Of a stretch of 64,000 nt of DNA, positions 1-64,000 are shown piece after piece (the stretch's first letter is position 1; each line of letters opens with the position of its first letter). A program made the translations under genes and the position numbers. Origin of the DNA: Guillardia theta CCMP2712 (Eukaryota; Protista; Cryptophyta). Location of the stretch: positions 62,902 through 126,901 of the forward strand of contig NW_005434575.1 of assembly GCF_000315625.1 (NCBI RefSeq), written 5' to 3'. Under the pieces are notes generated by a model that ran no database searches, was not told the DNA's origin, and saw nothing but the letters and a program-made list of their open reading frames with translations.

Positions 1-2
1 TT

Positions 3-134
3 TCCCTCCCTCCCTCCCTCCCTCCCTCCCTCCCTCCCTCCCTCCCTCCCTCCCTCCCTCCCTCCCTCCCTCCCTCCCTCCCTCCCTCCCTCCCTCCCTC
101 CCTCCCTCCCTCCCTCCCTCCCTCCCTCCCTCCC
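3..134. repeat. (TCCC)n microsatellite, probably intronic
   Basis: Uninterrupted tccc tetramers followed by a pyrimidine tract and CAG at ~173. Confidence 0.95.
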
Positions 135-173
135 TTCTCCTGCAACTTGTTCTGATCCCTCTGGATTCACCAG

Positions 174-670
174 GTCAACGTACAGGACGTGAGTGAGGAG
201 GTGAAGAGGTCAGGAGAGCAGCAGTGCATGTTGGCGCGACTGAAAACTTGACAGCAACGGGCAAGAGAAGGAGGGGGAGGAGGTCGCGGCAAGTGAGAGC
301 AAGAAAGGTGATGCTGCTGCTGCTGGCGCTCCTCTCGTAACGTGACGTGTCAGAGGACGGCCTGCCCAACGTTGACATGTCGGCGCAAGAGGAGAGCAAG
401 GAAGGCAGCACTGAAGCTGCTAACGGAGAGAAGGGAGGAAGAGGAGGGGTGAGCAACTCCCAGAGCGATCGCTGTTGCTGACTCAAGCTGCAGAGAAATG
501 GAGGCGGAAGGGGAAGGGGTAGGGGTAGGGGAAGGGGAGGAGGAGGAGGAGGTGGTGGTGGTGGTGGTGAGGGAGGAAGAGGCGGAGGACAAGGGGGACG
601 AGGTCCACGGGGGGAAGGAGAAGGTCAACGCAAAGGCAACGAGAGAGGAAGAGGGAAGAGGGGAAAATGA
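174..670 (+). CDS. 3' exons of a gene entering from the left; RG/RGG-rich C-terminus
   Basis: After the ctgcag acceptor at ~492 the frame reads RNGGGRGRGRGRGRGGGGG...GRGKRGK to TGA at 668-670; short GT-AG introns upstream. Confidence 0.45.
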
Positions 671-816
671 AGAGAGAGAGCGAGGAAGGAATCAACGATG
701 AGGATTCAAGTCAATTTATTGAACTACATGTCGCTCACGTGCTATCTACATTAATTCACAAGCAAGAGGACAAACGTGCTGGATGTCTTCCTGCCTTGTC
801 CTGTCACTTCAACGCC

Positions 817-1824
817 TCATCTTCTCATCTGTTTCTGCATGAAAGCAATCTTCTCTTCTGCCCGCGCAAGCTTCGCTCGTGACTCCAGCAGCATGTTTCT
901 CAACGCTGCGTCCAGGGCGCTGGGAGCACGAGGAAGGAGGCGGTCCGCTGCATGCTGGTCGTCTTGCAGGAGGGGTCGGGACAAGTTGACCACTTGCTGT
1001 GCGGAAGGGCGTCGGGCCGGGTCAGGGTCCATCATGCTCTCCACTAACTCGCGCAGGTCAGGCGGAAGCTGGTGAGAATGAGCAAGAGATCCTCTCCTTA
1101 CGTCTGTGAACTCACTCCCAGACTCCTGCGACCCTCGTCATCCCCACGCCCTCATTGCAACCCTCTTCTCCCCTTCGTCGTCCTCTCTACTCTCCTCCTT
1201 CCCTCCTCCTCCTCCTCCTCCTCTTTCCTCTTCCTCTCCGTGCCCCTCCTTCCCGTGGCTCCCTTACCGGCAGTCTGCTGACGCATGCAAGCTCGTAGAT
1301 GGAGGCTCCAAGCGAGAACACGTCGCACTTATTCAAATTGACCGGAGAGGAGACGTCGAGAAGCTCTGGCGCTACGTACCTCCGATCTCCCAGCTCCAAG
1401 AGCTCAACCTCCTGCCTGCTCGCCATCCTGTCAGGCTCTACCACCTTGACATGCCCAAAGTCTCCGATCTTGATCCTGCCGGACAAGGAGAGGTAAAGGT
1501 TAGCCGGCTTCATGTCCAGATGCGCCATCCCTACAAGCATGCATCAGCGTATTGCTCCTCCTACCGAAGCAGCACCATGCTCGTGGAGGTACGCGAGCCC
1601 TGACGCTGCCTGGTAGAGAGCCGTCGCCAGTCGCTGAAAGGGAAGTTGCCCTCCTTCTCCCACCCACTCGTCGTGTAGAGTTTTCAGGCAGAGCTCTGTC
1701 TGGATGTAGATGACGTCTTGCTCCTCCCACGCGTTGTAGTAGCGGAGAGCGAAGGGATTGTCCCCTTGCGATGAAAGTGCGTAGATCTCCTAGCCGAGCA
1801 GAGCGCATGAGAGAAGCAGCAGCA

Positions 1825-1877
<53 letters not shown>

Positions 1878-2720
1878 GGAGAAGGCAAGGGAAGGACAAG
1901 GAAGAGAGATTGATTGAGACGACAGAACAGCAGTCTAGCAACGCAAGGATGAGCCCCCCACACCTGCAGCACCCGTTCCCTGTCCTTCCTTCCACTGCAC
2001 ATCTTGTTTAAGACCTTGACAGCATACGGCCAGAGATCCATCTTCCTCACACACTTGTACACCTTCCCGTGTTCTCCCTGACCCAGTTCTTGGATGTTGA
2101 TGAAATCCTACGGGCAATGATCAACCGGCGCAGCTAGGATGGGCCTGTCTGAATCATACCTGCCAAAAGGATGTATGATGAGTGAGGTGCCTCGACATTC
2201 TTGCTACTCCAGCGGATCCTTTAGGCAGACCCTGACATCTGCTTCAGCGCCTGGTAGCTCACAGAAACTAGTCTCCACCACCTTGATAGGACTCGCAGGG
2301 CTGACAGCAAACTCATTCACTCTCTCCTCGCGCTCGTTCCCTGAGCGGCTTTTGAGAAAGTCAGAAGGTCGAAACTGACGGAGGGGGGAGCTGAAGCTGT
2401 GCTCCTGCTGCCAGGACACATGCGGCCGATCGCCCTCGGCCTTGGCTTCGCTCTCTTCTCCTTGGTCCCCTCGTGACGAGCTCCCGAGCTCACTCGACGA
2501 AGTTTCTGATGGGGCTCGAAAGCCCGGGCTGCTGCTGTCGTCACTGCGGGCTCTTCTTGCTGCCCATCCTGTCTTGACTGGCGTTGGGGTGGGCGGGACC
2601 TTGTGGTCGTGAGAAATGCAGGTTGACTCGTATACGAGGAGGAGGAGGAGGAGGAGGAGGGGCAGCAGAGCTCGGGTGCTCCTCATAGCAAGCCGAGGCC
2701 TGATGCGAGCTAGAAGCATC
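817..2720 (-). CDS. Wee1/Myt1-family protein kinase (multi-exon)
   Basis: Exon ORFs give VYKCVRKMDLWPYAVK, HLDMKPANLY...KIGDFG, GDRRYVAPELL, CDVFSLGASIYEL and MMDPDPARRPSAQQV; the GDxRY motif and N-terminal PPTPTP phospho-region fit Wee1; start approximate. Confidence 0.8.
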
Positions 2721-2830
2721 TCAGATGCAGACTTGCTCTCAACCGCCTCTCCAACCTCCTCCTCGCCATCCTGTCCTTCCTTCCTCTTCAACTGACCACA
2801 AGCCGCTGGTCCTCCCGCCCATCTGCCGGC

Positions 2831-2874
2831 GGCACTGAGGGCCCCGGCCGGGCCCGGCCGGGGCCCTCAGTGCC
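2831..2874. repeat. Perfect 44-bp GC-rich palindrome
   Basis: ggcactgagggccccggccggg|cccggccggggccctcagtgcc equals its own reverse complement. Confidence 0.95.
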
Positions 2875-3757
2875 AGGGGCACTAGTTTTTCAACTATTGC
2901 TAGTTGCAAGTCTTTACAACAGAGTCTACTTGTCTATTAGTGTTTTAAAACACGTCAACCCGTGTTGTAAACCCGCGCTTGTTTGGAACGTGGCAGTAAC
3001 GTGACTGTATCAGAAATTAACGTGACTGTCATCGAGAGGGTCCCGTGACTTTCGACGGAGCCTGGTATAAGCCGGTCACCGGGTCAAGGAGTGGGGACAT
3101 GATATCCGACATACCCCACCCCCTAATTTCAGCCTAAAACATCATGAATCGGTAGGTACTCTCATGTTTCACTCCCCCAACTTTCTTTTTGATTTGTCCC
3201 GTCTGGCCCTCTGCAGCACAGCATTTGTCGCATGCAGCTGCTTGCTGCTGTTATGCACGGATGACTCCCTTTCTTGACATCATGACCATCCTCGTGCCTG
3301 CTGACCTACTTGATGAGAATGCTGTCAGTTGACTCCTGATGGTTGATTCGGTAGTCCCTCAGCGTTGTCTGTTGTCTGCGCGTGATCTTCAATTCCATGG
3401 GCTCAGCCTGCAGTGTTCACTATGTACCCGTCACTTTTTTTTATGTTGGTATATCTTTGCAATGCGTGATGTGACATCTGACATCATTACGCAGTCTCCA
3501 AACATTTTCATGCAATTCTAACCACATTGACTCTCTAGGCAACCAATTTGTTTGCAAATATGATCCAATGAATCAAGTGAAACGAACATACTGAGAAGAT
3601 CTTGTGATGTATTGTCGTCCCAAGAATTCGAGGGATCACACCTGAAGGTACTTTACATCATTTGCTGTTTCCTATCCTCTACACATTGGACAGCCGAAAT
3701 ACGATTGTTACGTGGTTTGAACAGCAAGTGGTCCACGAGGGGTGTTAATTGCATGTG

Positions 3758-4696
3758 TAATGCTCTAGGCCCTCTCCCACCTGTCGTATCACACCTCCCA
3801 TGCTTGCGCCTAAGGTCGCCCATGTCTTCCCCCGCCGAGGTCAAGGCCCCGCTCAGCGCAACAGGAAGCCCCTCACCTTCGACATCAACAAGATCTCAGG
3901 CCTCTTCCACATGCGCCAGACCGACGCTGCGGACTTCCTTGGCATCTCTCTCACCACCCTCAAGACGGTGTGCAAGCAGCTCGGGGTGACCCGATGGCCT
4001 CACGCCAGGTCCAAGCAGGACGCGAACCAGCCCTACACGGTCGGGTACGTGTGGAACAGCGGGAGCGACATGGAGCTGTACAAGGAGCTGTGCCCGCGGG
4101 CGTTCGGGAGCGGGACGCCGCCGACGCTGACCGACAGCCCTCTCAGGACCGACCAGCATCAGGCGGCACAGGGTGTGCGAGGCGATAGAGGGGGGGTGGA
4201 GAGCGGAGGAGCGAACGAGGAGGACGAGGCGGTAGACGAAGTGGTGATCGACGGCGTGGTCATCCGGGTCAGGGTCAACGAGGAGGAGTTAGCCTGGGAA
4301 GACGACGAGGAAGAGCTACTCGCCATGCACACGGAGCAGCCGGCAGAGCAGGGCGGGGAACCGAGTGCGGGATCAGCGGGGGGAGCTTGGTCGAGGAGGT
4401 TGCCAGCTATCAGTACGAGTCGCCGCCACGAGGCGAGCAACGAGCCCGTCAAAAGGAGGGAGGCACAGGCTCAGAGTGCGACGGGAGAAGGAAAGAGGGG
4501 AGGAGCCTGGAGGCAGCACGAGGAGATGTACAAGGAGGTGATCGAGCACTTGGAGGGGAGGAGCCTGAAGGACACGTACTGGAGAGGGGCTCCTCCACGG
4601 CTTGTGGGCTTCAACTCAGATGCGATACTGCCGGTATCACCAACGTTGCAGGTGGGGCAGCTGCCGGGAGGGAGTCACGGAGACGAGGCCGCTTGT
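3758..4696 (+). repeat. 939-bp direct repeat, copy 1 (copy 2 at 6341-7279)
   Basis: Identical by eye from taatgctctagg to gccgcttgt, offset 2583 bp. Confidence 0.92.
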
Positions 4697-4738
4697 TGCA
4701 AGTGCCCTCAAGGGTTACTGGGTTCCAGATTTCTGTAG
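3800..4738 (+). CDS. RWP-RK transcription factor, copy 1
   Basis: LTFDINKISGLFHMRQTDAADFLGISLTTLKTVCKQLGVTRWPHARSK is an RWP-RK domain; intronless 312 aa. Confidence 0.9.
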   Translation: MLAPKVAHVFPRRGQGPAQRNRKPLTFDINKISGLFHMRQTDAADFLGISLTTLKTVCKQLGVTRWPHARSKQDANQPYTVGYVWNSGSDMELYKELCPRAFGSGTPPTLTDSPLRTDQHQAAQGVRGDRGGVESGGANEEDEAVDEVVIDGVVIRVRVNEEELAWEDDEEELLAMHTEQPAEQGGEPSAGSAGGAWSRRLPAISTSRRHEASNEPVKRREAQAQSATGEGKRGGAWRQHEEMYKEVIEHLEGRSLKDTYWRGAPPRLVGFNSDAILPVSPTLQVGQLPGGSHGDEAACCKCPQGLLGSRFL

Positions 4739-6340
4739 GCCTTAGTAGCGAGTCAGAATTGGAAGGTTTGTTGGTCAGGGTTTGGGTTGGGTTGCCTATT
4801 TTTGGTATATTTACATCATCGTACAGTATCAGATTCTACAGCAGTTGATCATGTTGGATTCGTTTAGGATGTACGTTCAAAAGCTCTCAATATTTCTCAT
4901 CCCTGTGCTTTTGTGAAATATTTTTTGTTATCTACTATGTATCGTATGGGCATTCTCGCAGGTTGGGATGTGACCAAAGTTCTTTGCTGCTTTGGTGTAT
5001 CTCTGTTTCGTTCGCTTCGTCAGCAATGTTGTAATTTATTCGTCTGTTTTCTTCAATTTTATCTTCAATCTGTTTTTTTTGGCCATATTGCTGCTTATGA
5101 GACCAGCATCATTTATGCTCGATTGTTGAGAGTCGCTAAATATTTAGTTGCTTTGCACAGTCTTTGAATTTTTACACATCTCTTGTTTTTCTTGCAACTT
5201 TAATATTGCGATGTGCTTCTCTTTGTTTTCGGTGTTGTTTGTGTTTTTCCCCCGCCCTAATGCTGTTGAGATGTGGTTTCCTTTTTGCTTTCAACTAACA
5301 TCATCGTAAAACATTTCGAAATATCTGGTTTGTCATCTCTTTTCAATCATCGCCCTGCCTCCCCCTCTCGTTTTTCCTTTCTTGTTTCTCTCTTGTTGCG
5401 CCGCCATTTCTGTCACTCGGCTTAACTCTCGACTGTTTTTTATAGTACTCATTATAGATTAAAAGTGTAATTGTCATCACATCGGGTCCTAATTCTGAGT
5501 CGAAAAGAGTTCTTTTCATGCTCGAGTTAAGAGAGCCAGCCAGTCGAACCCTATCCCACTCAACCTGAGAGGCAGTCAAATGACCCCTCCACCCCTCTTT
5601 TCCCATCAGAAACATGTAAACATGAGGGGTGTTTGTACATGTAGGGCAGACCCACCCCCATCCAACGTCCTCCGCACGTCCTCGGCGGTCCAATTTCCCC
5701 TGCCGTGTTTGTCCCTACCACGATACCGACCACGTCGCATCAAACCATACCCGATTCCTCCCCGCTCCCTCCCTCCCTCCCTTCCCTCCAGCTGCCACAA
5801 TGATCGATGCCCTCTGTCTCATCGCTTTATGCTTGCTTTCTGTTCCTTGCATTTCGCATTGCCTTCATTCAAATGAGTACGCTTTTAACTTGGTAGTCCT
5901 GAATCACAAAGTTGTGCGTGCATGTTCAAAGCAATGCAGACCTCAAGTCAAAAGGAAAGTGAGATATCTTTTCTCTATAATCGTGGAATAAGAATACAAC
6001 TCTCATAAGTTTATATATGCCTAAACGTTGTAGCTGATAAAGGTGTATCATATAGTGTATTAATTATAGTCAAACTGCAAGCACATGGGGCAAGGTTCAC
6101 ATTTTGAGAACAAATCAGATTCTAGTATGTCTTCATAAGGTGAATTTGTTTATCACCAATCAACTTCAATTTTTAGCTCCGCATGCAATGCCTCCATCCC
6201 ACTTGCCCATGCTATCACCATGACGGTCAGTGTCCTAGCAGGACCGAGAAGAAGACAACTGCCTCAAGAGTGAACCCAGAACCAGGTGATATTTGAATCA
6301 GAATAACGTCAACATTGCTTATCACAGCACCATCCTATCA

Positions 6341-7279
6341 TAATGCTCTAGGCCCTCTCCCACCTGTCGTATCACACCTCCCATGCTTGCGCCTAAGGTC
6401 GCCCATGTCTTCCCCCGCCGAGGTCAAGGCCCCGCTCAGCGCAACAGGAAGCCCCTCACCTTCGACATCAACAAGATCTCAGGCCTCTTCCACATGCGCC
6501 AGACCGACGCTGCGGACTTCCTTGGCATCTCTCTCACCACCCTCAAGACGGTGTGCAAGCAGCTCGGGGTGACCCGATGGCCTCACGCCAGGTCCAAGCA
6601 GGACGCGAACCAGCCCTACACGGTCGGGTACGTGTGGAACAGCGGGAGCGACATGGAGCTGTACAAGGAGCTGTGCCCGCGGGCGTTCGGGAGCGGGACG
6701 CCGCCGACGCTGACCGACAGCCCTCTCAGGACCGACCAGCATCAGGCGGCACAGGGTGTGCGAGGCGATAGAGGGGGGGTGGAGAGCGGAGGAGCGAACG
6801 AGGAGGACGAGGCGGTAGACGAAGTGGTGATCGACGGCGTGGTCATCCGGGTCAGGGTCAACGAGGAGGAGTTAGCCTGGGAAGACGACGAGGAAGAGCT
6901 ACTCGCCATGCACACGGAGCAGCCGGCAGAGCAGGGCGGGGAACCGAGTGCGGGATCAGCGGGGGGAGCTTGGTCGAGGAGGTTGCCAGCTATCAGTACG
7001 AGTCGCCGCCACGAGGCGAGCAACGAGCCCGTCAAAAGGAGGGAGGCACAGGCTCAGAGTGCGACGGGAGAAGGAAAGAGGGGAGGAGCCTGGAGGCAGC
7101 ACGAGGAGATGTACAAGGAGGTGATCGAGCACTTGGAGGGGAGGAGCCTGAAGGACACGTACTGGAGAGGGGCTCCTCCACGGCTTGTGGGCTTCAACTC
7201 AGATGCGATACTGCCGGTATCACCAACGTTGCAGGTGGGGCAGCTGCCGGGAGGGAGTCACGGAGACGAGGCCGCTTGT
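6341..7279 (+). repeat. 939-bp direct repeat, copy 2
   Basis: Matches 3758-4696. Confidence 0.92.
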
Positions 7280-7294
7280 GGGGAGTTGCTCTGA
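6383..7294 (+). CDS. RWP-RK transcription factor, copy 2
   Basis: Protein identical to copy 1 except for the last few residues (GELL* versus CKCPQGLLGSRFL*). Confidence 0.9.
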   Translation: MLAPKVAHVFPRRGQGPAQRNRKPLTFDINKISGLFHMRQTDAADFLGISLTTLKTVCKQLGVTRWPHARSKQDANQPYTVGYVWNSGSDMELYKELCPRAFGSGTPPTLTDSPLRTDQHQAAQGVRGDRGGVESGGANEEDEAVDEVVIDGVVIRVRVNEEELAWEDDEEELLAMHTEQPAEQGGEPSAGSAGGAWSRRLPAISTSRRHEASNEPVKRREAQAQSATGEGKRGGAWRQHEEMYKEVIEHLEGRSLKDTYWRGAPPRLVGFNSDAILPVSPTLQVGQLPGGSHGDEAACGELL

Positions 7295-8431
7295 CGATGA
7301 GTGCTGGTTTGGTAGCTGTCAGACTTCGTCCACATAAGAGGCCGGGTTACGACGGTCCGATCAGAGGCTACTGAGAGCGTTGCTTGGCCGAGCGGCAACG
7401 TTGAACCGGTGCATGGCGGTGCGCGGCGTGCTATGATAGCCTTCGGCTTCATTTGGAGTGACGGACCATTCAACTTCGGAATCAGGGCCACTTGCCCCCG
7501 GGCCCGGGCCGGGCCGGCTTTTGTCGGTTCAACGATTCTTGGTCTCCTAGAGTACCGACGGATATATCGCTGATGGATGGCACCATCATGGTAGGCTACT
7601 GAGTGCTCAGCCCGGTGACCCGGGCCCTCCGGGCCGTTCACGGCACACGCAGTGCGTGCCACAGGCTCACTGAGTCAGATCATCGGATGCCACGGCGGTG
7701 GCACCGGGTAACTTAGTAAGGAGCTTGAACTTCCGAAAGAGATCGGACTCAGACGGTGCGGCCGCTCAACTTTCAAGTTTCAGTTGAAGAATGGGTGCCA
7801 TGGCACCAGCCCCGGCGAGCGGCGAGGCAGCCTCGGACAGGAGACTTAAGCGTAACCAATCATGAATACCAAATGCTTGTAACTTGATCTGTTCATGTCA
7901 ATTGAAGTCAAAATCGTCACGGACCCGGCAGCGCCGCGTGTCTGGCAACGGCGTGGCACGCCGAACACGCCGAGACGGCCCGGCCCCGCGGTCCACTAGT
8001 CCGTCAAGGCGCCGCGGGGACTCCGAGGCCGGGCCCGGAACTCTCACTGTCCGCCGGACCGTTCGGAGGCTCCCGGCGGGACCCGGCGGCGGCAGCCGCA
8101 CTGCCGCAATGCCCGCCGGGCGCCCGGGCCTCGCCGCCAATCATATATTGGAAAAGAACTTGATCAGCTAATAGAGTTTGTGTTTGAAAATGGCTGACGT
8201 GTGCCGAACCAAGAATGCCGAAGGGGGGAGAGGGCAGGAGGAAGGAGAGAGAGAAGCAGAGCAGATATTTCGAGAGAAGAGATGATAGTGGTAGAGCAGA
8301 GTGGACAGTTTCAGAGGATACCATGCGGGTGGAAAGTGAGAAGGTCCTTGGTTGCTTTGCTAACCATTAGACTGCAGGTGAAGCTTTCGTCTGACTCTCT
8401 TTCTCGGTCAAATTGTTCTTGATGAGCGTCG

Positions 8432-9187
8432 ATGCAAGTCGAAAGAGATGGTGATGGATGTTCGGCTTGTAGTTACATGCTGACAACTGACATTAGGCGT
8501 ACTCTGCTGAACGTCCTTGGAGCAGGCGCAGCAGCTGTGGGTTCAGCTTATCTTATCTATAGGTTTTACAAGAGCTCAACACAAGAGAAGGTGTGCGCCA
8601 TGCTTGCCTCTTCTGTTCTTTCGTCTGTCTTCTTCTGTTCGTTCGTCTGTCTCTGGTTCTTGTCAACTCATTTGACACACTCTTTACAGGAAACTGCCGA
8701 AGTTTCGACGGACCTTGCTCCTCTCCGAGATGCAGTTGGCTCGGCAGAAAGACAGCATGCAAACTCAGAGCAGGAGAAACCCAGCAGACCTGGAGGAGGA
8801 GCTGGAGGAGGAAGAGCGGGAACAGAGCCGGCTGGGCACGTACTCTCGACCCCGAAGCGAGATACCTGGCGAGATGCCGGAGTAGAACAGGCGGGTCAGT
8901 CGCCACAGGCAAACGGGCTCGTGCAGTCGATGCTGTCGCAGGAGACTCTCTTCACTCCGCTCAGACAGCGCGAGTCGTACTACACCAAGTTCCTGGCAGA
9001 GCGAGGAGAGAACCTGCCTGAGGACGAGCTGAATCGATACCGGCGGCAGTTCGGGCTCGTGAAGAAGATCTGCGAAGTGCTAGAGAAGGAGCCCTTCGAC
9101 GTGAACAAGCTGCTGTACTTGATGCAGCTGCTGCAAGACAGCGGAGACCCTCCACCAGATGTCAACTCTCTCACAGCTGCACACTGA
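8432..9187 (+). CDS. Pex19 C-terminal-domain protein with N-terminal membrane anchor
   Basis: MLSQETLFTPLRQ...YTKFLAERGENLPEDELNRYRRQFGLVKKICEVLE...LLYLMQLLQDSGDPPPDV matches the Pex19 helical domain pattern (LLSKDVLY...Y..Q...KIC...LMQQLQDLGHPP); probable intron ~8591-8688; start uncertain. Confidence 0.75.
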   Translation: MQVERDGDGCSACSYMLTTDIRRTLLNVLGAGAAAVGSAYLIYRFYKSSTQEKVCAMLASSVLSSVFFCSFVCLWFLSTHLTHSLQETAEVSTDLAPLRDAVGSAERQHANSEQEKPSRPGGGAGGGRAGTEPAGHVLSTPKRDTWRDAGVEQAGQSPQANGLVQSMLSQETLFTPLRQRESYYTKFLAERGENLPEDELNRYRRQFGLVKKICEVLEKEPFDVNKLLYLMQLLQDSGDPPPDVNSLTAAH

Positions 9188-9276
9188 GAGTAGTGTGAAG
9201 ATAAGGGCACAACCTTGCGGCTCATCACAACAAACTCGGTAAAGAGATTTCAAACTCTAGCGAGAGTCTCTGCATA

Positions 9277-11694
9277 TCACCATAGGGTGCAGCGCTCTAC
9301 TCCACGGTTCATGATCGAGCCAGCAGGGCAGTTGTAAGCCTTGGCGAAGCCCTCGGAGTCGCTCAATGTGCCGAGAACTCTCCACTTGCGAGGGGCATGC
9401 GCGTCGAAGAGCAGAGTGTTCTCAGCTTCCTTCCTCTCCACCCCACACCAAGTTTGCGCATAGGCAAGGAAGAACATGCGCTGCTCGAGGGTCGAGCGCG
9501 TGGATGTGCCTGAACTCGCCCAAGCTCGGTGAGCCATCTTGAGTCCACCAGCATCGGCGATGTCCTCTCCTAGCGTCAGCTCGCCGTTGACAGGCTTCCC
9601 GTTCATCGTGTAGGAGCCGTACTGCTTGCTGATACATCTTGCCCTCTCATTGAACGCGTCCACTGTCCCCTTGTTCCACCACTCGTGCCGTCTGCCTTGC
9701 CCGTCGTACTCCCTGCCCTGGTCGTCGAAGCCATGCGTCATCTCATGTCCTAGAACGGCCCCAAGACTGCCGTAGTTCCGCGCGTCGTCGTACTCGGCAC
9801 TGAAGAACGGCTTGTCGATGACTGCCGCGGGGATGAACAAACCGTTGACCTTCTGACTGTAGTAGGCGTTCACGTCCGTTGCTCCAGCATAGTGCCACTC
9901 CCTGCGATCCACCTTCTCTCTCAACTTCTGGCGCGACTTCTCGACCCGGCAGACTTCGGTCTTCAAGTAGTTGTTGAAATATTCATCCTCAGACAGCCCT
10001 TCTAGCTTGCACCAGTGAGGCCAGTCACTAGGATAGCCGACCTCAAAGACCATTTGCTCCAGCTTTCCTTCAGCTTTCACTCGAGTATCTTCATCCATCC
10101 AAGATACCTGGTCCAAATCTCCCTTGAAGCTCTGCCTGATCTTGTCCAGCATGTTGAGAGCAGCGATTTTGTTTTCTTCGGGGAAGAACTTCTCGACATA
10201 CAACTTGGAGACGTGGCCTGACATCGCGCCAGTCGTTGAGTGATAGCACTGGGTTCGGAAAAGACTCAGATCATATCCTGCACAATCATAGATGTACCTT
10301 CTTCCACCTCTCTGGTCGATTCTTGATTCCATAAAGATCCGTGAAGAGCGGTTTCAGAACCTCTGCAAAGCTCTCTGCTGGAAGGACAGGAGCGAAAGTC
10401 GAGACGATGGTGTACTTCAAGTACGATCTGAGAACAGCAGCATCATTCTCGTCAAACTTCTCGTCGATCGAGGACTCATCCGACGGTTTGTACTCCAACC
10501 CGGCTGTTCGATACAGCTCGCTGGACTTAACCATCAGAGGGAGCTGAGAATAGTTGGGATTCGGGTCGGTGAAGATAGAGTCCAGCTTCTCGAAGTACTT
10601 GTCATCCCTCATGATGAGCTGGGGTCCCCCTTCAAGGCCAACATCCGCCATGCCAATCCCTTGGAAGAAATCGTCCCAATGAAACAGGGGGACGAGGAGC
10701 TTGAGCTGCTCCCTCGTCAACCTCTTGCCCTTGGCTTTGCGAGCTGCTTCCTTGGGCATCACGTTCTCAGCGGTCCTTGTCTCCAACGCCAGGCAATTGA
10801 GAGCATCCATCTTGGCTTGCTCAGGCTCAACACCAGCGTTGATGAGCAGCTGCTCGATGACCTCCTTCTCCGTAGCTCTGTGCTCCTTCATCTCCTCGTC
10901 ATTTGATAGGTAGTACGACTGATCTGGCAGCGTCATCCCCCCTGGAGAAAGGTAGAACGCACGTGTTTCTGGGTGCTGGCTGTCGGCGGTCACCGACCAC
11001 CCAAAGAAAGCGCCGTTGTTGTGGTTGCCGAGGTAGACCAGGAGGTTCGTGAGAGACTTCATGTCCTTCACCTCGTCGATCCTCTTGAGCCAGGGCTGTA
11101 GAGGCTTGTTCCCCAGCTTGTTGATAGCATCTTCATTCATGCAGCTGCGATAGTAGGTGCCCACAACGCCGGAGTCAGCCTCCACTGCATTTCTCATCTC
11201 GTTCTCGATCCGTTGGGCAGGAACGTCCCAGCTCTTCAACCATGATGTCTTGTCATCTGGTATCGAAGCCTTCTCATCCCATTTCCCTGTCAACACACAT
11301 GCTCAGTCATAACATCGTCAGCTCGCAGGTTCAAACCGCAGGCAAAGCTGTAGAAATCGTTGCAGGGGTCGATGGCGGGATCAACTGCTGACAACATCTC
11401 TCTGGGGAGCATTTCCTGGGCAAGGAGGATGAGGAGAGAGCGACATGCGAGAGGCGTCATACTATCCATGACAAGTCGTGGGTGCCATCCTGCGATACGA
11501 GGTAGGTCTTGAGACCCTCGCTGTAATGAGCAGCAATCAAGGCAACCTAATTAGACAGCCGTCGGTCATATATGTTCACACGACATGCACTTGCTCACTA
11601 TCAAGATGGATGCAGAGGCTGAAGCGATGGCTACCAGCTTTGCTGGCGATCGCCTCGGACTCGCTCGGAGCAGCGGTGCTGTTTCTTGCATCAT
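9277..11694 (-). CDS. Peptidase family M13 (neprilysin/endothelin-converting enzyme-like), type II membrane protein
   Basis: DPCNDFYSFACG, VNAYY, HEMTHGFDDQG, TLGEDIADAGG, C-terminal CTLW; first exon MMQETAPLL...LVAIASASASILI followed by VALIAAHY. Confidence 0.93.
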
Positions 11695-11746
11695 GGCCAC
11701 TGAGCACGATCAAGGAGAACAAGGCTCCCTAAGTGACTTCAAAGAC

Positions 11747-11792
<46 letters not shown>

Positions 11793-11984
11793 GAGGAGGG
11801 AGGAGGGAGGAGAAGCAGGAGGTCTGTCGACTGACGTAACTGGACGCTACGCAACCATCGCGCCACTTCAGCAAACTTTGTAAAAGAGTACCCCTACCCC
11901 CTTGAATAGGCTACATCTGCAACCCCCCGCCTAGTACATCTGCAACCCCCACCCAGGAAAATTTTACCATAGAGCTGACGTGAA

Positions 11985-12103
<119 letters not shown>

Positions 12104-12279
12104 GCTTCGTCTTCGTTCCACATCACCATCTTCATCATCGCTGAGGTTCGGAGCAAGGCGTTGAAGAAACCAGAGCAGGAGGTGGGTACAGTTGATAACA
12201 TGTGAGAGGGTAGACATTATAGAAGAGCTGAGCGAGTCACCGGATGCTGAAGACATGATTGGTATTGGAAGCATCAGTG

Positions 12280-15200
12280 ATGATGATGTGCGGCAAGAGA
12301 CGCTCTCCTCATCACCTGTTGTTTGTGCTGTCGATCTTGTTTCTCTGCGAGATCAGATGTCAACCTCCCCATCAACTCTTGGGCGTCGAGCCAGACGCAC
12401 CGCCCTCCCTGCTAAAGAAAGCCTACAGGAAGAAGGTGAAGCATCTCCTCCTCCTCCACCCCCTCCTCCTCCTCCTCCTCCTCCTCCTCCTCCTCCTCCT
12501 CCTCCCCCTCCTCCTCCTCCTCCTCCTTTTCCTCCTCCTCCTCCTCCTCCTTTTCCTCCTCCTCCTCCTCCTCCTCTTCCTCCTCCTCCTCCTCCTCTTC
12601 CTCCTCCTCCTCGTTCTTCTTCTCCCTTCCTCATCTTCCATGTTTCCGCAGTGCCTCGAGCTTCATCCCGATAAGCATAAGTCACCGGAGAAGAAGGCCT
12701 GGGCGGCGGAGAAGTTCATTGCGCTGAGCAAGGCGTATGAGGCCCTCCTGTCCGACTCCCTCCGCCGGCAGAAAGCGCCGACGCGAGAGAAAGGAGATCA
12801 ACGTCACAGGGGGGGAAGACAGGAGGAGAGAGAAGCTCGGGCACGGAGAGAAAGAGAGGAGCGCCTGAAGCGAGAGCGATCGCGAAGAACTCGGTCTGGT
12901 CCTGCTCTGCTCCAGCTGTTGTGACTAACTCATCGCTTGCTCAGAGACGAGGCTCGGGACGACAGTTGGACGAGCCGGCAATCATCACAGTATCGGCAAG
13001 CAGAGCGAGAGAGAACGGAGAGAATGAGCCGCGAGAAGAAGGTGCGAGGGAGTCCAACAGCGTCTGCTTGCTCATGAGCTTGTGATTGCAGGAGCATCTG
13101 ATGCGAGAGCGATCAGAGCACATGCGAAGAGAGCAGGAGAAGCGCTCAAAACGAAGTGAAATGAACAACCGAGCCAGCCAGCGAGCAAGAGAGCAAGCAA
13201 GGGAGCGCGAGGCAAACTATGCATGGTATGACGTTGAAGCTGATACAGCGAGGTGAATGTTTGGAATCACCAGGAATGGAGAGCTTTACCACAGTGAAAG
13301 AGACAAGAAGACAGTGAAAGATCTCCTAGTGAACATGACAAACACTTCTTTGATCTCCTACACCATGACCGGTGAGTTCAGCCCCTTGATTTCGCCCTGT
13401 GATAGCTGCGAGCAGTTCAAAGATCCTTCGTGGGACTTGCTCACAACTCGACGCATCTCTTCGTGGTGGAAGTTGCGGACATCGAGCGGATTCGTTTCTC
13501 TTCGATGACAATTCCTCTCAAAGAGATGTCGTCAGTGATCTCAGGTGAACATGCTCGTCGCTCGACTTGTGTGCTCACCATCAAACTGAAGGCGAAGGAG
13601 GTCGATACCTCAAGATCAAGACAGGAGGCAGCAGCGAACAACTTTCATTCCTCAACATTGCCGTCCAAGACTACAACATTGAGGTGCCGCCCGTGCTGGG
13701 GCCCTCCTGCAGCATGTGACGGTCGTGCTCCCGCAGGAACTCTCGAGGTTCATGGCGAGCCTGGAGAAGCACAGCATGGCGTGTAGAGAATCGACTCCAG
13801 GGAGTGAGGATGGGAACCCTCAACAAGCGTCGCAGAAGCAGGCAGAGGAGCAGGAGCGGGAGTCTTCGGCGAGCAGAGAGCCAGGAGAGGAGAAAGAGGA
13901 AGAGCAGCCGACTCTTGCGTTGGTGGACGATGGAACGAGGTCGTTGAATTTCGTTTCATTTTGAGCTGAGACTGGCTCTTGCTGCGTCCTCGCAGTGCGT
14001 TGAGCGACGCCTATGTCCGACTCTCCTCCATCGACCAACTCGAAGTCAGTCTTGTCTTTTCCTCCCCTCCTCTCACTCACGAGGTACAAGATCCTGGCGC
14101 TGACCGAGTCGCACATCCTTCATGTCTGGCTGCCCCTGCCGGACGAGCAGGGCGGTAGAGCTCAGGTCTTCCGCGCTCCTCTCCCCTACATCAAGAACGT
14201 CAGGAGGTGGCGCGACGAGAAGCGTCAGAGGCTCGACACTGACTCGCCCCCAGCACGTCGACAGGAGGACTGCTCGTGGAGATCCGAGGGGACTGGGAGC
14301 CGATCGAGCTGGAGGCCGTTCGCTATCCCATCGCGGAGGTGACGCTGAGGGGGAGAGGCGATGAGGATGACGAGGAAGGCAGCTCCGAGAGTTCTTCGAG
14401 TCCCTTCACCTCGCAGTTGAGAACTCAAGAAGTGCGATGAGTGGAGGATGCGATGAGAACCATCATGACACGTTGGCAGACTCGAGGAAGAAGTTGCCGT
14501 ACGTGGGAGATGTTCCTCGACCGCAACAACCCACTCTCCCTGTCGAGAACTTTGACAGTTCACCTGAAGCTGGACGGCGCGATGTTCCTTCTCAGAATGA
14601 GATGAAGAGCGAGGACAGTGGCGATGGTGACAGTAAGGAAGATGTCAGCAACGAGAGGTCAAACTCGGAAAGTTCGGTTCCTCCGGAGGAGATCATGAAT
14701 CAAACGACATCAGAGGAGAAGACGGAAGAAGAGAGTCGTGAAGTCCTCGGGAACGAGACTGAGGAATGCAAGTTTGAGGATGAGACGGGCATGGCTGATG
14801 AGGAGGTGATGTCTTTCAGTTCAAAGGATGGATCAACTCAGGTACAGCGTCCAATGTCAACCTCCTTCTCTCATGCTGCCTCCTGCAGGTAGTCCTCAGC
14901 TCCTGGCACTTGAAGGCTGTCAAGGTACGAGTGATCTGCTGTCTGCTGCTCTCGGATGTTCAGAATATCATCAGGATGGACGAAGGTCGACGATAAGAGG
15001 AAGGCTGGAGGAAGCAAGGGTGAGTGAGTTGTCAAGTTTTGGAGCTTCCCTCCCCCCCCCTCCCTCCCCCCCTCGTCTTCTTCCTTATCTCTCTCTTCCC
15101 TCCCAGGTGACTCGCAACTTCGAGGGAGACTTGTGGATCGAATTCCAGGTGCTACCTGCCTGTCCCCACCACATTCGTCCTTTGTTCTGAAACTTCGATG

Positions 15201-15724
15201 CCTCGTAGGAATCTCCTACTATTCATTTCAACTTTCTCTCGTTCAATTCCGCCGATCTGTCGAAACTTTTCGAACTCCTGTACCTCAAGTGCGTCTCATC
15301 GGGACGATCGCCGACCTTCACCTCCCGCCACGTCACCTTCACCATCGGCAACGATCGGGGGGTCGACGCAGAGGAGGCCAGACATCACGAGGATTCGCAG
15401 CAGTTTGCGGCTGGTCAGGACGAGCTGGGCAGTGAGGGCGGCGAGCAGGCTGACGAGGTCGGGTCGCTGAACTGGAGGCTGCACATCCTGGAGTCCGAGC
15501 TCAACATCGGATCAGGTGCGGCACCTCTTGCTCCCTTGTCGGACCTCACCCACTGCTTGTTGACTGCAGAGGATGGGGAGGACGAGCTTGTAGCTCCGCA
15601 CTCAGATGGGGAGGGGATGGAACCAGCAGGGCATGCCAACCACTCAGCCTCCGAGGCTCAGTCCCGGCACTCGGATGAGCAAGCTGGCGGCGACTCGGAA
15701 GTTCCTCCTCCTCCTCCTGTATGA
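12280..15724 (+). CDS. DnaJ (J-domain) protein with signal peptide, multi-exon
   Basis: HLLFVLSILFLCEIRCQ signal; PHQLLGVEPDAPPSLLKKAYRKK|CLELHPDKH...AEKFIALSKAYEAL contains HPD; downstream exons are acidic, and their linkage and the 3' end are inferred. Confidence 0.7.
12444..12612. repeat. (CCT)n microsatellite in the intron splitting the J-domain
   Basis: Lies between AAG|gtgaag (12436) and ccgcag|TGC (~12651). Confidence 0.92.
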
Positions 15725-15838
15725 CTCAGTGACTGTACGGGCATGCCTCAGTGCCGTCGAGGCAGCCCGGGCCCGGGTTGACGGGAGTCGGGATTGGCTG
15801 CTGAGTCGTTCGAGGCGGCCCAGCCGGGCACTGCAACT

Positions 15839-16166
15839 TTAATTCTTTCCTCGACCTAACGGGGGATCAGCATTAGAGCGGAAGGAGGCCTTCATTACTG
15901 TCATGAGCTCGTTCTTGAACTCTAATTTCGTCTCCTCGTCTTCGCTCTGGGTCGACAGGATGCTGACAAGTTCGTTCCTGTCCGAGTAATAGCTCATCAG
16001 CTCGCTGCCGTGCTGTCTTATTCTCATATTTGATTTGAGCAACTTCCCTGAAGCCAGGGAAGTTGCACGCTGCAGCTGCAGACCCCGAAGCCGCGTCGGA
16101 GAATCTCCTTGCCTGGCGGAGATGCCGAGGCTGTGCGAGGATGCTGGAAGTTGAGAGCGAGATCAT
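15839..16166 (-). CDS. Small hypothetical protein (probably spliced)
   Basis: Helical, charged ORF (YYSDRNELVSILSTQSEDEETKLEFKNELMTVMK); no family recognised. Confidence 0.35.
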
Positions 16167-16971
16167 GGCGTGTTCGTATGTTCTACGAAGAGGAAGCAGG
16201 CAGGGGTGGAGAAGGACGATGGCAGCAGAGCCGTGGGTAGCATGTCATGGCAGAGGGTCGTTGAAGTTGAAGGGCGTCTCACACGAGACGCCCTTCAATC
16301 GTGCCATGGGATATTAGAAGTCACCTTCACCACCCCTCATGTTCGATTATATGGGACCCCACCTCACTTGAATCCACCGCCCTCCTGTGCGAACTAGGAA
16401 TCGTCCGACTCGAAGCGGAAGGAGGGAGGGGAAAGCGACGGGACGGAGACGCTGACGGGAGGGAGAGGACGAGAGGTGGAAGGTAACCGAACGGAGTCCA
16501 CCATGGAGGTTGCAGGACAGGTAGAACGTCGCAGCAGAGACAGAGAGTGATAATGGAGAAAACCTCGTGAGAGAAAGTCAGGATGAGCGACTGTGACACT
16601 GGAACACCTTGATAGGCGACATCTGGGCTTGAGACGTCTGATTGAAAAGGAGAAGAGGGAGAGGAAGGGACGAGCCCTTTGACGAGAAGAAAGATGTTGC
16701 TAGCATCATGAATCACCAGATGAAGTTTGACATAGGCATGAGATGTACCAGGTTTGTTCAAGCTGAATTCCTCAGCATGAGCGTGCTGTAATGCAGCAAA
16801 GGCACGGAAGTACATCACGTTGACAAGAATCATTCGTCTTCGTGCAAGAGTAAGACTAAGGAGGAAGATAGATGGTGGGACCAAGGAGACGAAAGAGCTG
16901 CGAAATATCACTATCCTCCTGCATACTCACGACTATCTTTGTAGATTGAAAATTGAGATCAAACTTGACGG

Positions 16972-17551
16972 ATGACAGATCTCGCATCGATTCTTGCTCG
17001 TCGACGAGCAGCAACAGATGAGAGTGACGAGTCTACATGGGATGAGCAGGCCCTTCTTTCGAGAGCAAGTGCCAGCAGAACGACGAAGGAATCGAAGCCT
17101 GAGTCAAGCTCGGTCAAAGAGAAGCTATCTCTCTTCAACAATAGCAGCAGCAGCGGCAGTTCAGAATCACCAGGAGGTAAGATCAGGACACGCAAACTTG
17201 TCAGTTGATTTCTCGTGCAGGCAGTCAGACGCATGAAGGAGGCAAGGGCTGCCCAACGGATTTGTCACGCCTGCCCAGAGAAGGTTGAAGGTGGACAGCT
17301 CGATCGTCAGCAATGAGCTCTTGGACATTCCTGATATCGATAGCCATGGTCGTGGAAGATCACTGAGAAATGCTGAAGGCATGCAGAAGGTGACGGGAGA
17401 ATGCTTGATGCTGATGATGAAGAGGACGATGAGGATGAGGAAGAAAAAGTGCAAGAGCAGACGATCATGATGAAGAAAACAATGATTTAAAGGATAACAA
17501 TAGAGTTAATGATGAATTTGACGATGACGATGACGGTGACGACGACCATGC

Positions 17552-17613
<62 letters not shown>

Positions 17614-17670
17614 TTGATTGTCATGATGATGATGATGATGATGATTGTCATGATGATGATGATGATTGTC

Positions 17671-17715
<45 letters not shown>

Positions 17716-17772
17716 TTGATTGTCATGATGATGATGATGATGATGATTGTCATGATGATGATGATGATTGTC

Positions 17773-17806
<34 letters not shown>

Positions 17807-18052
17807 CATTGTGGCTGCTTCGGCTGGTGATGGCGTTGTTGGTGGCTCAAGTGTGGCAGGTGATGGAGGCAAGGCGAGCGCACATTGAGCAGATGGAAGC
17901 TGTCTTCAAAGACAAGAAAGGTTTCGACGTCGAAGAAGCCGCCGACATAGCGCTGGCAAAGGGATCACACTTGGTGAGCTTCCTCAGTCTTGTCTGACTG
18001 AGTCACTGAGAGATTTCAGGTGAGAGAGATCGAGAGAAAGGGATTGTGATAG
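16972..18052 (+). CDS. Hypothetical protein, multi-exon
   Basis: MTDLASILARRRAATDESD...; intron 17390-17859 joins MQK|VMEARRAHIEQME in frame. Confidence 0.55.
17515..17806. repeat. Compound (ATG/GAT)n microsatellite with periodic TTGTC interruptions, intronic
   Basis: gatgat runs interrupted by gattgtcat in a twice-repeated pattern. Confidence 0.93.
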
Positions 18053-18212
18053 TTGAGATCTGCTCCTCTTACAACAGTATCGACTTATGTGGAATCAGCA
18101 GCAATGATATCCTGTTCACGTAATCGTGTATGTTCCATGTGAATTTTGAAATGAAAGATTGTTTTTTATGCATCATTGGGCTCGACATAAGTTGTTGACT
18201 TCAGCAAGTGCT

Positions 18213-21200
18213 TCATTGATCAAGAAAGTACATATCAGACTGCCAAGGGCTCGGATTTCTGCTGATTCCTGCAGAACGAAACTGTTGAACGTTTTGTGAT
18301 GACATGCTCGTGAGATCCCACGGGTAGTCCATGTACTTTATGACGTCGGTTGAGCTCGGTCTCTCCCTCTTCTTTGCTGACTGGTCCATCTTCTTTCTCA
18401 CCAGCTCTCTTGAATGCTTCAGGGTCTCATACGCCTCTTTCTGCCTCTCAACGCTTCTCCTCCTCTGTAGCAAGATATCTACTCGTTGACGGCCTGCAAA
18501 CAAGTTACATCATGCCTGTTGGATCGTTCTCGGGACGAGCGACTCACTCTTCTCCTTCTGGAGCTCCGTAGACTGTCTTGACGGAGACCTCTCTCCCTCC
18601 TGCACACTCTCTGTTGTGTTGATGGTCGGCAACTGACCGATGGCTCTTATCGCGTTCGTCAAGTTCAGTGACAGGTTTCTGCTGATCCGGCTCCTTGACT
18701 TGGAGGCTGCAGGAATAGTTGGGGGTTGGCTGTTGATGCTCTTCATGACCTCTGCGCGTTCTCGTTGCACCTTGCGGTCATGCTTGCATTTTTCAAGGTA
18801 AGAACTGAGACGACATTTCAGTCAAGAAAGACTGGAGGATAACATCACCTTCTATACTCGCTCGCCGTCTCCATGACGTTCTGATGCACTTGTTTGCTGG
18901 TCTTGATTCTGTTTCTCACCTGCTGAAGCTCAACCTCCTTGAGGCTGACCACAACTGACGCCTCGAGCTTGCTCAGGTTGAACAGCTCCAGGTTGGAAGA
19001 GAAGATTCGAGACTGGGACGAGAAGATTCGAGACTGAGAAGAGGGATGGAACTTCATATCCGGCCTGCTGCGAATCAGCTTCTCTTCCTGCAGCTTGCCT
19101 GCAACAATCTTGTCCAACTTTGAAGAGATCACTAACGACTGCTTTGCCCTCTTCATGTCGCCCTTCAAGCTGCCACGTGTCATATCTAACGCTGTCATTC
19201 CCGTCAAGCCCATTTCTTCCCTCGCTATGCGAGGAGCAAGAGAGGGAGGGGGAGGAGAGACTTGCCCTTTCCTCACTCGCTGGCTTTCTACTGCTTTTTC
19301 TAACTCAACAAACTTCCTTCTACTCACAACACGATCGATCTTCCAAACATCACGAACATTCCTCAGCCTGTGACATCTCGCTCTGCTCAAGTGACCTCTA
19401 TACACAGACTGAATGAGAGCAGCCATAAGATGCTGCTGGCAATCTGTCGCTTTCATCAACGTTATCGGATCTCTTTTCTGCGCAGACCAAGTCTTGATGA
19501 AAAGAAGAGTAGTTCTGATCCGAGCTTGGTTGTTCGATTTGAAGTGAAACTTCAAAACAGGAATTGAACCAAACAACCTTCGATTCGGAAACCGTAAGGC
19601 ATGATCTTCTTCATCTTTCAAGCTCTCAGCTTCTGCTATGTCGATCTGGGTCCCTTGCGTCAGCAGACTCTTTAGACTTGCTTCATGTGGCAACCAGGAT
19701 ATTAGTCTGACTTGTAGACCCACCCAAGAGGGAAGAACTCTTCGACCATCTGACGAGGCGAGCTCTGGTTGTAAGACCTGAACATCTTCGTTCTCATCAA
19801 AAACAAATGAAATCTTTGATTCCGGAAGAAAGGAGACGCTTCTGTCATGAGACAACAACTTTGGCTTCAAGTTGTTTGAAATGCAATACAACGTAGTCGA
19901 AGTCCCGTTGTCTGTCAGAGCTTTTGCCAGACAAGCCAGAGCTTCAGTACGCAGACGAGTACAGGTCCATCTCCACCAGTGTTGAATGGATCTCGTGCTT
20001 CGAAGAAGAAGGACGGCTTTCTTCAAGCTTCTCTTCTTTGAGCGATACTCTAGCCATCTTCTCGCTGTCGCTTGAACGCAACAAGCAGCATGGACTCTCA
20101 ACACACTTTCACCGAGAAGAAAGTGGACTGAACCAATCGATGATAGACTTGAGCTGTTGATGGTCCTGTTGAGATAAGTGACATAGTTGATGAAATGATT
20201 CCTGGACGCCTCATCTTTGAACTTCAGGACGACCAAGAAGCGATGAGAGATGTGTTGAGAACGAGAGCTTGGCAATACATCAAAGTGATGATGTTCGAAA
20301 TGTTGAAGGAAAATGGTTCTTGTTTTGGTGTCAACATGCGTCAGTCTTCCCAAGCGGAATCGTCTCACTGGAAATCGCGCAAGGTGACTCGCCTCTTGCA
20401 GAGTTCTTGCTCTTCGACGCATTCTCAGCACAGCTCGAAACAACTCATTTCCTCCGCCACGTCGTTCACGTTGGAAGCTGAAAATGTTGGACAAGTACAA
20501 GATGGGTGAATCAGAGGAGCTCTGCATGCTTCCCCATTTGGCCGCTAACTGCTCAATCACATCAGCATACTTGGGATGAAAGAAAATGGTCAGGTTTGAG
20601 CTTCGGAGCAACAAGTCATCATCAGACAGGGGCAACTTTGCAAGCTTCTTGGCGATGTTCTGGTCATCCATTATCCCTCCGGAGAGCAAGCTGTGCACAA
20701 GACGCCGCAAGTAAGCAGACAAGAGCCATCGTTGAAGAGTGATGGTGGGCATGAGATAGTGACTGTACAGCATTCTGAATTTCGTCCTTGCTGAATGCCC
20801 CATGGCAACTCGACTGATGATATTGTAAGGCGTCGAGTTGGAGTATATGCGATGGACTTGAGACAGAATGTCTTGAAAGTGTTCGAAGTCGTGAATGTTT
20901 CTACTTGGGTCCCTGAAAATTTCAAACAGATGATCGACTTTCCTTTGCAATCGAGATTTGAACCTTCTTCTCAAGAATGTCCTGAGCACTTTCTTTGAAT
21001 TGACTGGTGCCAAATGCAAGTCATGTTTCTTGAAGTGATCTGCTCTGACATGGTTGTCGACTAGCAGGAGAGACGGAAAACGATTGAAACATTCCAGCGG
21101 GTCCACCTTCCCTTCTTCTATGGGATTTCCAAACATGGTGAGCACTCGCATAAGTTTTGCTCTCTCAAAACTTTGGACATCTGGTAACTTTCTTACAAGG

Positions 21201-21792
21201 TTGTTGTGCAAGAATAAAACGCTTAATCTCGGGAAAAACAAGTCGCTGTGATGACCAGCACTAAATTGCACCATATTCGAGCTAAGGTCAAGAAGCCTCA
21301 GATTTGGCAAGGAAGCCAGAGGCTCTATGAAATGAATTTTGTTGTCAGACAGGAAGGCCATTGTGAGGTTGGAGAAAGCTAGAAAACTTTCGCAGCTCTG
21401 CAGCATAGCACCGCAAATGCGAACGCAAGAGGGCATGTCTTCAGCCTCTTCCTGCACATGGCTTCTTTTCGGATGAGGGATGCTCTCGTGTCTCCCTCCT
21501 TCATCGTGCGAGGACTCTCTGGTCCTTGCCGATGAGTCCAAGACCTGGGAAGTTTCGCCCATGTCAACCTTCAACCTTTCATTGTGCAAAATATCATCGC
21601 ACAGCCGCTTGTCATGCTCAAGTCGAGCACACAACCTGTCTTCTTGTCTTGCTTCGATTTGTCGGCATTGGTACCAGTTATGCGTTGTGGAGCTGACGTT
21701 TCCACCGTCCGTGAGCCGCTGCCTGTCCTAAAAAGATGAAGCAACTTGCATCAGGCTTGCTCACTTCGTCTACTCTCACAAAACCTCTGCAT
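18213..21792 (-). CDS. Leucine-rich repeat and IQ-motif protein (LRRIQ3-like, possibly ciliary)
   Basis: LRRs LTMAFLSDNKI, LRLLDLSSNMV, LSVLFLHNNLV and cap LTMFGNPI; IQ motifs IQSVYRGHLSR, VQATARRWL, IQHWWRW; start approximate. Confidence 0.75.
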
Positions 21793-22362
21793 GCTTCTCT
21801 CAGCCGCCTCTGTTGCCTCGGGCTTGCCTGGTCATGCTAGGGGCCCACCAACACCAGGAAGCAGTATTCCGTTGTTACTAGCAGTTGTCAGATCAGACCC
21901 CCTGGCCCTTGGACCCTCCAAACCACCCCCTACCACCCCAGGGCTTACCACCCAAGGCCTGGTAGTGTCGGGCAATCACTCGGAACTCTTAGAGGGATCA
22001 GCAGGAAGGGACGGGGAGGCGCTTTAATATCATCAGGCCGCTGATGAGGGATGATACGCTATACCGTCACAGTTAGTTTGGATTCAAGTCGTCGTCTGAC
22101 TTGTGCTCCCTCAAAGTCAAGTAACCTCAAAGTTTCAGTGCCTGATAGTTGCATGACATGCGAGGGTCAGGGTGGACGGACACACAGAAGCCGGAGGGTC
22201 AGAAAGAAACATCTTCATCTTCGCAGCAATGCTGACTCCTCTTCGCACAGAGCACAAACAGGACTCGGCATATCCAACACAACCGAGAAATGGATTCTTG
22301 AGTTCAGATGAATCGATTCGAATGTTTAGGGCTATTGAACTAGTCTAGCACTGAAATAAATT

Positions 22363-23709
22363 CTACGCCTGCCCTTGCGACGCAACTGCTTGATTCCACA
22401 TCGTCGCCTCGTCACGTTTTTGGTCAGTTTGTGACATATGGAACTTCTGAATCGCAACGATCAGACGGGACTCCTCAAGTTTGGCAAACAGTTTCTGATT
22501 GTGCAAAGGCAGGGACAACTCATGCGCTTCGCCGAAAGGAATCTCAGACAAATTGACTTGTGCTGATCCGATGAGATCATCGCTGGTCACCTGCACCATC
22601 AAATCAAATCTCAGGTCATCCTTGGGGGGAAGCGAAGCTAAGTTACAAGAATAGCAAATTCTTACTTCATCTTTGTCCCACAGAGTCATGCTTAGAACTT
22701 TTGTTTGAGAAGTCATTGTCCATTCAAATACTTCGTCCCACTCCGGATTCACATTCTTGCGCGAAACCTCAGATGCAAAAGTCGACAAACCGATGCATGA
22801 GTTTACAAACAGCATGCAGTAGGGGTCGCAGCCTGTGATCATATCCATTCGAGGAAGTTTGGTTGCTCTGAGGAGTCTGACTTGAAGTATCCCAACTTCT
22901 TTCGCTTGTTTGTCAGTTTTCCATTCTTTAGCCGTTGGCGAACTGATCTCTTGGGCGGCTTGGTTGTTGCCCATACCATTCGTTCGTTCCAAAATCTCCT
23001 TCTGAATATTAAGAATTCTGTTCTGGCTCAGCTGCATCGCGATCTGCCTTCGGATGCTTTGCATCTCGTACAGCTCCATCTTCTCTTGCCGACGGCGATC
23101 TGCTATCTGGCTGGGATCAGTCCCGTATCGATTCATCAAGTCAACGGAAGCAAGTATCTCTTCTTCTGATAGCATCGTGCTGTCTTCGCCTCCTTCCTCT
23201 ACGTCTTGCCCCTCCTCAATTCTTGCAAGACCCTCAGATTGGAGAGTTTTTCTCACCAGCAGACCGACATCATAGCTGTCGATTGATATCCCACCAGACA
23301 GCAAGATCAGTTTCTCCTTTGCTAGATCTCTCTCGATGGATCGCCGTCGGCTCTCCCTTGTTCGCATCTTCTCTCGATCTTTGGCCAGAGCTTCTTCCAA
23401 CCTCTGATCCGACACGAAGTTCTTCATCATCAAGACCTTTCTGGCCCCATGCCACAGGACCTGCATCAACTCGCCAATCAACCCTGTGGTGCCTTCCGTC
23501 TCTTCTTTGACTTTCGCATACGCATCGACGAGGATAGCCAGGAAGATGTTGAGAAGAATAAAGAATGCGATGAACAAGTAAGACCAAAGAAAGATATGAA
23601 AGGCACCATCCGAAGCAGCATGTGACATCTGGCATCAAAGTCAGCCAAACTTCTCAAGATGGTATCATACTGATAGAAAAGAGTGACAGAGAGACAGAGA
23701 GAGAGACAA

Positions 23710-23741
<32 letters not shown>

Positions 23742-26700
23742 ACAAAGAGAGAGAGAGATAGAGACTGAGACTGAGAGAGAGAGAGATAGAGACTGAGACT
23801 GAGAGAGAGAGACAAAGAGAGGGAGAGAGGGAGAGAGGGAGAGAGAGTGAGAGTGAGAGACAGACAGAGAGAGAGAGATCAGAGGTGGAGGAAAAGGAGG
23901 AGGAGAAGGGTTTTGGGATGAATGGGATGACATTCATCACGTACAGGAGCGTAGAATTGCGTTGTGTCCAGACTGAGCAAGAAAATAAGAAGAGTGAGGA
24001 TTGAAGTACTGAGATCTTTCATTCCCTGGGTTTCAACGATTCAATGTCATCCTATCAAGTGCAAGTTTTCACCTCATATTGATGACCAAACAACATGTTA
24101 CCAACGACTGCATACCCGAACAGAACGATTCCGAAAAGGAGGATGAAGTGCCAGAGATCTCCGGCAGCTCTCGCTATCGTCCTGGTGACTAGACCCATCC
24201 GCTCTTGGAAGTCAAGACCCTTGAGCATCCGAAAGACAAACAAGACGATACTCACGCCAGCGAAGAAGGAGTACACACTCATAGAGTCTGATATCTGCTT
24301 TCCTTGCTTCACCAGCTGAAGAAATTCTGCCTCTACTTGATTGTTCGTTCGAAAATGTCTGGCCTGTGCGGTTGCCGATTTCACCAAGGGAAGCTCAAAA
24401 CTTGTTCCTATTTGGACCCCTGAGATTTCTGCCCTCCGAGGATATTCATACTGCGGGCCATAGTAAAGGATAGGGTAATTTGTCTTCATGCGGAAATTTC
24501 GACAATCCTGATAATGAATAATGCACGTGATTACTGTTCCCCACATGAAGAGCAAGTGAGTCCAATCGACCCAATTGAAGGGATGAGACAGGTATGTCGT
24601 TAGGTTGTACTGACGTATCTCACCAATCAGGTCTGCAGCTTCAAAGAAGCAGTTAATGACAAGAATGATAACAATTACTGTAAACAAAAAGATCTGAAGC
24701 GCTCCCAAGGAGGAGTTTGCAAAGAAATCTACAGAAAAAGAGTTCACTTTGTCATTCCAAGGTATCCGTCCAGTCTCAAGCCATTGGAAGGTGAATTCAT
24801 AGATCGCAAAAATATTTTTCGGAGCGTTGTACGTCAAAAATTCGACCCGAACTTCAGCCGTCTTGGAATCGATAAAAGAACCATCCTGCATGAACCGAAT
24901 CATGGTCTGAGCCAGTTTCTGTGTCAGTCGCTCGTCGAAGAATAGCTTGAAGGTGTCCGCTTCTGAGGGGATGATGACCTTGGCGTCTTTTAATGCTGCA
25001 GTGAAGTCGCTGATCGTCTTAGCTGCTTCTTCTTCCGATATAAAACCATCGTTGTCCTTGTCGAAATAGTTTGAATCGTATTTGTGCGGAAAAAAACCGA
25101 TGGGGAAGGATAGCTTCGATGATCCAGTTTGCGAATATATCACATGTCGTTCAGAAGGAGCATAGAATTTTTCTGGTGGGATTCTGGGGTTGTAATATGG
25201 GCTGAAGGACATGAAAGAAGGATCATATCCAAAGGGTGTGGGATCGAACTCTTGCGAGGGGCAATTGAGAATACCTTTGAGAGCATTCAAGTAGTCTTTG
25301 ATGAATTCATTGTTGCTGGAAGAGCATTCCTTGGACTTCATTCTGCTTTGTGATACCACGATGGCCCCGATGATCCGGTTGTAGGGAGTGATCTCGCGAT
25401 TCTTTGGCTTGAAAGAAGGAACAACTTGCGGAGGTCCATCACTTTTACTCCTGTAGCGCCACAGCTCAAAGCTGTAGTCGCTCGGACACTGAGCTCCAAC
25501 AACGAGTTTTGGTGCATCCAAGCATTGCGGAAATCCGCCGGAAGTTGGACACTTGATGACGGGGCATCTGTCACCAATGGCGTCCAACTTGTCCACCTTG
25601 CAAAAGCTGCAAAGTTTGCAGGTTCCCAACATGTCAGGCTGAGGAGGTTTTGAGCAGAACAAATTGACATCGCAATCGAAGTGCGAGAGACAAGTCTGAT
25701 CTGCGCGCAAGGAATCGTCATGTCTATACGTAGCATGCAATGAACTCACCTCTTGTTCTTTTCGTGATCTGAGTATCGACGCTGATCACCCATTGAGCAT
25801 CTGGTACTGCGGGAGGACATTGTTGCGAGGAGCTAGACTTGATACTATCTCGGGAATCCAACAGAAGGTTGACGAGTGCTGACGACTTGACTGTAGAGCC
25901 AACAATGACCCCAGCTGTCGCCTTCCACGAACCCTTTGGTTCTATTGCTGGAACGATGTTGGTAGAAACTATTTGCTGCGCATAGGAAATCGAAGAGTTG
26001 AGGAATTGTTGAACAACACTCCTCCATTCCTGCGTTGAATTTTTCCCATTGCAAGAATCGGATCCGATTGGAAGCGAGAAAGTGATTTTCGGTGCCGGCA
26101 TAAAAATGTTTGAGTAGCTGTCATAGTTGGGACTAGGAAGAGTGATATCTTGATACCTAAAGCATGCCGTCAAGCGAAGATACATCTGAGCCACATTCCT
26201 GTTCGTTCCCAAGTAAAACAATAAGACGGACCCGTTGGTCACCAGGTTGGGACGTGATGCCTCGCTTGACCAGTCAGAGCAATCACAAACAGGATATTCG
26301 TTTAGTGTTGCAGTGAAAGCGTACCGCATATACGTTACCCCTGTTTTGCTGTAGATCTGCGTAGCAATGTATGATACTAGTTGCTGATCATAACCAGCTG
26401 GCTTCATGGTTGCTTCTTCCAAAATTTTGACAGTGGGAGTAGGAGGAGCTGAAGGAAAATATGGACATGTTGCTTCAGTTCCCCAACTGATACAAAATCC
26501 CACATAAGCCAAGTTGCTTTCAGAGGATAAATAGATTTCTACAGTACTTGCCGATGATGATGTTGTGAATGATTGGGATTCAATCAATCCGCAAATTGGA
26601 CCCAAAGTATTACCCCCGGTACAAGTTTTATCTTCGCAATCAAGAATTTGGACCTTGTCTCGATCGCATTGGTTGGTTTGACCGTTCTTGGTTCCAACAT

Positions 26701-28408
26701 TGAATGAATGAAAAGTGATTTTCAGATATGATCCAATGACAATTCAAAGTAACAGCAGCGGATTGATAGATGAAACTAAAATAGCCCGAGTCATTGTTGA
26801 ACACCTTTGCATTGGCAGAACAGTCGGATATACCCCTGAGAGCAGCTGGACGCATGCTTGTCTTTTGAGATGGCCTTGTGAGGATCGTCGTGTTTCTTGC
26901 TTCTTTCATCTGTTGTTGCTTTCTGAGGGGCGTCGAGTGAAGACTGAGATCCAGCTTGTTGTTCAAGCTCAGTCTCTTTGAGTTTGCTTCTTTTGTTCTA
27001 ACACCAGCGGATGAAATATCACATGATGTTCCAGCATTGATGATTTTGTCTTTGTTTTCCTTGATATACGGATCTCCGGCCTTTGGCAACATTGCGCAGT
27101 AGCCAATCTGAACCATCAATCAGACCCTGCGTCAGAGCAATAGCGCACGTGAGAAGAACACCTGAGTGATGGGCTGCTGCAAGCCTGTGTATCCTATGTC
27201 TGTAGGTCAACGTCAGAGCTTTGAATTCTTTCTGCAGATTTCACACACCCTGTGGATTGAAGTTTGTGCAAAATTGTTGACGCGCATCGTCAGGAGTTTG
27301 ACAGAGAGTTTTGAGGGAGAGAGTTTGAAAAACGGCTGTTTTGAGTATTTCCCTTGGATTTCCATATTTCATATTGTTCTGTTGTCGTACAAGGCTTGAG
27401 AACGATCTGCAACAATGTAGTCAACAGATATTCATTTCCAACATACTTAGCTTACCCTGCTGTCACTCCAAAGAGTGTGATAACCGCCTGGTCATCCACG
27501 ACAGACTCTGCTGACGTCGTCTGATAAAGCACCAACGTGAGCTTGCCATCTGGCACCTCGAAGGAAATTTGAGAATTATTTTTTATGTCGTTCTCAAATA
27601 TGAATTCACCCATCGTATAGCTGTAAACATTATACGAATACGTCACTCTTGCTGGGTCTGTATCGAGGCTTGTTCTTGTCAACGAAAAGCCAAGCTCAGT
27701 CTGACTTGCATCGATCATGTCTTCAAGTTTTATGGTCAGTGTGGTAACGTTGTTGTAATCTCCGCAATCTTTTGCGCAACCAAACCGACCGAAGCCTGGA
27801 TATTCTGTAGAAGCACAATAAAGAATCGAACTAAAGGCGCAATTGCAGAAAACGTACCATGAGTAGAAATCTGCGTTGGAGCTCAGGAATGCTGTGGAGC
27901 CGGTACCTGAGTTCAAGTATCCTCCCGAGCCCAAGTCAGACAAGTCTTTGAGAGCAAGACTGATCCCTGAACTCTCGATCATGTATGAGGAGTAAATATC
28001 CCGTTGGGTAAACAAGAGCAACAAGTACACAACGAAAAAGAGTGTCGTTCCCATCAATCTCTTATACGATGAAGAGCGAGCAATCCTTTCTCGAACTTTC
28101 GAGAGGAATCCATCTACTTGGATCTCACGCCGCATGACAGGCTCCGATCGACTTTCCAAGCCAAACAGTTTTTCTATCTCAGTGTCTCGAAGTACGTTTT
28201 CGACATCACGATAGTCATCCACCAGAGCCTGTAAAGGATCATTGATCAGGGCGTCTATTTCTTCATCTTTGATCTCTTCATCTTTTCGTCGATATCGCCT
28301 CCTCCGCAAGAGCGAGGCGACCACCGCTCCCTGCATGCGTGCGGCCCGTAGTAGTGCTGGAGCTTCTGCCTGCTGAGACTGCGGCAACAGCCCACGTGAC
28401 CCTGTCAT
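22363..28408 (-). CDS. Polycystin-2 (TRPP/PKD2)-like cation channel with a very large S1-S2 loop and a C-terminal C2 domain
   Basis: FIDSKTAEVRVEFLTYN (TOP domain), FNWVDW, RMLKGLDFQERMGLVTRTI, YAVVGNMLFG, FFILLNIFLAILVDAY; C2 domain GILQVRLLRATKLPRMDMITGCDPYC...NPEWDEVF...WDKD...DDLIG. Confidence 0.9.
23675..23880. repeat. (GA)n-type microsatellite in a PKD2-like intron
   Basis: gagaga runs with gaca/gact variants. Confidence 0.9.
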
Positions 28409-28490
28409 TTGTAGGGAGGACTTGCATGTAAGTTCACAAATGACCACCCCTGCAATAAATGACCCCCCCCTGCAACGTGACTCTTCCTCG

Positions 28491-28528
28491 AGTTAAGTTA
28501 AAATCAGTACGAGGACAATCAGGAGAGT
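28491..28528. repeat. 38-bp dispersed repeat, copy 1 (copy 2 at 55044-55081)
   Basis: agttaagttaaaatcagtacgaggacaatcaggagagt present identically at both sites. Confidence 0.9.
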
Positions 28529-28833
28529 AGTAAACCCGAGATATGTTAGAACTCGGATACGTTCTTGGAGACGCGGCGAGAAGTTCAGGGTATTGCGTCT
28601 GATCGGTGGACGAAGCTCAGCGAGATGGAAGTGGGTTTTGACATAGGTCTGGAATTAAGGAATTGACGAGCCTGAGGGTCAGGCAGTGAAGAAGGGGTTA
28701 GGAGGACACGTGTCCAGAGGGCTGTGCATTGTGATTGGGTTGCAAGGGACTGAGGCCGGACGTTAGCGCAAGGGGTAAATTTAGGTTGTTTTGCACGGGC
28801 ATTTAAAATCGCTGTGTACAATTGAACGTGGCA

Positions 28834-31748
28834 TTAGCGGCGTATCGAGGCCCCAAGTTTTTCATCATCAGCACCACATTCTCTAAGAATTTCCAAGAAC
28901 GTAGGATAAAACCATGAAAGAAGTGAGAACTGACGAACCCATCGACAGTCTCGACAAGGAGATGAAAGCAAAACACTTCGCCTCAGTACCTCCTGCCACG
29001 CCCCCGTCGACGCCAGCCCGTCGTCGTACGCCAGCCACACTACCTGACCCCTGCCTACCCTCATCACTACCGCCGACGAGTACCACCCGTCGTCGTACAT
29101 GCTCCTTGCACCCGGCGGCAGCCCCGACAGTGGCCAGCGTACAGCGTACCAGTACGACAGCGAGCTCGGGCCCCCCTCGAACTCCCTGACCACGTCGTCC
29201 CTGCCGAGCATCGGCAGCTGCTAGCGTTGCGGCTTCCCCTCGGGGAGTAGGCGCCCGGCGGACACGCCTGGCAACCCTTCCCTCCGTTCCTCCGAGACTC
29301 TCCGTAGTAGCCCGCCTTGCACTCGCACTCCTCCACGGACCTCGACCCGATTTCTGACGTCGAGTTCCCTGGACACGCCGTGCAGCTCTGCTCCGACTCG
29401 CTCCGGTACGTCCCCGCCCCGCATGACACGCATGGGCCCCCGGCCTCTACCGCCCGCCTCAGTACCTCCTGCCACGCCCCCGTCGACGCCAGCCCGTCGT
29501 CGTACGCCAGCCACACTACCTGACCCCTGCCTACCCTCATCACTACCGCCGACGAGTACCACCCGTCGTCGTACATGCTCCTTGCACCCGGCGGCAGCCC
29601 CGACAGTGGCCAGCGTACAGCGTACCAGTACGACAGCGAGCTCGGGCCCCCCTCGAACGCCGACCCTGCTGCGCTTGCGTTATTGAGCCGAGCTTCCGAC
29701 GTAGTCCAAGACAGCGCCGGCCTTGCTATCCCGAAGGCCTGCGCCAGCAGGTCCTGTACCCCGTCGCCCATCGTCACCAGCGTCCCTCCTCTCATCGTGT
29801 AGTTGGATATCGCCGCTATGTCCTGCATATACGACGGGTAGTACCAGTACCAGTACGACTGCTGCGGCAACACCATGTAAGGGATCGGCTTGCTGCTGTT
29901 GACCAGGCCCTCTAGCTCCCCGGCGTCCTGTATCAGTCTGGCCATGTCTGTCGCTAGCGACTCCAGCACGAGCCGCTGAGCTCCTCGGACATGTACGAGT
30001 ACGACATGTAGGGGCTGGCGTATACGACTCCCGCGTACTTATTCCAGTTTGCGAAGCTCTTCCCTGCCTCTGTACCCGCGGGGCACCCGCACCCTACAAG
30101 CTCCCCGCCGGCTCCTCGCGTCTCGACCATCCCGCCCCAGCACCGACACTCCTCCGACCCGACTCCTGCTCGCGCCCCCGCCGGACACGCTACACAGCTC
30201 AGCTTCCCTCCCAACCGGTCTTCGCGGTAGCCTAGCTTGCAGACGCAGCCCGTCGCGTTAGACCCTGTGAGGTCACGTAGAGCAGTAGAGTTACCCGGGC
30301 AAGGCCTACAGCTCGAGTCTCCTGCTAGTGAGTACGTCCCCTCAGAACAGGCTACGCAGACTCGCCTGGCCTGGACCGCGACGCTCCCGTACACTCCATG
30401 GAAGGACGAATACTGGTATGGGTATGAGTCCAGGAAGAGGCGCTTCAGCCCGGCTCCTCGTCCGCGTGGCAGGTACAGCACGCCCTGAGGGAGGTTCACG
30501 TACGTCCCGGAGTCCGACCAGATGTCGAAGACTCCTAGGTCGTCCTCGGCTCGAAAATAAACATTAAAGGATGATGATGATGGACTCGAAGCGTAGCCCT
30601 GCAGCCTCCTTGTGTCGATCGACTCTGCCAGCTCTGTCTGTAGCCAAGTCCTGCCCCCGGCGTCTCTGAAGCTGATCATGTTGTCGTCCGACGTCGCAGG
30701 ATACAAGGTCACGTCGATCCCCGTGCTATGCTACACCGGGCCGTAGTGATTATCCGGACACAGGCATGCCAGCGCCGACCCGTTGACACTCCCTGACCAC
30801 GTCGTCCCTGCCGAGCATCGGCAGCTGCTAGCGTTGCGGCTTCCCCTCGGGGAGTAGGCGCCCGGCGGACACGCCTGGCAACCCTTCCCTCCGTTCCTCC
30901 GAGACTCTCCGTAGTAGCCCGCCTTGCACTCGCACTCCTCCACGGACCTCGACCCGATTTCTGACGTCGAGTTCCCTGGACACGCCGTGCAGCTCTGCTC
31001 CGACTCGCTCCGGTACGTCCCCGCCCCGCATGACACGCATGGGCCCCCGGCCTCTACCGCCCGCCTCAGTACCTCCTGCCACGCCCCCGTCGACGCCAGC
31101 CCGTCGTCGTACGCCAGCCACACTACCTGACCCCTGCCTACCCTCATCACTACCGCCGACGAGTACCACCCGTCGTCGTACATGCTCCTTGCACCCGGCG
31201 GCAGCCCCGACAGTGGCCAGCGTACAGCGTACCAGTACGACAGCGAGCTCGGGCCCCCCTCGAACGCCGACCCTGCTGCGCTTGCGTTATTGAGCCGAGC
31301 TTCCGACGTAGTCCAAGACAGCGCCGGCCTTGCTATCCCGAAGGCCTGCGCCAGCAGGTCCTGTACCCCGTCGCCCATCGTCACCAGCGTCCCTCCTCTC
31401 ATCGTGTAGTTGGATATCGCCGCTATGTCCTGCATATACGACGGGTAGTACCAGTACCAGTACGACTGCTGCGGCAACACCATGTAAGGGATCGGCTTGC
31501 TGCTGTTGACCAGGCCCTCTAGCTCCCCGGCGTCCTGTATCAGTCTGGCCATGTCTGTCGCTAGCGACTCCAGCACGAGCCGCTGAGCTCCTCGGACATG
31601 TACGAGTACGACATGTAGGGGCTGGCGTATACGACTCCCGCGTACTTATTCCAGTCTGCGAAGCTCTTCCCTGCCTCTGTACCCGCGGGGCACCCGCACC
31701 CTACAAGCTCCCCGCCGGCTCCTCGCGTCTCGACCATCCCGCCCCAGC
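28834..31748 (-). pseudogene. Disrupted Cys-rich (TNFR/ephrin-receptor-like, CxxCxxGxY) repeat surface-protein gene built from 1607-bp tandem units
   Basis: CVSCGAGTY...CTACPGNS...CECKAGYY...CQACPPGAY; in-frame TAG at 30731-30733, frame changes near 29970 and 29181, no start or signal peptide found. Confidence 0.65.
29181..31748. repeat. Tandem duplication with 1607-bp period (29181-30141 matches 30788-31748) plus a partial third copy at 28979-29182
   Basis: Near-identical sequence and identical ORF translations offset by 1607; 28979-29182 matches 29455-29658. Confidence 0.92.
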
Positions 31749-32072
31749 GGTCACCGACACCCTCCGACCCGACTCGACTCCTGCTCGAGTCGGGGCGCGC
31801 CGCCGCCGTCCGATTACTCGAGTCACCCCGCCCCGTCAGTGTGTCAGTCAGTCACAGTGCCACCGGGTGAGGCTCACCGGTGTCGCAGTGAGTCAGCAGT
31901 GCCACTCGCGCCAGCGCCGCCGCCAGTGTCCGATCAGTCCGTGGTCGGGTAGCGGCCCGGATTTCTATCCAAGAACGTTATTGGACGGTTATCTGGTTGG
32001 AGCCGATAGGGAATGGCGGTGCTGGTGAGCGAGATGAGGGGAGGAAGGAGAGTTTGAAGAGGAGGCGCTGAT

Positions 32073-33103
32073 ATGGCGAGCATGGAGCCTCGTCAGCTTG
32101 TCACGTTGTCTACAACTGGCGTCTGTCTGTCGATGGCATTCGCGCAAGTCTTGGCGTCTAAGGGTACTGACTGTTGCTCTTGCGTGGTATGAGTTGACCG
32201 AGAAGCAGGAGATGCTTCTGGGTTGATATTCGGGTCCGTCACGCGAGAGAAGAAGAGTCTCGTCACAGATATCGGCTCAAAGCTTGAGCTAGTGGCTTCC
32301 ATAGACATGCAGGTGAGGTGCGAGGTCCCTCCACGAGTCTGATTGCCTCTGCAAGGTTTTCGATGTCTGCAACTTTTTCGATGGCCATGGGAATGTGAAC
32401 GGTCATGCGATCTCAAGGTATGTCACATGCTTGATTTGGTGGAGGAGGACAAGGAATCTTGTTGATCCTCTTCTCAGAGCTTGTGAGAGACAGAAGCAAC
32501 GGCTGATAGGGTGGTTCTCCTTTCGATCGAACGCCCCCCTTCGCCCTTCATCGAGAGAGATGGTGCTGGTTTCGCTTTCCCTCTCATGTCTGTGATCTCC
32601 TACATGCAGTACGTGCAGAGACAAATCGAATCGTCTCCTGAAATCAAAGTCCTGCTCCCAGAAGGGACTCAGCCTGTGTTTGGGTTGCTGTCCACGAGTT
32701 ACACTAAGAACGCCTCGACTCACTCGCTGGATTATCGTTTTCTCTTCAAGGAGAATTCTCGATCAACCATGAAGTCTTTGGAACTTGTGATCAAGAACGT
32801 TCAGACAGACTCCCAGGAGGAGTATGGTAGTTTCTCCGCCTGCAGCAAGATGGACGTTCCAAGGTAGCAGTGAGGTCGGTGCTATGTTGTGAGGCTTACA
32901 TGCTTTCTCGCAGCCTTAGCTCACTTCAACAATCTATCCAACTGCCACCACCCACCGTGAATCAGATCGAGAATTATGCTGAAGCTGCGCAAGCGCATAT
33001 AAACAGCCTGGTGGAGAAATTGGACGGACTCAGGAACGAGGTGCTGAATGAGAGCAGAGAAGTAGAGAGATTGCAGGCTCAGTATGCAGGGATCGAAAGA
33101 TAA
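32073..33103 (+). CDS. Abraxas/ABRO1 (FAM175)-like MPN-minus scaffold of BRISC/BRCA1-A complexes
   Basis: GLIFGSV...SLVTD, LIGWFSFRSNAPLRPSSRE, VFGLLSTS...STHSLDY, LELVIKNV...EY and a C-terminal coiled coil parallel the Abraxas motifs GFLLGEV, VGWYKFR, STHRLEH, LVVANL. Confidence 0.75.
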
Positions 33104-33105
33104 AG

Positions 33106-34225
33106 TCAACCATGTGATAACTGCACTCCATCACTCAATGCCTTCCGCTTCAGAGCTACTCCATGGTGCCAACGGCCTATGAGGGGGGAGGCTGCACCTG
33201 AGCCCACTGGTTCAACCTTTCCAACTCCCTCTGAACAAACGATCAGAACGAGAGATTTGAGTTGAGATTCAAAACAGCGAGAGATCACCTGTCTCGTCTC
33301 ATTATCAACCTTGCTCGCAGCGTTTCCTGACCCGAATCCCATCTTCGCCATCAACTTCCGCATAGTGGTCTTGAGCTCTCGAGGCACCTGGCACAGGTCG
33401 AACATGAGCGAAGATGACAAGTAGAACGTCAGTACCTGAGCAACAAAGCGAGGAGTGAAGTTGTAGAACAGAGAAACGAATCCCCACCACTCCAGAATCA
33501 GCCCGAGCTGCGTGTTGAAACTAGAATAGAAACTCAACTTCGCTGCTTCTGTTGGATAAACAAGAGCCGTCAGTGCATGCAGACCTCTCTCACAGAAGCA
33601 CACAGCAACACGTGTGTAAGATTGAAGCAGAAGGTGAGGAAGAGTGGAGCGGTATCAGAGGACCTGAACACACCATACCTGCATGAGTTATGATGAGGAG
33701 CATCCCGAAGACCATGATCAGAGTTCCATTCATTCTCATCTTGAACTTCGATCGACCATGGCGGTCAAACTGTCGGGAATTCATCAGAACCAGACCCAGT
33801 CCACATATCGTCGCTATGTTCGTGATCATCAACCCTGCTCCGCATCCCAAACGCTGTATTTTTCCAGTTTTAGGCATGAGCCGCGCATTGCAAGATGCCA
33901 TGGCCTTTGGCAGGTACAAAAGACTTAAAAAGATCAGCGCCAATCCCATATTTTTCGGTCCCAGTTTCTTTGCCAGCCCTCCTCCTCCTCCTCGAATGCG
34001 CTGAACAGCATCGACTTCCACGAGTTCGTTCATGTATGGCGCTTGCACCTGGTTCCATGCGCCAGAAGACCCCGCGTACTTCTGAAGGCTTTGCTGAGGA
34101 TGGCGAAGATGCATGGTTGAGTGCTGAACAAGACCCATGGAAGAAGAAGGGAGGAGCATGAAGATGGTTCCGACGCAGGTCAGAGCATAGATGTTCCTGC
34201 TCACCAAGCGCGGAGGCCAGGCCAT
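33106..34225 (-). CDS. Got1-like small membrane (vesicle transport) protein with N-terminal presequence
   Basis: Hydrophobic helices; GTLIMVFGMLLII and LGLILEWWGFVSLFYNF resemble Got1 (G..LE.YGF..LF..F.P); signal-like start and RIRGG. Confidence 0.55.
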
Positions 34226-34581
34226 GGCAGCGAGCTGTCTTAAAATTGTAATAAACGTGTCCGGGAGCATGGCAGACCGGATTCAATGTTCTCTACAAGG
34301 AACATTTGAGGTCCCTGTACGGAACTGTGCGATGAAGCCCTTGATCCCTAGCTAGAGTGCGGTATGCAGAGCGTGAAGGAAACGTAATGAAGGAAGGAGG
34401 AGAAGATGATAAGAGCGAGAAGATGAGATGGAGAAGGAGAGGATGAAGATGAAAGCCGGCCTCAAGGATCACGCAGCGATGGGTAGCGAAGAGAAGACCG
34501 GATTTCGGGTTGGTTGGACTCATTCGACCTATCAAATCTGTCTTGACACATGATCGGGATCCTTGATTCGACATCCAAGAA

Positions 34582-35939
34582 ATGATGGGGATCGTTGATC
34601 GTGTGTGGATTCTATCGCTTGTGATTGTGACTATGAGCGGATGTTCTTCCAACCAAAGGATGTTCTTCCAACCCGGAAACGACATCACAGGTTCACATGC
34701 TCTTATGGGACATCTTGGTATCGTAAGGAATGTGGTGTGTGGTCATTTACGCCTCCGGGGTGGCAAACGCAAGAAGAGAGTAGAAAAGGCGAAGGAGCAA
34801 GACAAGATCATCAAGTCCATTGCAAAGCCAAAGAAGAAAAAAACACATTACAAAGCTGGGACGAAAGACTATGTTCCGTTGGACATTCCTTATTTGTACG
34901 TGATTGGTGGAAGATCGACGCAATTTGAGCTTTCGATTGTACAAAGGTATGATGTCACAACTAAGGATTGGACTCCATCATGCAAACTTGAAAGCCCCCG
35001 TGCATATTCAGCTGCTGCCAGACATGGCAACAAAATCTACCTGATTGGAGGAATTAGCAACAACCAGCCACTTAATTCCGTACGGAGTTTTTCACCTTAT
35101 TCTGACGATGAGACCTGGAAAGTTGAAAAAATGATGCCATTTGCCAGAAGAAACTTCGCTTCTGCTGTGCATGATAATCAAATCTTTATCTTTGGTGGAA
35201 CGGGTATGCCGAAAGCCATGGTCAACACGGAGTCAACGGAAGTTTGCTTGAAAAGTGTGCAAAGCTTCCTACCTGATTTCCAGTTCTGGCAGAACCATAC
35301 TGACATGCCCATAGAAAAGCAGTTCTGTGCGGCAGTCAGCTTTGGAGATAGAATCTACGTCATGGGAGGCTATTCTAACGTTGAAGGGGACGATCTCGAT
35401 ACAGAACTGGATTCCATGCACAGCTACGATCCTGTTCTACGTGCGTGGAAGGCAGAGCCGCCAATGCCAACGCCAAGAGCAAACTTTCAGGTCTAAGAGG
35501 CCAGGTCATGATCATAATGTTTGACTGTGAGATTCTTTCAAATCAGGCTGTTGCGATCGCGGGCAGGATTTACGCGATTGGTGGCATGTCAGGAGGGTTA
35601 CAAAAGGCAGACGTGGAGAGCTTCGATCCGACTACTGTAAGCTGAACATGTCTTCTTCGCCTGTCAGTAACGATGTGTTTCAGAGGGAGTGGAGAATTGA
35701 GCCTCCTCTCAATCAGAAACGCAGTGCCTTCGCAGCTGAATGCTTCAACGGATATATCTATGTCGCAGGTGAGATCAGTTCCTTCAGCAGAAGGATGATT
35801 TGATTGCAACGTGGATAGGAGGAATCGTCGGAAGCTCCGAAATCAGCATGGTGGAATGCTTCGACCCCTATTCCCAAAGGTGGACGGTAGATTCATCCCT
35901 TCCGACTCGACGATGGGCCCTGTCCATGGTTGCAATCTG
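34582..35939 (+). CDS. Kelch-repeat protein with signal peptide, LRLRGG and a basic patch
   Basis: Repeated LYVIGG, IYLIGG, IFIFGG, IYVMGG, IYAIGG with Y..D...W spacing; short 3' introns. Confidence 0.88.
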
Positions 35940-36161
35940 AGCTGTCGCATCCGGTTACAGTGGAATCCTGTCATGATTCTTTATTTTATATGGAAGCAAC
36001 CAACAGATACTTGGCAAAAGAGCATGACAACTGCGCAAACGAAATAATAAGATCCTTTGAGAGGTGATCATGGAGGATGCATTATCAACTCCTGAGTCAG
36101 GAACGTAGCTCAACGCGCGTTCAAATCCTGTACCTGAGGCTAATTTCTACACATCATTACA

Positions 36162-37128
36162 TTATTCCTGATTCACTTCTATTGCATTGCGCTCATTATT
36201 GGATGTTTCAGCGAACAAGGGAGCTGGTTTGATCTCAGAAAACTCCTGCATTTGGTTTCCCAACTTCTCACGGTATGATGGAAAAGCCGATGCATCGCAT
36301 GGCCAAATGTTCGGACACATTTGGCGCTGCAGTTCTGTACCCTCAGTATAGTCCAGATATTCAAAGACGCAAGTCTTGCCAGTAAGATGTGAATACACTT
36401 GCTTGTATACCTCCAGCTTGCTCTCTGTATCTGGTTTGGAATTGATCTCCAACATGAAGTGATGGGTTGGTTTCTCAATTCCAACATCGTGTATCTCATA
36501 CTTTGCAGAAACACGATGAGGCCAGACAAGATCTTCAAGATAGCCTTCATGAACAGCTTGCTGCGATAAAATGCCGTCAGTGACGAAAAACAGACAAACT
36601 CGTTCAGCAACTCACCACTGTCCGACTTCTAGGGCGCTTCTGCTTTTGCAACCTCTTTCCAGGCTTCTCCCTGGGAAGGATTCTACGATGCTGAAGCAAG
36701 AATATGTGACAATTGAACTCAGCTTCCAAGATCTGGCAAAGAGAGATCTGGAAATTCCGGTAGTCCTTCATTTCGATGTTCGGGATGGTCAGTAACAGGG
36801 CTCTGTCGGAGGTCTCTTTAATCGGAACCTCCTTGACTGACATCACATGCAGATACTTGATCATTTTGAAGTTGTCATCGTTCTGGTACAAATCAAAGAG
36901 CTTCTGCACAACGAGAGTTTCAACATCTGTGGGTGGATTCTTCTTGCGCGATTTGAAGTCTCTGAGGAGGATATCCGAGGCTTGCTTATTCTGACAGAAA
37001 GGTCTTCGAATCTGATCCATTCCTCCCCGAAGCCTCATATGAAGATGAGGTGAAGAGGGAGCATGGCCCCCAGACGTACACGGAAAGACCGCAAGAAGTA
37101 GCGTTGCGACTGTCAAAAATGCCTTCAT
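36162..37128 (-). CDS. rps7: Divergent 40S ribosomal protein eS7 with N-terminal signal peptide
   Basis: HRRILPRE...[25 protein letters not shown]...VYKQVYSHLTGKTCVFEY matches eS7 (QRRILPK...[23 protein letters not shown]...VYKKLTGKDVNFEF); intron 36561-36615. Confidence 0.88.
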
Positions 37129-38402
37129 GGCAAACTTATGAAAGTGTAATCCCCTACAAACGCTCCGCGCCGCGAATTTATCGGGGGCCAAAGAGATTTA
37201 CAGGAGGACTAGGTCTTTGACTGCTCTCTGATCACCCTGAATAGCAGATTGAGCTTCTGCTCTGTACTAGCGCGCCGTCACCTCAGAGGCCACCCGGAGT
37301 TGCAATGCAAGACAACTTGGATTTGAATGACTCAACTCACAGCAGATGTTCGCAGAAAAGTAACAGTCTTGTTCCAGTATATCTGCTCTCTTCTCCTCCT
37401 CCTCGGCTAATGCTTCGCAGTGCTCATGGCTGGCTAGTCTGGTCCTTCTCTCGATCCGGCATTCCCTCCCCTCGTTTCGCACACCTTATTCGCACGACCC
37501 GATTCCAACTGTCTCCCTCAATTTTGAAATTTGAAGCAAGCTGTTCGAAATTGTGATTTTTCTTTTCAGCGCCCGCAGAGCTCCACAGCTCCACCTCCCG
37601 CATGCAAGCTTGAAGAGTTCCGCCCCCACCAATCCTCTGAGGTGAACCCGGAATGAGGGGCGCGTCTGCAATAGTAAGAGGTTTTGTCCTTCTATATTTG
37701 ATATTAATTATTCTGAGGCGAACTTGAAAGTGATGTAGTACCCAACCTAGGACCCTACCCCTACCCCCTAAGTTGTTCATTTGCCCCCAACTCTTTGCAT
37801 CACGGGCTTTGGCGCCAAATGGCCAATACGATGGGACATGGACAAAACAGTTCGCTCCTCCTCCCCTCTCCTCTCGCCTCGCCTCTTCTTGCCTTCTCTT
37901 TTCGACTTCCGCCCTCTTGCTCTCCTCTCCTCTGATCCACACCTCTCCTCCACTATGCACCCTCTCATCCACTCCTCTACCCTCTCGATCTGGTTGTCTT
38001 CAACCTCTCGTTTGTCTCCCTTCCCTCCCTCACATCCATCTTCTCTCCCACTTTACTTATGTCTTGGCTCGTCTTCTCTTCTTTCGACGTCATATATCCC
38101 CCACATTTCCGCGTCGTCTCATAATCGTAGCTCAGTTCTGTGTATGTGCATGATCGAAGGGTGATGGATCCATTCTTCATTCTGTGGAGATCAAAGGCTG
38201 CACAATGGTGTGTCTCAAAGGAATGTAGGCTCAAATGGAAACCTAGTGATCCTGCAGGAAAGAAGAAGAGATAAAGATTCATGCAAGACGATGTAGATAA
38301 ATATGATCAGAGCAGGGCACACAACTCGTGAACTATTGCGGTTCTTTGTTATTGTTTAACATCTGTGAAACTTGCAGGGCCGGGTAGCTTTATCCGAGCA
38401 AC

Positions 38403-41400
38403 ATGTCCGGCCGAAAGCGAGGCCATGGTGGAAAGTCACAAAATCCTTTGCATACAGGGTAACTTCCTTGGCGATTTCGTTTTATCTTTGACCTCGTATC
38501 TCACAGGAAAAAAAATGGATTTCAGGAAGGAGACGGTGTTGGTGGGATCGGTTTCAGGGGGAAGAACACCTCTTCAAAACACGGTAAATCCAGGAGCAAC
38601 GATCAAGATCAAGGAAAGAAAGATGTGAAGCGTGGTTTTAGTGCCCTTACAAGTGCAAAGAAAGATTATGTGGAGGTAGTCAAAAGGACAAAAGTAGAGG
38701 CTGACGAACAAGATTATGACTTTGGATTCGAAAATTTTACCGAAGGACCGAACAGACTCGGGTGGATGGTTACATATGCACCTGTTACCATATCAGACAG
38801 TGAAACTGGCGCAGAAGTGAGTGGTGTTGATTATTACTTCATCCAGCAAGATGGCTCAAAGTTCAAGGTTTTGTTCAAGTACAACCCCTACTTTTACATT
38901 GCAACGGAGCCTGGATTCGAAAGAGAAATTGAATCCGTTTTGCGCAGAAAGTATGCAGAAGTCCTGGCTGATGTTGTACACAAGCAAATGTGGGACCTGG
39001 ACATGCCAAATCACTTAGCTGGACTCAAACGGAATATGCTGCAATTGAAGTTCAGAAATGTGAAAGATTTGGTTGAAGTGAGGAAGGAACTTTCGAGCAT
39101 GGTTCAGCGTAATGTCGAGCGAAAGAAAGAGAAGGAGAATGGCTCTGTATCTTTCGATGGTCAAACAAATCATTTGTCCAACAGATTGCAGGAAAGTGTT
39201 CTGGACATGATTATTGACATGCGAGAATATGATGTGCCTTATGTCATGCGTGTTGCGATTGATCATGAGTTTTTTGTTGGTCTGTGGTACGAGGTCCAAA
39301 TACAAGAGGGAGTCGTGGACATCATGCCGAGACCTAATCTGACAGAGAAGTGGGGCAGAGCGGAACCCAGAGTTCTGGCATTTGATATTGAAGTGACGAA
39401 AGAGCCTTTGAAATTTCCAGATTCAGAAATTGATACGATTTACATGATTTCATACATGATTGATGGAGAGGGATTTCTCATTGTGAACAGGGAAATTGTG
39501 ACAGAAGACATTGATGATTTTGACTATACTCCCAAAAAAGAATATGAAGGGCCCTTTACCTGCTTCAACGTTCCGAACGAACTTGCATTGTTAAAGCGGT
39601 TCATTGATCACATAAAGGAGGTCAAGCCTCTGATTTTTGTGACATACAACGGAGATTTTTTTGATTTTCCGTTTGTGGACGCACGCATGAAGAAGTATGG
39701 ACTGAATATGGAAGCTGAGATTGGACTTCAAAAGCAGCAAAGTGAAGAATACAGCAGCCGCTTTGCTTGTCATCTCGATGCTTTTCACTGGGTAAATCGT
39801 GATTCGTACCTCCCTCAGGGTAGCCGTGGCTTAAAAGCTGTTACGAAGCACAAACTTGGTTACGATCCTAAAGAAATAGATCCTGAGGACATGTTGCCTT
39901 TTGCACGGGAAAGGCCTCAAGAGATGGCTTCGTACTCAGTATCAGATGCAGTGGCAACTTACTACTTGTACATGCAGTACGTCCATCCATTCATCTTTTC
40001 GCTTTGCAATATCATTCCGATGACACCTGGCGATGTTCTTCGCAAAGGATCTGGAACTCTTTGTGAGACACTGTTGCAGGTAGAAGCATATCGGGGCAAT
40101 ATTGTCTGTCCGAACAAGCACAAGGACGATCCTATGAAGATGTACAAAGGACACTTGATTGAAAGCGAGACATACATTGGTGGGCACGTTGAGGCATTGA
40201 ATTCTGGTGTGTTTCGATCAGACTTCATGTACAAGTTCAACATCGATCCGAAAGCCATAGACGAATTGATTGCGAACATGGATCGTGACCTGCACTTTGC
40301 TATTACTGTGGAAGGTGGCAAGAAATTTGAAGATATCGAAGATTATGACGCTCAAAAGGAGAAGATCGTGAAGATGTTAGAAGCTCTCCGCGAAACACCA
40401 CGTCGCGAAGAGAATCCGTCCATCTACCACTTGGATGTTGCTGCCATGTACCCGAATATCATCCTCACAAACAGGCTGCAACCACCCGCCATGGTCACTC
40501 CACAGACATGTGCAAGTTGTGACTTTTACCATCCAGAGATGAATTGTAGGCGAGAAATGCAATGGCAGTGGAGAGGAGAGATTTTTCCAGCTACAAAGAA
40601 TGAGATTCATCAAGTGACAGGGCAATTGAAGCACGACTCCGAAGATTTTGAAGTCTCCTCGACTGAAGTCAGGAAAAGGGTCAAGGACTATTGTAGCAAA
40701 GTTTACAAGCGCACCCACGATACCCTTACTGAAGTGCGCACAGCATACATCTGCCAGAGAGAAAACAGTTTCTATATTGATACGGTGCGGGCCTTTCGAG
40801 ACAGGAGGTATACGTACAAGGGACTGACAAAGTCCTGGGGTGGAAAATTAAAAGAGGCAGAAAAGTCAGGAGATCCAGCTGCAACCAAAGAGTGCAAGGG
40901 GTTTGTGGTCTTGTATGACTCTCTGCAGCTTGCGCACAAATGCATCTTGAACTCTTTCTATGGCTATGTGATGCGCCGAGGTGCACGTTGGTACTCGATG
41001 GAAATGGCAGGAGTGGTGACTCACAAGGGTGGTAATATCATCCGAGTGGCTCGACAACTGGTTGAACGAATTGGAATTCCTCTGGAATTGGATACCGATG
41101 GTATTTGGTGTTGTCTCCCACAGTCTTTTCCAGACGGAATCGAATTCAAGGTGAAAGGCGAAAAGAAGCCTCTGGTCGTTTCTTATCCCTGCTCTATGTT
41201 GAATGCGCAAACGCACCATGACTGTGTCAATCACCAATACCACACACTCGTCGACGAGGAGAAGCAAAAATACTCTGTCCACAGCGAATGTTCAATTCTA
41301 TTTGAGCTCGATGGTCCATACAAAGCCATGATTTTGCCCGCCGCAAAGGAAGAAGGAAAGAAATTGAAAAAAAGGTGAGCTTCAATTGCTTGCAATGAAT

Positions 41401-44400
41401 CGCTTACTCTGTCCATCAGGTATGCGGTTTTCAATTTTGACGGGTCTCTTGCGGAGCTTAAAGGCTTCGAGTTGAAGAGACGTGGAGAGCTCCAATTGGT
41501 CAAGGTACTCATCATACATGCATTGAATCAATGTTTAGCTTCTGTCCAGGTGTTTCAATCGGAAGTATTCAAGCGTTTCCTTGATGGCACAGATTTGATT
41601 GAGTGCTACAACTCGGTCGCAGCAGTTGCGAATCAATGGCTTGATGTGCTTGTGCGTCAAGACTCTCCTCTTAAATTTTTGTAACTGGCTGGCAGGATAA
41701 CAAGGGAATAGATTTGGAAGATGAAGAGTTGATCGATCTCATCTCTGAGTCCTGCAACATGAGCAAGTCGATGGAGGCCTATGGAGAGCGAAAGTCCATG
41801 GCCATCACAACTGCAAACAGAATCGCAGAATTTTTGGGAGGAGATATGATCAAGGACAAAGGACTTGCTTGCAAATATGTTGTCTCCAGGAACCCAGAAG
41901 GGAGCCCTGTGACTGAACGTGCAATTCCTGTGGAAATTTTCAAGGCCGAACCCCGCATCCAAAATGCGTTTCTCAAAAAATGGTGCAACACTAGCACATT
42001 GGTCGATTCTTCCATAGACGTTCGAAGCATCCTTGATTGGCAGTATGATTTGAAATTTTTGTCTTGATTTCGGCCTGAAACCGACTCGCAGGTATTACAA
42101 AGATCGGTTGGCGTCGTCTATTCAGAAGATCGTTACGATTCCTGCAGCCATGCAGGTATGACAATATTTCATGTCAGGATGACAGCTGATTGTTCTGGCA
42201 GAATGTTGAGAATCCAGTTGGCAGGGTACCACACCCGGATTGGTTGCTGCGAATTGTACGTGAACGAAATGACCGCTTCAAGCAGCAGAAGATTGGCAGC
42301 TTCTTCAAAGTTGACGAAAGTGGCTCCAGCAAAGTTTCAACCGAGCAGTCCAGCGCCATGGAGCACCCTACAGTGATGGACATCGAGGGCACTGTTCAAA
42401 AGAGCAATGGAGCATTTCCGACTGTGGTGCGTCATAAAGGCACCGGCAAGAAGGGGAAGAAGTGTCAACAGTCCATGGAAGCTGAAATTTTTTCTGAAGA
42501 ATCTGTGAAGAGGCAAGAAGAACTCCTCACAAAAATCAAGACCGAAAAGATTACAATGGAGTCTGACTTTGAGACGTGGCATTCATATATGCGAACCTTG
42601 TGGCATATGCAAGTGTTACAAAGGAAGAGAAAGAGATTAGAAGAAGGGGAAGGCTACAACCGAGATCACAAGCTCCCTCGCAAGTTTGTCCCCGCAGGTG
42701 GCATGACAGGCTTTTTCAAGAACCTTCACCACACCATGCTGTCACGTTACTGGGATATCTTAAAGGTACGAATGCATGCTATCTCTAGTGCGACTGATTT
42801 TCTCTAGATTTCGGAGACCAAGACTCCAGGAATCTATGACGTGTGGGCAATCTTGGAAGATGGCTCTATGCAGAAGATTGAGATGGAAGTTCCGAGAATT
42901 TTCTATGTCAATCAACGATTTTCACCTGAGACATCATCGAAGTCAACAAAGAACATCGTTTCGAGAAAATTGCCGTTCGGCAAGAAGTGCTACAATCTTG
43001 AAGAGGTGCAGTCTCATGTTGAGTTTCGTACCTACTCTGATCATCATGACCAGGTGACAATGTCGGAGTACGATTACCAAGAGCACTCGAAGACGATCGC
43101 AACCGAGCACGAAGATCCTACTGTGGAGGGACTTTATGAAACTCAAGTCCCGCTCCTGTATCGGGCCGTGATGTCCATCGGGTGTGTCACCTCAGTGAAT
43201 CGCAGGCCAGGTGGTTTCAGAGAAAGAGTAATCAAAGGCCGCGAGAGGCCGGAGACTATCTCCATGTTGGACCTTAAGTTCGAGTCTACCACAGCCTGCC
43301 CGTACCTTCCCAACAGCAGAATACGGATGAGAAAGTCGTTTCTATATCAGAATTTCAGCGACAATGACGGTGGAGCAAGAGGCTTTGTTGCTTTGTTTGC
43401 TCCACTTGAAGAGCGCAGGTAAGCTTGCATACATTGTAGGAGTTTCATCAGAGTTGATTGCATGTTTCCTAGATGTGTGGTATGGTTGGTCAATCGCAAT
43501 CTCAATGCACAAAGACCTCCTTTGTCCCGATTTTTGAAGGACTTGTGCCAAGAACATGCCAACATCCTAGAAGAGGAGTCGCCAGAACGCTTGGCGATTG
43601 AAAGCTTAGCAAACAGAGAGATTGAGGTACGTTGATATGTTGCTTCCAGTGTCACTCATTCAAAACTTTTCAGTTTGAGATAGAAAATGTTTCAACTCAA
43701 CAGGAGGCTTTCGCTGGCGTCAACGCCATCCTCAAAGAGTTTTTGGATGAATCTCCGAGTGCGCCGACTGTGATTCTAAAGCAAAGCATGAAAAGGTTGA
43801 CTGTTCTCATCTGTTATACGCCCCGGCCCTTACTCGAACCACAGCGTCGAGGAAATCTGCCAAATGGCGCCCATCATGAATGATCTTCCTGTCTTGGAAG
43901 TTCCAGCCTATTCAACCGACAATGAGTATGAACCCCTGGGCTGGGAAACGAAAGCGGGAAAAGCTTTCATAAAGAACCTCATTGAAGTGGATCGATTCTT
44001 CGAGTAATTTGTTCTTTTTGAGGTTATGTCGATGCAGTAACAGCATCATGCAGGTACGTGTTGAAATTTGCCAGGTATTCCCACATTCCCATCTGCAACA
44101 TCTCCTCGAATCACGCAGACATGGCTACAACGGTAATCTTAATCGCTCTGCGGGAAAGGTCTGATGAATTCTCTCAGGTGAGCGACATCCTTTTCGGAAG
44201 GTTATTGAAGAACAACAACTATATCCTATGGGCTTCCCCTGGCTGCCGCCCTGATGTTGGCAGCAGCGAAATGCTCTATGCCTTTGAATGCGACGAGCTC
44301 AAGAATCCAGATGCCAACTTTCCAGGGTCATTTCGGCAGTATTGTGTTACAATGGACTTGGAGCATCTGCCTCTAACCGGTATCAAGCTGATCCCACTGA

Positions 44401-46388
44401 AAGCCTCACTTCTGACTTTCTATCTCAGCAATTGTACATGCTAAGGACCTGGAAGATTCTTCATTCTTGGCAAGTACAGCTCATTCAGACGATTTCAACG
44501 AAACTTTGTCTATGCAAATGGCCACGGGAAATATCCCTCTTGCCTGCACCTTGGTAGATGAGACCACCTTCTGCTTGGAGCCCTTCAAGTTCATCGCATA
44601 CATGGCTGAGAGCTGGGTCAATGACACAATGAAGAATTCCAATCCTCACGCGGATGTTCTGCAGGTGATTATTTATGCATCTTGAATGCGATATACTCAC
44701 TTTCTCTTCTCAGATGCACTTGTATAATTGGATCAACAGTTCTAGCAGTCTGTTCTATGCGCCTGCGATGGTACGATTCGTGCACAGGTTGATGCGAAAG
44801 ACGTATCAGCTCCTCCTGGCAAGAATCAGATCGTTGGGAGCTGAAGTGATTCAGGCACTTTTTCTCTCGTATGATTCCGTCCCCTGACACTCGCTCTTCC
44901 AGGCTAGCTTCCATCAGTTGATTCTTAATCTCAAGAAAACTCAATTCGAGCAAGCACAGGAATACTGCAAATTCCTTGTCAGCGAAATCAATGAGGTACT
45001 TCATATGATCATCACGTTAGATGGCTAACTAGGGATCTGCAAGGTTACCTGCTTTCAATTCATCCGAATGGATCCGCAGATATTTTGGGCGAGGCTGGTG
45101 TACATGGATAGATACAATTTTGCTGGACTGCAGGCAATGCAATCAATACGGTTGATGAACATCTACTGATTATGCTTGTAGGAGCTCGACCCGACATCTC
45201 CTGAGTACGAGGAGGAGAGAGCCGTTCAAGTCGCTTTGCGACCCGAGATCGACCTGACAAAGGAGGGGCTGTTGTTGAGATCGTCTTGGGAAATCGCGGA
45301 CCACTTACCGAGGCGGCACCAGAAGTTGTTTCACGACATGGTGCACGAGTACCTCTGCCTCCCGATGAAGTACCGACTGTCGAACTTCGAGAAGAGCAGC
45401 TCAGATGGTGAGACTCCTCAGACCTCTCAGATCTTCTCGCAAGGGTTCACGCAGAAGAGACGGGCTCTTGGTGAGACCATCAACCATGAGATTCGGTTCA
45501 CCAAAGAACTTTTCACGTCGTCGGGTGAAGACTTTCCAAATCAGATGCGCACTAAGGATGGGGCCCCTCATTTCAGCAAGCGTCTCTTTGAGGAGATGAG
45601 CAAGGAGATCAACGGGATGGGGGAGTATCCCTACAGACCGGGCACTCACCTTGAATTCGGCAGCCCGCAGCTTGAGCTTCTCAAACATCTCTGCCACGTC
45701 TTCAGCTTAGACTCCGACATCTCGTCGGAGGTGGCCTCCATGAAACGTGGGCTTCTTAAACTTCTGCAGGTAAGCAGCAGCGCCTGTAAGGGCGAACTTG
45801 TCTGCTTCTAGTCTTGCATCGTTGTCCATCTGTCAATGACTGACGCTCATGTACAGGTTCGAGAGTTCTCTGTGGAAGCTCAGTTCAAGAATCCTGCTCG
45901 ATCCGTCATCCTCCCTGATCTCTTCTGCTCCTCTGTGCTGTGCTCGGCCTCGCGAGATGTCGATCTCTGCCGGGAACAGGATTTCATTGCTGCCGTTGTC
46001 AACGCGCAGGCTGGGCAAGGCGATGGAGAGTTCCGTTGCCATCAGTGCGACCTGCCCTACGATCGCACTGCCATCGAGTTTCGACTCGTTCAGACTGTCA
46101 GCCAGCTCACCACGAGCTACGCACAGCAGGATCTGCGATGCAACAAGTGCCATCGCGCCGCCTCCCTGATGATGTCCGACTACTGCCAATGCTCGGGCAA
46201 GTTCGAGCATGCGCTGAAGCCCTCGGCGGTGACGGAGAGACTGGAAGCACTTCTTGGGGTGAGCGTGATGCGTCTGTTGGCTTCTGTTGTCGCCCCCTCA
46301 CTGTTGACGTCAGGTGGCGAAATTCTATGGGTTCAAGTGGCTGGAGCAGGAGATCAGCAACCACCTGGAGGTTGAGGCGGAGGAGTAG
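38403..46388 (+). CDS. POLE: DNA polymerase epsilon catalytic subunit A
   Basis: Exo [58 protein letters not shown]...C (CysX) and C-terminal CysA/CysB (QDLRCNKC...CQCSG); first intron 38459-38506. Confidence 0.97.
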
Positions 46389-46483
46389 ACTGTATACACA
46401 TTACACGAGTGAGGTTGTAAACTTTAATCTGACATTAGCCGGTGGGGTATGCAGACTCCTTTGCCCTACCATCTACCTGCAGG

Positions 46484-46572
46484 GTGCCTTACCTCAGCTA
46501 GTTGAGTGCCTTACCTCAGCTAGTTGAGTCTCCTACCTCAGCTAGTCAAGTGCCCTACCTCAGCTAGTCGAG
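46484..46572. repeat. 22-bp tandem minisatellite, 4 copies
   Basis: tgccttacctcagctagttgag and variants. Confidence 0.88.
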
Positions 46573-46777
46573 CTCTGAGTCTTCACTAACCCGTTTTCGG
46601 GCAGTACTTATAAGGCGGATAGAACCAGAATGATGGTAGACCACTCGATCGCCATGCATCCACGTCAGAGGGCAGAGGAAGCATGGAAGGGATGGGGGCG
46701 AGAGGAAGAGGAGGAGGAGGAGAGCTGAGCTTCATGCTGCAGAAGAGAGACCACGATTGAGGTGAGGCGATAGGAGC

Positions 46778-49700
46778 ATGTGGATCTGGGGATCAGGTTC
46801 TGGCAAGGGCGGAGGGGAAGGGGGAGAAGGAGCAAAATCTGGAGACAAAGTGGAAGGAGGAGACAAGAAGACCAAGGAAGATCACTTCAGGCTGGTGCTG
46901 AGAGACCATGCTGACCGAGGCCTCAACTTCACTTGGCGCACAAGCGACCTCGAGAACGCCAGGAAGTCGCTGCATGCCAAACTTGCAAGCCTGGTGACCT
47001 GCCCTCCGGAAGCATCGAGTCCCCTCGGGGCGGATAGCAGTGAGCGAAGAAATGCAGACAGCCCGAGCATGGAGCTTCGGGGTCAAGAGGAGCGGAGGGT
47101 TCCAGTGGAGGCCTATCAGAGTGAGGCAGATCTCCTCAGCAACGTGGTGATGGTCAAGATAGAGAAAGTTGCAACGAGCGACAAGAGTCGTGTGATCAAG
47201 TCGCTGCCTCTTGACACCGCGAGCTTTGACAGCATCACCAGTTTGCGGGTTCTGGGAGCTGAGGTCGACCTGGAGAGCAACGTGAAGCCCTTGGTGCGGA
47301 GCTCGCTGCAGGTTCTCGGCCTCTCGGGGCAGAAGGCTGCCAACGACAAGCTGCTTGACTTCATTCAGCCCGCACTCTCTCCTTCCCTCACCTCCCTCTC
47401 CCTCCGGAGGAATCAGCTCAAGTCCTTCCCCGCCTCCTCCTTCAGCTGCCTGGCGAACCTGCGCGAGCTGGACCTGAGCGACAACTTTCTGCTGGACATC
47501 TCCCCCTCCCTCTTCGTCCAGTGCCCCCGGCTGGAGTCGCTGAACCTGCAGAACAACCCGCGGCTGACGGTGAGGGAGCTCGACTTCCGCGCATGCAAGC
47601 TGCGGACGCTGCTGCTGGGGCTGATCCAGCTGGACTACCTGCCGAGCCTGGCGCACCTCTCGACCCTGACGGAGCTCTCGCTGTTCTCGCTCTACATCAA
47701 GGCCAGGGCGCCGAGGCGGGACCCCCGTCGCTTCTTCGAGGCTCTTGCGGTGCACGTGGAGCTGCTCAAGGCAGGATCGAGTGCCATCAAGCTCTTCCCC
47801 TCTAGCAAGGAGGCTCGGACCGAGCTGCGCTCCTCCCTCGTCCCCGTCCTGCGCTCCTCCTCCTCCTGGCATGCTCTGCTAGGGGCGCTGCTGGCCTGCA
47901 TTGCAAACGAGAAGATGTACCGGGCCCTCATCTCCTCCGACATCGCCGGCACCTCCGGCCTGCATCACCTGCTGGCCATGTGCGAGGGCTCGGAGCCGCT
48001 GGCCCTGGACGCGTGTGTAGCCGTGAGCAAGCTGTGCGACCATGAGGAGCAGGCGATGGAGCTGCTGGAGCTCCAGATCGTCGAGCGATTCTGTGAGGTG
48101 CTGTCCTCCGAGCACAACTCCGTCGCCCTCAAGCTGTTCGTCCTCCTCACCCTCCGGTCCATGGCAGGATGCAGCCAGCAGGTGTGCGGGGCGATGCTGG
48201 CGGACAGCAGAGAGACGAGCAGGAGGCTGCGGTACGAGCACTACGACATGGGGATCAGCTTGCGGTACGACATCGTGTCTCAGACGCTACTCAAGATGCT
48301 CAAGGGGAACGAGGCCGATCGATCCCTTGAGCGCGAGGCCCTCGGCCTGCTGGGCGACCTCGCGTTCCACTCCTCCCACCGCCGGCTCCTGCTGGGCGAC
48401 GCGCGGATGCTCGCGACCGTTCGATCCCTGACGGAGACGGTGAAGGACAAGGTGTATCAGTCTCCTTGCAAGGAGAGAGGAGGAAAGGTGATCCTCCCCT
48501 CCTCCTCCTCCTCCTCCTCCTCCCCTCGTGGGCTGCTCAAGGACTCGTTCGCTTCTTCCCCGTCCAAGGACTTGGGTGACGCCGACGGCGTGCGGTTCTA
48601 CGAGGAAGCGCCGAGCTCTGTGCTCAGCCCGAGAATCTTCAGCCCGATCCCAGCAGAGAAGGAGAAGCACCGGACGCTCTTGCACGGGGAGGGGATGAGA
48701 ATGGAGGCGCCCAGCGAGGAGGCGGTCCTAGCGGCAGCTCTGCGAGTGCTGGCGATCCTGGGAGACAACCAGACGCTGAGCAGAGCGACGAGGCTGTCTC
48801 CCATCGTCGAGCACCGCGGGCTGCGGATCCTCTCGGTTGACGGAGGAGGAGTGAAGGGGATCGCAAGCATCCGCATCCTCCAGCGCCTCGAGCGAGCATG
48901 CGGGCAGCCGCTGTACTCGCTCTTCGACCTGGTGGCTGGCACGAGCGCCGGGGGGATTATCGCATCTGCCATGGGCAACAAGCTCAACATGACGGAAGCT
49001 GAGAAGATCTACCGCGCCATCACTCGCAAGGCCTTCTCCCTCCCCCGCGACAAGGACAAGCTCAACAACTCCCAGGGAGCGCAGCCTGCGGGAGCAGGAG
49101 GAGCAGGAGGACCAGCGGCAGCAGCTGGGGCAGGAGGGGCAGGAGGGATCCAGAATGTGCTGGTGAGGGAGGAGCTGCTGAAGGAAGAGCTGCAGGGAGG
49201 GGAGGGGAGCACGTCGTGGTGGACGAAGCTCGTTCAGAGCGGGTCGAGCATGAGGAGGGTGCTGTTCCAGGGGGCCAAGTACGACGCGGGGCCGCTGATG
49301 CAGGTGCTGCAATCTCAGTTCGGGGAGGCAGTAAGCCGCAGGATGATTGAGGCGAGTCTGGACCCGCACGCGTGCAAGACAGCAGTAGTGTCCACCCTCG
49401 TGTCCGAGCGGCCGATCCGGCCGTACGTGTTCCGCTCCTACCAGCTGCCGCCGGGGATGAAGGAGAGCTTTCCCGGTCGGTCGAGCTCGACGTGGCTGGA
49501 GGCGATGAGAGCGTCGTCGGCTGCCCCCTACTTCTTCGACGAGTTTGTGTCCGACGGGGAGAGGCTGCAGGATGGCGCGATCGTGACCAACAACCCGGCG
49601 GTGGTGGCGGTACACGAGGCGCAGCGACTGTGGCCGGGGAGAGCGATGGAGCTGATGGTGTCGGTGGGGACGGGGAAGGGGCCGCCGGTGAGGAGGGAGG

Positions 49701-64000: not shown

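Follow-up and report, generated by a model that had tools for sequence, protein, structure and literature searches.

A nuclear eS7 gene of Guillardia theta with an LRGG-ended leader, very probably serving the periplastidal ribosomes

Cryptophytes have eukaryotic periplastidal 80S ribosomes, and these are built partly of nucleus-encoded proteins (PMC3879969, PMC6559170). According to Table S2 of Maier et al. (PMC3879969), three cryptophyte nucleomorphs have no rpS7, those of G. theta, Hemiselmis andersenii and Cryptomonas paramecium. A preliminary description of the locus reported here took such ribosomes as established and asked whether the nucleomorph lacks rps7; the literature bears out the ribosomes for cryptophytes and the absence of the gene for these three species. 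The chlorarachniophyte Bigelowiella natans likewise has an eS7 for periplastidal 80S ribosomes, but its rps7 is nucleomorph-encoded (Table S2, PMC3879969); in that alga it has remained within the relict nucleus, whereas the cryptophyte gene lies in the host nucleus and carries a putative import leader.

The closest described case in cryptophytes is histone H2A, which has been immunolocalised to the nucleomorph and bears a signal peptide together with a transit-peptide-like leader that has no aromatic residue at +1, as is the rule for periplastid-targeted proteins (PMC5443833). No cryptophyte nucleomorph has an H2A gene, and a copy in the nucleus makes up for it (PMC5443833). A different likeness is found in ubiquitin-fused eS31 (S27A) and eL40, where a ribosomal protein is also preceded by ...RLRGG and the fusion is cleaved after GG.

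The window analysed here is a stretch of 64,000 nucleotides from the G. theta assembly (87.1 Mb, 669 contigs). Positions 36162-37128 of the window hold, on the minus strand, a putative periplastid-type eS7 gene with two exons that is spliced and expressed. The ATG is at 37128 and the stop codon at 36164-36162, with 36162 as its last base. Transcript evidence comes from spliced contigs of two transcriptome-like runs (X1, X2), which reach 37442 and 37460, more than 300 nt beyond the leader ATG. The 5' end and the strand of the transcript are those of the contigs alone, the raw-read RNA run (X23) contributing just 9 reads. The exons were used by reference, with P0001 and P0435 from the database taking the place of the spliced product. 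The precursor has 303 residues in five parts (1-20, 21-36, 37-58, 59-239 and 240-303). The features are as follows; omega values are for the comparison with L008, a spliced transcript of a close relative.

37129..37460, minus strand: 5' UTR of about 315-330 nt, bounded by the ends of the X1 and X2 contigs, 64% identical to the 5' UTR of L008
37407..37427, minus strand: upstream reading frame of 6 codons in another frame, the sole upstream ATG in a scan of 37129-37460
37128-36616, minus strand: exon 1, 171 codons, beginning MKAFLTVATLLLAVFPCTSG
37069..37128, minus strand: predicted signal peptide, codons 1-20, with n-region MK, a 12-residue h-region and T/G at -3/-1
37021..37068, minus strand: transit-peptide-like spacer, codons 21-36, Gly first and RLRGG last (37021-37035)
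36955..37020, minus strand: codons 37-58, the 22 residues by which the mature protein is lengthened N-terminally in this family; the public model begins here
36616..36954, minus strand: first part of the S7e domain, codons 59-171 (PF01251 positions 3-115, E 1.4e-18; omega 0.05)
36561..36615, minus strand: intron of 55 nt, GT..AG, phase 0; the joint 36560->36616 is present in the X1 and X2 contigs, and the spliced transcript L008 is continuous there
36560-36162, minus strand: exon 2, 132 codons and the stop
36357..36560, minus strand: second part of the S7e domain, codons 172-239 (PF01251 positions 117-182, E 1.4e-9; omega 0.13)
36162..36356, minus strand: conserved C-terminal extension, codons 240-303, and the stop; absent from canonical eS7 (omega 0.09)

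The ATG and the last base of the stop codon agree exactly with the coordinates first given for the gene. The h-region FLTVATLLLAVF has a mean Kyte-Doolittle hydropathy of 2.6 over 12 residues and is followed by PCTSG. On this heuristic reading the predicted cut has small residues at both positions, T at -3 and G at -1, and the residue after it is Gly21, which is non-aromatic. The signal peptide and the absence of Phe after the cleavage site that the preliminary description had reported are therefore both upheld by a heuristic cut site, and the signal peptide is conserved in the orthologues. The spacer consists of 16 Ser/Pro/His-rich residues with MRLRGG at residues 31-36. It is short by transit-peptide-like standards, which counts against a periplastid reading. 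A ubiquitin domain was not found by Pfam, and 16 residues separate the signal peptide from GG.

The Ribosomal_S7e scores are 67.7 bits for exon 1 and 38.4 bits for exon 2. Since both are above the curated cut-off of 33.5 and the matches cover profile positions 3-115 and 117-182, the exons together encode one complete eS7 domain. Solved eS7 chains match residues 29-206 of P0001 (E 1e-26). When the protein is aligned with eS7 of red algae and fungi, its basic core RRILP...KQKRPRSRT falls in invariant columns. As first described, it has diverged strongly, with about 35% identity to any canonical eS7, and the C-terminal extension noted at the same time runs for 64 residues past the domain under purifying selection (omega 0.09). 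The AlphaFold model has a pLDDT of about 90 in the core and about 50, a low confidence, in the C-terminal extension.

The canonical eS7 of G. theta is on another scaffold (S7e_1, P0131, G000:C85). It has 194 residues, five coding exons and no leader, so the gene in the window, publicly named S7e_2, is not the sole eS7, and the second, canonical RPS7 that the preliminary description had raised does exist. The two proteins share the Pfam family, the domain length and the core RRILPRE..QKQKRP.SRT. However, they are only about 35% identical, S7e_1 is without N- and C-terminal extensions as well as without a leader, and the introns lie at different positions, the nearest being five codons off.

The gene belongs to a cryptophyte family. 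The close relative L008 is a spliced transcript of 1376 nt with 88% protein identity, the same in-frame architecture and LRLRGG at the corresponding position. Its protein (P0435) has a conserved signal peptide and a 303-residue ORF that is complete according to MMETSP. L008 has two short uORFs in its 5' UTR. When 1.84 billion representatives were searched exhaustively with a profile, about nine further 50%-identity clusters scored 147-303 bits. Canonical eS7 scored 104 bits or less in the same search, leaving a clear gap to the S7e_2 family. Members include Baffinella frigidus (Cryptophyta sp. CCMP2293) KAJ1482886.1, and the others are from MMETSP and environmental assemblies. A scan of metagenome contigs with Guillardia-specific peptide patterns gave no match. 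In all nine full-length members that were read, a hydrophobic leader is followed by a spacer, which varies in length and sequence, and then by xLRGG, with LCLRGG, LGLRGG and IALRGG among the variants. The +1 residue of the orthologues, read at the likely cut sites, is T, A, S or G and never aromatic. The orthologues also have two motifs in common, RRKPF..D[IV][IL]LRD in the N-extension and ..QRxPNxxPCDxxGF .. E[IV]xPAPL on the C-terminal side of the domain.

S7e_2 is very probably the eS7 subunit of the periplastidal 80S ribosomes of G. theta, which work in the relict red-algal cytoplasm. This reading, already put forward in the preliminary description, gains from a leader that is kept across genera, a nucleomorph without rpS7 and a separate canonical eS7. 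It is well supported because of the expression of the gene, the conservation of the leader across genera, the complementarity with the nucleomorph and the leader type of the candidate nucleomorph H2A. Since cryptophyte nucleomorphs are without rpS7, the S7e_2 gene is the evident supplier, and with it a missing component of the smallest eukaryotic translation system known would be accounted for. The signal peptide would direct the precursor to the ER lumen that surrounds the plastid and would be cleaved off behind residue 20. With non-aromatic Gly at its +1 position, the leader now exposed would then drive passage of the second membrane (SELMA) with no onward entry to the stroma. A protease, probably one specific for ubiquitin tails, would take off the leader at RLRGG (residue 36) or beyond it, and the mature S7e_2 of 267 residues would enter the nucleomorph. 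There it would be assembled into small subunits on nucleomorph-encoded 18S rRNA, and the conserved N- and C-terminal extensions are probably adapted to the divergent periplastid ribosome. These extensions are a possible marker or antibody target for periplastid ribosomes.

The protein could also be in the periplastid or nucleomorph in a non-ribosomal role, for example in 18S processing only or as a regulator, with periplastid ribosomes that either have no eS7 or use the host copy. The strong divergence and the two family-specific extensions would fit such a role, as would the fact that eS7 has assembly-stage roles. However, the whole S7e domain, including the core RRILP..KQKRPxSRT, is under strong purifying selection and the host copy is without a leader. 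The same two-copy pattern is also seen for other ribosomal proteins that the nucleomorph is missing, and a non-ribosomal role is therefore improbable. Among the six nucleomorph-missing ribosomal proteins that were searched, five (eS7, uS13, eL22, eL38 and eL42) have at least two nuclear loci. For the sixth, eL37, a search for a second locus found none beyond its 1 nuclear locus. The counts for the others and for two nucleomorph-encoded controls are as follows.

uS13 (rpS18): missing from the nucleomorph; 2 nuclear loci; the leader of the second copy ends LRVRGG directly before the mature homology
eL22: missing from the nucleomorph; 3 nuclear loci; the leader of one copy ends LRLRGG directly before the mature homology
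eL38: missing from the nucleomorph; 2 nuclear loci; the leader of the second copy ends LRLRGG directly before the mature homology
eL42: missing from the nucleomorph; 2 nuclear loci
eS6 (control): nucleomorph-encoded; 1 nuclear locus
eL15 (control): nucleomorph-encoded; 1 nuclear locus

Together with the second uS13, eL22 and eL38, S7e_2 suggests that the host nucleus systematically complements the ribosomal gene set of the nucleomorph.

The individual second copies differ in detail. The second uS13 (L017, G000:C269:25002-28115, minus strand) has a signal peptide and a leader ending LRVRGG, which is followed by ..IRIFNTNIDG.., the typical N-terminus of a eukaryotic uS13. A divergent second eL22 (L010, G000:C16:304773-307958, minus strand) has a signal peptide and a leader ending LLRLRGG, and a third eL22-like locus is on C13 (L012). 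In the second eL38 (L019, G000:C15:805841-808909, plus strand) the leader ends PLRLRGG directly before the eL38-like ..IYEIK.., and an exon further upstream probably encodes the signal peptide. The second eL42 (L44e; L023, G000:C143:137168-140248, minus strand) is divergent and has at least two exons.

A signal peptide by itself means entry into the secretory pathway, and S7e_2 might accordingly be a secreted or ER-resident protein derived from eS7 and unrelated to the endosymbiont. This is very improbable, however, given the type of leader. The succession of signal peptide, spacer and LRGG is the same as on the presumed nucleomorph H2A locus and is also found on second copies of EF-1alpha, uS13 and eL22. 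Moreover, the family is found in named cryptophytes and environmental sequences, and it is not obvious what an rRNA-binding ribosomal protein that is still intact would do in the ER. The H2A locus in question (L031/L049, G000:C4, about 101180-102306, plus strand) encodes both a signal peptide and a leader with SLRLRGG at its end in an upstream exon. This locus probably corresponds to the H2A that immunofluorescence placed in the nucleomorph (PMC5443833), because such a leader was seen at only one of the six H2A loci. S7e_2 resembles nucleomorph H2A in being a nuclear copy of a gene that the nucleomorph is missing and in having a bipartite leader without an aromatic +1 residue, and the leader of the candidate H2A locus likewise ends LRLRGG. 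The two differ in that the location of H2A comes from immunolocalisation and that of eS7 is predicted from sequence. An EF-1alpha-like locus (L047, G000:C3:1063784-1066800, minus strand) has LRLRGG abutting the mature start GKEK..VVIGHVDSGKST.

The position of the translation start also bears on the periplastidal reading. The public entry, 'small subunit ribosomal protein S7e_2, cytoplasmic type [Guillardia theta CCMP2712]' (P0001, 267 aa), begins at the internal Met directly after RLRGG; the leader of 36 residues is thus missing from the public annotation. The leader ATG has a good start context, and since the only other ATG in the 5' region is that of the 6-codon uORF, it is the first ATG of a long reading frame. 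Leader-coding DNA is 82% identical to that of L008 compared with 64% for the 5' UTR. Omega for the same pair is about 0.5 in the leader, 0.05-0.13 in the S7e domain and 0.09 in the C-terminal extension, and the 22-codon N-extension has zero non-synonymous changes (omega 0). Met after GG is absent in seven of the nine full-length relatives and is not found outside the Guillardia pair; an internal-Met start cannot therefore be a conserved mode of expression. That S7e_2 is a cytosolic eS7 paralogue started at the internal Met, with the hydrophobic upstream frame as untranslated leader sequence, agrees with the P0001 model and with the good context of that Met (G at -3, G at +4), but is hardly credible given an in-frame upstream ATG within the mRNA, in good context and with just the 6-codon uORF ahead of it, a leader in frame and better conserved than the UTR, seven full-length orthologues that retain the leader without a Met after GG, and the MMETSP rating of the 303-aa ORF as complete. 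The internal start that the preliminary description had itself raised is thus unlikely, with the upstream ATG in the mRNA and a leader in 9/9 full-length relatives. Because the internal Met is in good context, some cytosolic product may still be made in G. theta itself. The public name and the localisation ('cytoplasmic type') are probably wrong; the gene model behind them, in which the leader is hidden and the protein cytoplasmic, is corrected by the present reading.

The origin of the periplastid-type eS7 is less clear-cut than its likely destination. A first tree, in which two Guillardia-type sequences alone represented the family, has a stem of about 5.8 changes/site, a branch too long to place, and AU tests on this tree give p 0.30 for the red position and p 0.52 for the host position, rejecting neither. 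Once seven members are included, the family forms a monophyletic group (100/100) whose point of attachment lies inside the red-algal grade, and a 99/97 branch sets the family and all red algae apart from 29 others, including S7e_1. This split recurs (100/96) in a tree limited to the two slowest members, to which Cyanidioschyzon is nearest. In the exhaustive profile search, too, it is the Cyanidioschyzon cluster that scores best among the canonical ones. AU tests of a sister relation to the host copy give p 0.32 and 0.21, neither of which rejects it, and the counts at columns separating red from non-red eS7 are 0 versus 2 and 2 versus 1, which point neither way. No intron position is common to S7e_2 and S7e_1; a recent host duplication therefore gains no support from the introns, nor is it disproved by them. 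Descent from the red-algal endosymbiont is favoured over a host duplicate, but the AU tests leave the host sister position standing. The preliminary description had allowed for a host-supplied replacement or a transferred gene; the trees favour the red-algal affinity of the latter, but the AU tests do not reject a host duplicate.

Nucleus-encoded periplastid ribosomal proteins are a known kind. S7e_2 appears to be an added, mis-annotated member of it and not a new principle. The LRGG-ended leader is a more novel element of S7e_2 than its kind. A strict LRLRGG DNA pattern has 353 matches in the genome compared with 255 for the reversed control. Among the first 30 matches, 17 are 25-110 residues past a Met and a hydrophobic stretch in the same open frame, a context found at 3.1% of random positions (p about 1e-18). 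The EF-1alpha-like locus is one of these 17. In S7e_2 itself MRLRGG lies at the junction of leader and mature protein, and LRLRGG does so in its nearest orthologue, L008.

The position of the motif suggests that the leader of S7e_2 is cleaved after GG. Compared with ubiquitin-fused eS31 and eL40, S7e_2 imitates no more than the final five or six ubiquitin residues and has no ubiquitin fold, it has a signal peptide upstream, and its GG cleavage is a putative one. A 2025 study of SELMA found cryptophytes to be without ptDUP and suggested an alternative enzyme (PMC12412216). It is possible, although somewhat doubtful, that S7e_2 and perhaps 200 other G. theta leaders are cut exactly after LRGG by a periplastidal ubiquitin-specific protease, as a maturation step of import without ptDUP, and that the extensions of S7e_2 make contacts specific to the periplastid ribosome. 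Among the UCH (Peptidase_C12) loci of the genome none with an LRGG-type leader was found, which, like the reported lack of ptDUP, counts against the periplastidal reading, and a literature search found no paper that combines LRGG with Guillardia, nucleomorph or periplastid. S7e_2 is a clean ribosomal-protein case of an LRGG-ended leader that is conserved across cryptophyte genera, and it makes the removal of the leader testable.

The neighbours of the eS7 gene in the window also have hydrophobic N-termini. A Kelch-repeat gene at 34582-35940 on the plus strand (ATG 34582) is the convergent neighbour and has four coding exons; its introns at 35487-35542, 35637-35683 and 35767-35816 are confirmed by transcript contigs. 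Its N-terminus is hydrophobic and its leader ends ..GHLRLRGG, with RLRGG at 34750-34764. The transcript contigs of the Kelch and eS7 genes merge, which indicates that the 3' ends overlap or abut. An ORF at 33590-34270 on the minus strand (ATG 34270) is membrane-protein-like; its N-terminus is hydrophobic, and some 95 residues from its start lies ..VQRIRGGGGG, where ..QRIRGG may be a variant of the LRGG leader end. This ORF is transcribed divergently from the Kelch gene.
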